DNA from: a virus
Lineage: Duplodnaviria > Caudoviricetes
Virus record (IMG/VR): IMGVR_UViG_3300020047_013271
Location: 4,476-68,475 of that record
Strand: one strand, 5' to 3'
Length of the DNA stretch: 64,000 bases
Shown: positions 1-64,000 of the stretch, piece by piece
Position numbering within the stretch: the stretch's first letter is position 1
How the letters are laid out: every line of letters begins with the position of its first letter
Made by a program: the position numbers and the translations under genes
Notes under the pieces: model-generated
Told to the model about the DNA's origin: nothing
Seen by the model: the letters and a program-made list of their open reading frames with translations, nothing else
Databases searched by the model: none

Positions 1-516
1 TGTGAAAATCTATCGAAACTCTCAACTCCAAGCTTTGACAAAGGACTTTTGATAGTTGGTCACTTTGGAAACGGAAAGACCGCTACGATGCGTGTTTTTG
101 AGCGAATCTTTCAAAACACAAAAGGAATGTCATTCAAGGGATATACAGCCAATGAAGTTGTGGGAATGTTCGAAAAATGTAACGATGATGCCTCGAAGAA
201 AGAGTTTGAACGAAAAATGAATTTTGGATCAAGATATTTTGACGATATAAAAACAGAACGTATCGCATCGAACTATGGCAAGGTAAACATCTTCAAGGAT
301 ATATTCGAAACTCGCTACAACAACAGAATACAGACCGTAAACGACAAAATATTAATCAATAAGACTTTTGCTACTTGCAATTACAAAGATGGTTACGAAG
401 GAAATTTAGAGGTCGCCGTCGATGAATTTCTTGAAAAATACGGCGGTAGAGTTTACGACAGATTATTTGAGATGTACAACATCATCGAGTTCAAGGGAAA
501 ATCGTTCAGAAAGTAA
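1..516 (+). CDS. DnaC/IstB-like P-loop ATPase (helicase loader), 5'-truncated by the window edge
   Basis: Frame is open from base 1. Walker A GHFGNGKT, Walker B-like YFDD, and C-terminal GGRVYDRLFEM..IEFKGKSFR typical of DnaC/IstB ATPases. Confidence 0.8.
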   Translation, partial: CENLSKLSTPSFDKGLLIVGHFGNGKTATMRVFERIFQNTKGMSFKGYTANEVVGMFEKCNDDASKKEFERKMNFGSRYFDDIKTERIASNYGKVNIFKDIFETRYNNRIQTVNDKILINKTFATCNYKDGYEGNLEVAVDEFLEKYGGRVYDRLFEMYNIIEFKGKSFRK

Positions 517-532
517 CTAAAAATTCAAAACT

Positions 533-757
533 ATGAACGCCATAACTCAAAGAAACCGATTAGAATCACAGCTAAAAAGCTATAAGGATTTTGTTCCTTT
601 TTGCCCGGCGGACGGATTGCTAAAACTCATCGGAGAAATGACCAAAATCATCCAAAGAATAGACAAAATAAAGGAGCTTGATATTGATGAATTAGTCAAG
701 GAAGTTCCCTTTTATTTCGACACAAAACAAAGTAAAACTAATTTTAGAACAGTATAA
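533..757 (+). CDS. hypothetical protein
   Basis: 74-aa ORF co-oriented and tightly packed in the operon. Confidence 0.6.
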   Translation: MNAITQRNRLESQLKSYKDFVPFCPADGLLKLIGEMTKIIQRIDKIKELDIDELVKEVPFYFDTKQSKTNFRTV

Positions 758-758
758 A

Positions 759-962
759 ATGAAAGACTACATAGGAGTTCGTTGGATAGAGGAGCATCAA
801 AAGTGGAACGCAAGTATAAGATGTGATGGAGTAACTTATCCTTGCGGTATGCATGTTGACCAAAAAGAAGCAGTAAAAGCCCGTGATAAGATGATTATTA
901 CGAAAGGATTATCAACAAAACTCCAATACTTCAAACCATTGGCTAAATCTAAAACTAAATGA
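759..962 (+). CDS. AP2-like DNA-binding domain protein
   Basis: YIGVRW...KWNASIR......G......EAVKARD pattern of AP2/ERF-like phage domains. Confidence 0.65.
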   Translation: MKDYIGVRWIEEHQKWNASIRCDGVTYPCGMHVDQKEAVKARDKMIITKGLSTKLQYFKPLAKSKTK

Positions 963-1132
963 ATATCTATCATTTTGAATATTGGTTCCGGCATGGAAAC
1001 TTTGAGAAGGATTTCGAGAAAGTAGAGATTAAAGCTGATTCCGAAGCCGAAGCAAATCTTATCGTAAAAGATTTAATGCCTTGGGTGTTTTCAATAAAAT
1101 TATTATCAATTAACGGAGAAAAAACAAATTAA
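959..1132 (+). CDS. small hypothetical protein (57 aa, not in ORF track)
   Basis: ATG overlaps the upstream TGA (ATGA); translates MNIYHFEYWFRH...GEKTN*. Confidence 0.55.
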   Translation: MNIYHFEYWFRHGNFEKDFEKVEIKADSEAEANLIVKDLMPWVFSIKLLSINGEKTN

Positions 1133-1135
1133 ATC

Positions 1136-1480
1136 ATGAAAAAAGAAACTATCAAAGAAGTAAAGGATTTATCGTATTGGAAATTAAATGCTGAAGAAGA
1201 TTATTTAAAAGTCCCAATTAGCGTGTTGAAATATATCAGTGAACTTGAAACAAAACAAGAAAGAATGTATAGTGAAGAAGATATGCAAACTACTTGGAAT
1301 TCATCAGAACAGAATATGCGTTTTCAATTTAGTAGTTCAGTATATAAGAATATTACATTCGAAAAATGGTTTGAACAATTTAAAAAGAAAGATACCTGGT
1401 ACAACGAAGAGCAAACAACCGAGAGAATGAATATCATCGGTCAAAATGGAAATGATGGAACGCACTACGATAACAAATAA
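1136..1480 (+). CDS. hypothetical phage protein
   Basis: 114-aa ORF in operon. Confidence 0.6.
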   Translation: MKKETIKEVKDLSYWKLNAEEDYLKVPISVLKYISELETKQERMYSEEDMQTTWNSSEQNMRFQFSSSVYKNITFEKWFEQFKKKDTWYNEEQTTERMNIIGQNGNDGTHYDNK

Positions 1481-1691
1481 AACTATGAAACTAAGAGAGC
1501 AAATTAAATTATGTGTAGATAATGACCAATTAGAAAAAGTATCCGATGATTTTGCTATTGGATTTGCAGAGTGGTTATATCATTGGACTAACACAAGATT
1601 GCAAAATGGTAATTGGATAATTGGTTTAGGGTTAAAAGCATATACTTCAGAAGAAGTCTTGCTAAAATATAAAAAAGAAAAAGGACTATGA
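1446..1691 (+). CDS. hypothetical phage protein (true start may be the internal MKLREQ)
   Basis: ORF in operon; stop overlaps the next start. Confidence 0.5.
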   Translation: MEMMERTTITNKTMKLREQIKLCVDNDQLEKVSDDFAIGFAEWLYHWTNTRLQNGNWIIGLGLKAYTSEEVLLKYKKEKGL

Positions 1692-2137
1692 GATGCCTTA
1701 ACTGCAAGCAGAAGTTCGTTCCTTCCTATTTCCTTCAAAAACATTGTGACTCTGAGGAATGTAATTATTCAAAACAAGAATATCAATCAATGAAAATGGC
1801 TAAAACTAATAAGCCTTCAAAAGCTATCCCTAAATTCTCTGATAAGCGTAAAGTAGAAAACCTCAAATACCTTGCTCAAAGAATAGTGTTTTTAGGAAAG
1901 AAGGAGAATCAAATTTGCTTCATTGACGGATGCAAAAAAGAAGCAACTACAATAGAGCATTCGGCAGGTAGAATTGGATTTTATGATGATTGGGCAAGAG
2001 ATAATAATGTTTCTCTTTATTTAGACCAACGTTTTTGGAAACCATGCTGCCATGCTCACAATTTAGAGCTTGAGAATAATCCGGAATTATCAAAAGAATA
2101 TCAACTGTCAAAAATCCACGGAGGTAAAAAGCTATGA
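1688..2137 (+). CDS. NinG/HNH-like Zn-binding nuclease
   Basis: N-terminal CxxC...CxxxxC; C-terminal C...C...EH...CCxxHN resembles an HNH core. Confidence 0.55.
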   Translation: MRCLNCKQKFVPSYFLQKHCDSEECNYSKQEYQSMKMAKTNKPSKAIPKFSDKRKVENLKYLAQRIVFLGKKENQICFIDGCKKEATTIEHSAGRIGFYDDWARDNNVSLYLDQRFWKPCCHAHNLELENNPELSKEYQLSKIHGGKKL

Positions 2138-2631
2138 GCCAAAATAAATCTATTACCATAAAAATGCCTCTTATCACACACATCGCATACACTCAGAATA
2201 AAACAAAATCTGATAAAAAGATGAAGATAAATGGTCAAACTATCTACAATGGTTCATTGAATAAATTCAAGCGAGCTATTGTCGTCGAAAATATGCACTA
2301 CTATTTCAACTACAATATTCCTGATGAGTTTCTAAACTTAAACATAGGCGAAGTAGAGAGTATAGACTACATTTTCCACACAGTAATTAATCACGGAAGT
2401 ATTACAATGCGAAATGGAAATCGATGTTGGAAACCGGCTAAAAAAGATTATGTACCCAATTGGGATATCAAAAATCTACGGGATATTTGGGAGAAAACCG
2501 GAGATGATGCATTAGTACTTTCAAAAGTGATTTCCGATGATAACGTAGGCGTTTTGAGGAAAGGTTCTTATGAGTTTCGAGAAGTGGAACACATTGATGA
2601 TTTAGAGTTAGAAGTCATAATAAATTACTAA
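2134..2631 (+). CDS. RusA-like Holliday junction resolvase
   Basis: WDIKN...EKTGDDAL....ISDDN matches the RusA acidic catalytic pattern. Confidence 0.65.
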   Translation: MSQNKSITIKMPLITHIAYTQNKTKSDKKMKINGQTIYNGSLNKFKRAIVVENMHYYFNYNIPDEFLNLNIGEVESIDYIFHTVINHGSITMRNGNRCWKPAKKDYVPNWDIKNLRDIWEKTGDDALVLSKVISDDNVGVLRKGSYEFREVEHIDDLELEVIINY

Positions 2632-2633
2632 TT

Positions 2634-2858
2634 ATGGCAAAACTACCAAGTAAAATAATCATAACTCCTGAGATAAAAGAGCGTCAATTAAAACTACGCT
2701 CTTTCCTTAGAGAGAATAAAGGAATAGAGTTCAAAGAGTTACGCCCGATTGGATTTTCAATAAATATTAGCACTATTCCTGAAGATAAAATAAATGAATT
2801 CCTTTCTATTGCAAATTCGACAAAAATCATTCAAAATGAGGAAAACCGTAAAATATAA
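2634..2858 (+). CDS. hypothetical protein
   Basis: 74-aa ORF in operon. Confidence 0.55.
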   Translation: MAKLPSKIIITPEIKERQLKLRSFLRENKGIEFKELRPIGFSINISTIPEDKINEFLSIANSTKIIQNEENRKI

Positions 2859-3135
2859 AAAAAATAAAATCAGTAATTGCACCCACTAAAACCCCCAAAT
2901 TATGGCAAAATTAAACATGCAACAAAAAGATTATCTCAAAGGAATTGATTCCAACAAAAAACGCAAAAAACTAAAAAAAGCATTCAAAAAAGTAAACGAA
3001 GAAAAGGAGTTAGAAGATTTTACCAAATTATTGATTAAATTGCTCAAAACTCTTAAATCCGATCAAAATAAAAAACCATGAAAAATACAAATGACATTGT
3101 AGTTGTTGATTTCGAAATCGTAAAACCAAAGTAAT

Positions 3136-3170
3136 AAAAAAAGCCTCTACTTAATTGCAGAGGCTTTTTT
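3136..3170. terminator. bidirectional intrinsic terminator
   Basis: AAAAAAAGCCTCT-loop-AGAGGCTTTTTT between convergent operons. Confidence 0.85.
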
Positions 3171-3173
3171 ATT

Positions 3174-6100
3174 TTATTCTTCTTCGTCGATATTATATTC
3201 TTTTTTCTTTTGCTTGATAATCTTCATAGTTTCAGCAATTGATTCATCACTTCCCGTCAAATCTATTTCTGAAACTTCTTCTTTTGTTAAAGCCACATCT
3301 TTTGATATGTAGTATGGGAGTTTTTGTTGCTGTGCAATTTTAATTTCTTGCAACATTTTTATTTTACTCTCAACTCTCGTTAATTTATCATCAACTCTTA
3401 TTTTATCTTTTTCAGAATCGGAAAGTTCGAATAAAGCTTTCTTCTTAGCTTGGTCTTTTATGAATTTTTGCTCTGGAGTATTTCCTTTTTTAGATTCATA
3501 TTCCTGAACGTTTCCAAGACCTAATATTGAATATGCAGTCAGGAACGCTTGAACTCCTTCATAATCTTTTTCTTTTGCTTGTTTTACAGAACCGATAAAC
3601 ATAGGGTAAAAGGAGTAAGCATCTTCTTCTGAAAGTTTTCCTCCAAATGGTGTTACTCTATAAGTTTCTCCAGTAGCTTTATCCACTTCTTCTGTTGAAG
3701 TCATATATTTATGAAATATTTGAAAACCAGGCGATTCTTTATTTATTAAAAATTTTGTAGCTGCGTCACCTCTGCTTTCAATTCCTCCATAACCTTCTCC
3801 AAACTTAACTATAGTTCCGTCTGACTTTTTAGTTTCTTCAGTTAATAGTCTTGCGTACAATGAAATTAGTGGAATGTATCCACCCCAAAAGTCAGCTCTA
3901 AAATTTCCAATTTTAATCTTCCCAAAATCAGAACTTCTCGGATCCGTTTCTAATGTTGCTTCCTCTTCGTCGTCGTCTTTAAATGCATTATAAGAAGCCA
4001 TTATAAACAATATTGTAGCCGACGTTGAAACTACTGACTTAAACATTGTAGCCATTGCCATTTTATTTGCTACTGATGGCTTAAAGTAATTTCCATTTTT
4101 AAAATCCGTTGAATTAGTATGTTGTAATCCATAATAAATAGGATTTAATTGTTGCATTACTGAAGCCATATTTTTAAATGAAAAGAAAAATACATTTAAT
4201 GCTTTTTGATTAAGTTCAAATCCGGCTGGCTTTGCTCTTCCTGAAAAAGTCCTAATGTAACTCGCTAATAATTTATAATCTTCCAAATGATTTATCTCAT
4301 CTTTACCTTCGGCTTTCAACCGTTCTACACCCCTTACAAATTCTTCAAAACGAAGTTGATTTCCATAAATACTCAATCCTCTTTCGACGGCTTCAAATGC
4401 ATTTATATTTTTCCACTGTTCCTTAATTGAAAACTTTTCTTTTTGCTTTATATCAACTTGGTAGTTTTGAAATAATTTATTGTAACGGGATTTTACTGAG
4501 TTAATAAAGCTATCTCCAACTGAACTTCTCTTAGAATTAACAAATTGTTTTCCTCCTAAAGATTCTATGGCTAAAACTGGTGAACTCCAAATAAAATGTA
4601 ATAAATTACCTGAAGCCATTTCCTCACGTACTTCATTTCTTAAATCAGGATGTGTCATTCCAATATCAAGTTTTTTAGCCAAAGCATGAAGCGGATGTCC
4701 TATCAATTCAGACATTACTTTGTTCGTTTTATTTTGCGATCCAATAGCGCCAAACAACTTTATAAACTTACGTCCCAATTCTTTTGGATTTCTCCATAAT
4801 TCACTATAAGTAAAGCCTCTTAACTGAATTCCTATTAAACCTAAATCTAAAGATGCTTTTACAGCACGAGCTAATCCAAGAGCTTCCAATCCCTCATCCA
4901 TTATTTTCTTGGCACGAGATCTGTTTTTTAACTCCTGCAAATACTTCATTTTTTCGTACTCTTCATAAATAGCTTCTTTTTCAGCACGCAAAGTATTCAA
5001 TTCATTATCAGCTAAAATTGGCTTAATTTCTTTTTTAGCAAAATCCTTGTTTTTTATTTTTGTGTTTAAATCCTCTATTTGGTTTTTAATACGAGTTTTG
5101 GCTGTTTTTAGGCGTTGTTGTTCTATTAACCCCGCTTCTTGTCTTAACTGTTTTTTAGTTTCTAATAATGCCTTTTTAGCAGTTCTTAGTTCTTCAATTT
5201 TTTTAGATGTAGCCGGCGTCGGTTTTTCCTTAAATGAAATATCATTAGTATCAATTTCTTCTTGTATTTTTTTAATAGAAGTTTCTAATGATTTTTCTGC
5301 GCTTGCTATTTTTTGTTCTTCGGTCAATTCCGGTTTTCCAACTAAATCATCAAGAATTTGTTTTTTAGCATCACGAATAGTTTTTAAAGCAGTTGCTTCT
5401 TCATCAAGATTTATTGAAGTTCGTTCTACTTTACGTTTTTCTCCATTGGCAATTTGCTTGTCTAAATCCTCTATTTGGTTTTTAAGATGTGATTTTACCT
5501 TATCAATAGCATTGGCCCATTGTTTTTCTAAATCAATAGGTTCCAAGTTTAATTCCTTGGCAAGTCTATTAATATTTCTTCTTAATTCTCTTGCTTTTTG
5601 TTCTGATTTTGGTCTTTTTAATCCACTTTTCAATGGCATTTGTCCATTCATAACATCATCATAAGCAGATAATAATCGGCCATATTCTTTCAGTTTATTT
5701 ACTTCAGCAGTAATCTCATCTTTGTTTGGATTAATTTGCTTTCCGTATCCAGTCAAAGCATCACGAATATCCCTAACATCTGCATCGGGGAATTCGTCTG
5801 CAATATCATCTTTTATTAAAGCTGCTATTTCGTCAATATCCGTATAACCTTGCTCTACATAATCACGAAGCATTTGTGCAGGGATTTTTATTTTCCCTTC
5901 TTCGTTTATGGTAATGCTTTGTAAGTCTGTTACTTTTACATCTCCTTTCCCTCCGGCGTTAGCAAATAATTCAGGTAAATGCTGTCTTGCGCTTTTACCT
6001 AATTCTTTTAGTATTTCGTTTGAGAAATTTGAGAAATCTCCTTTAGCTGTTTTTAATACTAATCCTAAATATTCTCTAAACTCCGGATCAACTAATAAAG

Positions 6101-9100
6101 CAGGAATTCCTGTTACGTCATTTGCTCTCGCAAACTTATTACGGAGTTCTTTTTTACGATTTTGCTCTTGTGGCGTTAATCCTGATTTATTTTTTTTTGA
6201 TGCTTGATTTTTACGCTCAACATCTTCCTTAATATTTTTTATAGCTAAATCATCTTCTGCTTTTTTAGCTCTTTCCTCAGCTACTTTAGTACGTTCTTCA
6301 ACGTCTTTAAGTTTTTGTTCTAATTCCTCGAATTTAGCTTTTACGTCAGCAGGAATTTCACCATTTGGATCATTTCTTTTCCAATCTGAAATTTGTTTTT
6401 TAAGGTTATATTTTAAGGTTTGGTTTTTATTATAAATGTAATTCATAATAGCAATACCTTGTCCAGCATCACGAATAGCTTTGTCAAAATCATCTGAAAC
6501 TTCCTGAAACTTTTGAATCAATGCTTCTCTATCTTCAGGATTATTATTTATTTCATCTGAAATCTCGGTTTTCAAACGTGTTAATGCCTCATCATAAATA
6601 AGCATTTTCACATCTGAGTTTGTAATTAATCCATCTTTGATTGCTTTCAATGCTTCCGAAGCTCCAACCTTATCAATAAAAGCCATAGCTTCATCATTAG
6701 CTTCTTGTTGGTTTCTTACATCATAGTTTTCACCAAGTTCTTTTACGGCTTTAGTGATAACATCGGGATTACCTCCTTGAATTAATCGTCCTAATAATGA
6801 TTTTTTACCTGATTTAGTTTTGAAATCATTATCGGCTTTTTTCTCCTCTTCTACCTTCGGATTAATTTTTTCCTTTATGTCGTCGATGTTTACGTCGAAA
6901 TCTATGGTTTTTTTAAGGTGTTCAATAGTTTTGTTGATAGCTTCGTCAATATGTATTCCGGCGGCGATTGCTTGTTTGGCGATATTTGCAATCACTTCTA
7001 CAATGTCAATTCCGTTTTTGTTTAATCCCTCGATGTCGTCAACTTTTATCTTTATTCCAAAGATAGAGTCGATACCGTTTATAGCATCTTTGATATTATC
7101 TACTTTGGCGTCGGATAGTTTTATTCTTTCGGCGATTCTTTCTTTGGTTGTGGGCTTTTTTCCTGATTCTCTCGCTTTTTCTTTAGAAACATCATTTTTG
7201 CTTTGTGGCTGTCCGGAATCTGCGCTAGGCGTTCCTGAATTGTCTTGGCTGTTTTCATAGTTTTCAAGTATTTCTATTTGCTCTTGTTCGCTTAATGAAT
7301 TAAAGTTTTTGTCATATTCTCTCGCTGATTCGTACTCAGAATCATCAACTTCTTTTTGTTCTGCATCTGTAAGTTGATATTCATTTGAATATCGTTGCAC
7401 ATCGTCCAAAGATACAAAATATCTTGCTCTTGCACTTTCAGTTCCAGTTCCTTGCTTATAATTATATCCTCCGGCTTTTTTTGCTTCTGCCAAAGCCTCA
7501 ATTAATCTCTTGGCCGGCACTGAGTTTTCTTTACCACGCTTTATGTCCGATTCTCCTTTACGAATATCAGCCCATGAAATTCCTAAATCTATTCGTTCAA
7601 TTGACATATCGCCATTCCAACTCAAAACTCCTTTGTCAATTTGAGATTTTGCATGGTCCAAATCGCTTACTTCAACTTCTCCCTTAACTTCTCCACCGTC
7701 AACGGAACTCTGTACACTACTTTTTGAATTACTTTTTGGCTTGGCGTTTCCACTTTCTCCCACATTTGAAGCTCCAAGTTGAACGTTTCCATTAGTAGGA
7801 GTATTTGTTTCCGGTGTTGCTTCATCTTCAGGGTAAATTATTTTAGATTCATCTAATACTACAACTTCATTTTCATATTCATTACTCCCTTTATCTATAA
7901 TAGCATCGTACCCTAATTCTTTAGCAGCATCTGATATAAATTTTGAAGGAATCTCATCTATTTCACTTAGATTATCTTTATTATACCTAAAATATGTTTC
8001 ATCCTCATTTAATTTTAACCCTTTTTTTTCTCCATAATCCTTGTCTGCTTTTTCAATAGCCAATGAATTAACTTCATTCCATTCTTTAGACCCGCTATAA
8101 ACTGGGTTTTCAATATTTAATTTTACAGAAGTAGTATTATCACTACCGTATTCATTCTCTACAAGTTCTTTATTTGTTGAAAAGTAAACTCCGGTTCCAA
8201 ATTGTGGTGCATTACTAATTTTTAATCTACCATTCCTCTTACTATCAGAAGCATGATGAAAAATATCTTTCCCTTCTATGTTAAATTTTTTAGAATTAGA
8301 ATCCACTTTATCTTTTGATAATTCCTGCGAAGATAAAGGTTTTTCAACACTCGTAGCAACTACATCTTCTACTGGAGATATAGCCTCGTTTTTTATTTGA
8401 CTGGAATTAGGAGTTTTAGTGACATTTTCTCCTGAACCCTTATTGTCAGTAGGATTGCTTATTTGACTGTTATTTGACTCAACTACCTTCTCGGCTTCGG
8501 CTTGTTGTGGTACTTCGGCTTGTGGTTTGGTTTCGGAGGTTGGGGGAGTTTGTTCATTTTCTGTATTTGAAAGTTCTTTTAAATAATTTTCAGTTGCAAG
8601 TGTTTTAGCGTCTTCAGGTTTAACCTCGAATTTTTCTTTTGTGCCGTCAGGATTATCTCGTTTTGTTATTTCACGACTTGCCTGTGTTAATCGTTTTGCC
8701 TGATCATTTCCTGAGAGTAAATCAAACGGAGTTATAGAGCCATCAATAAGACCGCTTCTTTTTATTTGTAAGGCTTTATAATCCTCTCCTAAAGACGCAA
8801 GTAGTTCTTTCTTATTCGGAAGTTTACTATTGTTAATTTCTTTGGCTTCTGCTTTTATTTTTCCTGCTTGTGAGTTTAATGAAATAATCTCATCATAGGA
8901 AACGTTAGGCATATCTCCGATTTTACCAATAGTACTTGCTATAATTTTTGAACTTTTAGCAGTAACTTTATCTATTTGTTTTTGAATAACTGTTTTTTCA
9001 GTATCTGATAAACCTTCAGTATTTAATTGTTTAGAAAACTCAATTATTTTACGTGAGTTTTCATCAAGAGTTCCTAAATCCTGATTAGACTGAAATACTT

Positions 9101-10802
9101 TTGCTACGGCTCCAAAAACATGTGGACTTCCCTGCAATAGAGTTGTTAGGAAAGCAGTATCCTTGCTTACTCTACCGGTATTGTCAAGCAACCCTACATC
9201 TTCTTTTCCTTGTACGTATCTTGCATTAAAATTTTGACCTAAATTCGTTATGTGTTCACCACCAAATTCTTTTCCAAAATCTTTTATATAACTCTTGAAA
9301 ACTTCTCCGCCACTTTTTTTAATTAAATCAATCTCACCATTCGCCGCCGCCGATATAACTCGACTTCCTTTTTTTAGTATTGATAAAGTAGGAATTTCAG
9401 AAATTACCTCAAACCCTCCTTGCAATAAAGGAATAGAAGCCATTTGTAATGGGGAATAATTCTCTTTTCCATTTAAAACATCTTGGTTTATTTTAGTAAA
9501 TGTTTGTCCTGTAGTAGAAGTTCCTAATGCAACTAATCCTACTGCGCCGGTTGATGTAACAGCTAAAATAGGTAGTTGATTTGCAACTAAATCTGAAGCA
9601 TAATTAACAAATCCTTCTGCGCTTTCTATACTTTCAACGGGTTTACGTAATGCACCACGATACTCATCTAATTTACCTGAAATTTTATTAGCAACTTCTT
9701 GACCTCTCATAGAGTTTAATCGAGCAATAGGGTCTGGACTTAAACTTGAAACATAGTTTACTGCACCAAAAATCCCATTAGCCAATTCTCCGGTAGTAGC
9801 AATTGCATTCCCAATAAAATTATCCATATCACCATAGCCTCTCTTGAATAAATCAAATTCTTGTTCAATAGTTCCTAAGTCAGATTTATTTTTTTGTATT
9901 TGGTCTGAATATTTTTGAATGTTTCCACCTATTTGCTTTATTTCGCCACTTAGACCAATATATTTATCATATAAATCTTGTGGAAATGATTGGTTTTTTT
10001 CTTTTAAAGCTAATAACTGTTTTTCTACATTTTGGTATTCTTTTATTTTTTCATTCCCAACCATTTCCATAGCAGAAACTACTTTGAATTTTTTAAGATT
10101 TTCCTCCTGTAAATGAACAGCTTTGTCAGCTCTACTTTGCTCAAGTATATTTTTATCTTCTACGTCAAGGTTATCTAAATATGAATTAGCCCTGTCAATA
10201 AATAAATTATCTTTTTCTTTCTCTTTAAAAATTTCTTCGGCTCTTGTATTTTTTTGAGTTTCGGTAAGTGTTATTTTATTTTTTTTTGCCTCTAATAAAG
10301 CTTGTTTTTTTTCATCTTCAAAAGGGTCTTCACTTATTTTAGCTCCTTGCAGTCCCATAAGATTAGGACTTGTTGCTGAAACAGCATCAATAACAGTATT
10401 ATAAGCCTTTTTAGTTAAGTCTTCTGCCGTATTCCAAAAACCTTTATTAGCCTTTCTGTCCTGAAGTCTTTGTTCCGCTACAGCATCATCAGTATTGTCT
10501 TTTGTAGAAGCATAGAACGAAACTTCTAACTCTTTAACTCTTTTTGACTTAGCTAATTGTTTTGCTTTTTCTAACTCATAGTTCGGCTGAACTCCTAATC
10601 CCGGAGCTACACTATTTGTATCAATTTTAGGAAATCCTTTGCCACCCGAAGAACCAATAGGAGTTTCCGAAACCGATTTTTGAGTTTTTACAGTAGAAGT
10701 AGATTTTTTTTTTTCATTATCTCCTAAAATATCAGAAGGAGAAGGAATTGAATTTTTTCCTAATATATCGCTTGGACTTGGTATTTTAGTAGGTTCTGGC
10801 AT
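3174..10802 (-). CDS. giant virion/ejection protein of polyvalent type (2542 aa) with internal ADP-ribosyltransferase-like domain
   Basis: Last gene of the virion operon; long helical/coiled-coil segments; internal HHAS..FGTGVYFS..YG..V.L.I.NP..GYDAII..NEVVVLD motif; C-terminal DPRSSDFGKIKIG..DFWGG motif seen in large phage polyvalent proteins. Confidence 0.7.
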   Translation of the reverse strand: MPEPTKIPSPSDILGKNSIPSPSDILGDNEKKKSTSTVKTQKSVSETPIGSSGGKGFPKIDTNSVAPGLGVQPNYELEKAKQLAKSKRVKELEVSFYASTKDNTDDAVAEQRLQDRKANKGFWNTAEDLTKKAYNTVIDAVSATSPNLMGLQGAKISEDPFEDEKKQALLEAKKNKITLTETQKNTRAEEIFKEKEKDNLFIDRANSYLDNLDVEDKNILEQSRADKAVHLQEENLKKFKVVSAMEMVGNEKIKEYQNVEKQLLALKEKNQSFPQDLYDKYIGLSGEIKQIGGNIQKYSDQIQKNKSDLGTIEQEFDLFKRGYGDMDNFIGNAIATTGELANGIFGAVNYVSSLSPDPIARLNSMRGQEVANKISGKLDEYRGALRKPVESIESAEGFVNYASDLVANQLPILAVTSTGAVGLVALGTSTTGQTFTKINQDVLNGKENYSPLQMASIPLLQGGFEVISEIPTLSILKKGSRVISAAANGEIDLIKKSGGEVFKSYIKDFGKEFGGEHITNLGQNFNARYVQGKEDVGLLDNTGRVSKDTAFLTTLLQGSPHVFGAVAKVFQSNQDLGTLDENSRKIIEFSKQLNTEGLSDTEKTVIQKQIDKVTAKSSKIIASTIGKIGDMPNVSYDEIISLNSQAGKIKAEAKEINNSKLPNKKELLASLGEDYKALQIKRSGLIDGSITPFDLLSGNDQAKRLTQASREITKRDNPDGTKEKFEVKPEDAKTLATENYLKELSNTENEQTPPTSETKPQAEVPQQAEAEKVVESNNSQISNPTDNKGSGENVTKTPNSSQIKNEAISPVEDVVATSVEKPLSSQELSKDKVDSNSKKFNIEGKDIFHHASDSKRNGRLKISNAPQFGTGVYFSTNKELVENEYGSDNTTSVKLNIENPVYSGSKEWNEVNSLAIEKADKDYGEKKGLKLNEDETYFRYNKDNLSEIDEIPSKFISDAAKELGYDAIIDKGSNEYENEVVVLDESKIIYPEDEATPETNTPTNGNVQLGASNVGESGNAKPKSNSKSSVQSSVDGGEVKGEVEVSDLDHAKSQIDKGVLSWNGDMSIERIDLGISWADIRKGESDIKRGKENSVPAKRLIEALAEAKKAGGYNYKQGTGTESARARYFVSLDDVQRYSNEYQLTDAEQKEVDDSEYESAREYDKNFNSLSEQEQIEILENYENSQDNSGTPSADSGQPQSKNDVSKEKARESGKKPTTKERIAERIKLSDAKVDNIKDAINGIDSIFGIKIKVDDIEGLNKNGIDIVEVIANIAKQAIAAGIHIDEAINKTIEHLKKTIDFDVNIDDIKEKINPKVEEEKKADNDFKTKSGKKSLLGRLIQGGNPDVITKAVKELGENYDVRNQQEANDEAMAFIDKVGASEALKAIKDGLITNSDVKMLIYDEALTRLKTEISDEINNNPEDREALIQKFQEVSDDFDKAIRDAGQGIAIMNYIYNKNQTLKYNLKKQISDWKRNDPNGEIPADVKAKFEELEQKLKDVEERTKVAEERAKKAEDDLAIKNIKEDVERKNQASKKNKSGLTPQEQNRKKELRNKFARANDVTGIPALLVDPEFREYLGLVLKTAKGDFSNFSNEILKELGKSARQHLPELFANAGGKGDVKVTDLQSITINEEGKIKIPAQMLRDYVEQGYTDIDEIAALIKDDIADEFPDADVRDIRDALTGYGKQINPNKDEITAEVNKLKEYGRLLSAYDDVMNGQMPLKSGLKRPKSEQKARELRRNINRLAKELNLEPIDLEKQWANAIDKVKSHLKNQIEDLDKQIANGEKRKVERTSINLDEEATALKTIRDAKKQILDDLVGKPELTEEQKIASAEKSLETSIKKIQEEIDTNDISFKEKPTPATSKKIEELRTAKKALLETKKQLRQEAGLIEQQRLKTAKTRIKNQIEDLNTKIKNKDFAKKEIKPILADNELNTLRAEKEAIYEEYEKMKYLQELKNRSRAKKIMDEGLEALGLARAVKASLDLGLIGIQLRGFTYSELWRNPKELGRKFIKLFGAIGSQNKTNKVMSELIGHPLHALAKKLDIGMTHPDLRNEVREEMASGNLLHFIWSSPVLAIESLGGKQFVNSKRSSVGDSFINSVKSRYNKLFQNYQVDIKQKEKFSIKEQWKNINAFEAVERGLSIYGNQLRFEEFVRGVERLKAEGKDEINHLEDYKLLASYIRTFSGRAKPAGFELNQKALNVFFFSFKNMASVMQQLNPIYYGLQHTNSTDFKNGNYFKPSVANKMAMATMFKSVVSTSATILFIMASYNAFKDDDEEEATLETDPRSSDFGKIKIGNFRADFWGGYIPLISLYARLLTEETKKSDGTIVKFGEGYGGIESRGDAATKFLINKESPGFQIFHKYMTSTEEVDKATGETYRVTPFGGKLSEEDAYSFYPMFIGSVKQAKEKDYEGVQAFLTAYSILGLGNVQEYESKKGNTPEQKFIKDQAKKKALFELSDSEKDKIRVDDKLTRVESKIKMLQEIKIAQQQKLPYYISKDVALTKEEVSEIDLTGSDESIAETMKIIKQKKKEYNIDEEE

Positions 10803-10804
10803 GT

Positions 10805-12112
10805 TTACTTAGTTTTTATTTTACCTTCTTTTACGGCTTGTTTAATTTGTGCATCATTCCATCCGTTAGCTTTTAAATCTTTAATAGAATATGATGGAAC
10901 AGCAGGTTTTGTTTGTGCTTTTGCTGTGTTTTTAGCCGTTGTCGGATTAGTTTTCTTATTCGACAATGGAGTAGTAACAGAAGTCTTTTTTATTATAATA
11001 GGATTGCCGTCTTTATCATACATTGGTTTTCCTGTAATGTTATTTATTGCTTGAGATTCAGTTACGGTTTGAGAACCTGATTTTTGTTTAGCTTCATTCC
11101 TATCTGCTCTTCTATTAGTTTCTCTATGTTGTCGTTTAGATTCTTCAAGTGTTGCTAAAGAAGTATCCGGTTTTTGTGATATAGTAGTAGGAGCTGTCAT
11201 CATTAACATATCTTCAAGATATTTAGAAGCCGTTTCTCTAACTTTTGGGTCAGAATAGTTTTTTTCGTTTTCCGGATCTAAACCCATTCTGCTTAAAGTT
11301 TCATACATTTTACTATGGTCATTGACTGCATCATTAGCCATAATTTTTGCTAATTCGTCGGCGCCCGGATTATATGTTTTCTCTACGGCATTAAGTCCTG
11401 TGCCTTCAATTACCTTTCTTTCTTTACCTATATTTTTATTAAATAAATCAATAAAACCATCTTTTCCATCTACATTAAATGCTTTTTCAGGATTTAAGGA
11501 TTTTATAAGCTGTTCTCCGGTAATTTCTTTTTGGATTAATTTAGAAACGTTTCCATTTTCGTCTTTTTCAAAAACTGTATATCTTGGGTTTCCATTTGCA
11601 TCATTACTTTGTACGATTTGACCACTTGCTATTTGGTCTAAAATAACAGCTTTGCTTTTTAAACTATTTGGATTATAATCTTTAGCATTTTCAACCCAAC
11701 TTTCTTTCAATGCGTTTATTTGCTTAGGAATATTGGTTAAATTGTTTACACTTGCAATTGCATTTTCATATACTGCCTTGTGTTTGTTATCTCCACTTTT
11801 CATGTAATCGGTATAAGCCTTGTCAGCAGCATCTTTCGCATTCATATAGGATTGCCTATTTACTGCGTCTAATCCTGTTCCTGTAGCCACAAATGGGTTT
11901 TCTTTACTAAACTGTTGAGATTCATTAAAATCCCTTCTTCTATTTTCTTGAAGTTCTCTTTCAGCTTGAAGTTTCGCTTGCTCTTCCTCTCTTTTTATAG
12001 CATTATACTTGAATGCGGAGTTTTCTACATTCTGCAAAGCTTCGCCCATTGGGTTTCCTTGCGTTGGATTGACCGTTGCGTATCCTCCTCCTGAACTACC
12101 TATTACTCCCAT
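10805..12112 (-). CDS. putative internal virion/ejection protein
   Basis: 435-aa helical protein between the pilot-like gene and the giant protein, as in podovirus ejectosome order. Confidence 0.5.
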   Translation of the reverse strand: MGVIGSSGGGYATVNPTQGNPMGEALQNVENSAFKYNAIKREEEQAKLQAERELQENRRRDFNESQQFSKENPFVATGTGLDAVNRQSYMNAKDAADKAYTDYMKSGDNKHKAVYENAIASVNNLTNIPKQINALKESWVENAKDYNPNSLKSKAVILDQIASGQIVQSNDANGNPRYTVFEKDENGNVSKLIQKEITGEQLIKSLNPEKAFNVDGKDGFIDLFNKNIGKERKVIEGTGLNAVEKTYNPGADELAKIMANDAVNDHSKMYETLSRMGLDPENEKNYSDPKVRETASKYLEDMLMMTAPTTISQKPDTSLATLEESKRQHRETNRRADRNEAKQKSGSQTVTESQAINNITGKPMYDKDGNPIIIKKTSVTTPLSNKKTNPTTAKNTAKAQTKPAVPSYSIKDLKANGWNDAQIKQAVKEGKIKTK

Positions 12113-12125
12113 AGTTTATTATTTA

Positions 12126-12713
12126 TTAACCATTCTTTATTTTTTCAGCTCTTTTAGCTTGTCTTGCTAATGCTGCCGCTGAAGGTGTTGAACTTGATGT
12201 ACTTGCTAATGCGTTTCCTGCCATTCCTGCTGAATTAACCATATTTGCCATACCTTGCGCTTGATTTTGGCTTGCTGCATTGTATTGGCTTGATAAAGCG
12301 GCAAGTTTAGCATTTGCTCTTTGGTCTTTCATTGATTGAATCCTTTGTTCGTCTTGCGCTCTAACATTTGAGATATTCGCTTCTTGTTCGTCAAGACCGG
12401 CGGCGATACGAGCATTTGAATCTTGGCTTGCAGCAGTAACGTTTCCAATACCACCAATCAAAGCACGAGTTCCACCTTCTTGTAAAGCACTTGTTTGCGT
12501 AGCGGCTAATTGTGATTGTTGTTGCTTTTGCAAATCAGAACCCATCGTCGAAACTTGCATAGTATCGGCAATATTTGTCAAAGGAGTTTCCTTTTGTTTT
12601 GCGATTTCTCTTGCTATTTTTTTCTTGTTCGAAGCTTCTGTAATCATACTTACTGCTCCGGTAACTGCTCCTAATGCTCCGGCTCCGGCGCTAATTGCTG
12701 TGGCTGCTCCCAT
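12126..12713 (-). CDS. putative DNA ejection/pilot protein
   Basis: Ala/Gly-rich hydrophobic N-terminus followed by a Gln/Ala-rich coiled coil. Confidence 0.55.
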   Translation of the reverse strand: MGAATAISAGAGALGAVTGAVSMITEASNKKKIAREIAKQKETPLTNIADTMQVSTMGSDLQKQQQSQLAATQTSALQEGGTRALIGGIGNVTAASQDSNARIAAGLDEQEANISNVRAQDEQRIQSMKDQRANAKLAALSSQYNAASQNQAQGMANMVNSAGMAGNALASTSSSTPSAAALARQAKRAEKIKNG

Positions 12714-12715
12714 TC

Positions 12716-13114
12716 TTATATTTTTTTTATATAGTGATTAACCGCCGAATCTCCTAAGTCAAAACCCACGTTCAATAGCGGATCAATTATTGCCTGAGTA
12801 CCGGAAGTCGTAATCACGGTTAGTATATTTTTTCTTTTACAATATTTTAAAACGGCTTCGAGCAAAAACTCCATACCGCCAACCTTTTTCTTATAGTTCA
12901 CATTTTTATTACTCGCAGGGAAAGCTACCCAACACAATTTGCTATCCGTAAAGTAAACCCAAATACAATAAATCGGAATCTCATCTGCGTAACATATAAA
13001 AACATTCTCTGGCAGTATTAAGTCACTTATAATTGGGAATTTATGCCCTTCTAACCATTTGCAGAACACTGGGTAAAACTCTGATTTAGAATGTTTATGT
13101 ACTATGAATTCCAT
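12716..13114 (-). CDS. GNAT-fold-like virion-module protein
   Basis: 132 aa with a beta-strand pattern and terminal ..LLNVGF.. ; usual position upstream of ejection genes. Confidence 0.4.
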   Translation of the reverse strand: MEFIVHKHSKSEFYPVFCKWLEGHKFPIISDLILPENVFICYADEIPIYCIWVYFTDSKLCWVAFPASNKNVNYKKKVGGMEFLLEAVLKYCKRKNILTVITTSGTQAIIDPLLNVGFDLGDSAVNHYIKKI

Positions 13115-13133
13115 TTGAGTAAATTTATTTTAA

Positions 13134-13165
13134 CAAAGATATAAATTAAACGACAACAAACGTTT
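13134..13165 (-). promoter_or_regulatory. late-type promoter: TATCTTTG (-7 box) plus conserved AAACGTTTGTTGTCGTTT element
   Basis: Bacteroidota -7 consensus TAnnTTTG with a motif shared by five other virion-gene promoters at identical spacing. Confidence 0.75.
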
Positions 13166-13241
13166 ACACTTGGAAAGTATTTCAATTTTTGTATTATGAT
13201 ATTAAATAGTTTTGCGTAATTTGTTTTTTAAACGAATAATT

Positions 13242-13589
13242 ATGCAGTCAGAATCTTTATTGAAATATTTATCAGGATATTTACCTTATGAATTACAAGT
13301 GCTAAATACCATAACAAACATAAAGTGTGTTTTGAGCGAATCTACTATTTCTAAAATCCTCAAAAACTCTGCGAATCAATTGCTAATTTTAAGACCTTTT
13401 CATGAATATAAACTTATTATTGAATCAGGAAAAGAGTTATCACATTCTGAAATAGATATGATTGACAAAAATCCTGATTCAATAAATAAAATTTCATTCG
13501 AAGCAATTGAAGTTATGCTAGAACATCATGTAGATATTTATAGGCTTATCAATAAAGGACTTGCCGTTTCTATTCATGATGTTGTTTAA
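13242..13589 (+). CDS. hypothetical phage protein inserted antisense in the virion module
   Basis: ORF from ATG 13242 (MQSESLLKYLSGYLPYEL); converges on and overlaps the stop of the tail gene by 4 nt. Confidence 0.6.
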   Translation: MQSESLLKYLSGYLPYELQVLNTITNIKCVLSESTISKILKNSANQLLILRPFHEYKLIIESGKELSHSEIDMIDKNPDSINKISFEAIEVMLEHHVDIYRLINKGLAVSIHDVV

Positions 13590-16500
13590 ATATAACTCTT
13601 GCTTACCTCAGTATTCACAGCGTAAACTTCCGTCTTAGTATTTTTGCTCAGTGTAGCAGTTACGACCATGTGATATCCCAACATTCCACTACTTTCGGCG
13701 CTTTGTGGTTTAGAGCATAGAACAAAATCTCCGTTTACGATATTAGCGACTGCGTTTAGCGTAAGGGAATTTGTAGTTTTGCTCAAAATCGTTCCTACTA
13801 ATTGCAAGTCTAAATTTCTGATTTCGTCGCCAATGGAAATCACATCATCTAACGGGAAACTAAAACTTAATACTAATCCGTTTAAGATACAATTCCCTAT
13901 TCCTTGATGAGCTAATTGCGATGTGTCTATAACATCATTTGACGTTCGTGTGTACGCTCTGTAAACTCCTTCTTGCTTTTCGAAGTCCGAAGCGTTGATG
14001 TAACCTTTATCTAAGTCAGTTTCGAGTGAAAGTTGCCACGCATCCGTACCTTCAATTTCCGTCGTTTTATAAATCTTTCTTTCACTTGGATTTTGGGAGA
14101 AATTAAACGTAAATTTACTTGGATACTCCACGCCAAAGAATGTATTTCTACCGGTTAATTGGTTGTGTTCGTAGATTTCACCGTTTTTAAAGGCTAAAAA
14201 CTTTCCGTTAACACAACACATATCTTCCGGATTAAAGGTCATTCTTCCTAACCATCCGTTGTCTTTATCGCTATAAACCCATGTTACATACAATGAAGTA
14301 TTGTACTGAATATTTAACACATACACATCATTATAACTATCGTACGTTCCGTTCACATGATTGATTACATTATCTCTGAACAGCGTTTTAAAATAGCTTC
14401 TCATTCCTTGACTTGAAATTTCAAACAAACCGTTATTCGATTTTTTAATTACAACTCCACGGCTCACGTCGGTATGGTACGAGTTATTTCCGTAATTATC
14501 GTAACTATCCGCATGGGTGCTAATTCCAAAATCACCTACGTATAAATCCTGACTTCCTAATACTTCAGAACTTTTGGATAAATTTGAGCTTCCGTCGGCG
14601 TTATACAACACATCTTTACCGTAAAATACCTGAGAATCTTTATCTTCCTGAAATACTTGTAGGTTTGTTTCTTCACCTTTTATCTTGTAAATGGCTCCGT
14701 AGGATTTATCAATATCATCCTTGAAATTTGCCAAAGCTAAATTAAATTCGCTTAATTTATTTACGTTTGAGTTTGAATTAAAAACTCCGGAATACGTAAT
14801 ATCAGCAAATCTATTCGTTTGTTTGTAGCCATCTTTACTCACTTCTGAAGGATTAGAATCCATAGAAAATGATTTACCCAAGTAAGCATCTTGCATCTTA
14901 AAACTCTCTACGCCATTTCCAAAAGCATAACAGTTGAAAGCATCATTAAGAATATGTTCTGTAAATTCATGCGCTCCTCCGGTGATTGTATAGGTTTCAG
15001 GAGTTTCGAAGAAAGGTGACGATAGGTCCTCAAAAGGTTCCGTTTCAAATGCTAACATTCCGCCGGCAAAGTTCACATCAAAACTAATATCAGTAATAAT
15101 ATCTCTTGACGCCGTTCCGTTACGATTGCATTTCACTGAAAATGATTTTCCATCTGTATCAAACTGCCAATCCAAAATATTTTCAGTAGCATAAGCGCCC
15201 CAAATATCTAAGTCCATAACTTCCGCTTCCCACCAATCTCTAATGCTTAAATAATCTTTTTGAGCGTTTGTTTTTATCTCATAAGGATTGTCAAAAGCGA
15301 TGCTTCCATACGCTTTAAAACTCACAAAAAATCGTATCTGAGAACCTGCTTTTACTTCGTATGGTTTAAAAACAGTAGTTTCATAAACTCCAAACAAAGG
15401 AGTAGTAGTAACGAACGAATCTCTTGCGTATCTTCTTTTTCCAAAACCGGCATAAGTCTGGAACGAATCTTGGTCAATATCCATATCAAAACTACCTTGC
15501 TTTATTTTCATGTAAAGTCCTGGTTGTTCGATTAAATCTACTCCGGTAGCTAATTTATTGTCTTTAATGAAGTCTTGGTCCTTTGTGGCTATTTCTAATA
15601 CTTTCGTTTTAGCTAAATATTCTAACGGTCCTGAATAATCTGATTTCACAATCAAAGTATCGCCCTCTTTTACCTTGTTTTTGTTTTCTCCAACTAATTT
15701 AACCCAACGGTAAATACCATCCTTGTAAACTTCATTTCCGTAGATAGTTTCGTAGGTTGTTTTTGATTGTTTTATTCCAAATTTATAGTACTTTGCCCAA
15801 GAAGGAGGGTTGTGAGTTACTATTGCTTTTACCTTGTTTACAAATGTGCTTTTTTCAGCCGGAATGTAGATTGAATTATTTTTAGAAACTAATGATGTTG
15901 TTTTTCTACCTTGGGCATCCATGTAAAACATGCACAGTTCAATATCTCTATTGCTATGCATCGATGAAAATGAGTTTTCACTAACAGTCAAAAAAGCAGC
16001 TTCTTTAATCAAAAAGAATTCATTTTTATTTTCAGTTATTCCGGAAGATTCTAATACGCTATAAACTACTTTTGGCGCCGTAATCGTAATAATGTTTCCG
16101 CTATTTGCTAACAAAAATCCTGCATACGAAACTATTGTACCTTCATTACTAATTTGATCCGCTTTAAACGCAAGTGAAAAAGCATTTTCAAGTTGGTTTT
16201 TGAATGATGAATTTACGTAAAAATCCGCAACACTCACATAATCCGATGTCAAATTATAAAAGAATGTCAACGATGGTTTTACTTCTAATACCAAAGAAGA
16301 TTGCAACTCAAAGTTAATACGTATTTGCTCTCCTGACTTAAATGCATAACCCGTAAGGTCAATATTTGCTTTTCTATCAAGAATGGTATTCCCTAATAAA
16401 TCAGTGCCGTATCCGCCTGATTTTGGAAAAGACAATTGATGTGTAGCGAAATAGTTTCTTCTCGTAAGAAGAGTAGGGAAATTAAGGATTTCATATTTTA

Positions 16501-17926
16501 ATTGACAATCGTAAATAAGCCCTAAATCTGATGTAACATATACTTTCACATTCTTGTTTGAAGTGGTTGTGTATAAGTCGTTATTAGTTCCTGTTACATT
16601 ATTTATTGAGTTTAATATTGTCGTTCCATCTTTTAGTGTAATCGTGTAAGGAACGGAAGAATATCCGGCTTTCGGAGTTACGGTCACATTTAAAATCGCA
16701 AGTGTAGCACCGGTCAAATCAATAGCCAATTCATTTGTAGTGAAATTCATTTGGTCCGTTGTAGGACTTCCATAATCCTGATTTCCTTCTTCAAAATCTG
16801 TAACGTTAGAATAAGTAGTGCTATCAACAAAATCAACTATTGAAGTATTAATATTACCTACGTATGGATTTGTAGAAACGCATTCTACGCTAAAATCTAT
16901 GTCAGTGTCAATATCTCTTCCCTCTACATAGTTTGCATAGGTCAAGCGATTCATTATTGTAGTTTGGGCAACGGATGAAAGTGGTACATTGTCAAAATTT
17001 CTCGAAGCATCTTCTGTCGAAAGAATTTTGAATATTTTACTCTTACTTAACTGAAAAGTTTTCAACGAATTATTTCCCCAAGACTCCTTAGATTTATTGA
17101 AATTTTGAATAACGTATATAAAGTTTTGGTCACTTTCTTTGAACAAAAGTTCTACTTCTACAACTTCTCTTGGTCCGGTTTTAAATTCAATATCTACGGC
17201 ATTAGAAAGATTTAGCATCCCTTTATTTTCGTAGGTTTGATAGTCTAACTCAAAAGATTTTGGTTCAAAAGCTATTTTGGACCATGAACTTGGGCAGGAA
17301 TAAAAACCATCTGCATATTTATAACGATATGCAAGTCGAATAAATTTATCTTCAATGAAATTATTTTCAACTCCGTCAATGCTTGTAGTCAATGTAATCT
17401 CAGGAGCAAAAATCGGCGACGGCTTCATTACAGAAATCTCGTCTTCAGTAAACCCATCAACTCCCCATGTTTTTGCACGTTCTATATTAAATGCTCTTGG
17501 CGGATTACTATCACCCGAAAATGCAATAATATTTCCATCACCATTCGCATCGATAATAATATCAACATTTCGGATTCGTTCTCCGGATCTAAAATTCAAC
17601 AACGTCCCGGTAGTAGATTGGGCCACAATAACCGAAGTATGAGTATCTATATCATATTCAATTATGTAATCGTGATTAGTTCCTTTGATGAAATTATATA
17701 CTTTATTGTTCTTTGTGTCAATACCATTTCCTACTGTCTTTCCTCCGGTAATATTGTAGGCAGTTTTGAGCGCATTTCCTAAGGCATTTTTTCCAACTCC
17801 ACCGCTTGCTCCATCTACCGTCGTTACGAAAAAGTTCTCAGCATCGATTAATTTTCCAACTTCGACAAAACGTCCTTCGCTGTCCTTATCAATTGTCCCT
17901 AAATGAAAAGTGTTTTGTAATTTCAT
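13586..17926 (-). CDS. tail stabilisation/nozzle protein (P22 gp10 / crAss muzzle-like)
   Basis: 1446 aa, beta-rich; N-terminus F..G.IDKD..R..E..G...DAEN and position after ring proteins. Confidence 0.65.
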   Translation of the reverse strand: MKLQNTFHLGTIDKDSEGRFVEVGKLIDAENFFVTTVDGASGGVGKNALGNALKTAYNITGGKTVGNGIDTKNNKVYNFIKGTNHDYIIEYDIDTHTSVIVAQSTTGTLLNFRSGERIRNVDIIIDANGDGNIIAFSGDSNPPRAFNIERAKTWGVDGFTEDEISVMKPSPIFAPEITLTTSIDGVENNFIEDKFIRLAYRYKYADGFYSCPSSWSKIAFEPKSFELDYQTYENKGMLNLSNAVDIEFKTGPREVVEVELLFKESDQNFIYVIQNFNKSKESWGNNSLKTFQLSKSKIFKILSTEDASRNFDNVPLSSVAQTTIMNRLTYANYVEGRDIDTDIDFSVECVSTNPYVGNINTSIVDFVDSTTYSNVTDFEEGNQDYGSPTTDQMNFTTNELAIDLTGATLAILNVTVTPKAGYSSVPYTITLKDGTTILNSINNVTGTNNDLYTTTSNKNVKVYVTSDLGLIYDCQLKYEILNFPTLLTRRNYFATHQLSFPKSGGYGTDLLGNTILDRKANIDLTGYAFKSGEQIRINFELQSSLVLEVKPSLTFFYNLTSDYVSVADFYVNSSFKNQLENAFSLAFKADQISNEGTIVSYAGFLLANSGNIITITAPKVVYSVLESSGITENKNEFFLIKEAAFLTVSENSFSSMHSNRDIELCMFYMDAQGRKTTSLVSKNNSIYIPAEKSTFVNKVKAIVTHNPPSWAKYYKFGIKQSKTTYETIYGNEVYKDGIYRWVKLVGENKNKVKEGDTLIVKSDYSGPLEYLAKTKVLEIATKDQDFIKDNKLATGVDLIEQPGLYMKIKQGSFDMDIDQDSFQTYAGFGKRRYARDSFVTTTPLFGVYETTVFKPYEVKAGSQIRFFVSFKAYGSIAFDNPYEIKTNAQKDYLSIRDWWEAEVMDLDIWGAYATENILDWQFDTDGKSFSVKCNRNGTASRDIITDISFDVNFAGGMLAFETEPFEDLSSPFFETPETYTITGGAHEFTEHILNDAFNCYAFGNGVESFKMQDAYLGKSFSMDSNPSEVSKDGYKQTNRFADITYSGVFNSNSNVNKLSEFNLALANFKDDIDKSYGAIYKIKGEETNLQVFQEDKDSQVFYGKDVLYNADGSSNLSKSSEVLGSQDLYVGDFGISTHADSYDNYGNNSYHTDVSRGVVIKKSNNGLFEISSQGMRSYFKTLFRDNVINHVNGTYDSYNDVYVLNIQYNTSLYVTWVYSDKDNGWLGRMTFNPEDMCCVNGKFLAFKNGEIYEHNQLTGRNTFFGVEYPSKFTFNFSQNPSERKIYKTTEIEGTDAWQLSLETDLDKGYINASDFEKQEGVYRAYTRTSNDVIDTSQLAHQGIGNCILNGLVLSFSFPLDDVISIGDEIRNLDLQLVGTILSKTTNSLTLNAVANIVNGDFVLCSKPQSAESSGMLGYHMVVTATLSKNTKTEVYAVNTEVSKSYI

Positions 17927-18781
17927 CTATCTTATGTGTTTTCGTTTTGCATTCAAGCATAACATTACATCGCTTATTTTGATATTCATCAACGCTATTT
18001 TAGCATTTTTATAAGCACTTTCCCAACTTTTCTTTGCTGCCATTTTTTCGTACATCGGAACTCCAAACACATTTCGCATCAATTCGTAGTTTACAAAATT
18101 GTACAAAGCTTCCTCAGCCATTTTAGATACTTTAATATCGCTTTCATTGCTATATTCTAAGCCATCTGAAATGTATTCAAGCATGATTACTCTGATTGCG
18201 TTATCGGAGCTGAAATGTATCTTTCCGGAACGAGTATCGATATGAAATGTTCCGTTAGCATTTTTGGTGGTATCTAAGCGAAAGTCTGTATCCGTAGAAC
18301 AACTATCAACCGTTCCAAGAATATTTTTTTGTTTTACGGCGTCGTTTAGTTCTGAGAAATAAGTACTTCCCTCTAATATAAAACCGTTGTCATCAAATAG
18401 AATATCTGCATTATGGTCTTGAAGATAGGCAGTAGCCATTGGTGCTTTTGTATTTTCAGATAAAACCATCAAATCTCCTGAATCCGGATTTACATAAGAG
18501 ATTCTAACCCAATTAAAATAGTCCGGAGGAAGAATAATATCCAACGTATCGCCAAGTTCCAACTCTCTAGCTTTTACTTCACGCAAAGCATTTAGAGAGA
18601 ACTTTTTGATCCCTTGTTTGAATTGGTAGATTACACGACTTCTACTCGGATTTACGATTAAAAAACCATCACCGGTATAGTTAGCAATGAAATTTAGCAC
18701 CATTTCTTCTAAGGTTACGTACGAATATGAGCCATGATTCTCTTCATTTTCATAATATTCTTGGGGATTCATTGAACTCAT
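17927..18781 (-). CDS. tail ring/tubular protein
   Basis: 284 aa; YYENEENHGSYSYVTLEE..NF N-terminus and ILEYISDGL motif recalled from Bacteroidota podovirus tail proteins. Confidence 0.55.
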   Translation of the reverse strand: MSSMNPQEYYENEENHGSYSYVTLEEMVLNFIANYTGDGFLIVNPSRSRVIYQFKQGIKKFSLNALREVKARELELGDTLDIILPPDYFNWVRISYVNPDSGDLMVLSENTKAPMATAYLQDHNADILFDDNGFILEGSTYFSELNDAVKQKNILGTVDSCSTDTDFRLDTTKNANGTFHIDTRSGKIHFSSDNAIRVIMLEYISDGLEYSNESDIKVSKMAEEALYNFVNYELMRNVFGVPMYEKMAAKKSWESAYKNAKIALMNIKISDVMLCLNAKRKHIR

Positions 18782-18784
18782 ATC

Positions 18785-19516
18785 TTAGGATTGTTTTTGG
18801 TCAATAGTTACTTCGGCATTGGCAGCGGCGGCCACGACGTCACTTTCTCTTATAGATAAACCACAGTAAGCCATTACTTTGGTAACGAAAGGAACAAACA
18901 AGGACTCGTCTATTTCCAAATCCTGTTTATCACTTGCTCCTGCATTGTAAATTGGGTTTCCACTTACGGTAACATACGTCCATTTCGGAGTTTTAGGGAC
19001 TCTTATATAAAGCAACTCTAAACTGTATCCCGCCGGAACCGTTGGGTACACTTTAAAACCATTTCCTATCTTAACACAAATAGGGTAGGTAGTAGTAGGC
19101 ATGTTGATTTTGGAGTTTATAAGGTTGTTGAGTTCCGTTCCTTTTGAAACTTCCTCAACATCTATTTTTTTTCCACCGGCGTTTTTAAGCGAAAGTCCTT
19201 CAGTCCTGTACAAATCTCCTCCGGTATAACTCCAAAGTTCTGTACCTGAATTATAAGTAAAATTTGAAGTGGTAGAATAAGCCGAAAATACATCAATTTG
19301 CTCTTTGATATTCTTAGGAATATCAGCGTACTCCGTACCGGTAAGATGCTTCGACTTATTGCTCAACCACTTATTATATTGATAAAATAAGTTTTCAAAA
19401 ATATCCATTTGGGCTAAATAACAAAAAGAATCGAATTTCTCTGGAGAGATGAATCCTCTATTGCTCTTATCCAAGAGATGTAAAACGGTATTTCGGCAAC
19501 GATTTATAGGTATCAT
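18785..19516 (-). CDS. head-tail adaptor/ring protein (start re-called at MIPINR)
   Basis: NK.NRGFISPEKFD.F..LAQMDIFE pattern; the ORF-track start at 19588 runs through the promoter motif. Confidence 0.55.
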   Translation of the reverse strand: MIPINRCRNTVLHLLDKSNRGFISPEKFDSFCYLAQMDIFENLFYQYNKWLSNKSKHLTGTEYADIPKNIKEQIDVFSAYSTTSNFTYNSGTELWSYTGGDLYRTEGLSLKNAGGKKIDVEEVSKGTELNNLINSKINMPTTTYPICVKIGNGFKVYPTVPAGYSLELLYIRVPKTPKWTYVTVSGNPIYNAGASDKQDLEIDESLFVPFVTKVMAYCGLSIRESDVVAAAANAEVTIDQKQS

Positions 19517-19532
19517 TTTCAAGTATTTATAG

Positions 19533-19568
19533 CAAAGATAAAAAATAAACGACAACAAACATTTGTAA
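19533..19568 (-). promoter_or_regulatory. late-type promoter with conserved palindromic element; divergent tRNA-operon promoter (TACATTTG near 19583) on + strand
   Basis: CAAAGATA-N6-AAACGACAACAAACATTTG on + strand. Confidence 0.7.
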
Positions 19569-19595
19569 TTGAATAATTTATTATACATTTGCCTT

Positions 19596-19661
19596 ATGAA
19601 AACACAAAGTTTATATCTATCATTTTGTTATTCGCTTATAAGCGGGAAGACTAGCGTATGA
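19596..19661 (+). CDS. 21-aa leader peptide upstream of the tRNA operon
   Basis: ATG just after the TACATTTG box; MKTQSLYLSFCYSLISGKTSV*; followed by a terminator-like hairpin. Confidence 0.4.
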   Translation: MKTQSLYLSFCYSLISGKTSV

Positions 19662-19686
19662 TATAAATTAAAAAATATAAAACACT

Positions 19687-19724
19687 AAAAATCCCAATTC
19701 GAAAGTTTTGGGATTTTTTATTTT
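19687..19724 (+). terminator. terminator-like hairpin immediately before the first tRNA
   Basis: AAAAATCCCAA-loop-TTGGGATTTTT followed by a T-run. Confidence 0.6.
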
Positions 19725-19805
19725 GGGGTGGATGGTAAGTGGGCGAAATCAGCAGTCTGTAAAACTGTCGTTAATTCTATGCAGGTTCGAATCCTGCCTT
19801 CCCCA
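19725..19805 (+). tRNA. tRNA-Tyr(GTA)
   Basis: Anticodon arm GCAGT-CTGTAAA-ACTGT; T-arm GCAGG-TTCGAAT-CCTGC; acceptor with one mismatch. Confidence 0.8.
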
Positions 19806-19810
19806 CAAAC

Positions 19811-19884
19811 GGTATCGTAACTCAGTTGCGTAGAGTGTTAGTCTGAAAAGCTAATGGTCGTTGGTTCGAGTCCAACCGATACCA
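19811..19884 (+). tRNA. tRNA-Phe(GAA)
   Basis: GGTATCG/CGATACC acceptor; loop CTGAAAA; GTTGG-TTCGAGT-CCAAC T-arm. Confidence 0.9.
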
Positions 19885-19889
19885 CAAAT

Positions 19890-19962
19890 AGCAGTATGGT
19901 GAAATGGTAAGCACAACAGTTTTAAGCGCTGTCAATTTCGGGTTCGAGTCCCGATACTGCCA
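19890..19962 (+). tRNA. tRNA-Leu(TAA), short variable arm, A1:C72 mismatch
   Basis: ACAGT-TTTAAGC-GCTGT anticodon arm; TCGGG-TTCGAGT-CCCGA T-arm. Confidence 0.75.
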
Positions 19963-19968
19963 CTAAAA

Positions 19969-20058
19969 GGAAGATTAAGCCGAGTTGGTCTATCGGCAGC
20001 GCACTTGAAATGCGTCAATCCTTAAAAGGGTGTGTGGGTTCGAGTCCTACATCTTCCG
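19969..20058 (+). tRNA. tRNA-Ser(TGA)
   Basis: GGAAGAT/ATCTTCC acceptor, G73, long variable arm, loop CTTGAAA. Confidence 0.9.
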
Positions 20059-20063
20059 CAAAA

Positions 20064-20093
20064 TGTCCAGTTTTTTGCGCAAAAAACTGGACA
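20064..20093. repeat. perfect 30-bp palindrome between two Ser tRNAs
   Basis: TGTCCAGTTTTTTGC|GCAAAAAACTGGACA. Confidence 0.9.
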
Positions 20094-20098
20094 AAAAT

Positions 20099-20181
20099 AG
20101 AAAGTAAACCTACTAGGGTAGGCACATCCTGCTAAGATGTTGGTTCGGTAAACGGATGGGGGTCACTACCTCTGCTTTCTG
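20099..20181 (+). tRNA. tRNA-Ser(GCT) with degenerate T-loop
   Basis: ACATC-CTGCTAA-GATGT anticodon arm, long variable arm, G73; T-loop lacks TTC. Confidence 0.65.
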
Positions 20182-20187
20182 CTAAAT

Positions 20188-20261
20188 GATAGTGTTTCTA
20201 ATATTGGTTTTGGAGCAAGCTTGCAACCCTTGTGATGTCAGTTCGATTCTGACCACTATCT
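20188..20261 (+). tRNA. tRNA-Cys(GCA)
   Basis: GATAGTG/CACTATC acceptor, U73 discriminator (Cys identity), loop TTGCAAC. Confidence 0.8.
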
Positions 20262-20266
20262 CAACC

Positions 20267-20347
20267 GCCGAAGTGACGTAAAAGCGAATGGCAGAGTATC
20301 CAGTCTTAGAAATTGGGGTTTTATGGGTTCGAGTCCCATCTTCGGTA
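20267..20347 (+). tRNA. tRNA-Leu(TAG), short variable arm
   Basis: CCAGT-CTTAGAA-ATTGG anticodon arm; ATGGG-TTCGAGT-CCCAT T-arm. Confidence 0.75.
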
Positions 20348-20354
20348 CTAATAA

Positions 20355-20386
20355 AAAATCCCGCTAAAACTAATTAGCGGGATTTT
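20355..20386. terminator. bidirectional terminator
   Basis: AAAATCCCGCTAA-loop-TTAGCGGGATTTT between the tRNA operon and a convergent CDS. Confidence 0.85.
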
Positions 20387-20396
20387 AATTTAAAGA

Positions 20397-21476
20397 TTAT
20401 ATCTTATTGAGTAAGTACTCATAGAATGTTCTTCCTGTTCCGGATTCAAAGTACAAGACTAATTCATCCATTTCGTTCTGATTTTTGGCGACTTCCAAAA
20501 TTTGTTCACGCTTTCTGTTCAAAAATCTGTAATTCGAATAAATCAAATCTCCCGATGCTAATGAAGCTTTTATAACTCCTTTCATCTTAATTGTAGGGTC
20601 ATTTGTGTAATCGATATATTTCTGTGGAGTTTTGTCGCTTAGTGCTAAAATCTCTTCTTCTAACAAGTCAAGACTCCATGAATCTACGTAATTAGGAAAT
20701 TCTAAACTTGCAATGGCTCTATTTGTGATTTCGCCGACGCTGAAAACTAAGTTATTCGCCTTGATTTTTAATTTCTTGTCAGCAACAACTTGTTTCGATT
20801 TTGCTAACGGATCATATTCTTTAAAAACTACTCCATTGTGTGGGTGTATAGTAAGGAACTTTTGCAATGTGATGTTACTCGCAGGGACTTTTAGCCTTCC
20901 ATAATTGAAGATGATGTCCGAAACTAATACGGAACCAGGTTCTTTACTTTGTTTCTCCACGAAAAACGACGGTTGGTTTGTAGCATAACGCATAATGTGT
21001 ACCGTTTGCGTATCCTTATTTGTGTACTGCAATGGCATTGATTCTGTATGCTCTTTTGAAATAGATTGCGAGATTGGCTTTACTGTATCGCAAATCTCAT
21101 ATTCTCTATCTTTCATTACCCAGTTTCTAAGTTCAGGAATATCATCGATGTTATTCTCTTCCTTAAATCTTGGCTCAGGAGCTTGGTAGGTGTTTTGTGG
21201 AGGAATTTGTGCGTTTCTCAACGACTCTGCAACCATTCTAGCAACCATATCAGATACTTCAGATAATGGTATTGATTGTTCTTGTGGTTTTTGAGGAAGA
21301 ATATCCGGTTCGTCTAATCTTGAATTTGGAGTTTCGTCCGTTTCTTCTTGTGATTTAAGGTACTCCGACAACGGAATATCTCCAACGTACTTCTTGTCTA
21401 TAATCAATCCTTCGTTAACCATTTTCTTGTAAATTTTTGACAAGTGTGATGGTAATTTTACTTCTTGTGTTTCCAT
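20397..21476 (-). CDS. conserved capsid-adjacent protein of unknown function
   Basis: 359 aa directly after the capsid gene; RYATNQPSFFVEKQ and LQKFLTIHP motifs recalled from Bacteroidota podoviruses. Confidence 0.55.
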   Translation of the reverse strand: METQEVKLPSHLSKIYKKMVNEGLIIDKKYVGDIPLSEYLKSQEETDETPNSRLDEPDILPQKPQEQSIPLSEVSDMVARMVAESLRNAQIPPQNTYQAPEPRFKEENNIDDIPELRNWVMKDREYEICDTVKPISQSISKEHTESMPLQYTNKDTQTVHIMRYATNQPSFFVEKQSKEPGSVLVSDIIFNYGRLKVPASNITLQKFLTIHPHNGVVFKEYDPLAKSKQVVADKKLKIKANNLVFSVGEITNRAIASLEFPNYVDSWSLDLLEEEILALSDKTPQKYIDYTNDPTIKMKGVIKASLASGDLIYSNYRFLNRKREQILEVAKNQNEMDELVLYFESGTGRTFYEYLLNKI

Positions 21477-21506
21477 TTTTTATTTGATTTAATTAATTTT
21501 TAATTT

Positions 21507-21534
21507 AAAAAAGGCGTTATTTCTAACGCCTTTT
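21507..21534 (-). terminator. terminator after the major capsid gene
   Basis: AAAAAAGGCGTTA-loop-TAACGCCTTTT. Confidence 0.8.
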
Positions 21535-21552
21535 CATTTATTCTATAATAGC

Positions 21553-22890
21553 TTAGCCTTTAAAAAGGATCGTATTATTTCGTCCGATTAAACAAACCGC
21601 TTGCTCGCTTTGGAACTCAGTACGAATTGTATCAGAATTACTTGTTCCTTTAGCCCAGTCGAATACGCTCAATTCGTAATCACGGTTCATAGCTCCGTAT
21701 TGACGATTTCTAACGTGAATCATTGGACGAACAGAAGTTGTACCTGACATTGGGTCCAATACTGATTGAGAAGCAGAAGGAACTAAGAATCCGTTCACTT
21801 TAGTTACTCCGGCCATTGCGCCTTGAGCAGTAGCTTCTTTCAAGTACTGTAATGCTGAGTAGTTAAACTCATATCCACCCAAAGTGTACCCTTTAAAAGA
21901 TAAATCTAATGCCATGTTTGAGTCATTTTGGAATGAACCGTATGACAAACCAACTGTGTTTGTAGTTGACAAGAAATCATCTTGTGCAAAACAGAAAGCA
22001 GTAGTTCCGTAGATAATGTTATCTCTCAATTGACCTTGTTTTTCCAAACGGTCAATCATGCTTTGAGCAGCGGCTTTTGTTCCAATAGTTCCTGCGAAAA
22101 CATTTCCTTGTGCCATAGAAGCAAAAAGACCTTCACGACCTTTGAAACCAGCAGCGGCTAAATCTCCTGACCACTCTTTAGAGTTGAAGTTAGCAGATTC
22201 TCTTTTGTTTTTGAAACGTTTTTCAGCGTTATCACGGTTTACATCATACCATACATAACCAAGTGTATCTCCTGTTGCATTATCAGTAGCTTTCAACCAT
22301 GAAATCTGAGTCATGTTAGTACGGTTCTCAGAAACCATTTCTTTGGTGATTGTACCTCTTGTTGTGTATTGTTGGTATTTTGTATTCAAAGATTCTTGCA
22401 TACCTGCTGAACCTTTTGCGAATTCTGAAATATCAGCAAAACAAGAAATTCCTGTAGCTCCTAAAGCTGTCCATCCTGCTGCATCCCCACATAAAGCTGT
22501 GAAAGTTGTAGAAGTCGTAGCCGAGATACGTCCTTGTCTTGAGATAGATCCGTCAGGTAAAAATGCCTGGATAACTTCACCAATTCTGAAAGTGTGGTCA
22601 GCTAAAGTGAACACGTTTCCTGTAAGGGCAACTCCCGTAGCAAGTTGAGTTAATCTGTCTTCTTCTGTCCAAGTGATAACATCACTGGCATAAGGAATTT
22701 TACGTCCTGTTTTTTCGAACCATCCCTCAATCATTTGGCTACCATATCTCTTATGAAGAGTTTTGTCCAAATCAGGAAGTTGGTGATTACCATAGGTAAT
22801 GTCACTTAAATCTAAGTAATTAGCGGCAGTAGGTACTTTCGTTGCACTTGGTACGTATCTAACTGCGGGTGTAGTTGAAATTGCTCCCAT
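21553..22890 (-). CDS. major capsid protein
   Basis: 445 aa after portal and scaffold; LPDL..RYG..I.G..SDVITWTEEDRL N-terminus; followed by a strong terminator. Confidence 0.85.
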   Translation of the reverse strand: MGAISTTPAVRYVPSATKVPTAANYLDLSDITYGNHQLPDLDKTLHKRYGSQMIEGWFEKTGRKIPYASDVITWTEEDRLTQLATGVALTGNVFTLADHTFRIGEVIQAFLPDGSISRQGRISATTSTTFTALCGDAAGWTALGATGISCFADISEFAKGSAGMQESLNTKYQQYTTRGTITKEMVSENRTNMTQISWLKATDNATGDTLGYVWYDVNRDNAEKRFKNKRESANFNSKEWSGDLAAAGFKGREGLFASMAQGNVFAGTIGTKAAAQSMIDRLEKQGQLRDNIIYGTTAFCFAQDDFLSTTNTVGLSYGSFQNDSNMALDLSFKGYTLGGYEFNYSALQYLKEATAQGAMAGVTKVNGFLVPSASQSVLDPMSGTTSVRPMIHVRNRQYGAMNRDYELSVFDWAKGTSNSDTIRTEFQSEQAVCLIGRNNTILFKG

Positions 22891-22940
22891 TTGTTTTCTT
22901 TTTTAAAATTGTTTACTAGTTTTTGTAAACAAGAGGAAAG

Positions 22941-24053
22941 CTAATCTTTAGAGAAAGTGATACCGACTTCACGGCTGTTAGGCAAAGTCCTTACATTGTC
23001 AGGTTGAATATTTTTTGAAAGTCTATCGTTTAGTTCAAGTTCTTTTGCTCTCCCTAAATTGTATGCTTTATTCAACTCTGCTTTATAATTTTTGGCCATG
23101 TACATTGCTTCATGATATCCTTTTGGGTCAACTAATTGACCGGTATTTTCATCTAAAAAACCTTTTATAAGATTGTTCGAGTCTAATTGAAACTCTTTCA
23201 CTTCTTTAAGATTATCCGGTTTAATGGAGATTTCTTCAAAACCAATTTTCTCATCGCCCAGTTTGATTTTGAAACCTTCAAAATTGCTGTTAAATAAAGA
23301 CTCAGTTTTAGAAATAAAATCGTTTCGAGAAGTTTCTCTCTCAATCGAATATGCTTCTTCCTGCTGTTGTTGACTTTCTAAGAGTTTCTTTGCTTCTCGA
23401 TACTCTAAGGGAATATGCTCGTCAGAACCTCCAACGGCGCTAAACTCCTCTTTTCGTTTTTCGAAAAACTCGTTTGCTCTTTTCAAATCAGATTTAACAT
23501 TGATACCTTTTTCTAAGATTTCATCTTCGTCGTCCTCTTCGTCAAGACCATCAACGTTATATTTTTTGTTATACAAGTGATTTACTTCTCTTTCAGTAAG
23601 TTCAGGGTTGGATAGTTTTATGTAGTTTTTAAGTACATTATCAGCACTTTCCGTACTCCAATCTTTCTGAGTTTCTAAGAAATCATTGTAATTTTTATTA
23701 CCCGTTTTTTCAATGAACTCACTAAATTTCTCCATCTCAGGAGCATATCTTTTCTGCTCTTTTGGCGTAAGCGAATCCTTAAATTCCTCAACCGTCATTC
23801 CTTTTGATTCTGCTAAGAATTCAAGTGCTAAATCTTCATTTAACTCTCTTTCCTCATACTCATCTTCCGGCTCTTGTTCTATGATAACTTCTTCTTCCGT
23901 AATGATTTCATCGTTTGGAATAATCTCGGAATCCAAAGGATTATCTATTTCTGCTACTTTTAAATCTGAATCGTCCGCATTAGAAAAACTAATGGTACTT
24001 TCCGGAGTTTCAGCCGTAACTATCTCGTTAATAATTTCTTCGTCTTGTGGCAT
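22941..24053 (-). CDS. capsid scaffolding protein
   Basis: Highly acidic, helical 370 aa between portal and capsid genes. Confidence 0.75.
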   Translation of the reverse strand: MPQDEEIINEIVTAETPESTISFSNADDSDLKVAEIDNPLDSEIIPNDEIITEEEVIIEQEPEDEYEERELNEDLALEFLAESKGMTVEEFKDSLTPKEQKRYAPEMEKFSEFIEKTGNKNYNDFLETQKDWSTESADNVLKNYIKLSNPELTEREVNHLYNKKYNVDGLDEEDDEDEILEKGINVKSDLKRANEFFEKRKEEFSAVGGSDEHIPLEYREAKKLLESQQQQEEAYSIERETSRNDFISKTESLFNSNFEGFKIKLGDEKIGFEEISIKPDNLKEVKEFQLDSNNLIKGFLDENTGQLVDPKGYHEAMYMAKNYKAELNKAYNLGRAKELELNDRLSKNIQPDNVRTLPNSREVGITFSKD

Positions 24054-24081
24054 GTTTGAAAATTTGATTTGATTTATAGTA

Positions 24082-24123
24082 CAAATGTAAATAATAAACG
24101 ATTACAATCGTTTGTTGTCGTTT
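24082..24123 (-). promoter_or_regulatory. late-type promoter for the scaffold/capsid operon
   Basis: CAAATGTA-N6-AAACGATTACAATCGTTTGTTGTCGTTT on + strand. Confidence 0.7.
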
Positions 24124-24182
24124 ATTATTTACATAGTTTTTTCTTGATTTTGATAAAACCTCTAAATTATTATTTAAAATAA

Positions 24183-24713
24183 CTATGCTTTCTTCTTATC
24201 AGAGTCTTTTTTAACAGGAGTAAGCGTTATTCCTGAATTACTTTTTTTAGAAGGAATCACCGGCATATCTTTTTCAAGAGGTTTCATTCTTTGGTAGCTA
24301 TCTACACTTGGAGCATTGCCATCGGGAGCGTATTTATCCGTGTAGTCAGAAGTTTTGGTCATTGTTCTTCCTCTTAGAACTTGTGGATTTCCCTCTTTTA
24401 CTCGTGTCTTATTTGCTTCGACATTTCCGGCTCTTCTTTGGTCAACAATATCCATTCCCATGAATTTTGCTTTTTTAGCGCCGGCAACACTATCCTTAGA
24501 AGCCATCGCTTCAATTTCTACTTTCTTTTTATTGAATGCAGAAATTCCATCAATTTCTTTAACAACAGCAGACGAAAGTCTTTTTGGGTCGTATCCTTCT
24601 TCTTTGGCATCTACAACAGTTTCTTTGTCATAGATTCCTTTTTTAGCTTCTTCAGCTTCTACATTTCCCTTTTTGGGAACTTTTACCATTATTTTTTTCT
24701 TCTTGTCAGGCAT
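24183..24713 (-). CDS. Lys-rich hypothetical protein
   Basis: 176-aa ORF directly after portal. Confidence 0.55.
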   Translation of the reverse strand: MPDKKKKIMVKVPKKGNVEAEEAKKGIYDKETVVDAKEEGYDPKRLSSAVVKEIDGISAFNKKKVEIEAMASKDSVAGAKKAKFMGMDIVDQRRAGNVEANKTRVKEGNPQVLRGRTMTKTSDYTDKYAPDGNAPSVDSYQRMKPLEKDMPVIPSKKSNSGITLTPVKKDSDKKKA

Positions 24714-24724
24714 CTTATTGTTTT

Positions 24725-27157
24725 TTATTGGTTAAATATTTCCATTTCTGCCTTTTCGCTTTCAAAGTCGATTGGGTCTTTTTCTTTTGCTTTTTGATCG
24801 GCGATTCGGCTTGTATGCGTAGCGGCGACGGCAAGGTTTTTTTCTTTATCAGATTGCATTTTATTTAGCTTCTCAGTAGCGCCCGCATTTATGATGTATT
24901 GAAGATTAATGCTATTTTCTCCTTTAAGAGTTTCAGTCAATCTATCTTGTTCTCCACGAACTTTTTCTTTAGCAATTTCTCCATCAGCTATTGCTTGTTG
25001 TTTTTGAGCGTCAAGTTGTCCTTGCATTTGAGCCGTTTGTTGTTTAAACTGTTCGGATTGTTGGCTTGCACGGATATTTTCGTCGGCTTGCATTTTGAAT
25101 TTCTGTGCCTCTTGCTCCTGAGTTACTTTAGCACGTTTTTTAATCAAAATTGATAAATACTGAATAGCAAGGTTCAAAACTTTGAAGTTTCTAATTTTGT
25201 ACTTATCATCCAATCCAATATATCCTTTTTCAATAGCCAATGATAAATCTTGGTCAAGCATAGCACGCTCTTCTTCATCCATTTCTAATTCATAGAATAT
25301 GGCGAAATCACTTAAATGCAAATCTTTTACATAGTCTAAATCTTCTACGGCAGTAGCTCCTATTTTATTGATAAGGTCATTACGTAGGCTTGGGTAGTAT
25401 TTTAGAATATCTGAGATTCTATAACTTGCGGCTTCGGCAGTTTTCAACGTAATGTATCCGGCGGCGTCAAGAATATGTCTTGTGGCTAAATTTGAATTGT
25501 AAGCAGCCATCTTTTGAATTCCTACCAAACTATCTTTATCAGGGTTAGTAGCATCGCTTGCTTTATTTAATCCTACTACGTCAGTCAATTGGGATAGATA
25601 GAAATTATTTTCGTTACGTAAAGCAGTCAATTTATTGATACTATCTCCGGTCACAATCTCCTGGAAAGGTTTTTGAGCCGGATTATAATCTCCTCCAATT
25701 GTTGATGAATCGTATAAGTAACTACCTTTTTGCAAGTACATATTAAAAGCTTCTTGCGGATCCTGAGTATTACCATCACCTAAGTTGAGTGAAGCTAATG
25801 CAGCCACATCAATAGCGATACCGTCCGGCGTAATACCTTGAATGATTTGTTCGGCTTTTAGTTCTGTAATGTTTCGCTTGTCTTCAATAGGCATCATTCG
25901 GGAAATCAAACTTGAGATATATCCGTTTTGATAGTTTGGAGCAACGCCAATGTATTGTTCACAAACTTTTTGCTTATTAGATTTAGGGCGTGCCATTGAT
26001 TTTGCTAATTCCCATTTCAATAGGATATTAGTTCCCAAAACCATTACTCCCTCAAATAAAACTTCATCTACAATAGAACTTCTTACGTATCTGTCTTTTT
26101 TGTTCTTTTTAGATTCGTCGAAAAACTCGCTGGCATCATCAATAATAACTTCTCCGTTATTTAGCTTTTTGATTTTCTTTGCTGTTTCACGGTTCGTTTT
26201 ATACGTAAAGTAGAGTAGGTTAGTAGTACCTTTTAAGCTATTTGTCTGAGTGAAATTTTGTGAATTTGCCCATGAAGTTCCGGAGTTCATAATCTCCTCA
26301 CGAACTTCTTTATTGTTCTCCGTCATTAAGTTTGGATACTCTACAAATATGTCGCTTACTAATGTTTTTTGAACATGACCTTTGTAAAAGCAATCTCTAA
26401 AATATGGGTCAGTAGTTTCGGAGTAAACCATGTCAATCGGGTCAACATATTCTATCAAAATTCCTTTGCTTGCGTTGAAACGATTGCGAACCCATGCAAC
26501 TCCTAATTCCACCAAATCTCTTTTAACCAAACGGTCTGTAGTCAAGTTATACGCATTCTCTTCCATTACAGTAGCTATTGCTAACTGATTTGAAAGACAA
26601 TTAGAAGGTTTCCATTCCATTTGTAAGTGAATGTCTAATTCTTCTTTATTTAAAGGGATTTCGTCAATAGGCATACTTGCAATATCCATCCCAAAATCTT
26701 CTTTAGCCTTTTTGATAATTGGTAAAGTGTTTTGGTCAGATTCTATACGTTTTCTATACGCTTGCTTATTGTCCTGAGATACGGGGTCTATTGCTTTGGC
26801 GACAATACTGTACGGTCTGTTTACCATTCCGTTGACAACTAAATCAACGATTTTAGGCAAAGTAGAAAGTGATTTTTTACTCAAATTAAGTAATGAAACG
26901 TCGCCGTTTGTACCTAACATTGGGTAGTATTTCTCCATTTTTACTTTCCCACTGGCATAAACTCTACGCTCCAAGAATTCACTTTGATTAGCGTAAAAAC
27001 GAGATTTCCCTACTCCTCCGGTATGAAACCACTCCGATACAATAACATTCCCAACAGCCTTTCCAAAAGCAGGGCTTGATTTCTTTTCAAAACTATCCAA
27101 GTGGCTTGGGTAAGATATGTTTTGTGATATTTTGTACTCGCTTTTTTCTGCTCCCAT
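24725..27157 (-). CDS. portal protein
   Basis: 810 aa directly after terminase; PKIVDLVVNGM and C-terminal Gln-rich coiled coil typical of P22/crAss-like portals. Confidence 0.85.
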   Translation of the reverse strand: MGAEKSEYKISQNISYPSHLDSFEKKSSPAFGKAVGNVIVSEWFHTGGVGKSRFYANQSEFLERRVYASGKVKMEKYYPMLGTNGDVSLLNLSKKSLSTLPKIVDLVVNGMVNRPYSIVAKAIDPVSQDNKQAYRKRIESDQNTLPIIKKAKEDFGMDIASMPIDEIPLNKEELDIHLQMEWKPSNCLSNQLAIATVMEENAYNLTTDRLVKRDLVELGVAWVRNRFNASKGILIEYVDPIDMVYSETTDPYFRDCFYKGHVQKTLVSDIFVEYPNLMTENNKEVREEIMNSGTSWANSQNFTQTNSLKGTTNLLYFTYKTNRETAKKIKKLNNGEVIIDDASEFFDESKKNKKDRYVRSSIVDEVLFEGVMVLGTNILLKWELAKSMARPKSNKQKVCEQYIGVAPNYQNGYISSLISRMMPIEDKRNITELKAEQIIQGITPDGIAIDVAALASLNLGDGNTQDPQEAFNMYLQKGSYLYDSSTIGGDYNPAQKPFQEIVTGDSINKLTALRNENNFYLSQLTDVVGLNKASDATNPDKDSLVGIQKMAAYNSNLATRHILDAAGYITLKTAEAASYRISDILKYYPSLRNDLINKIGATAVEDLDYVKDLHLSDFAIFYELEMDEEERAMLDQDLSLAIEKGYIGLDDKYKIRNFKVLNLAIQYLSILIKKRAKVTQEQEAQKFKMQADENIRASQQSEQFKQQTAQMQGQLDAQKQQAIADGEIAKEKVRGEQDRLTETLKGENSINLQYIINAGATEKLNKMQSDKEKNLAVAATHTSRIADQKAKEKDPIDFESEKAEMEIFNQ

Positions 27158-27158
27158 T

Positions 27159-29816
27159 TTAGTTGGTGTATTGTTTGAATTTTATACTTACTGCTTTTGT
27201 TGCTCCTTTTGGTTCCATATAAGGCTTTCGGTTTACAGCCATGATTGCGTAACCTGATGCTATTGTTGCATCAAAATCTGTTCTCTTTGCTACATTGAAT
27301 TTTGACCAATCTCTCAAAGTCCTATCGAACGGCATCGAACCCATTTCTCCCTCTTCTCTTATTGCAAATGTGTTTTGACCTTGTACATAGTTTCCAACGT
27401 ATTTATCGATGTAACTTTCAATTCCAGTCCAGTGTGCATTAATAATCTCTTGTCCGGAACTCGGCGCTCCTCCCAAATCTCGTTCAGTCTGAGAAAGCTT
27501 ATTCATTGGTTTATCAAAACGATTGATAGAATATCCTCGATAACCTCTATTTCTAAAGTGTAATAAGAATCGAGTTTTGTTACTCTCAATCAAAGCCGGC
27601 ATACTGTAAAACACACAAGCCATTAAGCAATCCTCAAAGAATATCTCAGCAGTTTGCGGTCTTGTAATGTATTCTAAGAAGAAGAAATTACTCGGAGCAT
27701 CACGCATAGTAGTTCGGGTTAATCCTAACATTGCTCCTTTCGAACCTCCGCTATATTCTGATCCGTTTTCTGTATCTTCAAGTTTACTTCCTTGTACAGA
27801 ATCTTGGTCATACGTATCGACTCCAAAAGCGCCTAAATCATCATTTTCCGGATGCTTGCATACATGGCCAAACTCATTTCTTCTATTCACCCATTTATTA
27901 CGCATATCCTCCGGCGGTATCCACCCAACAAGAAAACGTCCTTTTTCAGTTGGAGTCCAAATCACTTTTGTGTCCGGCATGTTATTTTCCCAAGAGAAGT
28001 TTCCACGGGTTAATGTTTTTCGAACATCGTATAATTCGTTATGCTCTAATTGGGCATTTATTTTTTCTTCGTCGAAAATCGATGAAACTGATTCATCCCT
28101 AAAAGCATCTACTTTTGTAATCGGGTCCAATCTCCTGGCATTCCAATAGTTCTTTTCTCCAAGTAGTCTTGCTGACTTGAATTCATTTTCTAAGTACTGT
28201 AATGCTCCGTAGAGTTTTAGTTCTCCTTGAGCATTCACAAAGCTTTTTCCAGTTTCTACTACTGAATGACAAACTCCATACTTATCCGTATAATCTTCGG
28301 CATTTTGATGGGCCGGTAAGAAATAAGCGTATAGTCCGGTGATAGTTCTTCCGTTATCATTACGCTTCATTACATTCGAACCTATGTCCATTAATTTAAA
28401 ATCACTACCTCCTTTATTTAGCGGATTTACTGTTGAGCCAATGAATGCTTTTCCAATAACTCTACCCCCTTGAATCATAGTAGGTTTGATATTCGCCCAA
28501 TGCGATAAATAACTTAAATACTCCCATTTTGAAGCCTCATCACCTAAGTACATGTCAAGTTTTACGGAGTCATAAGAAAGTACGGCAGTAGCCCTGTAAT
28601 CGACTGTTGTGTTTAGATAATCAGAAGTTGATGTGTCTTTAGTTTTTTTAGCTGCTCTCGAATTATCCGACGGCTTCCCAAATACCATTTTCTTAATATC
28701 ATCGATTTTACCTTTCACTACCGGTTGGAAGAAAAATGGTAAATTCTGAATTACATACGAGTATTTTTGAAAAGCAACCGCAGCATCTATATCACTCTTA
28801 GAAGTGATTCCTATTTTTTGATTTTTGGTCGTTGTAGATAATTGTACCAAATGGTCTAATGCCATCTCGGTAAATCCGGTACGACGTCCTTTGGTAAAGA
28901 ACATTCCGATACATCTTTTGTCCATAAGGCAAGCTTTAGCGAAATAATACATATTCGCTTGTGCCATTCTGAACTCTTTGTATCCGCCGGTATCCGCCAT
29001 TTGATTCCATTGCATTCCCATGTAATGCTCCGGAGTAAGGTAAACTGCCTTTCCGTTATTCATGAACCAAACTCCTTCACGACGGCGTTTGAATTCCTTT
29101 AAAATAAACTCTGCAAAAGCTTCTTCGGTATCCGGATTAAGGCCTTTTGGCATCTCTGCTCTTCTCCAATATTGTTGCTCTTTTGGGAGCCTATGATATA
29201 GAATTTCTGTTTGTTTTGGCTTTTTAGGAAGCATGATATTCAATCCGTCCAAAGTGATAATTTCACCTTTCGTACCTAACGGGCAAATCATTACACTATC
29301 CGTTTCTACATCATACCATTCTTTGTGGTAGTTTTTGATAGGGTAGAACTCTTGGTTAGCAAATTTCTCCGGATAACCACGCTTAAAATCTCTTTCGGCC
29401 AAGTCAAATTTATCGGCTTCGATTTGGTTTCGTAGCTCTAAATTTCCGGAGTTTATATCCGTTATGGCTTTTAAAATGATTGGTTTAGAGCGAATAGCAT
29501 TACCGTACTTTTCGGCGTCTAATTCGCTAAAATTGATTTTCTTTTTTAGGGCTTTTCTCAGTACTTCAATAGAGTTTTCTCCAGCGCTGACTAATTCAAT
29601 AATGTAGCTTTTTAACTTTTCATGACTCGGAGAATTTGGTGAGTTTTGCCAAGTGACCAAAAGTTCTTTAATCGCAGAAAACGAATCAATCCTTGATTTC
29701 ACTAATGTAGATAGCTTATCATCATCAACTTTTGACAAGTCAACGTTCAACTCCATACCAACTAAGGCATTTTGTATTGATAATTCTATTTCTTCACTCA
29801 ATCCTTTCATATACAC
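27159..29816 (-). CDS. terL: terminase large subunit with N-terminal helical extension
   Basis: Walker A KGRRTGFT, Walker B YLGDEASKW, C-terminal RNase H-like GVDTYD...D nuclease domain. Confidence 0.9.
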   Translation of the reverse strand: MYMKGLSEEIELSIQNALVGMELNVDLSKVDDDKLSTLVKSRIDSFSAIKELLVTWQNSPNSPSHEKLKSYIIELVSAGENSIEVLRKALKKKINFSELDAEKYGNAIRSKPIILKAITDINSGNLELRNQIEADKFDLAERDFKRGYPEKFANQEFYPIKNYHKEWYDVETDSVMICPLGTKGEIITLDGLNIMLPKKPKQTEILYHRLPKEQQYWRRAEMPKGLNPDTEEAFAEFILKEFKRRREGVWFMNNGKAVYLTPEHYMGMQWNQMADTGGYKEFRMAQANMYYFAKACLMDKRCIGMFFTKGRRTGFTEMALDHLVQLSTTTKNQKIGITSKSDIDAAVAFQKYSYVIQNLPFFFQPVVKGKIDDIKKMVFGKPSDNSRAAKKTKDTSTSDYLNTTVDYRATAVLSYDSVKLDMYLGDEASKWEYLSYLSHWANIKPTMIQGGRVIGKAFIGSTVNPLNKGGSDFKLMDIGSNVMKRNDNGRTITGLYAYFLPAHQNAEDYTDKYGVCHSVVETGKSFVNAQGELKLYGALQYLENEFKSARLLGEKNYWNARRLDPITKVDAFRDESVSSIFDEEKINAQLEHNELYDVRKTLTRGNFSWENNMPDTKVIWTPTEKGRFLVGWIPPEDMRNKWVNRRNEFGHVCKHPENDDLGAFGVDTYDQDSVQGSKLEDTENGSEYSGGSKGAMLGLTRTTMRDAPSNFFFLEYITRPQTAEIFFEDCLMACVFYSMPALIESNKTRFLLHFRNRGYRGYSINRFDKPMNKLSQTERDLGGAPSSGQEIINAHWTGIESYIDKYVGNYVQGQNTFAIREEGEMGSMPFDRTLRDWSKFNVAKRTDFDATIASGYAIMAVNRKPYMEPKGATKAVSIKFKQYTN

Positions 29817-29857
29817 AAAGATATAAATTTAACGCTTACAAACGTTTGTTGTCGTTT
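29816..29857 (-). promoter_or_regulatory. late-type promoter for terminase/portal
   Basis: CAAAGATA-N6-TAACGCTTACAAACGTTTGTTGTCGTTT on + strand. Confidence 0.75.
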
Positions 29858-29875
29858 AAAAATGGCAAACGCAAA

Positions 29876-30439
29876 TTATATTTCTAATTTTGCAAGGATT
29901 CTACTTGTTCTCATTCGATACAATCGCTCGTTATCGATATTAAATTCGTACTCACAATCAGTACCGAAAGCTATTTTATCCCCAACGTTAATCCCTTGTT
30001 TTAAGAGGATATCATTAGTGTACTTTACAAATCCTACGTGTTCTAATTCTGTGGCTCCAATCCACTTCTTTTCCTCTACTATTGGGGAGATGAACACATA
30101 TTCGTCAACGGCGATTTTATCTTCTCCTCGAATGATTAAAAATATCAATTCTGGCAAAACTTGGAAAAGATTATCTTTAATATGAAAATCAGATTCTCTC
30201 GTCAACCCTTGTCCGTCAAAATACGTTCTGAAAATATTGTGTTGCACAACTACATGGTCGTCAACTTGGATATTTCCTTCATAATTTAATGGGAGCGAAA
30301 CTACTACACCTATACGATTTACATTTGAAGCGTGTTCTATTGAAGTATTGGTGATAAGAGTTTTACCGCCTACTTGCTTAGTATTTATGAATTTCTCCCC
30401 ATTCAAAGGAGATACGATAAACTTGCTTGGCATTCTCAT
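29876..30439 (-). CDS. GroES-like co-chaperonin (tandem GroES-like folds)
   Basis: FIVSPL...GVVVSLP...IQVDDHVVV and a second half GFVKY...GINVGDKIAF...EYEF.ID.E.LYRM. Confidence 0.6.
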   Translation of the reverse strand: MRMPSKFIVSPLNGEKFINTKQVGGKTLITNTSIEHASNVNRIGVVVSLPLNYEGNIQVDDHVVVQHNIFRTYFDGQGLTRESDFHIKDNLFQVLPELIFLIIRGEDKIAVDEYVFISPIVEEKKWIGATELEHVGFVKYTNDILLKQGINVGDKIAFGTDCEYEFNIDNERLYRMRTSRILAKLEI

Positions 30440-30441
30440 AA

Positions 30442-30681
30442 TTAGTCGATAAAATATTGAACGTTTATTCTATCGCTTTTTGCGATGTCATTCCAATGCT
30501 GCATTTTTTCTCCGGAACCAATGTAGATTTCGTAGCAAGTTTCAGTCGCTATGATTTCAAAAATGGTTCTTTTCTCGTATTTACCATTTATGGGTAAATT
30601 TCTCTCTTGGCCAACGGTATAAACGAAAGGCTCTCTTCCGTGAATAGTTTCTGTGATTTGTCTGATTCTGTTATTACTCAT
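30442..30681 (-). CDS. conserved small phage protein
   Basis: 79 aa; recalled as the usual neighbour of the GroES-like gene in related phages. Confidence 0.5.
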   Translation of the reverse strand: MSNNRIRQITETIHGREPFVYTVGQERNLPINGKYEKRTIFEIIATETCYEIYIGSGEKMQHWNDIAKSDRINVQYFID

Positions 30682-30703
30682 GATATTATTTTATTTAATT
30701 ATG

Positions 30704-31273
30704 TTACGAACAATCTATTACTCCGATTACTTCTCCCGAAGAGTTTATTTGGTATCCAAAAGCCAATGAAATCCAATAATAAGTACCATCGCCTATAAAT
30801 GGTGATGAAAGTCCTGAATTATTATGAATTATATCCCCCAAAATTGGGAACGGTCTAACTGCATATAATGACAAAGGATACGTTGATGGTATTGATGATG
30901 ATGAACAAGCCAAATATGGCGTACTATTACTGAAATTGATGTTATAATACGGTTCCGGACTTGGGCCTATTGAGCAACTTGTGATATTCGATACATAACC
31001 TGAACTATCTATTTGCATCGAAACTCCGTCGGCGCCGTATTGATACCACAAACCATAACCTACAAACGGATTTGTCAGAGCAGATTCGGTAAAAACTCTT
31101 ATCCCTGAAGTAATAGAACTTGCAGATGAAAACAGCGATGTAGGGAATATAGTTTCGTCACAAGCCAATGATGCTGAAGTTCTTCCGGTGGTCGAAAATC
31201 CATACTCGTAGTAAACTCCTGGAGCCGAAACTTCATTCACAATACTTAGAATCATTTTTTTAAATGGGTGCAT
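30704..31273 (-). CDS. tail-fibre-associated protein with internal duplication
   Basis: Two similar halves (S.A..AC ... PF.G...Y ... QI.SSG.V..I..C). Confidence 0.5.
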   Translation of the reverse strand: MHPFKKMILSIVNEVSAPGVYYEYGFSTTGRTSASLACDETIFPTSLFSSASSITSGIRVFTESALTNPFVGYGLWYQYGADGVSMQIDSSGYVSNITSCSIGPSPEPYYNINFSNSTPYLACSSSSIPSTYPLSLYAVRPFPILGDIIHNNSGLSSPFIGDGTYYWISLAFGYQINSSGEVIGVIDCS

Positions 31274-31276
31274 AGC

Positions 31277-32407
31277 TTATACTTTAGTGTTTCCAAGCAA
31301 TGTGTAAACCTGAGTAGCAACATCTCGCTCTAAATAGGCACAATCGTGTTGTCTGTTGATTCTAAGCCCACTTATTGCATTTTCTATCGTAACCCCCGAA
31401 GCTCCTAATAATGAAACTTCTCCGGCGCCTTTTCTAACGAACCCAACATTAAACTTACTTCTCAATCCGGTTGACGGAACTGTGATTGTTATATTCGAGG
31501 AGTTTTTAAGGTTTATGACGAAATTATTATCAGAATCCGCAAGCGTAAAACTTGCACTTGTTTCTCGTTGTAGGTTATTAGAATTTATTTTACCGTTAAT
31601 ATGTTCGGCTTTCCAATATCCATCTCCCACATGAGTGAATCTATACGAAACATTTATAGGAAGAGTAATGGACGAAACATAAGAACTCACATCTTCAACG
31701 GACATGAAAGCAGTATTTGCTGAATTTGCACGAACTACGATTAAATCACTATAAGTGAATACTACTATTTCTTTTCCTATCTCAGTTGTGGTTGGTAAAT
31801 AAGTAATTCCATTCGTAAATGAAACGTGATTAAAGTCAGACGGTAAAACTGTTGGGGTAGCCGAAGCAGAATATGTTGAAACAGTTTTAGCCACTGCCGT
31901 TGCATTTGTACCATTTGTTCCGTTAGTTCCATTTGTTCCTGCAACTCCTTGCGGACCGGTTGCACCTTGAACTCCTTGCGGTCCCTGAATTCCTTGCGCT
32001 CCTTGTGGTCCAGTAGCACCTATTGAAGTAGGCAATGTGATAAAATCAGTCGTTAAAACTAATGGTAAATCAATACCCACACTTCTATTTTGTAGTTTCA
32101 GTATCGACTTTACGCCATTAAGATTCACGATTACTACATGATATTGGTCAACAATGAATACCGGATCTAAATTATTTAGCACTGCTGCATGAGTAGCATA
32201 CAACTCTCCTGAATAAGTAATTTCAGTAAATCTCAAAACTCCACCGGTCAAAGGAGAAAGCCCACTTATAAAGTAAGATTTCAGTTGTCCGAGTAAAAAG
32301 TTCTTCGTTTTTTTCGCTAAAGAGTTTCCGTCAGTTCCTATTAAAGAATCTAAATCCGAAACATCTGCATCTACAATGTAAATTTCATCATTACTTATTT
32401 TTGCCAT
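31277..32407 (-). CDS. tail fibre protein with collagen-like repeat
   Basis: GATGPQGAQGIQGPQGVQGATGPQGVAGTNGTNGTNG Gly-X-Y run. Confidence 0.7.
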   Translation of the reverse strand: MAKISNDEIYIVDADVSDLDSLIGTDGNSLAKKTKNFLLGQLKSYFISGLSPLTGGVLRFTEITYSGELYATHAAVLNNLDPVFIVDQYHVVIVNLNGVKSILKLQNRSVGIDLPLVLTTDFITLPTSIGATGPQGAQGIQGPQGVQGATGPQGVAGTNGTNGTNGTNATAVAKTVSTYSASATPTVLPSDFNHVSFTNGITYLPTTTEIGKEIVVFTYSDLIVVRANSANTAFMSVEDVSSYVSSITLPINVSYRFTHVGDGYWKAEHINGKINSNNLQRETSASFTLADSDNNFVINLKNSSNITITVPSTGLRSKFNVGFVRKGAGEVSLLGASGVTIENAISGLRINRQHDCAYLERDVATQVYTLLGNTKV

Positions 32408-32411
32408 CGTC

Positions 32412-33083
32412 TTATCTTTTTATATCAAATATTGAAATATTATACCCAACCCATATTGTTTGATTCGTGTCAAAACTCCCTGATATTATATTTCCTTTTC
32501 GATTCTGAAACATGATATTTGCTCTTAATTTAAAAGCGTCTAACTGAGTAGTGTTTCCAACTTCAACTCCCGCCAAAAGTCTAAACGCCGTTTCTTTCAC
32601 TTTTACCGGAACTTCGATTTTCTTTTCTTTGATGGTGTAGTTCGGTGTAATTTCTTTGACTTCGCCCTGGACAATTCCGTTAATATTTAAAGTCAAATTT
32701 TCATCCTCAAACTTGGTAGAGAATTTATTGAGTTGAATTGCCTTATTAAATGACAATTGCTTAATACTATCATTAGCTTTGGCAAAATCCTTTTTTAGTT
32801 TTTCGTTTTCTGCGATGAGTTTTTTATCGATTGGGTTTTCTTTATAAACCGTTTCACCTTTTTTTAATTGTGGCGATTTTGCCTTATTTAAAATTGGCTC
32901 ATTAACTGGCTTTTTAGCTTCAAAAGTTCCTTTTACTTCCGGAACTACTACTTTGGCGGTTACTATAGTTTCATCACCAGTTTTACAGCTTCGGAAAACA
33001 AAAAAAAGTAACACTATAATTACAATGTTTTTCCAATAATCAAAAAAAAGCGATTTCAATATTGCGGTGTCTATTTTATTCAT
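32412..33083 (-). CDS. membrane-anchored coiled-coil protein (spanin-like candidate)
   Basis: N-terminal TM helix ending FRSC, coiled coil and beta-rich C-terminus; adjacent to the endolysin. Confidence 0.45.
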   Translation of the reverse strand: MNKIDTAILKSLFFDYWKNIVIIVLLFFVFRSCKTGDETIVTAKVVVPEVKGTFEAKKPVNEPILNKAKSPQLKKGETVYKENPIDKKLIAENEKLKKDFAKANDSIKQLSFNKAIQLNKFSTKFEDENLTLNINGIVQGEVKEITPNYTIKEKKIEVPVKVKETAFRLLAGVEVGNTTQLDAFKLRANIMFQNRKGNIISGSFDTNQTIWVGYNISIFDIKR

Positions 33084-33092
33084 GATATATTT

Positions 33093-33638
33093 TTAGATTA
33101 AGTTTTCGTAACGCTCTACAATTTCAGCTATTTTTAAAGCCAACTGTTTTTTATTCAATTCATATTTTCTTAGATCATTTGCATTTGAGATAAAACACAA
33201 TTCAAGCAAAGAAACAATCCCTTGTTCACGCATTAAACCAAGACTTCCTCTATGGCTATCAGATTCAGACAATACACCTCTATTTTTAATTCCAAGTACT
33301 AACGAGCAAGTTTCTACTAATTCTTTGGCAAAAGCCGTGTCTAATCGGTCTGCATCGTTTCCGATTAAGGAAGTTGTTCCGGTGGCCAACGGCGAAGCTG
33401 CTGCATCAAAATGAAATTCTAATACAACAGAACCGTTTCCGGTTTTTATTCTTTCCAGATAAGCGCCAAGCCTTTCATCGTCATTATCTGTGATTACTTT
33501 TATTTTTCTTTTTAGCAATTCTTGAACTACAAGGTTTTTAAACTCTACTGCTAAATCTGCTTCATGAAACCCGTTTCCAATGGCACCTGGGTCTTTCTTG
33601 ATTCCTTTAGGATTATGTCCTGCGCTAATGAATATCAT
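33093..33638 (-). CDS. endolysin, N-acetylmuramoyl-L-alanine amidase (Amidase_3)
   Basis: ISAGH, E, LEFHFDA, SLLELCFISN zinc-amidase motifs. Confidence 0.9.
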   Translation of the reverse strand: MIFISAGHNPKGIKKDPGAIGNGFHEADLAVEFKNLVVQELLKRKIKVITDNDDERLGAYLERIKTGNGSVVLEFHFDAAASPLATGTTSLIGNDADRLDTAFAKELVETCSLVLGIKNRGVLSESDSHRGSLGLMREQGIVSLLELCFISNANDLRKYELNKKQLALKIAEIVERYENLI

Positions 33639-33644
33639 AATTAT

Positions 33645-34085
33645 TTATTTTTCGATTATATCCGTTACACTTGTCTTCACCTCTTTGGCACGACCTAAAG
33701 CTTTTTTAACTAATGCCCAAACATCAAGTCCGGTTGCACTTTCAAAATTTTCTTTTATCGAAACTCCTTCAATGAAAATCAATAGAATCGCACATATTTT
33801 TGTACAAAAAAATGATATCGAAAACCAAAACTGGAAAAACTCCGAAAGAATAAAGAAATCAATTACATATAGACAAATAATACACATCTGATACAAAAGC
33901 ATCTTTGACACTATCTCGCTTAACCTACGGCTTGTAACGAAGTGCCAACCTCTAATTTTTACGGAACGATAAATACCAAAAGCGGTATCAAGCAAAATGG
34001 CAGAACCCACAGCTACCATTAAGCCGGTTATTGGTGCGAAAAATAAGCATGTAGCTGTTAGAAGGTAAATTAAGTATGTTTTCAT
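33645..34085 (-). CDS. holin
   Basis: Three TM segments; LDTAFGI...SRRLS and E..SIKEN motifs of phage holin family 4; directly upstream of the amidase. Confidence 0.8.
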   Translation of the reverse strand: MKTYLIYLLTATCLFFAPITGLMVAVGSAILLDTAFGIYRSVKIRGWHFVTSRRLSEIVSKMLLYQMCIICLYVIDFFILSEFFQFWFSISFFCTKICAILLIFIEGVSIKENFESATGLDVWALVKKALGRAKEVKTSVTDIIEK

Positions 34086-34118
34086 GTGGGGCTTTTTTTA
34101 GTTGAGTTTATTTTTAAG

Positions 34119-36518
34119 TTAAAAGACAATCATTTTAATACCGGTAGAAGTTCTATACTCACAACCTATTGGCAAGCCTCCAGCGATAGCTAATGCATTA
34201 CTTTCATAAACTGGAATTGAAGTATAGACATGATATCCGTTTTCATCTATATATTCTCGTAGGGTTTCTACTTGCATATCAGTTCCTGACGCTGTTTTTT
34301 GACCAGTATATACCTCATAACGGCTTTTTCCTGTGCCTTTTCCTGTTCCTGCATATTGCTTCAATGTACCCCCATCTAAATCAGCAGTTCCAACTGTATC
34401 ATTATTCTGCATATAAATACTTCCACTCATCAAAGCCACATATACGTTCCCATTTGGGGCTACTGTAATACCATACTTGTCAGTTGTACCTTGCCCTAAA
34501 GCTACGAATGTCCCCGTTCCGTTTGTCTGTTTGTAAATATCAGAACCATGACCAGTAGCATATACATTATTATTAGGAGCTGTTGCCATTGCTGTTAAGT
34601 TTACACCTAATGTACTAACCTGATTAAAGTTTCCAGTTCCCCCAGTTTGCATATATATTCCGCCAAACTGTACGGCTGCATAAACATCTCCATTAGACTT
34701 AGTAGTCATACCATACCAAGATCTTGATATCTGTCCTAAAGCTACAAATGCCCCCGTTCCATTAGTTTGCATGTAAATATCCCCATTATTTACAGCAGCA
34801 TATACGTTCCCATTTGGGGCAACACATATAGAATAATACGCTCTTGTAGTTAAACCTAACGATACAAATGCCCCCGTTCCATTAGTTTGCATGTAAATTT
34901 GATTACTTCCTGCCACATATACATTTCCATTCGGATGTATTGCCATACCTCTTGCTGTACTTGCGCCAAGACTAATCGCTTGAGATACAAAAGCGCCTGT
35001 ATGATTTGTCTGTATATATAAAGTAGAACCTCCATCACCTGCCACATATACATTTCCATTTGTATGAGAAGCCATTCCATACCAAGAGCCAACTGTTCCG
35101 GGAACTATTAGAAAATTAGTATCAGGAACAAAATTAATTGCTCTTCCTGCTCTAAAAGATAAGTTACGGCCTGGTATTGTATTATCTGATTGTTCTACTC
35201 CAATTTCTCTATTTGCTTGATTACCTAAAGTGATATCCTTTGTTGGAGCATAAGTAGTTCCTATTCCAAAAAAAGTTCCAGTATCCCATAAACGAGATAA
35301 CCCCATAGTAATACCTCCAGTTAAGAATTTTGGTAGATAGTTTACAATACCACCAGTAGGAATAGCCATTTTATTAGTATTCACACTTGCTATGTCTGTT
35401 AAATCAGCAAGAGTTCCATTACGGTCTTGCAAAGTATAAGTTCTTGAAGCCGTATTCGAGTTGGTAAAAAAAGAAGTGAATGTATCGGCAATATTTCTAA
35501 GTCCTAATTTACCGGCTAAAAAAGTTTTTAATCCGGAAACTGTTTGCTGAGATACTAAAACCATATCACCAACTCCGCTATCACCTTCTTCAAGAGTAGT
35601 TATTCTATCGCTTAATAATGCGTCTTTTGCGTTTACATAATCAATAGTAGCGTAATTACTCAAATCAATAGGCTCTACAGATTCTATTCCTGCGTCGCCT
35701 ACGATACAAAAAGTAATATATAATGTATCTATTGGAGTTAATTCTTGTATAGGGCTTCCGATAGTTTCGGTGCCTGTTACTACTTGAAAAGTACCGGAAG
35801 TATTTAGGACAAAAGAGTCAATTCTTTTTTTGCCTACCGAAGCAGGAGCGATTGGTTTTGTGACACTTGATGGATTTGTATAACCCACATTCTTTATTAA
35901 CCAAGTCCAAGAAGGATTGAATGTGATAGTAGTTTCGGTAGAAGTGTATCCTGTTTGAGTGACTATTTTATTGAATTCCGGAAGAGTAATGGCTAAATCT
36001 GATGAGCTTAATTCGAAGTCAAAAAAGTAAACATTAAAGTTTGTTAGTTCCGGTAATGAAGCGTTGTTCATTTCTACTGCAACGTCTAATATGAAATAGC
36101 TCTCAAACTCTGTAGCATCTGTAATCCTAAAATAAACAGCGTTACTTAGATTACTTGAGTTACGGAGTTTCATTAAAAACGATTCTCTATTTACAGAAAC
36201 AAATCGAAACAAGTCCGACATGTTTGTTTCATGAAAATTATTTTTGTTGATGTAAAGCTTTGAAATATTGGCGATTGTAGTTTCGTTTTCGGCGGATAAG
36301 AAAACTCCTTCCGTCAAAACTGTCAAATCTATATTAGAATCTGTCCTAAACCTATAACTTAATGCTGTTGATCCGTTTATTTCCCCTATTAGTTTTGCTC
36401 CTGACTCAAAATCAAAGTTTATAGTCTTTCCGTTATTTTCACTATCCGAACCCACAAAGTAATCTTTGCGAACGGGGATTTTTATTGGATAGGCTGACTT
36501 CTTAGATATTTTTGTCAT
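34119..36518 (-). CDS. tail fibre/receptor-binding protein with beta-propeller repeats
   Basis: About six 40-aa repeats PNGNVY.A...IYMQTNGTGAFV.LG. Confidence 0.7.
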   Translation of the reverse strand: MTKISKKSAYPIKIPVRKDYFVGSDSENNGKTINFDFESGAKLIGEINGSTALSYRFRTDSNIDLTVLTEGVFLSAENETTIANISKLYINKNNFHETNMSDLFRFVSVNRESFLMKLRNSSNLSNAVYFRITDATEFESYFILDVAVEMNNASLPELTNFNVYFFDFELSSSDLAITLPEFNKIVTQTGYTSTETTITFNPSWTWLIKNVGYTNPSSVTKPIAPASVGKKRIDSFVLNTSGTFQVVTGTETIGSPIQELTPIDTLYITFCIVGDAGIESVEPIDLSNYATIDYVNAKDALLSDRITTLEEGDSGVGDMVLVSQQTVSGLKTFLAGKLGLRNIADTFTSFFTNSNTASRTYTLQDRNGTLADLTDIASVNTNKMAIPTGGIVNYLPKFLTGGITMGLSRLWDTGTFFGIGTTYAPTKDITLGNQANREIGVEQSDNTIPGRNLSFRAGRAINFVPDTNFLIVPGTVGSWYGMASHTNGNVYVAGDGGSTLYIQTNHTGAFVSQAISLGASTARGMAIHPNGNVYVAGSNQIYMQTNGTGAFVSLGLTTRAYYSICVAPNGNVYAAVNNGDIYMQTNGTGAFVALGQISRSWYGMTTKSNGDVYAAVQFGGIYMQTGGTGNFNQVSTLGVNLTAMATAPNNNVYATGHGSDIYKQTNGTGTFVALGQGTTDKYGITVAPNGNVYVALMSGSIYMQNNDTVGTADLDGGTLKQYAGTGKGTGKSRYEVYTGQKTASGTDMQVETLREYIDENGYHVYTSIPVYESNALAIAGGLPIGCEYRTSTGIKMIVF

Positions 36519-36536
36519 TAGTTAATTTTATTCTCA

Positions 36537-36578
36537 CAAAAGTAAGGATTATTAATTTACAAACGTTTGTTGTCGTTT
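36537..36578 (-). promoter_or_regulatory. late-type promoter for the fibre/lysis operon
   Basis: CAAAAGTA then TTACAAACGTTTGTTGTCGTTT on + strand, same spacing as the other sites. Confidence 0.7.
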
Positions 36579-36585
36579 AAATACA

Positions 36586-38556
36586 TTAAATTTTGCTAAT
36601 TACTCCGGTTATACATCGAGCTATAAGTTTATATCCTTCGGTATTTGGGTGTACATTATCAGGGTTATCTGGAAATGGTGATGTTGGACTTAAAGTATTA
36701 GCCGTGAATAGCTCCCAGTTATAGTCATTAATTCCAGAATTATGGTATAGGTCAACAACTGGAATTCCGTAAAACCCACAAATTTCCTTTAATTTAATTG
36801 CAAATGTTTCTAATGTTTGGCCACTTCCGACTGGATATTCTTGACCTCCATTATAATCGTTATATCCATATTTACCGACTTTGTGAGGCGCAATAAATAC
36901 AATTCTTATATCTTTTCTACTAACCGCATTAGCCAAAGAATATAATTTATCAATTACGTATCGATAACGGCCACAAACTGTATTTTGTGTCGGGTACATA
37001 TCCGTAACGTTGCCTATCGATGTAAGCCTATCGTTTAAGCCCCCAAAAAAAGTAACAATATTAATATCTGTCAATTCTGATGCCGTCAATGCAGAATACC
37101 CATTGCTATCACCGTCTATAATCTGAATAATTCCAAGACCTCCTTTTGCTTTAGTTCTAACTTCTGAAAGACCTAATCCATTTTTAACATCATTCTGATA
37201 TCCTAATGACGCTGTAACGCTATCTCCTAAACATAACATTTTTTTATCTTTCCATAAAAAAAATGAATCTACTGATTTATTATAAAAACTAACGACCTTA
37301 TTATTTTGATTTTTCTTTATTTCAGAAATTGAAAATGCTTCGTAAGTCGTTGATGTACTTCCAAACTCAACCTGAATTAAATCAAATGCTGTATAATAAT
37401 CTTCTATTCGGATAAACATACATTTTGCATCAGTTGTAAATGTAGTCTGAACTTGTGGCGAAACTGAAACGTAAGTATTCGGAATAAAAACTTTGTTTTC
37501 ATCATACTGACAATAATTGTGGACACGACTCATGGAAACTTGTACTGAAGGAGAAACCCTTACGTAATCACTTGTTTTAAAAGTTGAGCTTGTGGTTGTC
37601 AATCCAGCGCTTCCTAAAACACCAAAAACCCCCATTGAATAATCAAAAATATTTTTACCAATTTCAATTACAAAACTTTTCTCAGATAGCGCTACAACAT
37701 CACTATCCTTCGCATATTTTGGAAGGTCTAATTGTGAAGATTTCAAGACTAATCGGAACGCTTCATACGTAGTTATTGAAGTACCCACTTCTAGCTGAAA
37801 AATATCTAAACCAGCTACTGTATTGTCCAAAGATACTCTTACGTATTCAACACCTGCTGGCACAGTGAATGTCTTAGAGTCAACAGAGGCCCCACCCGAA
37901 ACATATACTTTACTTGAGTTGAAATACGTAACGTATCTCATGTTTTTATTAGAAATATAAGCAGATAGCGGAGTGACTTTTATATAATCTGAAACGTTAT
38001 AAGCAGCATTAACACTCAAAACATTAGTATTTGATAATCTATATCCGGCAGTAATCGTATTTCTATTAAACTTGTTTTTACCAACTTCTAAATCAGCTTT
38101 GTTAGTTATATCTAAAGAAGTTTGCGATATGGTAAAAACCCCTGAAATTCTTGAAATCTCTGCACGGCTATTAGCGCTAACTACAACTCCTCCAAAATTA
38201 GTGTACGTTCCGGCTTGGCTTGCAATCCAAAAAGCATCTTCTGTTCCGGTAGGGGTGTCGGTAGGAACAGCAGTTCCTTTGAATTTAGGTGATGCTAACA
38301 AATGAAGAGTATTTATGATTGTATTTAGTTTTGTAAATGCGTCGTCAACATTCGAAGGAATTACGCCGTCGATTGTGCTAATTTGGTCGAAAGACAAAAA
38401 CCTCAAAAACTGCCCATTCTCATAAATCCAAAAACTTCCATTTTCTAATGTTATGTTTGGGTCATTAAGAGAGGTTACTTCGGGAGCGTACTTACCACTT
38501 TCGGTATCTAACGTGATTATTAGATTAGTACTATCTTTTGAAAATGAATATTTCAT
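36586..38556 (-). CDS. tail spike with C-terminal SGNH/GDSL esterase domain
   Basis: LGDSVT (block I), GGLND (block III), D.VHP (block V); two GKN.F modules upstream. Confidence 0.8.
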   Translation of the reverse strand: MKYSFSKDSTNLIITLDTESGKYAPEVTSLNDPNITLENGSFWIYENGQFLRFLSFDQISTIDGVIPSNVDDAFTKLNTIINTLHLLASPKFKGTAVPTDTPTGTEDAFWIASQAGTYTNFGGVVVSANSRAEISRISGVFTISQTSLDITNKADLEVGKNKFNRNTITAGYRLSNTNVLSVNAAYNVSDYIKVTPLSAYISNKNMRYVTYFNSSKVYVSGGASVDSKTFTVPAGVEYVRVSLDNTVAGLDIFQLEVGTSITTYEAFRLVLKSSQLDLPKYAKDSDVVALSEKSFVIEIGKNIFDYSMGVFGVLGSAGLTTTSSTFKTSDYVRVSPSVQVSMSRVHNYCQYDENKVFIPNTYVSVSPQVQTTFTTDAKCMFIRIEDYYTAFDLIQVEFGSTSTTYEAFSISEIKKNQNNKVVSFYNKSVDSFFLWKDKKMLCLGDSVTASLGYQNDVKNGLGLSEVRTKAKGGLGIIQIIDGDSNGYSALTASELTDINIVTFFGGLNDRLTSIGNVTDMYPTQNTVCGRYRYVIDKLYSLANAVSRKDIRIVFIAPHKVGKYGYNDYNGGQEYPVGSGQTLETFAIKLKEICGFYGIPVVDLYHNSGINDYNWELFTANTLSPTSPFPDNPDNVHPNTEGYKLIARCITGVISKI

Positions 38557-38599
38557 ATTGATTTTTGTTTGTTTTTCTTGCTCAAATACTTAGTAATGA

Positions 38600-38662
38600 C
38601 AAAGATATAAATTAAAAGACAACAAACGTTTGTTGTCTTTTAAAAAATATTGTATTTTTGCT
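38600..38662. promoter_or_regulatory. divergent promoter with a perfect 32-bp palindrome (38612-38643)
   Basis: TTAAAAGACAACAAAC|GTTTGTTGTCTTTTAA flanked by a TAnnTTTG box on each strand. Confidence 0.8.
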
Positions 38663-38686
38663 GTAATTAATCTAATCAAAATAAAT

Positions 38687-40288
38687 ATGAGTAACACAAT
38701 TTTACGCCAAGTCGTATCAGGTGACGAGGCAAAGCAAAAGCTATTGTCAGGATTAAATAAAAGCTGTGACATAGTTTCGGATACAATGGGTTATCGAGGG
38801 AACAATAATTTATTTGAAACAGTAGGTGGATTACCTAACATTACAAGTGACGGCTGGGATTCATTAGAACAGCTCTTTTGGGAAGACCCGATGGAACACA
38901 TAGCTTGTGAACTATTAAAAGAAGCTTGTAAAAAGACCTTTGAAATCGTAGGAGACAACACAACACTTACTTGTGTATTAGTCCAGGCTTTCTTCAAAAA
39001 CTCTTTGGAGGAATTAAAAAAAGGAACCTCTTCGATTGAAATCAAGCAACGTATTGATGAATCAGTAGAAAAGATATTAGCTTACATTGATAGCATTGCC
39101 GTTCCGGTAGATGATAAATTAATGTATGATATTGCCAAAACTTCGGCACATGGCGATGATACAATCGCTCAAATTGTTCAAGAGGCGTTCATCAAAGCAG
39201 GAGAGTTCGGAATTGTATCTCACAAACGAAGCTTTACCGACGAAACTTTTATCGAACATATTGCAGGAAATCCTATTGACGCCGGTTACGCAAATGAAGG
39301 ATTTATCAATGTAAATGATACGCAATCAGTAGTTTTTGACAATCCATTAGTACTTTGTTCACTGATTAATTTTCAAACCGCCAACGAAGTTATTCCTTTC
39401 TTAGAATATGCTTCACAACAAAACAGACCATTAGTGCTTATCGCTAATATGGAGCATGATATTTCTAACATGATTTTGACAAATGTACAGAATAGTAAGT
39501 ACCCATTCTGTATTATAAAACCACCGTATCAAGGTAAAAAAGGTCGTGAAACAATGGCTGATTTAGCATTGGTTTTTGGCTGTGAAGTTTTGCAGGGAAT
39601 CACTCGTACAAACTACGACGGTAAAGAGCAATTGTATCTTGGTTCATGTGAGCGTATCGAGATTGGTAAAAAAGATTCTGTAATCACACCAAGCAAAACT
39701 CTTGACAAAGAAAAACGTGATGGTAAAATTAAAGACCTTACAGCGCAGATAAAACTTCAAACTAATGAAGGTGAGAAAAACTATTTACGTGAGCGTATCG
39801 CTAAGATTTCAGGCGGAATTTCAACTATTATGGTCGGAGGTGTAACGCCAAGTGAAGTTGAGGAGAAAGTAGCAAGAGTTGATGATGCTTGTTGTGCCGT
39901 TAGAGCTTCTAAAGATGGAGGAGTAGTGTCGGGTGGAGGAACTGTATTATTTGCTTCTACTAATTTAAAAGTAGATAGGGTTACTAAAAATTCTATTATT
40001 GCTCCTATATGCAAGATACTTGATAACGCAAGTGTAAAGCATAACTTAAAAGTAAAAAATAAATTCTTGAGACTTTTTTATAGACCTATTATGACAAGCC
40101 GATCAGCTTGTTTCGGTATTGGCTACGACGTAAAAGAATATAAAGAAGTAAACATGTTCGACGCCGGAATACTTGACACCGCAAAAGGAATTAAAAACGC
40201 CTTGATTAATGCTGTTTCTGCCTCGAATAACTTACTACGTACAAATAATGCGATAACCTTAAAAAGATTTGGACAAGATGGAAAATAA
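38687..40288 (+). CDS. groL: chaperonin GroEL-like (start re-called at MSNTIL)
   Basis: TMGYRG.N, ITSDG, GD.TT, ERIAKISGGI..I.VGG.T..E..EK..RVDDA, GVVSGGG and GILD motifs. Confidence 0.92.
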   Translation: MSNTILRQVVSGDEAKQKLLSGLNKSCDIVSDTMGYRGNNNLFETVGGLPNITSDGWDSLEQLFWEDPMEHIACELLKEACKKTFEIVGDNTTLTCVLVQAFFKNSLEELKKGTSSIEIKQRIDESVEKILAYIDSIAVPVDDKLMYDIAKTSAHGDDTIAQIVQEAFIKAGEFGIVSHKRSFTDETFIEHIAGNPIDAGYANEGFINVNDTQSVVFDNPLVLCSLINFQTANEVIPFLEYASQQNRPLVLIANMEHDISNMILTNVQNSKYPFCIIKPPYQGKKGRETMADLALVFGCEVLQGITRTNYDGKEQLYLGSCERIEIGKKDSVITPSKTLDKEKRDGKIKDLTAQIKLQTNEGEKNYLRERIAKISGGISTIMVGGVTPSEVEEKVARVDDACCAVRASKDGGVVSGGGTVLFASTNLKVDRVTKNSIIAPICKILDNASVKHNLKVKNKFLRLFYRPIMTSRSACFGIGYDVKEYKEVNMFDAGILDTAKGIKNALINAVSASNNLLRTNNAITLKRFGQDGK

Positions 40289-40574
40289 ATTCAAAGGAAA
40301 AGCACTAAATCTAATCGTAATAGTCGAAGAGGTTTTCAACGAGAATAAAACAGCTTCAGGATTTGATTTAAGCGGAGTAGTAGATGCTAATGAAAAGCAG
40401 AAGAGGGGTAAGGTAGTTTCGGTAGGTACTGAATGTCCAAAACTCAGCGATGGAAAATACACTATCGAAGTAGGTTGTGAGGTTATTTTTGACAAGTTCA
40501 AGATGACTCCATTTACTCAAGATGGAATACAGTATATCATGGTCGATTATAGAGACCTAGTTTGGGTTGGATAA
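40269..40574 (+). CDS. groS: co-chaperonin GroES-like
   Basis: KT.SG..L, RGKVVSVG, IEVG.EVIFDKF and terminal YRDLV motifs; overlaps the end of groEL. Confidence 0.8.
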   Translation: MDKMENKFKGKALNLIVIVEEVFNENKTASGFDLSGVVDANEKQKRGKVVSVGTECPKLSDGKYTIEVGCEVIFDKFKMTPFTQDGIQYIMVDYRDLVWVG

Positions 40575-40588
40575 CTTAGATTTTAATC

Positions 40589-40627
40589 AAAAAGCCCCGC
40601 TTCTATAACATGAAGACGGGGCTTTTT
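40589..40627. terminator. bidirectional terminator
   Basis: AAAAAGCCCCG-loop-CGGGGCTTTTT. Confidence 0.85.
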
Positions 40628-40632
40628 TAGTT

Positions 40633-40863
40633 TTAAGCAAATAAACTTTTCACAGCATACATACAGCTTGTTTCAAGTTCTGTTTGTGCAATTGAAATGC
40701 ATCTTGCGTCTTTACCGTCAGCTTTCATGGCTTCTAAATCATCTATCAAATCAGCATACTTTTGTTTTAAAGTTTCAATGATTGGATTTGCACTTGGATT
40801 AAAGTTTCTTTGAACTCTTTTTGTGCCTAATGTACTAATGTACCCTAACTTTTCTTCTACCAT
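40633..40863 (-). CDS. Acb2/Tad1-like helical-hairpin protein (putative immune-signal sponge)
   Basis: RV...FNPS....I..LKQ..A.LID...RCISIAQTELETSCMYAVKS resembles the Acb2/Tad1 hairpin (R.L.IA.T.LE.A.MWA.KA). Confidence 0.55.
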   Translation of the reverse strand: MVEEKLGYISTLGTKRVQRNFNPSANPIIETLKQKYADLIDDLEAMKADGKDARCISIAQTELETSCMYAVKSLFA

Positions 40864-40868
40864 AATTA

Positions 40869-41210
40869 CTATTTTTTATCGTTTTTAGTTTTAACCACTT
40901 TTGCCGGAATAATTTCTTCGATTGTCTCTACGGCTTCGACGGCTACTATTTCTTCTTCAACTAATTCAGCAGGTAAGTCAGTATCAATTGAGAATTCAGG
41001 AGTTTCGTCCACTTCGATTGGCTCCACTTCGATTTCTTGAATATCATCACCAAAAATATCCGATGCTTTGATAAATCCTGATTCATCAAGGTCAGATTCA
41101 TGGTATTTTACTCCTTTGTAATGCTCGTTTAGACTTTCTACGCTAAACCATAATTGTTGTCCGTCGAATTTTTTCTCAACTCCTTTGGCAATTAATCTTT
41201 CTGTTTTCAT
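40869..41210 (-). CDS. acidic hypothetical protein
   Basis: 113-aa ORF with a Glu-rich C-terminus. Confidence 0.55.
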   Translation of the reverse strand: MKTERLIAKGVEKKFDGQQLWFSVESLNEHYKGVKYHESDLDESGFIKASDIFGDDIQEIEVEPIEVDETPEFSIDTDLPAELVEEEIVAVEAVETIEEIIPAKVVKTKNDKK

Positions 41211-41233
41211 AATTTATATTTAATTTTTATTGG

Positions 41234-42046
41234 TTACTTTTCTTGTGGTTTTCTTCCGGTTTGTATATCCATTATATGGTCATTCATGTCCATTATAATC
41301 TGCTTTTCTTCGGCGCTCAACGGTGTAAAAACCGGTTGCGACATTCGTATGGTATTCATCTTCCCTAATGTTCTGTAAACCCATGTTAGTTTATCTACGA
41401 AAGTCCTTGTGAGTCGATAGAGATATGTTCTTGTTTCCTTATCAGGACCGTTTAGAGTTTTCTTCACTTTTATGATTTCCTCCAAAAGTCCGTCTTTCAA
41501 AAACCGATTTAGTTTTCCTGATTTTCTGCCCGTCATCAAAACCATTGTATTTTCAAATCGGTCTTTTGTAAAAGGAATATTAGAGTAGAAATAAAAACCA
41601 ACCTCCAAATCTTCTTTACGAATACCGTATTTTATGGAGTAGTAGTTTATCACAATTCCGTAATACCTCATAAAATCAAACTCCCTTTCCACCGGTTGAA
41701 CGACAATAAACTTATTCTTGCTTGCGATTACATTTCGTTCACGACTTCTCTGCAAAACTCGTAACGGATGCATTAATGCCAATTCCTTTACTTCATCAAC
41801 CTCTTTTACTCTACGTCTTGAAGTTCGCTTCTCCCATTGTGCTACCGTTTCTCCCTCACGAACTTTCATAAACTCTACCATTGTTCGCTTTTGATATTCG
41901 CTCATTCCTGGCTTTATTTTTCCTTGCAAAGAGAATGGTCCGTATTTCTTCTTCGGCTGTTTTGGCTTACCGATTTTCGGTTGCTTTTTCATGCCCGGAT
42001 AATACCTTGACTTATTCTTAGGTTGCTTTTTTTTGCCTTCGTCCAT
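41234..42046 (-). CDS. winged-helix-like protein with basic N-terminal extension
   Basis: C-terminal DFMRYY....KYG...DL...Y...FTK..F...LKDG.LE....YRLT looks like a MarR-type wHTH. Confidence 0.5.
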   Translation of the reverse strand: MDEGKKKQPKNKSRYYPGMKKQPKIGKPKQPKKKYGPFSLQGKIKPGMSEYQKRTMVEFMKVREGETVAQWEKRTSRRRVKEVDEVKELALMHPLRVLQRSRERNVIASKNKFIVVQPVEREFDFMRYYGIVINYYSIKYGIRKEDLEVGFYFYSNIPFTKDRFENTMVLMTGRKSGKLNRFLKDGLLEEIIKVKKTLNGPDKETRTYLYRLTRTFVDKLTWVYRTLGKMNTIRMSQPVFTPLSAEEKQIIMDMNDHIMDIQTGRKPQEK

Positions 42047-42301
42047 TTAATTGAATCTAAAAGTTTGACGTTCTGCAATTCTACGGTTAAGACTTTCGTA
42101 GGATTCATTCACGATAAAATCCAATCCTGCTGAACTTACAATTCCTATTTTGTTATTGAAACGCTTAGTGTAATCTATCGTGTATAGCGTGTATTCTTCA
42201 ATAGTTTTGCCCGAAAGATTTAACTCAACTCCAAATTCTTGTTGGTCAATATCTTCCTCACATACTACGTGAATGACATTTACTTTTAATCCTATATTCA
42301 T
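42047..42301 (-). CDS. hypothetical protein
   Basis: 84-aa ORF in operon. Confidence 0.55.
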   Translation of the reverse strand: MNIGLKVNVIHVVCEEDIDQQEFGVELNLSGKTIEEYTLYTIDYTKRFNNKIGIVSSAGLDFIVNESYESLNRRIAERQTFRFN

Positions 42302-42603
42302 GGAGTTTTGGTTTTAGAGATTAATTGATCGTACAAATCCTCTGCTGATATAATTTCCTTTTGGTCGAATTTCCCAAACTCTATAAAAAAGCAATAGTGT
42401 TCAATTACGCAGAAACCGTCTTCGTCTTTTGGGAAATGAATTTGAAGCAAAGTCATCAACGATTTTACAAGCAAATTATCATTATAAGAGCATCGGCTTC
42501 CGGAACCAAACATTTCCTGAATTGATTCCCCAAACTTTTGGTCTAAGTGCATTTGCTGTCTTAGATTTTCTATTACTGTGCAAAAAGTTTCTTTTGTTAT
42601 CAT
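42298..42603 (-). CDS. hypothetical protein
   Basis: 101-aa ORF overlapping its neighbour by ATGA. Confidence 0.55.
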   Translation of the reverse strand: MITKETFCTVIENLRQQMHLDQKFGESIQEMFGSGSRCSYNDNLLVKSLMTLLQIHFPKDEDGFCVIEHYCFFIEFGKFDQKEIISAEDLYDQLISKTKTP

Positions 42604-42605
42604 GA

Positions 42606-42998
42606 TTAGGAGTTTTTAAGTTCTTCGCCGGTTAATGCGAAATATAGGTTTTGTAATTGATGTACGTATTTAATTATTCCAAGCCCAACAATGGGAATAA
42701 TTTCACCTTCTTTTTTTTCGTGATTTGATAATGATACTTGATAGCTTTTATCGTCATTCATAATCATTATAGTAAAGTAAAACGACCCGTAATCTTTTAA
42801 ATAACGGTTGTTTATTCCAAAAACAAACTCAAACCCAAACTTCAATAACCATTCTTCGGTTAGTGGGACAAAACCTCTTATTATTTCGTCAACTTCTATT
42901 CCTTCAATTAATAATCCAAAACTTGCTAGTTCCCATTGTTGCAAATTATTTGAATATCCTATAAAATAATTTCCTATTCTTAATTCTTTTGCTTCCAT
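42606..42998 (-). CDS. conserved Bacteroidota phage protein
   Basis: ELRIGN...PLTEEWLLKFGF...YVHQLQNLYFALTGEEL signature. Confidence 0.65.
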   Translation of the reverse strand: MEAKELRIGNYFIGYSNNLQQWELASFGLLIEGIEVDEIIRGFVPLTEEWLLKFGFEFVFGINNRYLKDYGSFYFTIMIMNDDKSYQVSLSNHEKKEGEIIPIVGLGIIKYVHQLQNLYFALTGEELKNS

Positions 42999-43402
42999 TA
43001 TTTCAGTACTTTTTTAGCGATTCCGAGCATACTACTTTTATCTTTAGCCAATGCAGTCATGACTGTTTCTATATCATCATAGTCAGTAAAAACCATTTTC
43101 GCCAATAGCGTTATGATTTTATTACTTCTTTCAAAAGCTTGGTCGATTACATTCTGACCTTTGAAATCTTCTAATGTATTTTCGGCTTTCTGAACTACAT
43201 CAAACTCTTCTCTTTCAGCCTTAATCAATGATAAAATCAATTTATTACCATTCTCTTTTACCTTACCTTTCCATGCAGGAGTTCTTTTTAAAACCTCATT
43301 ATGAGCTAATGCGTTTTGATTGGCCAAAATCGCTTTTGCACGCATGGTATCAAAAATAGTTTTACTTAGTTGTTCAGGAGTTATTGTTGATTCTTGTGTC
43401 AT
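42998..43402 (-). CDS. hypothetical protein
   Basis: 134-aa ORF in operon. Confidence 0.55.
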   Translation of the reverse strand: MTQESTITPEQLSKTIFDTMRAKAILANQNALAHNEVLKRTPAWKGKVKENGNKLILSLIKAEREEFDVVQKAENTLEDFKGQNVIDQAFERSNKIITLLAKMVFTDYDDIETVMTALAKDKSSMLGIAKKVLK

Positions 43403-43412
43403 ATTCGTTTTA

Positions 43413-43598
43413 TTATTTTATTTTTAGTTTAAAAAATTCTTCCCAATCTTCGATTTTCCAATTTGATTTGATTTTCTCCCAAAGCTTAGATTCTCCGTCT
43501 TTTCGAAGAACTTCTATGACGTCAAATATTGTAAACTCCTTACAGTACGCATTGGTAATCTTCTTTTCTCGTACAATTTGGTATCTATTTCTGGCCAT
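43413..43598 (-). CDS. hypothetical protein
   Basis: 61-aa ORF overlapping the upstream gene. Confidence 0.45.
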   Translation of the reverse strand: MARNRYQIVREKKITNAYCKEFTIFDVIEVLRKDGESKLWEKIKSNWKIEDWEEFFKLKIK

Positions 43599-43923
43599 TG
43601 TTATAAGTTATTGAGTTACAAAAAATTCCTTCTTCTATTCCTTTATTAAAGGCAATCGCTCTAATTTCTCTTTCTATTTCCTTAAAATCAGGGTAGTTTT
43701 TAAGATTTTCGTATGCTTTTAGTGAGTAAATAACTGCTGTGTGATTTATCCCAAGAGTATTAGCCATTCTTTGCAATTGTGTATTTGAACTTTTTTCCTT
43801 AATAATCCTTAGAAACACAACTCTTGAATAGAAATTCTCTCTTTTACGGCATCTATCTGAAATATCTATTCCTATTGATTTATTGATAGTAGTTTTTAAG
43901 GCATTCATTTCGTAGTCGGACAT
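43585..43923 (-). CDS. DnaA domain IV-like HTH protein
   Basis: R.RE..Y.R...L......MA..LG.NHTAVIYS matches the DnaA C-terminal HTH (G.DHTTV.H). Confidence 0.6.
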   Translation of the reverse strand: MSDYEMNALKTTINKSIGIDISDRCRKRENFYSRVVFLRIIKEKSSNTQLQRMANTLGINHTAVIYSLKAYENLKNYPDFKEIEREIRAIAFNKGIEEGIFCNSITYNNGQK

Positions 43924-44117
43924 GATTCTTTAGTTTTTATGGTTATTGAAGCCTTTTCCGATTTTGAATTTCTCAAAACCCACCCATCCAAAAAATCAAC
44001 AAGCTCTTTTATAGATTCTGAGAATTCACCGCCGTTTCTATTTGCTCTGATTGTATTTTTATTTCCGGTTAACTCCTGAGAAACATTGCTGAAATTGATT
44101 AGTTTTTTAGAATCCAT
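43905..44117 (-). CDS. hypothetical protein
   Basis: 70-aa ORF in operon. Confidence 0.5.
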   Translation of the reverse strand: MDSKKLINFSNVSQELTGNKNTIRANRNGGEFSESIKELVDFLDGWVLRNSKSEKASITIKTKESCPTTK

Positions 44118-44285
44118 TTATTTTAATTTAATTTGAAAAAATGCTAAACTTTCTTAGCGGTCAGTCTGTCTATAAATTAAGCACGTCACTTTTTTTCATC
44201 CACCAAGATGCTTTTTGACTCAAGCTTTATAGATTCCTACGGCGCCGACAAGCGCAGATTTTTTACCTCGGTGGAATTTATATTT

Positions 44286-45095
44286 TTACATTTCTGATAA
44301 GCTTTTTATTCTTTTGTATCCTACTTCGTACCTTTGGTTATGTGGAGCGTCGAATAGAAACGTGCATATTCCGGCGTTGTTTAACTCTACAAAGTTTTCA
44401 TACCTATCATCGATAAAAATGTCGATTCCGGACTCTTTAGCAACTTCTACTTTCGAAACTCCAAACCCAACACTGTAAACCGGCATTGCAGGAAATCCAT
44501 TTTTAAGCAACCACTTTTTTGTCAATTCAACCGGAACACTTCGGCTTGTAATGTAACAGTGTGGTTCGAAAGGAATGTCTTTAGGTAGTATTTTAGGCTC
44601 TAAATTCAAGTAAAACTCCTCTAACGCCTCTTTAGAAAAACTATCGAAATGCTCTTTGTTATCATAGCTGAAATTCCAGTTCTCCGGAATGTCATATCCA
44701 AATTTTTCACACCATGCTTTTGTCCAATTATAAATAACTTCATCGATGTCTAATCCTATTTTGGCTTTTTTTAGATAGCTATGCGGTCTGTCGTCGCCTT
44801 GTGGATAGATTTTATAGTATTCTGTCAAAAATCCTGCATTACACATAATGTGAGCAGTATGCAAGCAACCTGTTTCCGGATCAAAATCTTCTCCGCTTTC
44901 AAATGCTAACGTATGTCGTTTCAAAGAAGCCGTTACTTTGCTCCACAACATTCCAATCTCCCAATTGCGTTCGGCGTATTTTTCAGCGCCTTTCGTCAAA
45001 ACTCTTGCGTATTGTTCTTGAGCAAACTGAGGAACTAAATCGTGTCTTGTTTTTCCATCGTTAAATCGTAATCCTTGAATTTTTTGACTTCCCAT
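44286..45095 (-). CDS. dATP/dGTP diphosphohydrolase (DUF5664-like) fused to a HAD 5'-nucleotidase
   Basis: N-terminal K.R.DL.P...VL..GA.KY..RNW..G...SL.RH...GED.D.ETG..H.AH..CN; C-terminal LDIDEV and FIDD HAD motifs. Confidence 0.8.
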   Translation of the reverse strand: MGSQKIQGLRFNDGKTRHDLVPQFAQEQYARVLTKGAEKYAERNWEIGMLWSKVTASLKRHTLAFESGEDFDPETGCLHTAHIMCNAGFLTEYYKIYPQGDDRPHSYLKKAKIGLDIDEVIYNWTKAWCEKFGYDIPENWNFSYDNKEHFDSFSKEALEEFYLNLEPKILPKDIPFEPHCYITSRSVPVELTKKWLLKNGFPAMPVYSVGFGVSKVEVAKESGIDIFIDDRYENFVELNNAGICTFLFDAPHNQRYEVGYKRIKSLSEM

Positions 45096-45106
45096 TTTTG
45101 TAGAAT

Positions 45107-45289
45107 TTATTTTTTTAATTTTCCGTTAGCAATGTCGTTTAGCATTTTAAATAGCGCCTCTTCTCCATATCCCCAATTCTTTTTATCCTCTTCATTTTGA
45201 AATTTTGGCAGTATTACCGTTTGCTTTCGAGATTCACAACCCATTTTATGAACTCCATCTTTCTGTCCGCATTGTTTACATTTTGCCAT
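45107..45289 (-). CDS. small Cys/His protein
   Basis: CxxC...H.M.C motif, 60 aa. Confidence 0.5.
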   Translation of the reverse strand: MAKCKQCGQKDGVHKMGCESRKQTVILPKFQNEEDKKNWGYGEEALFKMLNDIANGKLKK

Positions 45290-45511
45290 AATTTTACATA
45301 TTTACAACCCATTCAAGTACCTTTATTTTTGCCTGTAAAATTTCTATTTCTGGAGTATTATTTGACCAACCGTGAGTTTCATCTTCTCTCAGTTCTTCAA
45401 TTTTTAAATATAATTCAGCTATTTTATTTTTTATTTCTGTTTTTGTTTTCATGATTTTATATTTTTAGTTGATATTTTTGACAATTTTGTAACATATTTG
45501 TCTAATATTAG

Positions 45512-46819
45512 TTACAGTAATTTATTGTCAATATCCGGAAGACCTTTTCCATTATTGGTGATTATAGAGAATCCGGCGTTCGACGTAAATCCTAAATCTT
45601 CACTATACCCGTTTCCGGTAAATAAACTCCTTGCATGCATTCTAATGTGGTCCACAGAATCATCTTTTATGATGTTGAACTTTCCTTTCATGTTCATGCT
45701 TAGTTTTTGAATTATTGAGTGAAGATGTCCTTCAAGGATTACGTTAAAAACTCCTTTTTTCCCGAAATCCCAACAAATATCCTTAGTAGCCTTCTTGCTA
45801 ATTCCTTTATGACCATGAAGCAGTATGTAGTTTATGCCATCAATCTCACATGAAATTACCGTTGGATGAAACTCAATATCATATCCCAAAAGTTCTAATC
45901 CGAAAGCTATTAAATCAGCAGCTCCTCCGTCAACGTCTTCTTCTTTATCCGAAGTAAGCCTATCATGATTTCCGGCAACCAACTTCACTTTTTTAAGGTT
46001 GGTGATTTTTGACAGAAACTTTTCATGCCATATTTTAACCGAAAACTTAATAACTTCGGCGCCAATCATTCCTTTTTGCAGTCCTTTCCAAGAGTTTTTG
46101 TGGTTTAAACCGGTAAAACTCTCTATCATATCACCCAAAAACATCACATTTACCTCACTAAATCCTCTTTTATTTACTTTTACAACAATATCCTCGATGT
46201 AATCAATCAAAATTGGAATAGAGAAATCTTTTGTATTCACTAATCCGTTGATATAAGCTCCTAAGTGCGGGTCGCCAATTATAATATTTGCAACTTCATT
46301 TCCGGCGACGCTTGTAGAAGTATGTTTGATGCATTTTTCAAGTTCCGTAGTTAGAATCTCTTTTATTTCTAAGTAATCATTCTCAAATTGTTCTTCTGAA
46401 CTATAAAAAGCAATGTTGTAATATGGAGTTCCGGTGTGAGAAACTAATTTCCAACTCTTCACAGTGTCGTAATCGAACCCGTAGAACTCGCAATATTGAT
46501 TAATATCCATTATTCCACCGGAAGAAGAAATAGCAGTAAATCCACGATTTTTACGATACTGAGTAGTTTCAGTGGTAGTTTCATTTTCTAAATCTTCATC
46601 GTCTTCTTTTTCTACAACTATCTCAACTACTTTAGAAAACTTATCACTACTAATATTTCTACTAATGTATCTTGAAAATGACTCACGCTGATGAGTATCA
46701 AAGTCTTGACTTATTTTATTTACTATATCAATAGATTTTATCCCTTGATTATCTTCTAAAATTTGCTTGATTTGCTCGTCGTAAACATTCCATTTCCCTC
46801 CTGTATGTTGGTTTGCCAT
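45512..46819 (-). CDS. calcineurin-like metallophosphoesterase
   Basis: GDPHLG, GDMIE, GNHDR, LHGH and GHLH motifs. Confidence 0.85.
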   Translation of the reverse strand: MANQHTGGKWNVYDEQIKQILEDNQGIKSIDIVNKISQDFDTHQRESFSRYISRNISSDKFSKVVEIVVEKEDDEDLENETTTETTQYRKNRGFTAISSSGGIMDINQYCEFYGFDYDTVKSWKLVSHTGTPYYNIAFYSSEEQFENDYLEIKEILTTELEKCIKHTSTSVAGNEVANIIIGDPHLGAYINGLVNTKDFSIPILIDYIEDIVVKVNKRGFSEVNVMFLGDMIESFTGLNHKNSWKGLQKGMIGAEVIKFSVKIWHEKFLSKITNLKKVKLVAGNHDRLTSDKEEDVDGGAADLIAFGLELLGYDIEFHPTVISCEIDGINYILLHGHKGISKKATKDICWDFGKKGVFNVILEGHLHSIIQKLSMNMKGKFNIIKDDSVDHIRMHARSLFTGNGYSEDLGFTSNAGFSIITNNGKGLPDIDNKLL

Positions 46820-46843
46820 TTCTTGATTATTGGTTAGAAAAAC

Positions 46844-47044
46844 TTATTTCTTATTAAATTGTGAAAATCCTTTTTGGTACGCCCGGTAAACAAAGCCCGG
46901 TTGCTTTACGAGTTTCTTCCATTCGCCGTAGAGCATCGATTTTAACCCCGAAAACTCCCCATCCTTATCAGTTTTAACCACATCTACTATTGTTCCCGTA
47001 GGAAGTAAATCAGGTATGTATTTTTTCTTGTCAGGTTGTGCCAA
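46844..47044 (-). CDS. hypothetical protein
   Basis: 66-aa ORF following the RNA cluster. Confidence 0.5.
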   Translation of the reverse strand: MAQPDKKKYIPDLLPTGTIVDVVKTDKDGEFSGLKSMLYGEWKKLVKQPGFVYRAYQKGFSQFNKK

Positions 47045-47157
47045 TTACTTTTTTTTAATATTATCTATTGATATAGAAACAAGCATTAACCCTAAAAAAA
47101 TAATACATGAGCATATAATATTTGTCATAATGTTTTTACTTTTAGTTTTTAAAATAA

Positions 47158-47420
47158 GGGGGATTGACGCTCCCCCAAGTTTCGTTTTAAGCAGCCAATC
47201 TCATTGGTTGGTTAAAAAGGTTGATAACTTTTGCAGTTATTTGTAAAAAAGTCCTCAGTAAAACTCGTGCATTGCTGTCAAAGCCATTCCTCCCCAAATC
47301 AGTCATTTGTACATCGGCTGACTAAACCATCAACACTTTACACGGCATCGATTTGTGGAGAGGCGGGGTTTCGAACCCCGGTCCAAACAAAAACTCATAA
47401 TACGTCAATGAACAATTTTG
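47158..47420 (-). ncRNA. ssrA: tmRNA gene, circularly permuted (two-piece) form
   Basis: Acceptor piece with GGAC-CGGGG-TTCGAAA-CCCCG-CCTCTCC-A lies upstream of the 5' piece GGGGAGG-AATGGCTTTGACAGC; G3:U70 pair; tag frame 47234-47187 encodes AKVINLFNQPMRLAA*. Confidence 0.88.
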
Positions 47421-47492
47421 TTGCTCCAAGTGGATTCGAACCACTGTTATCAGGATGAAAACCTGCCGTCCTAACCCCTAGACGATAGAGCT
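47421..47492 (-). tRNA. tRNA-Glu(TTC)
   Basis: GCAGG-TTTTCAT-CCTGA anticodon arm; AGTGG-TTCGAAT-CCACT T-arm; TCGTCTAGGGGTTAGGACG D-arm. Confidence 0.85.
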
Positions 47493-47650
47493 ATTTGCAA
47501 GTCTTTCCTTGCTGTCAGTTTGATTCTTTATTAAAACTCATCGCTATATTTACCTTTTTGCTTTTCTTGCCCTACGTCTTTCCGTATATTGTCAATAGCA
47601 CTCTATTGTTTTAACTCCAAATCAAACATCCTCGCTTTCTTTATTGGTTG

Positions 47651-47758
47651 TGGAGAAGAAAGGAATTGAACCTTTGGCCTACTGTCGAATTATCTATCTA
47701 CACTTACAAGTGATAATCAATAGTTTTGCAATCGCTCTAACCACTGAGCTACTTCCCC
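47651..47758 (-). ncRNA. tRNA-Ala-like RNA with the anticodon loop replaced by a ~44-nt insert
   Basis: GGGGAAG/CTTCTCC-A acceptor with G3:U70; canonical TAGCTCAGTGGTTAGAGC D-arm; AAAGG-TTCAATT-CCTTT T-arm. Confidence 0.7.
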
Positions 47759-47802
47759 TGACGGACCGGCTTTTTACAGAAACTCGTCCTCGAAACTGTT
47801 TG

Positions 47803-47920
47803 TAGTCAGGATAGGATTCGAACCTACATAAAGCAACCTTACAACTTCATAGTCAACACAAGTGTCTGCAACTATTAGTCTTGGGGACTTGGGTAGCCAT
47901 CCCGCATTACACACCTGACC
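47803..47920 (-). ncRNA. tRNA-like RNA with an oversized central region
   Basis: GGTCAGG/CCTGACT acceptor and GTAGG-TTCGAAT-CCTAT T-arm; 118 nt in total. Confidence 0.6.
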
Positions 47921-47925
47921 TTTTT

Positions 47926-48159
47926 TTATTCTAAAACCTCATACCCAGTTTCCCTCTGTAGTGACCGAATCTTCTCATTCAACTTTTCGTCATTACACCC
48001 TTTCTTATAAAGCTTTTTCCTTTCCGTGTATAAGAACTTTAAGCGAATCTCCGGACTCAATTCTACTTTCGCTTTCGCTTCTCTGAAACTCCCCGTTTCA
48101 AATCCGCCGCTTCCGTCAGGGTATATTGTATCGTTCATAGTTTTTAATTTCAGTTTCAC
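47926..48159 (-). CDS. hypothetical protein
   Basis: First ORF of the leftward transcript. Confidence 0.45.
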   Translation of the reverse strand: MKLKLKTMNDTIYPDGSGGFETGSFREAKAKVELSPEIRLKFLYTERKKLYKKGCNDEKLNEKIRSLQRETGYEVLE

Positions 48160-48269
48160 TTTTTGTTTCCGGTCTCCACCGTGTATAAGATGTTAACTCA
48201 ACCCCTACCATTACTGAGTTTCTGATTTTAGAGTTTCTAATAAAGTACCCTTATTTCTCATCCACATGG

Positions 48270-48321
48270 CAAACCTACGCCAAGAAATAGAAACCACCAA
48301 ATAAAAAGTGAAATATTTCAC
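48270..48321 (-). promoter_or_regulatory. leftward promoter (TTTG-N20-TAGGTTTG) with adjacent operator GTGAAATATTTCAC
   Basis: Canonical Bacteroidota -33/-7 spacing; perfect 14-bp palindrome at 48308-48321. Confidence 0.7.
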
Positions 48322-49283
48322 ATTGAGAAGTGAAATAAAGAGAAACGTAAAAAGAAGCCGTTTAAAGCGTTAAAACTATTCACGGTGCATAAGAACCTAT
48401 CCGGAGCATTATCGTTTAACTCCATTGAAGAAAACTACCAAAACTCATTAGTATCCTCCTTTCCTCAGCAATAGCAGGGGATATATCTTAGAGAGTAAAG
48501 GGGAGAGTTAGGGTTATATCCCATCTCCCGCCCTATATTTAGCAAAGGGAAACGCTTCTTTTCAATGGGGTGGGTCTTCTTTTTGGTTTTGGTTTTCAAT
48601 TTCATTTCAAATTCTATGCATATACAAAGATCCTTGTATTTTCAAGGAACTAAACCAATAAACAAGGCTAAAACTGGCTTAATCAATACAAACTTAATCT
48701 TAGTATGATTACGCTGAACCAATCACAAAACCAATAATAGCAAGGGATTAAGAATTTAAGATACTGTTTTACTCCGAGTTTATAATCTTAACGAGTGAAA
48801 CTATTCACCCAATTAAATATAATCCTCGAAATACCTTGCGAAAGCCTTTAAACGTTGGTAGTTGTGTGCTGCGTACTGCCTTATACATTCCTTTTCATAA
48901 CCTTATAAATTATGCTCAAAATCCTGTAATTATAGTCTTGTGTTTCCTCTCTATGTTTTCCTTATGTTTAACCTCTGTCTGTTTGGGTAGTTTTGGCGCT
49001 TGTTTGCCTTAAGTCTTGACTTGCTTAGGCTTACTCTTGTCTAAAGTTTTGAAGGCTTAAACACGCTTATTTTGATTAATTGTATTTTGATCTTATTGGT
49101 TATGTAGTGTTATTGTCTTTATGTGTTGGTTGTTTCCCTCTTTATTTATAAGACTTAAAGAGTTTTGAAGGTATTCGATGTAAGATTTTACTTTGTTTTG
49201 TAAAATATTCATGTTTTAGATCTTTTTTTCTTCCCTCTGTAAAGTCTTACTATTGTTGATTTTTTCATATTTTGTAAATTTAT

Positions 49284-49350
49284 TTTAATATTTCATATGA
49301 AATAATTCATAAATTGCTTGTGGGAACAAATATAATTTATAATATTTGCA
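49284..49350 (+). promoter_or_regulatory. probable early promoter with operator ATGAAATAATTCAT (49297-49310)
   Basis: One-mismatch copy of the CI-region palindrome upstream of the early gene block; imperfect -7 box. Confidence 0.5.
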
Positions 49351-49473
49351 GTGTTGGAAGGGTAGAGAATGCCAATACAACGTAAAGCAGTGAAATAGTA
49401 TAGCAGTTCGGGTCCGTGTTGAGTTCCTGGAATTTGGTAAATGTCGCAAGGCGTTCCAATCGCAGACACATAT

Positions 49474-49515
49474 TAACGGAATGGTTGTATAAAGGTTCGA
49501 TTCCTTTGCCGTTAT
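49474..49515 (+). ncRNA. mini tRNA-like element (acceptor stem plus T-arm only)
   Basis: TAACGG...AAAGG-TTCGATT-CCTTT-GCCGTTA. Confidence 0.5.
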
Positions 49516-52500
49516 CTAAAATCAATTATTAACTCTTATACTCTTAATCATGAGCAAATCAAACCTTATTAAATACGATTCTTTAACTGCTGTTTATTAC
49601 GCAATTAAGAGCGGTGAAACTGTAAACTGGCAAAATGGGAACTACTTTATTAAAATAGATTTTGATGGGGATTTAGTTATAAAACCATCAAACGGTTTAG
49701 GCGGTGAGATATTAACCGAAAAACATTTAAACGAATTATTCACTAACAAAACAAACGACTAACCCCATGAACACAAACAACACCCCAACGGACAAAAAAC
49801 ATGAGATTATAGGCGCAATTATTTTCTTTGCGTGTGTAGTTTCATTCATTGTATTTATATACTCGAATACTCCGCATTATTACCGTTAATTTTCGATCAT
49901 TACAAAACGACAACAAACATTTAAAAACTTATAAAATATTTATATCATGGAAAAAATTTCAAAAAGATTAACAAACACAACAGGTTTAAAAGTGGCTTTT
50001 ATTCCTGCTACAAATACTCAAGGCGATAAATTCAGATTAACGCAAACGAACGACAAAAAAAGTATCACCATCAATGGGAATTTGAATCTTGAGATTACGG
50101 ATTTTATTTGCGGAGTTTTGGACGGAATAGAAGAAATTGAGTCTTATTCAATCTTGGTTGATAATACCCAAAACAAATACTACTTATTTAATATTGACTT
50201 TAAAGGGCAGTCTTTCGAGAATATTTTAAACAACTTCAAAAAATACTAATTATGACAAATTCAGAATTAAACCGAGATATTAAAAGGCTTTATTCAAGTT
50301 TTAAAAATCGTATTTCCGAAAACACGGAAAAATGGACAAATCAAGATTGGGCGAAATATGAAGCCGAAGAAAGCAAACTTAAATTAGAGTTTCATAGACT
50401 TTACCACGCTGATAGAAATTTCGATGTTTTAAACATTAAAACAATGAAAATGATGTTGCATTTAAACAACTCTTTGAGAGTTATTCCTTTTCACGTTTTC
50501 GGACAAATAACCATTAAATAATTAGCAAAATGAAAAATACACTTAACACCAAATTATCAGTTTTTTTAATATCGTTTATCGCTGATTCGACACAATATTT
50601 TTTTAATGAAGAGCCGGAAACGTTAGGCAATCTAATTAAAGAAAAAAATAGTTACGGTATTAATTTTATTAAACGGTTTAATGTTTCCAAATGTAAATTT
50701 GAGAATATGAGTAAAAAAGATATTGAAAATTATTTCAATTGGGACACGCACACAATTTTAGAATTAAAGAAAACTAATTTTATTAAGTAGTCTATGAAAG
50801 CGAGTGAAATACAAACAAAAATATTAACGGAATTAAATTTAAAAACTTCTGTTTCAAATATTAAAAAAGGATCGATGAAGGGATATATAAGAATTCGCCC
50901 AATGTTTCAAAATGGCAAATATCCTGATTTTGATTTTAATTTCATACAGTCGTTAAAATTAGAATTATTGAATTTTGATTATGACAATAAACCCGTTTTT
51001 TGTTCTACATCTGAAATCTTTATTTATCAGATAGAAGATGATAGAATAATAATGGCGAAAGAAAGCAAACCTAAATTAATTGATTTGACTAAAACCGCCA
51101 AAGGTTGGGGAAGTAAAAATTCTCAAATGCGACTTGATAAAGCTACTCAGAGAAACGCAAAAAAACTAATGAAAGGCGGAGTCGCTAGATATTATTAAAA
51201 TTCTGACACATGCGAAACAAAGACAACACAACACAGAACAGATGCAAAGCGACGATTTTAATTTTCGCTTTGTTTATCCTAACTATTTTAATTCAACTCA
51301 AAACTTTTAGTCACTTTTAAAACTCAAAAATCATGAAAAATTTAATAAATAATTTATCAAAAAATACAAAAATTAATTTCGTAAAAACTCAAACTATTGA
51401 AAGTTTAGAAGATGAAATAATATATAAACAAATTACCGCAGTAGTCACAACTAAAAGAAATCTTTTTGATTGGGCGAAAAGTATTTACATACAACCAAGT
51501 GAGAAAGCAGGATTTTTTAATGTGGAAATTTTAATGAATAACGATCCGAAAGAAACTCTTTTAAAAGACATTTATAATTCTTTCAAAACTGAAGAATGGA
51601 AAAGCGCACAATACGGACATCAAAATGTATTTATGAAAGTTTTAATTAATGAAAGTGATATTAATAAAATTGTTAACTGGTTTTACTCTAAAATAAACTA
51701 ACCATGAAAAAGCTAAAAACACAAATTGCAATAGGCATAGTTATAACCGCTTATTTTTTGTTAAACGGGTTTATCCCTCGAAATTCTGAAATAACGGTAA
51801 AATACGGAGTTAAAGAGTTTCACTCGTGGGAATTGTACGCAACGGAACTACAAAACGAAGGATACACACCCGAAGCAAGCCGAAAAATTGCTAAGGTAGA
51901 TTTTGGAGTTTTGCCCATCGACGAAGAATACAACGCACTAATTGAAGACTAAAAAAACAACACTTTAAAAATTTATATTATGGCATCAAGAGTAGAAAAA
52001 TTTATAGCAAAATGGGGTCAATCTCAAGAAGAAATATGTTTTTGTTTAGGTTATGAAGTTAACGAATCCGACGATTTATTAATGATTGATTATTTCTTTG
52101 ACTTACTAGATAATGTTTGGGTTCCCAAAACAAGCTCTTTGTATTCTAAAGAAGAACAAAAAATAGCTAATGAACTAAGAAGTTAACAAAAACTAACACT
52201 TTAAAAATTTATATCATGGTAAAAGTATATTACGAGCAAGCAGGTTACGCACAATTGGTGGCTTATTTCGACGACGAAAACACGTATAATAAATGCGTCG
52301 AAGCCTTAGAAAAAGACGCACAAGAAAACAACTTTGAATTTATAACGGAAAGTATTAACGATTTAGATTTATCCGAAATTGACGAAATTATAGAGCCAAT
52401 TTTGAACGATGAAAAAACATTTTATCTAATCGGTGGCGATGCTACAAGAGAATACAACGACAACGGGATCGAAGGAGTTGTAAACGAATCAGAAGCCAAC

Positions 52501-52630
52501 GAATTAACCGTTTCGACTTTCTGCTTTATCGAGGGAAAAACAAGAAGCTCAGAACTTGCCGAAGCTCTTAACGGTTGGGATGATTACGTAATTATCACAG
52601 AAGAAGAATTTAACCTTATAAACTAATAAG

Positions 52631-52852
52631 ATGAAAACTAAAAGAGAAATTGCAATACACCAAATCAAACTACAATAAAAAATTCAAAGCGCAGGTTTTA
52701 ACATTGTAGAGTGTGGCAATTGTGGAACAGTTTTATTACATGAATTAGGAGGCGAAAAAATCGAATGTTTTTGTGGTCATGATATGGATTTAAGCGATTG
52801 CCCAGATTTATTTTATAGTGGCATAGAAAACAACGAAGAATTTAACAACTAA
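52631..52852 (+). pseudogene. Zn-ribbon protein interrupted by an in-frame TAA (52676-52678)
   Basis: MKTKREIAIHQIKLQ*KIQSAGFNIVECGNCG...CFCG...DCPDLF; the frame continues cleanly past the stop. Confidence 0.6.
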
Positions 52853-54364
52853 AAGCATGAAAGTACAACTTTTACAAAACGGACAAATTGAGGTTAAAGA
52901 CAAAAATCTAACTTTAATACATAGCGATATTAAAGGCAATAAATTTAATGATTGCGAAATAGACAAAGGGGAATATTACGAAACTGTTAAAAGTTCTGAC
53001 GAAAGATTTAAACCTTTATTTATTGCCTTAGTTAATTTTAAAAACTCAAAAAACTAAAATCATGAACCAAACAATTTTAAAAAATAAGAACTCGGAAGCA
53101 TTAGGAGAAAAACTCATCGAGGAACTGCAAAAACTAAATCACGATTTTGTAATAATTCACGTATCGACTTTTTACGACCACATCGAGGAGTTTTTCAAAG
53201 CAGTTATATTTTATCACATCTAAAAAACAGAAAAAATGGAAACATTAAATACACCTTTCAAACATTCAAAATGGTTTATAACATTAAATAAAGAAACTCA
53301 AAAATACGAGCCTTACACGACAAAAAAAGAAGCTTTGCAATACTTTGTATCTTCTGGTGATTTTTACAACGATAACGGAGTTTTAAGGTATTCAGGAAAA
53401 GAAAAAGGAAGTTATAAAATGAGTCAAAAAGAAAGTGATTATTTTACTCAACTACTAAAACAGAAAGTAGAAGCAAAGGAAGAAGCAAAAAAACATATTG
53501 AAATACTTAAAATTTTAGTTTCTGAAGAAAATAAAAGAATTCAAAAAAACTTTATTTTCAAAAACTGCATAGTAAGTATAACAGTTTATTTCGGATCAGA
53601 ATACGTTCATACAGGAGTTAGTTTTATTGACTATATAAAAGCTCACGGAGGGGAAACGAAAGAACTTTTAAAAACACTTTACGAAGATGCTAAAACGCCA
53701 TTAAAAGAAACAGACGAAAAAGAAGAAGTCAAAAACTTAATCAATATGTTTTTAGATTGGAAAAACAACTTTTTAACAGTTGTAAAGTTCGCTGAATATT
53801 ACAATTTGACTATTGAAAAAGCAAATTTGATGATTGATAAAGGTAGAGAACTAAACGAAAAACAAGCAATTGAAAAACAAAACTTTGTAATAAACTAATT
53901 AGCCATGCCCGAAGAAGAAAAAAAAGATTTCGCCCCACAAATAATAATTTTAATCATAATAATAGCCATTTTAACGGCTTTGTAAAACTGAAACAAAAAT
54001 GAAAAATACCAAAAAGCAATACGAAAAGAAAAGAGAAAAAATCCGGAATATGAATAATATTTCTGAACTCGAAAAAAGCAGCAGACACTTCTCTAACTGG
54101 ATCGATTATGTTTTCAATAGCGTTGATGAACGTGAAAGAGAATCACTAAAATACGAAGCCGAAAAAATAAGAATTAACACTTAGCACCAAAACTCAAAAA
54201 CCATGAAAATAACCGCCGAATTAGTAACAGAATTACTTCTTGAAGAAAACACTTTGAAAATTGATTGTTATTTCGGGCGGTATATTGATGGAGACTTTCG
54301 CTACATGGTGGCGATGTCAACGACAACAGAAAACCTAATCTTTGAATTTATTGAAAACTAGAAT

Positions 54365-54559
54365 ATGACAGAAACTCAAATCGATAAAAAAGCATTTATA
54401 AAAGAAGCCAAAGAAGAATTAAGATTTTTAGGCTATTTGCAAGTGGATTTAGCAAAAGCTACCTACATATCCCTAAATAGAATAAAAACTATTCTCGCAG
54501 GCTCACAATCAGTCACAGAAGAAGAAATAGCAGTAATCAAAAAAGTTTTAGGACTTTAA
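54365..54559 (+). CDS. XRE-family HTH protein
   Basis: LGYLQVDLAKATYISLNRIKTILAG. Confidence 0.7.
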   Translation: MTETQIDKKAFIKEAKEELRFLGYLQVDLAKATYISLNRIKTILAGSQSVTEEEIAVIKKVLGL

Positions 54560-54795
54560 TTTTAATCAATAGAAAACATGGAAGCAACAAAAACAGAATA
54601 CTCAAGAGATTTTAATTTCTTTATTAACGAACAAATAGGAATTAATGTAAAAAACCAAGGCAAATACGTTTCTTTCTTTTCAAGATTAGATGGTAAATTA
54701 TTTAAAACTATTGACCATAATAAAATAATTTCTGATGATGAAATACTAGAAATAAGTAGTTCTATTCATTTAAACTTGCCAAAATACGACTAAAC

Positions 54796-55017
54796 ATGAA
54801 CCCAGCCAAAGAAATCGGAGCAATCATAAAAACTCGCCGAAAAACTCAAAAACTTTCTCAAAAGGAATTATCCGTTAGGATTTTCGGCGACGACAGCCAC
54901 AACACATTTATATCAAGACTCGAAAACGGACAGTTTGAAAACTCCGGATTCATAACGATTTTTAACGTAATGAATGCCTTGAATATTGACTTAATTTCCC
55001 TAATCAAAAACTCTTAA
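54796..55017 (+). CDS. XRE-family HTH protein
   Basis: RRK.QKLSQKELS...FISRLENG. Confidence 0.8.
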   Translation: MNPAKEIGAIIKTRRKTQKLSQKELSVRIFGDDSHNTFISRLENGQFENSGFITIFNVMNALNIDLISLIKNS

Positions 55018-55700
55018 CCCCCACAAAAAATATGGAATTTATCATTACAACCGCAGAAATAGAAAGCACCGAAACTTTCAAATCCCTTGACAAATGTTTC
55101 AAAAACATTGCAATAAAACTCACAAGCAAAAAAATAATAAGCGCAGGCTTGCTTGTTCACAAAAACTCTGGGATAATACCAGGAAGCGTATCAGGTAACA
55201 ACCTCAAAATTTTAAAGGATTTAATCAAAGCCAAAAACCAATAAAAACATGGAACTATTAATCTTAACCGCATTCTGTCTTTTAGTAATTTGTATTTTAT
55301 TAATGCGTACAGTTTTGAAGCAAGAAATTACTATTTTCAACCTAAACGAAAAGTTAGCAATTTCAGATCAGGAATACATAGACTTGTTTAACGAAAACTT
55401 ATTACTTACAGGTCACTCCAATGACTTAGAAGTTTCGAGCGAATTTAAAAATAATTTAACATGAATAAAAACATAGCAATTGTAGTCGGAACTCATGCTA
55501 TTGGACGTTCAGTAACTTCTGTATTTAAAGAAATAGTTCATGCGGAAGTAGTTGTTTCAGTTGCAAAAAATCAGTTTGGTCCAGAACCTATAATTATTAA
55601 TAATTACAGAGATTGCTCAAATAAACATAAATATTTTGAAATTGAACCGAGCAAGTTTATCGGAAAGTCAAAATTCAACTTTAAAAAATAAATAAAAATT

Positions 55701-55985
55701 ATGAATCAAACTATTTGGAAATACGAAACGCCTTTTGAGCAATATTTTGAAATTCAAATGCCAAAAGGAGCTGAGATATTGTCAGTTCAAAGTGACGAAA
55801 AAACAAACATACCATGTATTTTTGCATTAGTCTATCCCAACAACGAAAAAGAAATACGTTGTTTTGAATTATTCGGTACTGGAAACACTATTCATAACGA
55901 TATGGGGATTAGTAGAAAATACTTAGGAACTTACCAGTATCAAAAAGGAGAATTTATAGGACACATGTTTGAAAGAATTAATTAA
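55701..55985 (+). CDS. conserved small phage protein
   Basis: TIWKY...IQMPKGAEILSVQ...FGTG...YLGTYQ signature common in phages. Confidence 0.65.
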   Translation: MNQTIWKYETPFEQYFEIQMPKGAEILSVQSDEKTNIPCIFALVYPNNEKEIRCFELFGTGNTIHNDMGISRKYLGTYQYQKGEFIGHMFERIN

Positions 55986-56023
55986 AAAAATCCCTCTATC
56001 AATTAAGATAGAGGGATTTTTTT
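55984..56023. terminator. bidirectional terminator
   Basis: AAAAAAATCCCTCTATC-loop-GATAGAGGGATTTTTTT. Confidence 0.9.
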
Positions 56024-56037
56024 GTGTTTAAAAATGA

Positions 56038-56406
56038 CTAAAACTCCTTACGTAAAAGCAAAAAAACATCGTTGTCAAGTAACTGATATCCTTTATCATA
56101 AACGAAAAAATAAGTGTTTCCCGTTTTCGCATTCAAAACCGAAGTGTAAACTTCAAAATCAAATTTCTTTTTTACCAGTATGCTCTTCGGAACCTTAGCC
56201 GTTTCTTTCGGGTTTAGTTCCGTTAATATTTTATAGTTTCGACGCAAAGCATTATTCACATTACGCATTAAATTCGTCGAATCTTTGTTAACCTTATTAT
56301 TGTGCGTATTCCGGCACGCATTCGAGCAAAACATCTTATCCGCCCGCCCGACTAATTCTTTCCCGCATTCGGGACAAAAACGTTTCTCTTTAATTATTGG
56401 TTCCAT
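56038..56406 (-). CDS. DUF2116-like Zn-ribbon protein
   Basis: CPECG..LVGRADK.FCS..CRN..NN...NALRRNYKIL; recalled as a Flavobacteriaceae chromosomal family. Confidence 0.7.
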   Translation of the reverse strand: MEPIIKEKRFCPECGKELVGRADKMFCSNACRNTHNNKVNKDSTNLMRNVNNALRRNYKILTELNPKETAKVPKSILVKKKFDFEVYTSVLNAKTGNTYFFVYDKGYQLLDNDVFLLLRKEF

Positions 56407-56407
56407 T

Positions 56408-56668
56408 TTATATTTCTTTTCTTATCTCAGGAAAAACGCTTCTATAAATTGCTTCTTCCGCCCGTAATTGTGATCCAAAAATTTGTCTTGATTTTGCTTT
56501 ATACAATGCCATAAATTCTTCATCCGACAAATGCGAAAAAATAGAATCTCTTTTATTTTCATCATCACGTACGTATAAAATACCATTATTAATAGAAGCT
56601 GACATAATATCTGATTCCTCTTTGCTTTTAGCAGTGTAAGTACCGTTTTCAAATTTAACAGTTCCCAT
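56408..56668 (-). CDS. hypothetical protein
   Basis: 86-aa ORF downstream of the integrase. Confidence 0.5.
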   Translation of the reverse strand: MGTVKFENGTYTAKSKEESDIMSASINNGILYVRDDENKRDSIFSHLSDEEFMALYKAKSRQIFGSQLRAEEAIYRSVFPEIRKEI

Positions 56669-56672
56669 ATTT

Positions 56673-57920
56673 TTAGTTTTTAGCGTTAAATTGTTTTTTC
56701 ATTATTTCCGCATATTCAACTTGTGACTTTTTGTTGTAATGTGCGTGCATTTTACTTGTTTTACTCCATCCCAAAACTGAATTCAAAACTTCTTTTTCTA
56801 CTCCGGAGAAATTTGTCGCAAAACTTCGACGACAAACGTGCGACGAAATTAGCAAATATTTTTTGTAATAGCCAATTTTCTTGCGTTTCAAATCCTTATC
56901 AAAAACTTTTCCATAAACCAAATTATCTATATCACACACTTGGCAAATGATTTTTATTTGCTTATTAAATTCTGAACTACTTATTTTTTGCGGTAAGCAT
57001 CCAAAGTTTTCGTTCATTATTTTCTCTACCTGGGGATGAATTGGCATTACGACTTTAGCTCTTGTTTTCTTAGTTTTTATCGTAAAGTTTCCATCACTAA
57101 TATTTGAAATATCAAGCTTCAAAAAGTCAGAAATCCTCAATCCCGTAAAAAGTCCTATCAAAAAGTTTTGCTTTGCAACATTTAGATCATAATCATACGT
57201 GAAATCCTTATCGATTATTTTCTGAATTTCTGCTTCATTTAAATAAACTCCTTCAATATCAGCATCAGGTTCAAAATAAATTCGTTCCTTGAATGCTTGA
57301 GTAACTTCCATATTCATTTCCGTTGCCCGATTGAAAAAGAAACGCAATCGCCCTATGTTTCTTTCTATCGTCGATGTTTGGTAATTTTCAGTTTCGAGCC
57401 AATCTATAAATCCTTCAATATCTTTTTTAGTGGTGTTACGCAATTGCATTTTTTCACCTATTAAAACTTCATACTCGTTAAGAGTTTCGACGAATTTCTT
57501 ATATTGATTCTTCGCCGGTTCTTCCATAAATTTTTTGGCCGAAACTTTCCACTCCGAAGCATGATTTTCAATCCAAAAAGTAGCAAAGTCAGAAACGTAA
57601 ATAGAGTAATCAGGAGTTTTCATTCCTACCTCTAATTTAGGACGCATGAAACTCGACTTTATCACTTTTTGCAACCAAACTTTAGTGATAGAAACTCCTT
57701 TACAAAAATCTTTGTTGTAAGCCTTCAGAACAGAAAGTTTTAATTCTTGAAGTGCAATATTTAACTCATCATTATTTACCGCTGATTGAAGATCTGAATC
57801 CCATTCGTGGTCCATAAGCATAACATTTGTTACCGCAGAAAAGTCCAAACGATTGTGATAAAACCTTATTGATAAACGTTTTATGGTTTTAGTTCCGGAA
57901 AGTTTATAGGAAATGTTCAT
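56673..57920 (-). CDS. tyrosine integrase 1 (Bacteroidota arm-binding type)
   Basis: TGLRISD (R), K, SHVCRRSFAT (HxxR), LGW and HY; N-terminal arm domain. Confidence 0.9.
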   Translation of the reverse strand: MNISYKLSGTKTIKRLSIRFYHNRLDFSAVTNVMLMDHEWDSDLQSAVNNDELNIALQELKLSVLKAYNKDFCKGVSITKVWLQKVIKSSFMRPKLEVGMKTPDYSIYVSDFATFWIENHASEWKVSAKKFMEEPAKNQYKKFVETLNEYEVLIGEKMQLRNTTKKDIEGFIDWLETENYQTSTIERNIGRLRFFFNRATEMNMEVTQAFKERIYFEPDADIEGVYLNEAEIQKIIDKDFTYDYDLNVAKQNFLIGLFTGLRISDFLKLDISNISDGNFTIKTKKTRAKVVMPIHPQVEKIMNENFGCLPQKISSSEFNKQIKIICQVCDIDNLVYGKVFDKDLKRKKIGYYKKYLLISSHVCRRSFATNFSGVEKEVLNSVLGWSKTSKMHAHYNKKSQVEYAEIMKKQFNAKN

Positions 57921-57969
57921 AATAAAGAGTTTTGATGTAGCAAATTTACACATATAAATTCATTTGACA

Positions 57970-58044
57970 ATGAAATATACAAAATAATTCACTTTTTCAT
58001 TGTCATATGTGAAATATTGCTTACATTTGTGAAATAATTTTCAC
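57970..58044. promoter_or_regulatory. divergent int/xis promoter region with operator-like RTGAAATA sites
   Basis: ATGAAATATAC (57970), GTGAAATATTGC (58009) and GTGAAATAATTTTCAC (58029-58044) around TACATTTG. Confidence 0.55.
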
Positions 58045-58062
58045 TTAAAGCGAAACTATCAT

Positions 58063-58374
58063 ATGAAAGTAGATAACGAAAAAAAAGACAAATTAGAGTT
58101 TGTAAAGCAAACACAAGCTGAAACTCAAAAAGTCCACATTGGAACATTAAGACCAAAGCGAGGACATTCATTATTTGAGGTGAATCTTAAATTAAAAACA
58201 ATTAGCCTTGCTGACTTTAATAAAACCGAAGTCGTAAAATTTTAGGATGCCATGAAAGGAACTATATCAGTAAACAAAAAAGTTGATATAAAAGACGATT
58301 GCATTTATATTTCTGCCTTAAACAAGAGAAATGTAATTAAGGTTTTGCATCGTGATCACGGAATAATATTTTAA
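58063..58374 (+). pseudogene. hypothetical gene interrupted by an in-frame TAG (58243-58245)
   Basis: Frame continues ..VVKF*DAMKGTISVNKKVDIKDDCIYISALNKRNVIKVL..; 104 codons in total. Confidence 0.55.
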
Positions 58375-58390
58375 ACAAAACTCCAAATAA

Positions 58391-58636
58391 ATGAAAAAAC
58401 TATTCATAGAGCTAACCGAAGAGCAAATAAATAAAATCGTCGAATCTCGCCAACCCAAGAAAAACAACCTTACTTTCTCTATTATAGGAGCGTCTAAGGA
58501 GTTAGGAGTTTCGGAATCTACAATGCATCGGCTTATAAAAAATAATTTCATCAAAACTCTTAAACTTGGAAAATCCCCACGCATAACTCAACAAGAAATT
58601 GACCGGTATAAAAGTGCAGATGATGGAGATGAGTGA
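58391..58636 (+). CDS. excisionase-like HTH protein
   Basis: FSI..ASKELGVSESTMHRLIK...LG...RI.Q.EI.RY (HTH_17-like). Confidence 0.75.
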   Translation: MKKLFIELTEEQINKIVESRQPKKNNLTFSIIGASKELGVSESTMHRLIKNNFIKTLKLGKSPRITQQEIDRYKSADDGDE

Positions 58637-58772
58637 TAACGGTCGATGATATGAGAGGATTTTCGGAAGGATAAATCACAAACCTTTCAGTTCAAGACCA
58701 AAGTAAAAAAGTACAAACCCAAAAATTAAATTTATAAACCAAGCCGAAAATCTCTTATATCATTTGTTAGGG
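58634..58772 (+). repeat. attC-like site 0
   Basis: TAAC..TGATATGAGAGGATTTTCGG / CCGAAAATCTCTTATATCA..GTTAGGG inverted arms with one extra G. Confidence 0.75.
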
Positions 58773-58795
58773 AATCGGCTTTTAAAATCAAAATT

Positions 58796-59110
58796 ATGTA
58801 TTATATCATCTCACTAACTCACACAATGCGCCACGAAAAATATATCACTTTATGGCGACCAAATAACAAAGGATATTGTTATTCAAAAGAAAATGCAGGG
58901 CTTTATGAAACGCCAAAAAAAGGTTATCACGATTCGTGTGATAATATGCCAATATCAACTGATGATGCAGGAAAACTGTTTAAAAAACTGCCTTACGATA
59001 ATGTTGAAAAAGATATGATTCCAAACAATAAAGAAACTTGGAAAATATTAAACGCTAAAATGACAAAGAATGGTCTTGTTAAACGGGAAGTTGTGCAAGC
59101 TGTTCCCTAA
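58796..59110 (+). CDS. cassette 1 ORF, hypothetical protein
   Basis: Its stop codon TAA lies inside CCCTAAC of the next attC-like site. Confidence 0.75.
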   Translation: MYYIISLTHTMRHEKYITLWRPNNKGYCYSKENAGLYETPKKGYHDSCDNMPISTDDAGKLFKKLPYDNVEKDMIPNNKETWKILNAKMTKNGLVKREVVQAVP

Positions 59111-59237
59111 CGGTTCTCGGCTATGCGAGGTTTGGGATTAAAGAAGCCTAAACCTCCGATTTAGCCAAATAATAACAGATACAAACTGAACTTTAAATTA
59201 AACCAAATACCCAAATCTTGCATAACTGATGTTAGGG
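59105..59237 (+). repeat. attC-like site 1
   Basis: CCCTAAC..GGCTATGCGAGGTTTGGG / CCCAAATCTTGCATAACT..GTTAGGG. Confidence 0.8.
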
Positions 59238-59269
59238 CAAGTACGGATTATTAAACTAAAAATATTGTT

Positions 59270-59422
59270 ATGAAAACAGAAGATTTTATAAATAGAAAAA
59301 TTCAATCACTTTGGAATAAACAACCTAAAAACGCAAATGAAGCGCATTTCAGAGCAGAAGAAATAACACGACTTGAAAAAATGATAACCAAAAAACACAC
59401 TAAAAATGGAAAAGTTAATTGA
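59270..59422 (+). CDS. cassette 2 ORF A (50 aa)
   Basis: MKTEDFINRKIQSLW...KNGKVN*; below the ORF-track length cut-off. Confidence 0.55.
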   Translation: MKTEDFINRKIQSLWNKQPKNANEAHFRAEEITRLEKMITKKHTKNGKVN

Positions 59423-59564
59423 AAAGTATAAAAAAAGATTAGAAATATTAAAGGAAAATAGAGCGCAAACAGTAGATACAAATACCGACTGTGAAAATGC
59501 AGTTTATGACGATGCTATTAATAGAGTTGCTGAATTTATACGTGATTTGAAATCATTAATATAG
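59406..59564 (+). CDS. cassette 2 ORF B (52 aa)
   Basis: MEKLIEKYKKRLEIL...RDLKSLI*; ends 6 nt before the attC-like site. Confidence 0.6.
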   Translation: MEKLIEKYKKRLEILKENRAQTVDTNTDCENAVYDDAINRVAEFIRDLKSLI

Positions 59565-59570
59565 TATTTG

Positions 59571-59627
59571 CCCTAACGATGCGCGCTTTGAGAAGCTCTT
59601 TGGAATTTCCCAAAGTGCTTGTTATGC
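59571..59627 (+). repeat. attC-like site 2
   Basis: CCCTAAC..GCGCTTTGAGAA / TTCCCAAAGTGC..GTTATGC. Confidence 0.75.
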
Positions 59628-59639
59628 GAAGGGTGCCTC

Positions 59640-59671
59640 GTTATTCGAAAGGTTTGCGCCTTTCGAATAAC
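59640..59671. repeat. perfect 13-bp inverted repeat at the array end (candidate primary recombination site)
   Basis: GTTATTCGAAAGG-TTTGCG-CCTTTCGAATAAC. Confidence 0.7.
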
Positions 59672-59722
59672 ATAGAATATGTATTTTAAACTTATTAATA
59701 TTAATAAAACCAATACTTAACG

Positions 59723-60556
59723 ATGAATATTTCTGAACACATAGGTAAATTCGAGCAGGAAATGAAAAGACAAGGATATAGTAAAAATACTATTGAAAAT
59801 TACTCATCTTGTCTTAATGTTTTCTTTTCAAAATCTACAAAAGACCATCCAAAAAATATAAATGAAAAGGATATAATGGATTTTTTATCTAATTGTGTTC
59901 AGATTAATACACAACGTAATTATCATTCTGCAATTAAAAAGTTTTACGCTATTTGTTTACATCAAAAGGATAAATTTAAACATATTACTTATGCAAAACA
60001 AAGTAGAAAATTACCAATAGTTTTAAGTGTAGAAGAAGTTCAGAAAATGTTCTCTGTTTGCGAAAACTTGAAGCACAAAGTAATTCTCAGTTTACTTTAC
60101 TCTTGCGGATTACGAGTTTCGGAGCTAATCAATCTAAAATGGTCGAATATTGATCGTAGCCGAATGATTATTAATATTATTGGAGGAAAAGGAAATAAAG
60201 ACCGTCAAGTTATGCTTGATGTTTCATTGATTCCATTATTAGAAAAATATTTTTTCGAATATAAAACAAAAACTTATGTTTTAGGAGGTCAGTTTTCAGA
60301 CCAATATTCAGCCACAAGTGTTAATCAAGTAATGAAACAGCTTGCTACAAAAGCAGGAATAAACAAACGAGTTTACACTCATTTAATGAGACATAACTGC
60401 TTCACGCATTTAGTTGAAGCCGGAATAGACATAAATTTGATACAAAAACTTGCGGGGCATTCAAATGTAAAAACAACTTTGCTTTATACTCATATTTCGC
60501 ACAACTTAATAAGTAAAATACAATCCCCTTTACAAAATATAATATTAACAAATTAA
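59723..60556 (+). CDS. tyrosine recombinase 2 (XerD/IntI-like, 277 aa, no IntI-specific insertion)
   Basis: GYSKNTI..Y SAM-like N-terminus; CGLRVSE, GKGNK, THLMRH and AGHSNVKTTLLY catalytic motifs. Confidence 0.9.
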   Translation: MNISEHIGKFEQEMKRQGYSKNTIENYSSCLNVFFSKSTKDHPKNINEKDIMDFLSNCVQINTQRNYHSAIKKFYAICLHQKDKFKHITYAKQSRKLPIVLSVEEVQKMFSVCENLKHKVILSLLYSCGLRVSELINLKWSNIDRSRMIINIIGGKGNKDRQVMLDVSLIPLLEKYFFEYKTKTYVLGGQFSDQYSATSVNQVMKQLATKAGINKRVYTHLMRHNCFTHLVEAGIDINLIQKLAGHSNVKTTLLYTHISHNLISKIQSPLQNIILTN

Positions 60557-60566
60557 ATAAACAAAA

Positions 60567-60971
60567 ATGGAAGTAGTAGGAAAGATTAAATTAATTGATA
60601 CGACTAAAGAAGTCGGCTCTGGAGGATTCAAAAAGCGTGATGTTGTTGTTACAACAGACGAACAATATCCACAGCATATTTTGGTTCAGTTTGTTCAAGA
60701 CAAATGTGACTTGTTGAATAATTTTCAAGTAGGAGAACCTGTAAAAATCGACATCAATTTAAGAGGTAGAGAATGGACAAATCCACAAGGAGAAACTGTT
60801 TATTTCAATACTATTCAAGGATGGAGGATAGCGAAACAAGATGCTTCTCAACAAAGTCCGGCTCCACAAGGAGGAAGCGCCGTCGAAAATTATAACACGA
60901 AGAATAATCCTAAAGAGTTTCAGCCATCCGGAGGAATTCCCGAAGACGAACCGGACGATTTGCCTTTTTAG
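60567..60971 (+). CDS. DUF3127 OB-fold single-stranded DNA-binding protein
   Basis: FKKRDVVVTT.EQYPQ.I..QF.QDKC, INLRGREW, FNTIQGWRI and acidic tail DDLPF. Confidence 0.85.
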   Translation: MEVVGKIKLIDTTKEVGSGGFKKRDVVVTTDEQYPQHILVQFVQDKCDLLNNFQVGEPVKIDINLRGREWTNPQGETVYFNTIQGWRIAKQDASQQSPAPQGGSAVENYNTKNNPKEFQPSGGIPEDEPDDLPF

Positions 60972-60979
60972 TTTAAAAC

Positions 60980-61008
60980 AAAAACCTCTCTTATCGAGAG
61001 GTTTTTTT
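60980..61008. terminator. bidirectional terminator
   Basis: AAAAACCTCTC-loop-GAGAGGTTTTT. Confidence 0.85.
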
Positions 61009-61010
61009 AT

Positions 61011-62177
61011 TTAAAATTCCGGAGAGTTCTCCATAATATCTTTCCTGTAAACCTCTTTTATTATCTTGGCATACTTTTCAGTCATTAAATAGCTTGAGTG
61101 TCCGTAAAGCTCTCGTAAACTATCCATACTCATTCCGGCAAGTATTTTTTTATCGGCGCCGTAATGTTTCATAGCGTATAGATTCATTTTTATTCCTAAT
61201 TCTTCTTTTACTATTTTTTTCCACCTCATTGACGCAGTTCTTCTGATGGTAGGAAACTTGCTTGGTAAAAAATCCGGAAGCAGTTTATTCTCTTTTGCCT
61301 TTCTTCCTTTTCCTTGACTTTTTAAACTACCAAATAAATAATAATCTTTTGGCATTTTATCAATATCCATATTCAATAAAAACTCTTTCAAATGTTTATT
61401 GATAGGAACAGTAATAGATTTACCATTTTTGGTTATTTTTCCTGGTAATCGAAATTCATTTTTATTCAGATCAACCATTCCGACTTTTACTTGCAACAAA
61501 GCAGTCATACGAATTCCGGTGTGAAATACTGTAATACTAAAAACATAAAATCTATAATCTTTTTCGATTAATGTCTTTTTAATTATTTCTATATCTTTTT
61601 CCGTCGCCGGTTTATTAAAATCTGATTCTTTATCTACTTTTTTATTATCAATTCTACTGGCCGGATTCGACTCTAAAACATCATATTTAATCAAAGCGTA
61701 CAAAAGTATTTTTAAATGTAGCAAATGTGTGTTGTATGCTTTATTAGTCCAACTTCTATTTCTTTTAGCCTCATCCATTAACATTCTAACGTGCATTCTT
61801 TTCAAGTCAATTATCTTCAGCTTATCTATTTTTAGATTTACAGATGCTGTTTCCAAAAACTTTATAGTTCCATTATAAGAGCAGTAAGTAGCTTTTCCAA
61901 TATCAGATTTTTTTTGAGCTAAAGCAAATTTTAACGCTTCTACAAAGTACATATCCGTACTCATATTAATATTATCTTTAATGTTCGGATTCCATCCTTT
62001 ACTTAACTGAACAAGTAATGATTTACATACTTTATCATATTCAAATTCTCTAAGACTTAAATCATCAATTTTATTTAGACCGTAAGTTTCTCTAAACTGA
62101 ACTCCTTCGTATCTGTAATGAACATACCAATACTTAGAACTTTTATTTAGTTTTGGAATTGTGAATTTATTTTTCAT
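61011..62177 (-). CDS. tyrosine integrase 3 (probable phage integrase)
   Basis: TGIRM (R), TKNGK, LYAMKH (Bacteroidota variant of HxxR) and GHSS..MTEKY; adjacent to the repressor and attP-like repeats. Confidence 0.88.
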   Translation of the reverse strand: MKNKFTIPKLNKSSKYWYVHYRYEGVQFRETYGLNKIDDLSLREFEYDKVCKSLLVQLSKGWNPNIKDNINMSTDMYFVEALKFALAQKKSDIGKATYCSYNGTIKFLETASVNLKIDKLKIIDLKRMHVRMLMDEAKRNRSWTNKAYNTHLLHLKILLYALIKYDVLESNPASRIDNKKVDKESDFNKPATEKDIEIIKKTLIEKDYRFYVFSITVFHTGIRMTALLQVKVGMVDLNKNEFRLPGKITKNGKSITVPINKHLKEFLLNMDIDKMPKDYYLFGSLKSQGKGRKAKENKLLPDFLPSKFPTIRRTASMRWKKIVKEELGIKMNLYAMKHYGADKKILAGMSMDSLRELYGHSSYLMTEKYAKIIKEVYRKDIMENSPEF

Positions 62178-62380
62178 TTGTGTAAAAACTGTGTAAAAAA
62201 TAATAAAAAACTCTGTTAAACCCTTATTTATATGACATCATTAAGTAAATCTTCGAATAACATATTTTTGATGTTTTTTTACAATAAAACTAATCCCTTT
62301 GATATCAAAAGTTGTATGTTATACATATTAGCTATTTTTAGTGTTTATTTTAATAATTTGTGTAAAAACTGTGTAAAAAA
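62177..62380. mobile_element. probable attP: two 24-bp direct repeats of tandem arm sites flanking an AT-rich core
   Basis: TTTGTGTAAAAACTGTGTAAAAAA at 62177-62200 and 62357-62380, exactly 180 bp apart. Confidence 0.65.
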
Positions 62381-62397
62381 AAGGATTAATATTCATT

Positions 62398-62778
62398 CTA
62401 AATTCCAGAATTTAACTCCAAAATTCTTATCTTTTCTTTCAGTAATGTATTTTCATTTATATACATTTCAGAAAGTTTTGTTTTCTCCACAATCAAATCT
62501 TTTAATGTTTTTATATGGTCTTTCAATGACTCTATTTCATCAATTAAATCTTTATTATTTACAACAGTAACAGCTTCTTTTTTTATGTTAGTTGCCGAAT
62601 TAGGATTTACCAATCCATTAGCAAGCATCAACTCTAAAAGACTCGCTTTAGTTTTCGGAATCACCTTTCCTTGCTCGTAGTTAATAATCGTTCTTTTATC
62701 AACTCCTATCAACTTCCCGAACTCTAATTGAGTCAATTTTAAATCTTTTCTAATTTTTATAATATCTAATCCGTTCAT
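62398..62778 (-). CDS. CI-like XRE repressor (start re-called at MNGLDII)
   Basis: IRKDLKLTQLEFGKLIGVDKRTIINYEQG HTH plus a C-terminal coiled coil. Confidence 0.85.
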   Translation of the reverse strand: MNGLDIIKIRKDLKLTQLEFGKLIGVDKRTIINYEQGKVIPKTKASLLELMLANGLVNPNSATNIKKEAVTVVNNKDLIDEIESLKDHIKTLKDLIVEKTKLSEMYINENTLLKEKIRILELNSGI

Positions 62779-62812
62779 AGTCAATATTTTAGAAATTAAT
62801 AATTTTTTTATT

Positions 62813-62878
62813 ATGAAATATTTCATTTTAAATTTGCATAATAGTTTTTAACTATATATTTTTGATGAAATATTTCAC
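62813..62878. promoter_or_regulatory. lysis-lysogeny switch: operators ATGAAATATTTCAT (62813-62826) and ATGAAATATTTCAC (62865-62878); rightward promoter TTTG-N20-TATTTTTG
   Basis: Palindromes flank a canonical Bacteroidota promoter between divergent HTH genes. Confidence 0.75.
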
Positions 62879-62916
62879 ATAGTGTGGAATTACTTAACCA
62901 AATTTACTTAATAAAA

Positions 62917-63123
62917 ATGAAATTCACACCACAATTTTCAAAAAAAATGAAAAAATCTTTTCTTAGGTCCGGTCTATCGTGGAATTTGAAAGTATCGTAT
63001 TACACAATTAATGAATGGCTTGACAATCCGGAAAAGAACGAATTTACAAAACCCATATATTTAGATTTATTAATGGAGATTTCAGGTATGTCAGAAAATG
63101 AAATATTTCTTAAAAATGAATAA
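62917..63123 (+). CDS. Cro-like HTH protein
   Basis: First rightward gene; LS..LKVSYYTINEWL helix-turn-helix. Confidence 0.6.
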   Translation: MKFTPQFSKKMKKSFLRSGLSWNLKVSYYTINEWLDNPEKNEFTKPIYLDLLMEISGMSENEIFLKNE

Positions 63124-63334
63124 TACTTCACCAATCGTAAAATTGAAAAAAGGAGAAAGTGTAAAAACTCCTGAAATAGAAAGTGAATATTTGACCCCCA
63201 ACAAACTTTATACTGTTAAAAAAGTTTTTGTAGATGGAGCGTTTTTGATAAAAGACGACGAAGGAAAAAATCTGTTTTGCAGAGTTTTAGAATGTGGTCA
63301 CTTAGACGGGCAAGATTGGATTCTTAATAATTAG
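63098..63334 (+). CDS. hypothetical protein
   Basis: ORF in the rightward operon. Confidence 0.55.
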   Translation: MKYFLKMNNTSPIVKLKKGESVKTPEIESEYLTPNKLYTVKKVFVDGAFLIKDDEGKNLFCRVLECGHLDGQDWILNN

Positions 63335-63336
63335 AA

Positions 63337-63519
63337 ATGGAATATCCAATTTATCTTAACGAACAACAGTTGGAAGTTCTAAAATCGATTTTTGAGCAAA
63401 TTCAGCCAAAACAGTTGATTGTTCCAAAAGCTAAAAAACCGAAGAAACTATCCGTAGTAGAGCAAACTCTTAAAAATATGCAAGAGTATAAGGCAAATAA
63501 AGCATTAAGAAAGCGATAA
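63337..63519 (+). CDS. hypothetical protein
   Basis: 60-aa ORF in operon. Confidence 0.5.
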   Translation: MEYPIYLNEQQLEVLKSIFEQIQPKQLIVPKAKKPKKLSVVEQTLKNMQEYKANKALRKR

Positions 63520-63540
63520 TAACCTTCAAAACTATCAATT

Positions 63541-63810
63541 ATGAAACTATCAAATCCAAAAACAAATAAGGCTGAAATATTGTTTGTATTAATAGAAAAT
63601 GGAAGCGTTTCTATTAAAGATTTTCCTCACTTGGCCGGCTTCCGAACCCGAATAAGTGAATTAGTAAATGATGATGCAATCCCATTAACTCATGTATGCT
63701 CAACCGGAGTAAATAAGTTTGGTAACTCTTATACCTATAAAGAACATCTTCTTTTAGATGACCATAGAGATTCAGCCATAATTAAGTACGATTCTATAAA
63801 TACAAAATAA
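63541..63810 (+). CDS. winged HTH protein
   Basis: EILFVLIENGSVS...GFRTRISEL pattern of phage HTH proteins. Confidence 0.6.
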   Translation: MKLSNPKTNKAEILFVLIENGSVSIKDFPHLAGFRTRISELVNDDAIPLTHVCSTGVNKFGNSYTYKEHLLLDDHRDSAIIKYDSINTK

Positions 63811-63830
63811 CAATTAAATCAAATAAAATC

Positions 63831-64000
63831 ATGCCACCAAAAAAAGAAGAAACAACTGCCGAAGTACAAGTATTCAATTTAGACAATCTGAATCCTGCAT
63901 TACTTCCTGAATTAGCGAGTTTTAAGGAAAAACAAATGAAAGTCGTAGAAGACAATCCGTTTGTAATTATCACCGATACAGCAAGCCGAGATTTAGCCAA
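63831..64000 (+). CDS. hypothetical protein, 3'-truncated by the window edge
   Basis: MPPKKEETTAEVQVF... open to the end of the window. Confidence 0.55.
   Translation, partial: MPPKKEETTAEVQVFNLDNLNPALLPELASFKEKQMKVVEDNPFVIITDTASRDLA

Follow-up and report, generated by a model that had tools for sequence, protein, structure and literature searches.

A circularly permuted tmRNA gene of Bacteroidota type in the genome of a tailed phage, with relatives in other phages

The minus strand of the window analysed here, a 64,000-nucleotide stretch corresponding to bases 4476-68475 of a 68,475-bp IMG/VR virus record, carries a phage-encoded circularly permuted tmRNA gene with a tag of its own. A phage two-piece tmRNA of permuted form had been claimed at this position in an initial annotation made from the letters of the sequence, and the claim is borne out by the agreement of ARAGORN, Rfam and covariation among 15 relatives. 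The gene is considered very probably (roughly 0.85) a functional phage ssrA in permuted form, belonging to a phage family most likely derived from the one-piece tmRNA gene of Bacteroidota and moving between phages in tRNA cassettes. It is real and of a known kind, as two-piece tmRNAs of phages have been published and relatives of the present gene are deposited in GenBank.

Detection of the gene was performed with the two tools that the initial annotation had named as the means of checking it, and both recovered it. ARAGORN predicted a permuted tmRNA (tmRNA*) in the window at 47096-47447 of the minus strand with the tag AKVINLFNQPMRLAA*, and the Rfam model RF04321 (tmRNA_permuted) matched 47187-47404 on the same strand over model positions 1-213 with 63.2 bits and an E-value of 7e-10, thereby passing its gathering score of 47 bits across the full length of the model; the result was identical when the whole phage record was searched. 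The standard one-piece model RF00023 gave no match in the window at its gathering threshold, the order of the halves being reversed in this gene. The alphaproteobacterial, betaproteobacterial and cyanobacterial permuted models (RF01849, RF01850 and RF01851) reached about 30 bits against cut-offs of 50-84 and aligned over the tRNA-like domain only. The betaproteobacterial model, for instance, gave the window gene 30 bits against a cut-off of 84, and the tmRNA of Maribacter phage Panino, one of the relatives, scored 30.2 bits against 70 with the cyanobacterial model and 29.9 against 50 with the alphaproteobacterial one.

With reference to the minus strand, the gene runs from an acceptor piece through a spacer to a coding piece, an order that is kept in all 15 relatives. 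Immediately upstream lies tRNA-Glu (UUC), called by ARAGORN as tRNA-Glu(ttc) at 47420-47492 and by the Rfam tRNA model with 50.2 bits. The acceptor piece that adjoins it (47356-47419) comprises a 5' tail with the motif AUUGACG (47409-47403), the 3' strand of helix 2a (47390-47384), the T arm (47380-47364), the 3' acceptor strand CCUCUCC (47363-47357) and the discriminator A47356, which is followed by CAA, so that CCA is not encoded. The intervening spacer of 60 nt (47296-47355) contains a 7-bp hairpin at 47325-47299. The coding piece (47150-47295) then opens with the 5' acceptor strand GGGGAGG (47295-47289), which pairs 7/7 with CCUCUCC, G3:U70 included, and continues with the 5' strand of helix 2a (within 47276-47271) and the resume-codon hairpin (47224-47240), a 6-bp stem AUAACU/AGUUAU with a 5-nt loop that was returned by RNAalifold from both 6 and 16 sequences. 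The resume codon GCA (47234-47232) opens this 5-nt loop, and the tag frame (47187-47234) consists of 15 codons and a UAA stop (47189-47187), giving the 15-residue tag AKVINLFNQPMRLAA with the C-terminus LAA. The piece closes with a G+C-rich hairpin of 6 bp and a 7-nt loop (47158-47176) and a T run; in the terminator scan, hairpin and T run together (47176-47150) were terminator-like. The base-by-base description in the initial annotation thus reads correctly throughout 46900-47700 of the minus strand, from the upstream tRNA-Glu, the acceptor pairing and the 60-nt spacer with its hairpin to the unencoded CCA, the resume codon and the tag, which is the same as the one returned by ARAGORN.

The outer limits of the two pieces are predicted from their neighbours. 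The acceptor piece would begin at about 47419, the base after tRNA-Glu, whose 3' processing probably sets this end, and the 3' boundary of the coding piece is placed at the terminator-like site; a tRNA gene or its 3' end abuts the 5' side of the tmRNA also in Panino and in the contigs L264, L269, L268 and L271. On these boundaries the mature RNA would total about 200 nt in two pieces. The predicted fold of the whole precursor is no more stable than that of shuffled sequence (z = -0.99), helix 2 becomes weak in the window sequence after the first 5-6 pairs, and no equivalent of a pseudoknot is evident in the window gene; in the model tmRNAs that have been studied, pseudoknot 1 is important. A sigma-70-type promoter scan of the cluster, whose scope does not extend to Bacteroidota-type promoters, identified no promoter, the sole site above shuffle expectation lying downstream of the tmRNA.

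Homologues were sought by DNA pattern scans and blastn, and 15 clear ones were obtained: Maribacter phage Panino (PP540027), Chryseobacterium phage MA9V-3 (PV245944), three metagenome contigs and ten IMG/VR contigs, the contigs being L269, L263, L267, L271, L264, L268, L270, L272, L266, L265, L118, L102 and L079. It was the looser patterns that succeeded; a combined acceptor-plus-coding pattern and a 5'-tail pattern had zero matches in IMG/VR, and blastn against cultured phages returned short T-arm matches only. The Panino gene is called permuted by ARAGORN and scores 63.9 bits with RF04321, and that of MA9V-3 scores 64.7 bits. An in-frame tag of 14-19 residues was reported by ARAGORN in 14 of the 15 relatives and was read by eye in L079. 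In most tags the first residue is small and KV(I/M) comes next, and the C-terminus is mostly Ala-Ala; the middles of the tags diverge, and the resume hairpin, the frame, the stop and the Ala-rich C-terminus are kept in 16/16 sequences. The tag of L269 is one residue away from that of the window, and its last three codons differ from the window's by synonymous changes only, together with a change of stop from UAA to UAG. The initial annotation had tied its claim to conservation of the tag frame and of the pairings in related phages; the frame and the acceptor pairing are conserved in the 15 relatives. Their carriers are diverse: the terminase of L271 is 69% identical to that of the window phage and that of L272 is 32% identical, the complete 70-kb phage of L267 has no related terminase, and L118 has a portal of another kind. 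Judged by these genes, the permuted family is spread over unrelated phage backbones.

An alignment of six sequences was used for the formal pair count and covariation test, and from it RNAalifold recovered the acceptor stem, the T arm, helix 2a and the resume hairpin. Within the six homologues, 94.7% of the cells of the named structure were paired, against 43-50% when the partners were slid by 1-3 columns, and the covariation score was 0.31 against 0.089 in shuffles, a value reached by 0 of 500 of them. Changes on both sides were found at seven pairs of this alignment; helix 2a was 100% paired in the 6 sequences, with 2 pairs altered on both sides. As two independent detectors agree and the covariation of the six homologues exceeds that of shuffles, the structure is more than a product of chance.

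The larger alignment of 16 sequences corroborates the same elements. The acceptor stem, read by eye, is paired 7/7 in 16/16 sequences with G3:U70 invariant, and two other pairs show compensatory changes, pair 5 being A-U, C-G, G-C, U-A or G-U and pair 6 G-C, C-G or U-A. This stem was counted by eye because RNAalifold missed it in the 16-sequence alignment, where five rows are one column off and the spacers between its distant strands are gappy. The T stem covaries strongly, pair 89/103 being AU in 6 sequences, GC in 5, UA in 4 and CG in 1. Each pair of the resume hairpin is formed by 14-16 of the 16 sequences in the RNAalifold result, and by eye MA9V-3 retains this hairpin with an altered closing pair. 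An outer helix was also considered, in which GUUC of the 5' tail would pair with G(A/G)AC ahead of the resume codon, as 5 of the 6 sequences would allow; it has 4 bp and competing partners and is not claimed.

A further contact, between the terminal hairpin and the 5' tail, had been proposed in the initial annotation, and it probably holds for some members of the family. The sequence CGUCAAU, in and beside the loop of the terminal hairpin, complements AUUGACG of the tail over 6-7 bp in the window, and the pairing recurs with new sequences in two relatives, L102 (8 bp) and L079 (7 bp), in which a different tail sequence at the same alignment position complements the terminal loop of its own gene. 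Elsewhere the match is weak or absent: by eye it amounts to 5 bp in L269 and L264, 5/6 in L268 and six A-U pairs in L266, and nothing convincing was seen in L118, L263, L271 and L265. By a hand estimate, three perfect matches of at least 7 among 15 sequences would occur by chance less than once per few hundred trials, and on account of this rarity the contact is judged likely to be genuine in some family members. A hairpin and T run comparable to those of the window are present in L118, L102, L079, MA9V-3 and L266.

Spacer length ranges across the family between 38 and about 190 nt and the sequence shows no conservation, which fits a segment that is excised. Its hairpin is shared by the window, L269, L263 and L271; among these four, 5 of the 7 stem pairs are changed on both sides and the 13-nt loop is conserved. 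The short motif CCGUGUA is also conserved in them, just upstream of the hairpin. The hairpin may be a processing signal, and in the closest relatives it may serve a separate function.

The origin of the gene can be approached through its tRNA-like domain. The T-arm pattern of the window, with 24 fixed bases over 34 nt, was found in 92 species genomes, all but two of them labelled Bacteroidota, and in more than 120 metagenome stretches, where most of the examined loci are one-piece genes with tags such as GENNYALAA; one-piece tmRNAs of other phages share it as well. When ARAGORN was applied to 60 of the species-genome loci with this pattern, 53 of the 53 tmRNAs called were one-piece with GENNYALAA-like tags, and seven loci were uncalled, in agreement with the earlier statement that Bacteroidota hosts typically have one-piece tmRNA with short tags. 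The 13-base motif UGGAUUUGACAGC that follows the 5' acceptor strand is common to the window and the Gillisia tmRNA, whereas the classical permuted consensus has UUCGACGG in its place, and the T loop is UUCGAAA in the window against UUCGAUU in that consensus. Both halves of the tRNA-like domain are therefore nearer to the Bacteroidota one-piece gene than to the alphaproteobacterial, betaproteobacterial or cyanobacterial consensus, for which reason, taking the gene as real, an independent permutation of a Bacteroidota-type one-piece gene appears quite probable from its sequence. The event likely took place in an ancestor common to many phages. Of the independent permutation in a phage suggested by the initial annotation, the independence is favoured by these signatures, but the permuted form is not private to the window phage.

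The two records with this T arm that are not labelled Bacteroidota are L187, a Kuenenia MAG contig, and L189, a Spirochaetaceae MAG contig. Mis-binning is likely for L187, whose one-piece tmRNA has a flavobacterial-type tag.

Alternatively, the gene could have descended by horizontal transfer from one of the classical permuted lineages of Alphaproteobacteria, Betaproteobacteria or cyanobacteria, or of their phages, and have been adapted later to the SmpB and AlaRS of Bacteroidota. Marine phages of SAR11, OM43 and cyanobacteria do carry two-piece tmRNAs and one cross-class case has been published (PMC9004378), RF04321 still gives 63 bits even though it was built solely from alphaproteobacterial, betaproteobacterial and cyanobacterial sequences, and a host-like tRNA-like domain could in part reflect convergence on host factors. 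We nevertheless regard such a transfer as unlikely, because the 34-nt T-arm pattern is confined to Bacteroidota among the 92 species genomes save for two MAG contigs, at least one of which has a Bacteroidota-type tag, because the 5' half and the T loop depart from the classical consensus as described, with the former resembling Gillisia, and because the three class-specific models remain far below their cut-offs. The one-piece tmRNAs of related phages, and the T-arm pattern shared by other phage one-piece genes, likewise speak for a source nearer at hand.

Beyond a permutation of the Bacteroidota gene as such, it is tentatively suggested, at a little under even odds, that the family constitutes a phage-restricted permuted lineage in which the pseudoknots of that gene were shed (about 200 nt), the resume codon came to be presented in a loop, a covarying contact between terminator loop and 5' tail is held in part of the members, and a spacer hairpin is conserved in the closest relatives.

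A second compact permuted family was encountered among IMG/VR contigs (L013-L016, L019, L021-L024, L026, L029, L039 and L044), with genes of about 290 nt, a spacer of about 20 nt, tags of the type GEQVEMAMAA, Bacteroidota-like motifs in the tRNA-like domain and a possible pseudoknot after the tag. One member, at L020:8241-8728 on the minus strand, has an insertion in its message, which by eye, from the usual resume position, stays open for 37 codons and ends in MAA; this long frame would make an unusually long tag. The frame chosen by ARAGORN is a different one and is doubtful. One-piece tmRNAs with long phage-style tags were found beside tRNA genes in many viral and metagenomic contigs, namely in L017, L027, L031, L035, L040, L041 and L045, and also in L028, L037, L042, L065, L099, L115 and L116. 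One-piece and permuted tmRNA genes both circulate in these phage populations.

The source record has direct terminal repeats and is rated 100% complete, and its portal, terminase and virion proteins are those of a tailed phage. In the cultured-phage collection the terminase matched only those of Flavobacterium, Cellulophaga, Tenacibaculum and Maribacter phages, at about 50% identity, which makes a flavobacterial host likely. The initial annotation had seen no smpB in the window, and no match to SmpB (PF01668) was obtained even across the complete 68,475-bp record. As the phage has neither smpB nor an encoded CCA, host factors would be needed for the RNA to work.

The tmRNA lies in an RNA-gene cassette of about 890 bp on the minus strand (47034-47924), together with tRNA-Glu and two tRNA-like genes, flanked by two small ORFs (47926-48159 and 46844-47044). 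The first tRNA-like gene (47651-47758, minus strand; Rfam tRNA 53.3 bits, no ARAGORN call) has an alanine-type acceptor with G3:U70 and A73 and normal D and T arms, with about 40 extra bases replacing the anticodon loop. The second, aberrant element (47803-47920, minus strand) scores 22.9 bits with the Rfam tRNA model, below the cut-off of 29, and combines a good acceptor stem and T arm with a stretch of about 80 nt that replaces the D and anticodon arms. In the closest relative found, L003, whose neighbouring exonuclease is 98% identical in protein, blastn homology is collinear on both sides, extending to 47925 and resuming at 47033 with only 7 bp between, and tRNA and tmRNA are both absent. 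The 7 bp that stand where the window has 47034-47924 mark the cassette as accessory, and with the entire cassette missing from the closest relative the tmRNA can be deemed dispensable for this type of phage. No tRNA or tmRNA was found in any of ten loci that share the neighbouring exonuclease gene.

From the layout of the cassette, a minus-strand transcript is predicted to run from the tRNA-like genes through tRNA-Glu into the tmRNA precursor and to end at the hairpin and T run (47176-47150). The two-piece tmRNA of Caulobacter, as cited in PMC9004378, provides the analogy for its processing: host tRNA-processing enzymes would cut the precursor, with RNase P acting 5' of G47295, and the acceptor piece would be trimmed to A47356 and receive CCA from the host CCA-adding enzyme, whereby the 60-nt spacer would be released. 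The resulting pieces, of about 64 and about 140 nt, would be held together by the 7-bp acceptor stem and helix 2, and in the window sequence probably also by the contact between terminal loop and 5' tail. Host AlaRS would then charge the RNA through G3:U70 and A73, and host SmpB and EF-Tu would bring it to ribosomes stalled on broken mRNAs, where translation would resume at GCA 47234 and add the 15-residue, LAA-ended tag that directs the product to host proteases. The benefit to the phage may lie in keeping ribosomes free as messages are degraded during infection.

A different possibility is that the RNA mainly sequesters host SmpB or AlaRS, serving as a decoy or inhibitor by which host trans-translation is shut down. 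A phage without smpB would be suited to this, a decoy role has been proposed for the gene of mycobacteriophage DS6A, which consists of a tRNA-like domain only (as cited in PMC4131195 and PMC11915505), and the cassette itself holds, at 47651-47758, the alanine-type tRNA-like gene that lacks a normal anticodon loop. A decoy, however, would need no message, and here the resume hairpin, frame, stop and Ala-rich C-terminus persist in every sequence as the tag middle diverges, with synonymous changes separating the window from L269; this reading is accordingly held to be improbable. Least credible of all, and in our estimation only a slight chance, is that the acceptor piece merely duplicates the host ssrA 3' end as an attP-type site for integration, with the coding piece fortuitous or a decaying relic. 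Integration into ssrA by phages that bring along its 3' end is frequent, and the Panino paper treats its tmRNA in this way (PMC11590407), but in all relatives the two acceptor strands, of which the 5' one lies downstream, covary with each other, the gene is located in tRNA arrays of many phages, and a complete message with its terminator is conserved.

The reading as a functional permuted phage ssrA can be placed among the known systems. The classical permuted tmRNAs of Alphaproteobacteria, some Betaproteobacteria and cyanobacteria (RF04321; RF01849, RF01850, RF01851), described in bacteria by Keiler 2000 and Sharkady & Williams 2004 as cited in PMC9004378 and PMC11915505, have the same piece order as the window gene, an acceptor stem formed between the pieces with G3:U70, a T arm and a tag ending in Ala-Ala. 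In contrast to them, the window gene has Bacteroidota-type signatures, a much shorter mature form (about 200 nt) without evident pseudoknots and a resume codon in a hairpin loop, and its family was found here only in phages. The standard tmRNA of Bacteroidota, present also in related phages, is one-piece: a single uninterrupted gene of 360-400 nt that contains the part in which others have pseudoknots. The host tags are of 9 residues and GENNYALAA type. The one-piece tmRNA of Gillisia limnaea (L195:5437-5834) has a T-arm pattern and UGGAUUUGACAGC identical to those of the window, with the encoded CCA incomplete or absent. Phages of the Calle_1/phi38:1 group, whose terminase is related to that of the window, carry one-piece tmRNA, as in Cellulophaga phage Calle_1 (L047:2183-2544; RF00023 86.6 bits).

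Two-piece tmRNAs have been published for the OM43 phage Melnitz, pelagimyophages, cyanophages and Caulobacter phages (PMC9004378). Like the window gene, they are marine, permuted, presumably reliant on host SmpB and often near tRNA genes; the Melnitz-type genes are of alphaproteobacterial type, some with a glutamine riboswitch, whereas the window gene is of Bacteroidota type, had no riboswitch match, and is carried by a podovirus-like, flavobacterial phage. A survey reported 53 unique ARAGORN-permuted genes in 18,146 phage genomes; phages of marine or aquatic origin account for 50 of these genes, with Cellulophaga phage phi4:1 tabulated as permuted (PMC9004378, Table S1). A 2025 tmRNA database holds 79 phage sequences and 48 permuted instances in Bacteroidota assemblies, the latter typed by best-scoring model only (PMC11915505).

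Nearest to the window gene are those of Panino, MA9V-3 and the 13 metagenomic relatives, which have the same motifs in the tRNA-like domain, resume hairpin, terminal hairpin and, in most, tag start and differ in tag middles, spacer length and flanking tRNAs. The GenBank labels of the Panino and MA9V-3 genes are plain "tmRNA", and the Panino paper is silent on the permuted form (PMC11590407). Among other Bacteroidota phages, the crAss-like gut phages cr114_1 (NC_055897) and cr50_1 (NC_055868) also have an ARAGORN-permuted tmRNA, with longer spacers and other tags than the window gene and from the gut rather than the sea; the T arm of cr114_1 is similar to the window's and its motif is GGAUUUGACAGCAA. 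Several crAss-like phages are already annotated with tmRNA. The permuted tmRNA of cr114_1 (L261:1164-1606) contains a complete tRNA-His gene (1265-1337) within its spacer; a tRNA inside the spacer has been termed a unique feature of one MAG sequence (PMC11915505).

The novelty that the initial annotation had attached to this clade is therefore reduced, the published survey, the database and the GenBank relatives having already catalogued it in part. A paper describing the Bacteroidota-type phage lineage as such was not found in a limited literature search, in which the genes appeared only as table entries. With such phage genes published and close relatives annotated, the find is sound but ordinary.

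Overall, we present a documented case that adds to the evidence of marine phages often carrying a ribosome-rescue RNA, and often in two pieces. The near-identical phage that lacks the cassette offers a natural control for the benefit of a phage tmRNA. At about 200 nt and without evident pseudoknots, the RNA represents a minimal tmRNA found in nature and could reveal which of its parts are required for trans-translation. If it was derived from the gene of the host phylum, permutation of tmRNA would be a recurrent event and not a matter of three old accidents.

Follow-up and report, generated by a model that had tools for sequence, protein, structure and literature searches.

Organization of the array

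The window, by which we mean the whole 64-kb stretch of DNA that was analysed, comes from a 68-kb phage whose host is probably a member of the Bacteroidota. It contains an array of three TAAC...GTTA hairpin sites and three cassettes, arranged as site 1 with cassette 1, site 2 with cassette 2, and site 3 with an empty cassette, followed by an attI-like site and a tyrosine recombinase gene (Table 1). Hairpins and cassettes are equal in number, with the first hairpin adjoining a conserved gene and the final cassette adjoining the attI-like site. This conserved gene, encoding an 81-aa HTH_17 protein, is the left anchor of the array, and a counterpart with 70% amino acid identity lies immediately 5' of the five-cassette array of the related locus L007. 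The empty cassette consists solely of two complementary flank extensions and accounts for the 'perfect hairpin' GTTATTCGAAAGG/CCTTTCGAATAAC at 59640-59671. Searches of Pfam, NCBIfam, PHROGs and the ESM Atlas gave no usable function for the cassette ORFs of the window, the sole family match of the cassette 1 ORF being phrog_23101, of unknown function.

Table 1. Features of the array and its neighbouring genes, with positions in the window.
Feature	Position	Strand	Details
HTH_17 / excisionase-family DNA-binding protein, 81 aa	58391..58636	+	Pfam HTH_17 2.4e-06; NCBIfam TIGR01764 5.6e-07
Hairpin site 1 (attC-like), 133 nt	58637..58769	+	TAACG...TGTTA; TAAC 58637-58640, GTTA 58766-58769
Cassette 1, 338 nt	58770..59107	+	Flanks GGGAATCG / CTGTTCCC, 6/8 complementary
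Cassette 1 ORF, 104 aa	58796-59110	+	Stop is the TAA of the next box, 59108-59110
Hairpin site 2 (attC-like), 127 nt	59108..59234	+	Full-length match to covariance model R1
Cassette 2, 339 nt	59235..59573	+	Flanks GGGCAAGT / ATTTGCCC, 7/8 complementary, usual G.T at position 7
Cassette 2 ORFs, two, small, overlapping	59270-59422 (50 aa), 59406-59564 (52 aa)	+	
Hairpin site 3, short class, 70 nt	59574..59643	+	+ strand fold pairs TAACGA...TCGTTA
ORF-less mini-cassette, 24 nt	59644..59667	+	TTCGAAAGG-TTTGCG-CCTTTCGAA; flanks 8/8 complementary
attI-like site, TAAC-ATAGA-ATATGTAT	59668..59684	+	Array boundary, inferred insertion point; no hairpin
Xer/IntI-like tyrosine recombinase, 277 aa	59723..60556	+	Pfam SAM_4 and Phage_integrase domains

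Structure and covariation of the hairpin sites

The sites share a general plan of TAACG, an asymmetric spacer, an imperfect stem of about 20 bp, an A-rich loop and TGTTA, span 49-133 nt and are all oriented alike (TAACG...TGTTA). On the + strand, site 1 folds into a single long hairpin closed by TAAC/GTTA, and the best pairing of site 3 joins TAAC 59574 to GTTA 59640-59643, with -25.1 kcal/mol and z = -5.8. The minimum free energy (MFE) folds of sites 1 and 2 taken alone are unimpressive (z = -1.4 and -3.0) because their 75-nt loops dominate, and support for these two sites is comparative, not based on MFE. A covariance model, R1, was built from 45 sites, all on other contigs and none from the window. 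Searched against both strands of the 64 kb, it matched site 2 with 86.8 bits (E = 4e-14) and site 1 with 69.7 bits (E = 5.8e-11), with no further significant match; since a model built outside the window matches only these two sites, chance is ruled out for the palindromes. R1 represents the long-loop class and did not detect the 70-nt site 3, for which the evidence is its own fold, its flank logic and a 98% identical copy in the related locus L002.

Across 48 sites, TAAC and GTTA are invariant and compensatory changes occur at 16 of the 17 stem pairs. Pairing was found in 90.9% of cells, compared with 62.9 ± 1.1% after shuffling, and none of 500 shuffles reached the observed value; cells with double changes numbered 279 against 93 ± 8 in the shuffles, and slid controls gave 33-47% pairing. 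Selection thus acts on the structure of the sites and not on their sequence. Alignment of the site 1 arms places three extra nucleotides on the left arm, and a left arm longer by 3-4 nt is shared by sites 1 and 2 with almost every related site, but not by site 3. The arm pattern of site 2 (||||o|||||:||:||||||) is also present at sites of other loci. Wobble pairs on the + strand are biased, with 82 G:T against 27 A:C in the arm alignments and 89 against 9 cells among the modelled pairs. As strand evidence this bias is confounded, as the + strand is also the mRNA sense strand and RNA folding could produce it.

Cassette flanks and cargo

Complementarity links the two flanks of each cassette, amounting to 6/8, 7/8 and 8/8 positions in the three cassettes of the window. 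Over 32 neighbouring site pairs, the GTTA flank of one site and the TAAC flank of the next agree at a mean of 6.47 of 8 positions, with at least six complementary positions in 29 pairs, whereas the two flanks of one site reach 2.69/8 and random pairs 2.76/8. The cassettes therefore follow the logic of integrons, in which the box sequence beyond the crossover is part of the next cassette and pairs with the site of that cassette.

Cassettes are compact and uniformly oriented, the ORFs of 66 cassettes totalling 10,712 aa on the + strand and 314 aa on the - strand. These ORFs point to the attI-like site and the recombinase, so the integron arrangement of promoterless genes reading away from attI under Pc expression is not met. 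In a check by eye limited to the hairpin loops, the + strand showed no Bacteroidota -7 promoter motif (TAnnTTTG). Judged from predicted gene content, the cassettes of related loci are rich in DNA-modification and other counter-defence genes, mostly DNA methyltransferases, together with PAPS-reductase-like proteins, a TET-associated glycosyltransferase, an Acb2/Tad1-like protein and RNA-repair genes.

The first-pass annotation, made without database searches, had described three TAAC...GTTA palindromes, which were confirmed at or near the positions it gave, as were the complementarity of flanks within a cassette and not within a site, the + strand G:T bias, and the ORF stops in or next to TAAC (the TAA of cassette 1 at 59108-59110, and the TGA of the HTH_17 gene, which abuts 58637). 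Folding, a check it proposed for both strands, returned TAAC/GTTA-closed + strand folds for sites 1 and 3. Its statement that all three left arms carry 3-4 extra nucleotides is true for sites 1 and 2 and false for site 3, whose right end it had also misplaced, the site closing at GTTA 59640-59643 and not at 59620-59623. Two features had been overlooked, namely the 24-nt ORF-less cassette and the hairpin-less terminal TAAC at 59668-59671.

The attI-like site

The terminal TAAC lies about 51-55 nt upstream of the recombinase ATG, is followed by ATATGTA, and belongs to a motif that occurs once in the window. This motif, TAAC N3-6 ATAT[GA]T[AG], was located at -53 to -57 from the recombinase start in 48 of 54 loci with a recombinase sharing at least 55% identity with that of the window, and in only 1 of 29 loci under that threshold. 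Its sequence varies with the recombinase subclade, being ATAGAATATGTA in the group of the window and TACTATATGTA in others, and its left flank pairs with the flank that follows the last hairpin. Between the window and the loci L002, L003 and L030, homology begins precisely at this site, and in close relatives extra units sit between a shared unit and the site. The motif and these breakpoints meet the description of an attI, a site at the 5' end of the integrase gene that serves as insertion point, although insertion itself is inferred. Site structure with its covariation, the flank logic and the association of this motif with the recombinase clade are thus shown.

The recombinase

The 277-aa protein is presumed to be the cassette recombinase, an inference that rests on co-occurrence with the sites alone. 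Residues R131, K156, H220, R223, H246 and Y255 are invariant among 25 homologues. The top NCBIfam match is XerA_Arch at 202.5 bits (cut-off 220), and XerD scores 174.3 bits (cut-off 329.6) and XerC 159.2 (cut-off 335), so that all three fall under the cut-offs for Xer equivalogs. The IntI models are likewise not satisfied, with 180.3 bits for TIGR02249 (cut-off 265) and 107 for NF011946 (cut-off 435), and models of tyrosine-type DNA invertases match weakly (47 bits, cut-off 222). TIGR02249 aligns in two pieces (3-177 and 239-314) separated by 19 residues, leaving model positions 178-238 unmatched. Alignment to the IntI4 structure 2a3v sets query 176-198 opposite chain 180-245, skipping about 43 residues, and the AF2 model (pLDDT 81) passes from H167-180 to H197-210 without a helix in between. 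Neither the IntI insertion nor the I2 helix is present in the recombinase, which passes none of the IntI membership tests that were run, the structural part being a model prediction. Integron recombination is thought to depend on this IntI-specific helix, through which IntI reads the extrahelical bases of the folded attC.

Foldseek ranked XerA 4a8e and IntI 2a3v best, XerA 5hxy was also among the best sequence and fold matches, and relatives of the protein carry the database name XerD. This placement is based on profile scores and fold matches, without a tree. Two further, larger integrases are encoded by the phage at 56673-57953 and 61011-62177, and the 277-aa enzyme is consequently not needed for lysogeny.

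Related loci and turnover of the arrays

Related loci, about 60 in all, were collected from viral contigs, Bacteroidota MAGs and metagenomes; upstream they carry variable arrays whose hairpins show compensatory changes and whose cassettes each have their own complementary flanks. The nearest relatives, with recombinases 98% (L002) and 92% (L003) identical to that of the window, carry other cassettes, and homology ends exactly at TAAC boxes. Among the window, L002, L003 and L030, one unit is common to the window and L002 and one to L003 and L030, with no others. The first comprises site 3 and the next 28 nt, 98% identical to L002:474-572 with homology breaking at TAAC on both sides; the L002 copy lies 3.4 kb from the recombinase, its mini-cassette being placed between two hairpins. 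Contigs from four other wastewater runs part from the window at 58636, 58765-58769, 59107-59112, 59230 and 59667, none of the runs containing more than 34% of the words of the stretch. Hairpins 1 and 2 were present in metagenome contigs at far greater depth than their neighbours, in a repeat-like manner.

Loci L007 and L016 have one cassette in common, 92% identical over 852 nt, while their recombinase genes are just 72% identical. Whole-cassette differences that break at the boxes, and a cassette common to diverged platforms, are therefore shown, and by comparison cassette turnover is fast and includes horizontal exchange between diverged platforms. The hairpins on both sides of this common cassette are unrelated, with homology beginning at TGTTA, and several diverged homologous cassettes likewise have unrelated hairpins upstream. 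It follows that exchange also takes place at the GTTA box, or that hairpins are replaced in some other way.

Several searches were negative within their scope. Logan contigs of the four wastewater runs held no circle ('goes back') junction over 57900-60700, and skip joints from 58783 to 59090/59096 and from 59261 to 59557 had a side of about 20 nt and were not counted as too short-sided. No recombinase more than 34% identical was found in isolated phages, the metagenome scan gave no relative closer than 75% over full length, and the site finder detected no convincing array in the Polaribacter phages Freya_10 and P12002L. Recombinases with 88-91% identity (P0001-P0007, P0032) also exist, outside the set of compared contigs.

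The remaining claims of the first-pass annotation can be judged against these data. Its description of a 277-aa recombinase with intact R-K-H-R-H-Y and no IntI insertion held, and the IntI HMM TIGR02249 gave a split match under its cut-off, where it had expected no hit to an intI_Cterm HMM. Two tests that it had set beforehand as potentially refuting had outcomes favourable to it: recombinase homologues are closely tied to arrays (attI motif in 48/54), and related phages differ by whole cassettes at site boxes instead of keeping a fixed gene order. The excised circles it proposed to look for left no junction in the contigs of the four wastewater runs. Its core reading of a non-canonical integron-like cassette system with a non-IntI recombinase clade in a probable Bacteroidota phage is supported. 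The unusual gene order that it inferred is not: seen from the insertion site, the arrangement matches that of a canonical integron, and only the ORFs are inverted in orientation.

Proposed mechanism and its limits

The best explanation is likely to be a phage-borne, integron-like platform for site-specific recombination, although no recombination activity has been demonstrated. In this model, the Xer-like recombinase would insert and excise small circular units at the attI-like TAAC 59668-59671 with its ATATGTA, each unit being a structured hairpin site followed by a compact cassette; site 1 would then head cassette 1, site 2 cassette 2 and site 3 the ORF-less cassette. In an excised circle, the complementary first and last 8-10 nt of the cassette would lengthen the TAAC/GTTA stem. 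The + strand would fold and be cut within 5'-TAAC-3', between TAA and C, at the hairpin's 5' end and in the attI-like site, parallel to the bottom-strand attC x attI recombination of integrons, with replication resolving the product. Cassette genes would be read toward the recombinase, presumably from phage promoters upstream, and the platform would act as an exchangeable bank of anti-defence genes.

The + strand is probably the one that folds and recombines, an inference from the TAAC crossovers, the strand of the attI AAC and the wobble bias. The first-pass annotation had considered this unresolvable, and these three lines now favour the + strand, the wobble line being confounded. It had also placed the circle junctions at GTTA boxes; with crossovers at the TAAC boxes, the predicted junctions are instead at 58637/59108/59574/59668.

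Inference alone supports catalysis by this enzyme, the folded single-stranded substrate, the precise position of the cut, the circular intermediate and the proposed biological role. Against the model, no recombination event was directly observed and only co-occurrence links enzyme and sites. A simple one-box (TAAC) scheme also does not predict the swapping of hairpins around common cassettes. The enzyme has no I2 helix, the extra bases lie on the arm beside the inferred cut, opposite to the arm of canonical attC sites, and the analogy with integrons may fail in detail. Nor is a function known for any cassette gene of the window itself. The open-access literature that was searched contained no description of this system, subscription-only papers being outside the scope.

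Alternative explanations

The strongest rival, though unlikely, accepts that the hairpin-bounded cassettes are mobile and assigns their movement to host XerC/D, a host IntI or another phage recombinase. The 277-aa protein might, for example, resolve phage multimers at TAAC-ATATGTA, with the cassettes exploiting that site as CTX phage and other IMEX elements exploit XerCD/dif. This reading draws on the purely co-occurrence-based link between enzyme and sites, on the Xer-type top family scores (XerA 202.5, XerD 174 bits) and the XerD naming of relatives, and on the finding that bacterial IntI1 can use attC sites in phages (Qi et al. 2023, PMC9892861). Against it, the distance between the attI motif and the recombinase start is constant in 48/54 loci from widely differing phage backgrounds, and the motif sequence shifts with the recombinase subclade (ATAGAATATGTA or TACTATATGTA). 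Canonical IntI is very rare in Bacteroidetes (PMC9024848), making a host IntI an unlikely driver, and an enzyme acting at the attI-like site at all would still perform the insertions. Acquisition of an ordinary bacterial integron fragment (CALIN), with the adjacent recombinase incidental, is very unlikely. The AAC/GTT end boxes, site lengths of 49-133 nt within the attC range, the R''/R' flank logic of integrons and published phage CALINs with methyltransferase cassettes (Qi et al. 2023, PMC9892861) speak for it. Judged by eye, however, the architecture is consistently unlike attC, with an extended R box of 12-14 bp, an asymmetric spacer of 4-5 nt against 1 nt, and C x A and G.T at fixed positions. 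In 66/66 cassettes the genes run antisense to the canonical direction, no IntI is present, and at about 50 loci the arrays are accompanied by a conserved non-IntI recombinase that has an attI-like site of its own.

Two further readings were weighed. The palindromes could be intergenic structural or regulatory repeats, such as RNA stabilisers, terminators or REP/MITE-like elements, without a role in recombination. Hairpins that lie between genes on the sense strand, a G.U-compatible wobble bias suited to RNA folding and the excess depth of hairpins 1 and 2 in metagenome contigs favour this view. It is nevertheless very unlikely and largely refuted, as it explains neither the flank complementarity across cassettes nor a hairpin-less TAAC-ATATGTA at a fixed distance from the recombinase, and accounts neither for whole-unit differences at the boxes nor for an ORF-less unit at differing positions in two phages. 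Also very unlikely is a shufflon or phase-variation switch in which the 12-14-bp inverted repeats (GTTA-N6-GT ... AT-N6-TAAC) are inversion sites. An inverted repeat does bracket every cassette, a tyrosine recombinase lies alongside, and invertase models match weakly (47 bits against 222). However, none of 66 cassettes is inverted (10,712 aa on + against 314 aa on -), relatives differ by presence or absence of units and not by inversion, and the repeat sequence varies between cassettes, leaving no fixed binding site.

Implications of a possible phage-owned platform

A bolder form of the preferred integron-like reading, toward which the evidence tips only slightly, is that phages of a large family, with probable Bacteroidota hosts, operate an integron-type platform of their own whose Xer-like recombinase never gained the I2 helix. 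If so, gene capture by hairpin x double-stranded-site recombination either arose independently of integrons or predates IntI, and gene-capture platforms would be owned by phages too and not by bacteria alone. Viruses would stock and swap counter-defence genes, including DNA methyltransferases, DNA-hypermodification enzymes, an Acb2/Tad1-like sponge and RNA repair, mirroring those bacterial integrons that hold defence systems. Such a rapidly exchangeable anti-defence arsenal could account for host-range shifts in environmental Bacteroidota phages, and the unannotated small cassettes, among them the three ORFs of the window, would form a catalogue of candidate counter-defence genes. The system would also offer a direct test of I2-helix dependence and a second, independent model of single-strand hairpin recombination, and the compact enzyme with its sites might find use as a cassette-assembly tool.

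Comparison with known systems

The pdif modules of Acinetobacter plasmids (PMC7399989) resemble the array in being discrete gene modules with Xer-type site borders found in varied contexts. pdif sites are double-stranded, 28 bp long and alternate in orientation, with host XerC/D as the enzymes; the present system, whose long hairpins all face one way and which has an insertion site and a recombinase of its own, does not fit that definition. Among Xer systems, archaeal XerA (4a8e, 5hxy) provides the best sequence and fold matches and the same simple pair of a SAM-like and a catalytic domain. CTX phage offers a precedent in which an I2-less Xer-type enzyme joins a folded hairpin of single-stranded DNA to a double-stranded site, and replication follows. 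Unlike host Xer, the enzyme is encoded by the element beside its own site and scores under the Xer equivalog cut-offs. The site beside the recombinase gene is TAAC N5 ATATGTA and bounds a cassette array, and gene cassettes are bounded by tandem 49-133-nt hairpins in place of a 28-bp dif or the single attP of an IMEX phage.

Phage CALINs (Qi et al. 2023, PMC9892861) share cassette-type sites in a phage and methyltransferase cassettes, one example residing in a Polaribacter (Bacteroidota) phage. These were sporadic canonical attC sites identified with IntegronFinder/HattCI, at least two per phage, in phages without a dedicated recombinase or with a true IntI; neither a Xer-like recombinase nor an attI-like site nor array turnover across a family is described there.

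Integrons, especially sedentary chromosomal ones, are the closest parallel. They differ in that the present recombinase lacks the IntI insertion and I2 helix and scores under the IntI cut-offs, and, by eye, the R box measures 12-14 bp and the spacer is asymmetric, 4-5 nt against 1 nt, with extra bases beside the inferred cut. Canonical attC sites carry an unpaired central spacer and extrahelical bases on the other arm; Rfam contains no attC family. The genes point to attI and the recombinase, which excludes Pc-type logic, and the carrier is a phage with likely Bacteroidota hosts, in which canonical integrons are very rare. The likeness extends to the overall plan: the 5' end of the recombinase gene lies beside a double-stranded insertion site from which the array runs away, and each cassette has one structured imperfect palindrome on its side far from attI. 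The AAC/GTT ends stay constant and the variable stem sequence shows compensatory changes, as required of an attC-type site, and the start of a cassette is complementary to the box preceding the cassette's own site. Cassettes are compact and mostly single-gene, arrays differ by whole cassettes, and IntI4 is the second-best solved-structure match of the recombinase.

Hairpin sites of the array

The three palindromes that the first-pass annotation had described as bounding gene cassettes were all found, and its observation was confirmed overall. The bounds assigned to the third site failed, as the best partner of its TAAC box is the GTTA at 59640-59643. Site 3 is followed by a perfect 13-bp inverted repeat (59640-59652 / 59659-59671). 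A terminator was considered for 59640-59671 and rejected; the repeat is a 24-nt "cassette", GTTA-TTCGAAAGG-TTTGCG-CCTTTCGAA-TAAC, consisting of nothing but two complementary flanks and closing at a fourth TAAC (59668) without a hairpin behind it. The stop codon of the upstream HTH gene adjoins TAAC 58637, and that of the 104-aa ORF is the TAA within TAAC 59108.

Coordinates of the array, the three tyrosine recombinases and the second site type
Feature	Location	Strand	Remarks
Site 1	TAAC 58637 to GTTA 58769	+	palindrome
Site 2	59108 to 59234	+	palindrome
Site 3	TAAC 59574 to GTTA 59640-59643	+	best pairing; fold -25.1 kcal/mol, z = -5.8
Large tyrosine integrase, 426 aa	56673-57953	-	SAM_5 domain
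Small tyrosine recombinase, 277 aa	59723-60556	+	SAM_4 + Phage_integrase domains
Large tyrosine integrase, 388 aa	61011-62177	-	96% identical in related locus L007 despite wholly different arrays
TAACA...ACGTTA sites, Bacteroidota chromosome/MAG loci	L068:7980-9444, L091:7516-10027, L055:9463-10291, L063:8519-8644

When 48 sites of the long class are aligned, every one has TAAC and GTTA, and compensatory double changes are seen at 16 of the 17 stem positions that pair. Paired cells reach 90.9%, versus 62.9 ± 1.1% in shuffled alignments and 33-47% with slid partners, and double-change cells number 279, versus 93 ± 8 in shuffles. A covariance model trained on 45 sites, with those of the window excluded, recovered site 2 at 86.8 bits (E = 4e-14) and site 1 at 69.7 bits (E = 5.8e-11), with no other match in the 64 kb at E < 2.9. 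The arms share a common pattern of TAAC-G, a spacer of 4-5 nt on the left versus 1 nt on the right, and then the stem, which carries a C x A mismatch and two G.T pairs, all at fixed positions. The hairpin loops are about 75 nt long and A-rich on the + strand (alignment A3, loop columns about 35-120), with the semi-conserved blocks TACAAAACAA and TTTAAATTAAA common to otherwise unrelated sites. Wastewater contig depth is about 115-740 over the hairpins at 58636-58769 and 59109-59235, but only about 0-40 over the genes next to them; the sequences of hairpins 1 and 2 are therefore common to many different elements there.

Cassette logic and the attI-like site

Between neighbouring sites, the 8-nt flank behind one GTTA and the 8-nt flank ahead of the next TAAC have a mean complementarity of 6.47/8, at least 6 in 29 of 32 neighbouring pairs, versus 2.69/8 for flanks within one site and 2.76/8 for random pairs. 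Since neighbouring flanks pair and same-site flanks do not, the complementarity belongs to each cassette. Only one mismatch recurs, the G.T at position 7, so that the flanks read GTTA-N6-GT ... AT-N6-TAAC. By inference, flank pairing would lengthen the site stem to 12-14 bp only once the cassette has been excised as a circle, which argues for a circular intermediate.

Preceding the recombinase start by 53-57 nt is a TAAC followed by N3-6 ATATGTA. Of the 54 loci with a recombinase identity of 55% or more, 48 have this attI-like motif and the other six have near-variants of it; among the 29 with more distant homologues, only one has it. The two strands of the window together contain the motif a single time, and its left flank is complementary to the flank behind the last hairpin; the array is therefore read as [hairpin+cassette]n-attI-recombinase. 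Hairpins equal cassettes in number, and the first adjoins a conserved gene, the same HTH_17 gene in the window and in L007, a locus collected through its recombinase homologue. These two arrays have nothing in common and their recombinases are 73% identical. Identity is 92% for the flanking DUF3127 gene and 96% for the 388-aa integrase.

The recombinase and its relatives

The best NCBIfam scores of the recombinase are 202.5 against XerA_Arch (cut-off 220), 180.3 against IntI (265) and 174.3 against XerD (329.6). The IntI model aligns in two pieces, with model positions 178-238 absent, and a gap of about 43 residues interrupts the alignment with IntI4 (2a3v); an AlphaFold model (pLDDT 81) shows no helix at the place expected for I2, the helix of the IntI-specific insertion. 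On every defining test the protein thus falls outside IntI, and the sub-cut-off scores make it no equivalog of a named Xer either. Its top fold matches are archaeal XerA (4a8e, 5hxy) and IntI4, and R131, K156, H220, R223, H246 and Y255 do not vary among 25 homologues.

Homologues were collected from 29 viral contigs (57-98% identity), 80 species-genome loci and 39 metagenome loci, and a simple search for TAAC...GTTA with complementary arms located arrays 5' of the recombinase gene in most of the loci with sufficient upstream sequence. The family is large, with more than 120 clusters (90% identity level) at least 72% identical to the window protein, and its members are named only "XerD" or "tyrosine-type recombinase" in the sources. 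Bins of contigs with close homologues are mostly Chitinophagaceae, Saprospiraceae, Flavobacteriaceae and Pedobacter, lending weak support to Bacteroidota as hosts. Among cultured phages, no homologue above 34% identity was found.

Distant homologues (38-42% identity) are followed, 2.5-5 kb downstream, by sites of a second type, TAACA...ACGTTA (85-157 nt). In L055, L068 and L091, which have two or more such sites in succession, flanks are complementary at 7/8 in most adjacent pairs; L068 has a + strand ORF between consecutive sites, and L063 has one site only. They may represent another integron-like family in Bacteroidota, or a canonical-integron one. The Polaribacter phages Freya_1 to Freya_10 (MT732463-MT732472; loci L111, L113) have genomes of 43,978 to 48,920 bp, along which a 30%-identical integrase shifts from position 71 to 4168 as the genomes lengthen; this places the extra DNA, which consists of small hypothetical genes, directly upstream of the integrase. 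The site finder returned no clear TAAC/GTTA array there.

Cassette turnover and cargo

The recombinase of the related locus L002 is 98% identical to that of the window, and homology runs at 99% from window position 59668 onward. A second shared block (window 59573-59671 = L002 474-572, 98%) comprises site 3 and the empty cassette, a unit that L002 has at a distance of 3.4 kb from its recombinase, three further units standing between it and attI. Both blocks stop precisely at TAAC boxes. Two more loci, L003 and L030, match the window at 94-95% identity over attI and the start of the recombinase, but their arrays differ once more. Contigs of four independent wastewater runs depart from the window at 58636, 58765-58769, 59107-59112, 59230 and 59667, and in three of these contigs the attI-recombinase junction is joined to other DNA. 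Sequence comparison of L007 and L016, whose recombinase genes are 72% identical, revealed a common cassette (92% over 852 nt), which is an exchange between diverged platforms.

The genes of the window cassettes are a 104-aa ORF (phrog_23101, function unknown) plus two shorter ones of 50 and 52 aa, none of them with known relatives. Across loci, 16 of 69 scanned cassette ORFs are DNA methyltransferases (N6_N4, C5 and Dam types) and 4 resemble PAPS reductase. Individual cassettes encode a TET-associated glycosyltransferase, an Acb2/Tad1-hairpin protein, a nucleoside deoxyribosyltransferase-like protein, an RNA ligase/HAD, radical SAM proteins and one additional tyrosine recombinase. Judged from family names, this profile is consistent with counter-defence functions. 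A 1.9-kb cassette of L002 holds a second recombinase of that locus, 326 aa with SAM_4 + Phage_integrase domains (L002:1460-2437), and two other ORFs.

Recombined strand and unresolved breakpoints

Three lines of evidence favour the + strand as the one folded and recombined: breakpoints in the closest relatives fall at the TAAC (5') box, the AAC of the attI-like site is on the + strand, and + strand wobbles are biased towards G.T over A:C (82 vs 27 in arm alignments; 89 vs 9 wobble cells in modelled pairs, with G5.T144 in 47 of 48 sites). RNA folding may add to the wobble bias, because the + strand is also the sense strand. Integrons cut the bottom strand between the AA and C of AAC, with which the evidence for the phage + strand agrees. 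The cassette common to L007 and L016 starts precisely at TGTTA and stops at TAACGTT, with unrelated hairpins on either side, and several diverged homologous cassettes have unrelated upstream hairpins and no common downstream hairpin. The L007/L016 boundaries and unrelated hairpins thus imply that exchange at the GTTA box, or some other hairpin replacement, also occurs, an inference for which no route is proposed.

Phage setting

The source record, a 68,475-bp IMG/VR entry (bases 4476-68475 in the window), has direct terminal repeats and is rated complete; its portal, virion structural and tail fibre proteins identify a tailed phage. The array is located in a 5.5-kb stretch with three tyrosine recombinase genes, the cassette module being bracketed by the two larger integrases (426 and 388 aa). 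These likely mark the phage as temperate; alternatively, the region is a recombination hotspot. A second variable spot, without TAAC/GTTA hairpins, immediately precedes the HTH gene at 58055-58377; contigs from four other metagenomes have 44-74 other letters in place of the two small ORFs 58063-58245 and 58252-58374, with joints from 58055/58059 to 58376/58377. A 552-aa GroEL-type chaperonin (phrog_5725, E = 2.7e-92) is encoded at 38630-40288 (+).

Comparison with integrons

The first-pass interpretation of a non-canonical cassette-capture system is supported after its layout, third site and strand are corrected. The system is integron-like in logic, a conclusion the evidence supports with nothing demonstrated biochemically. 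No description of such a phage cassette system was found in the full-text literature searched. True integrons and small attC clusters have been reported in 21 phages, some of their attC sites being usable by IntI1, but no Xer-like recombinase, attI-like site or array family was described (Qi et al. 2023, PMC9892861); canonical integrons are very rare in Bacteroidetes (IntegronFinder 2.0, PMC9024848). Read outward from attI, the phage array has the same layout as an integron, the sole layout difference being its reversed cassette genes: in 66 cassettes, ORFs sum to 10,712 aa toward the recombinase versus 314 aa away from it. The phage system differs from integrons in its enzyme clade, site architecture, reversed gene orientation and viral carrier.
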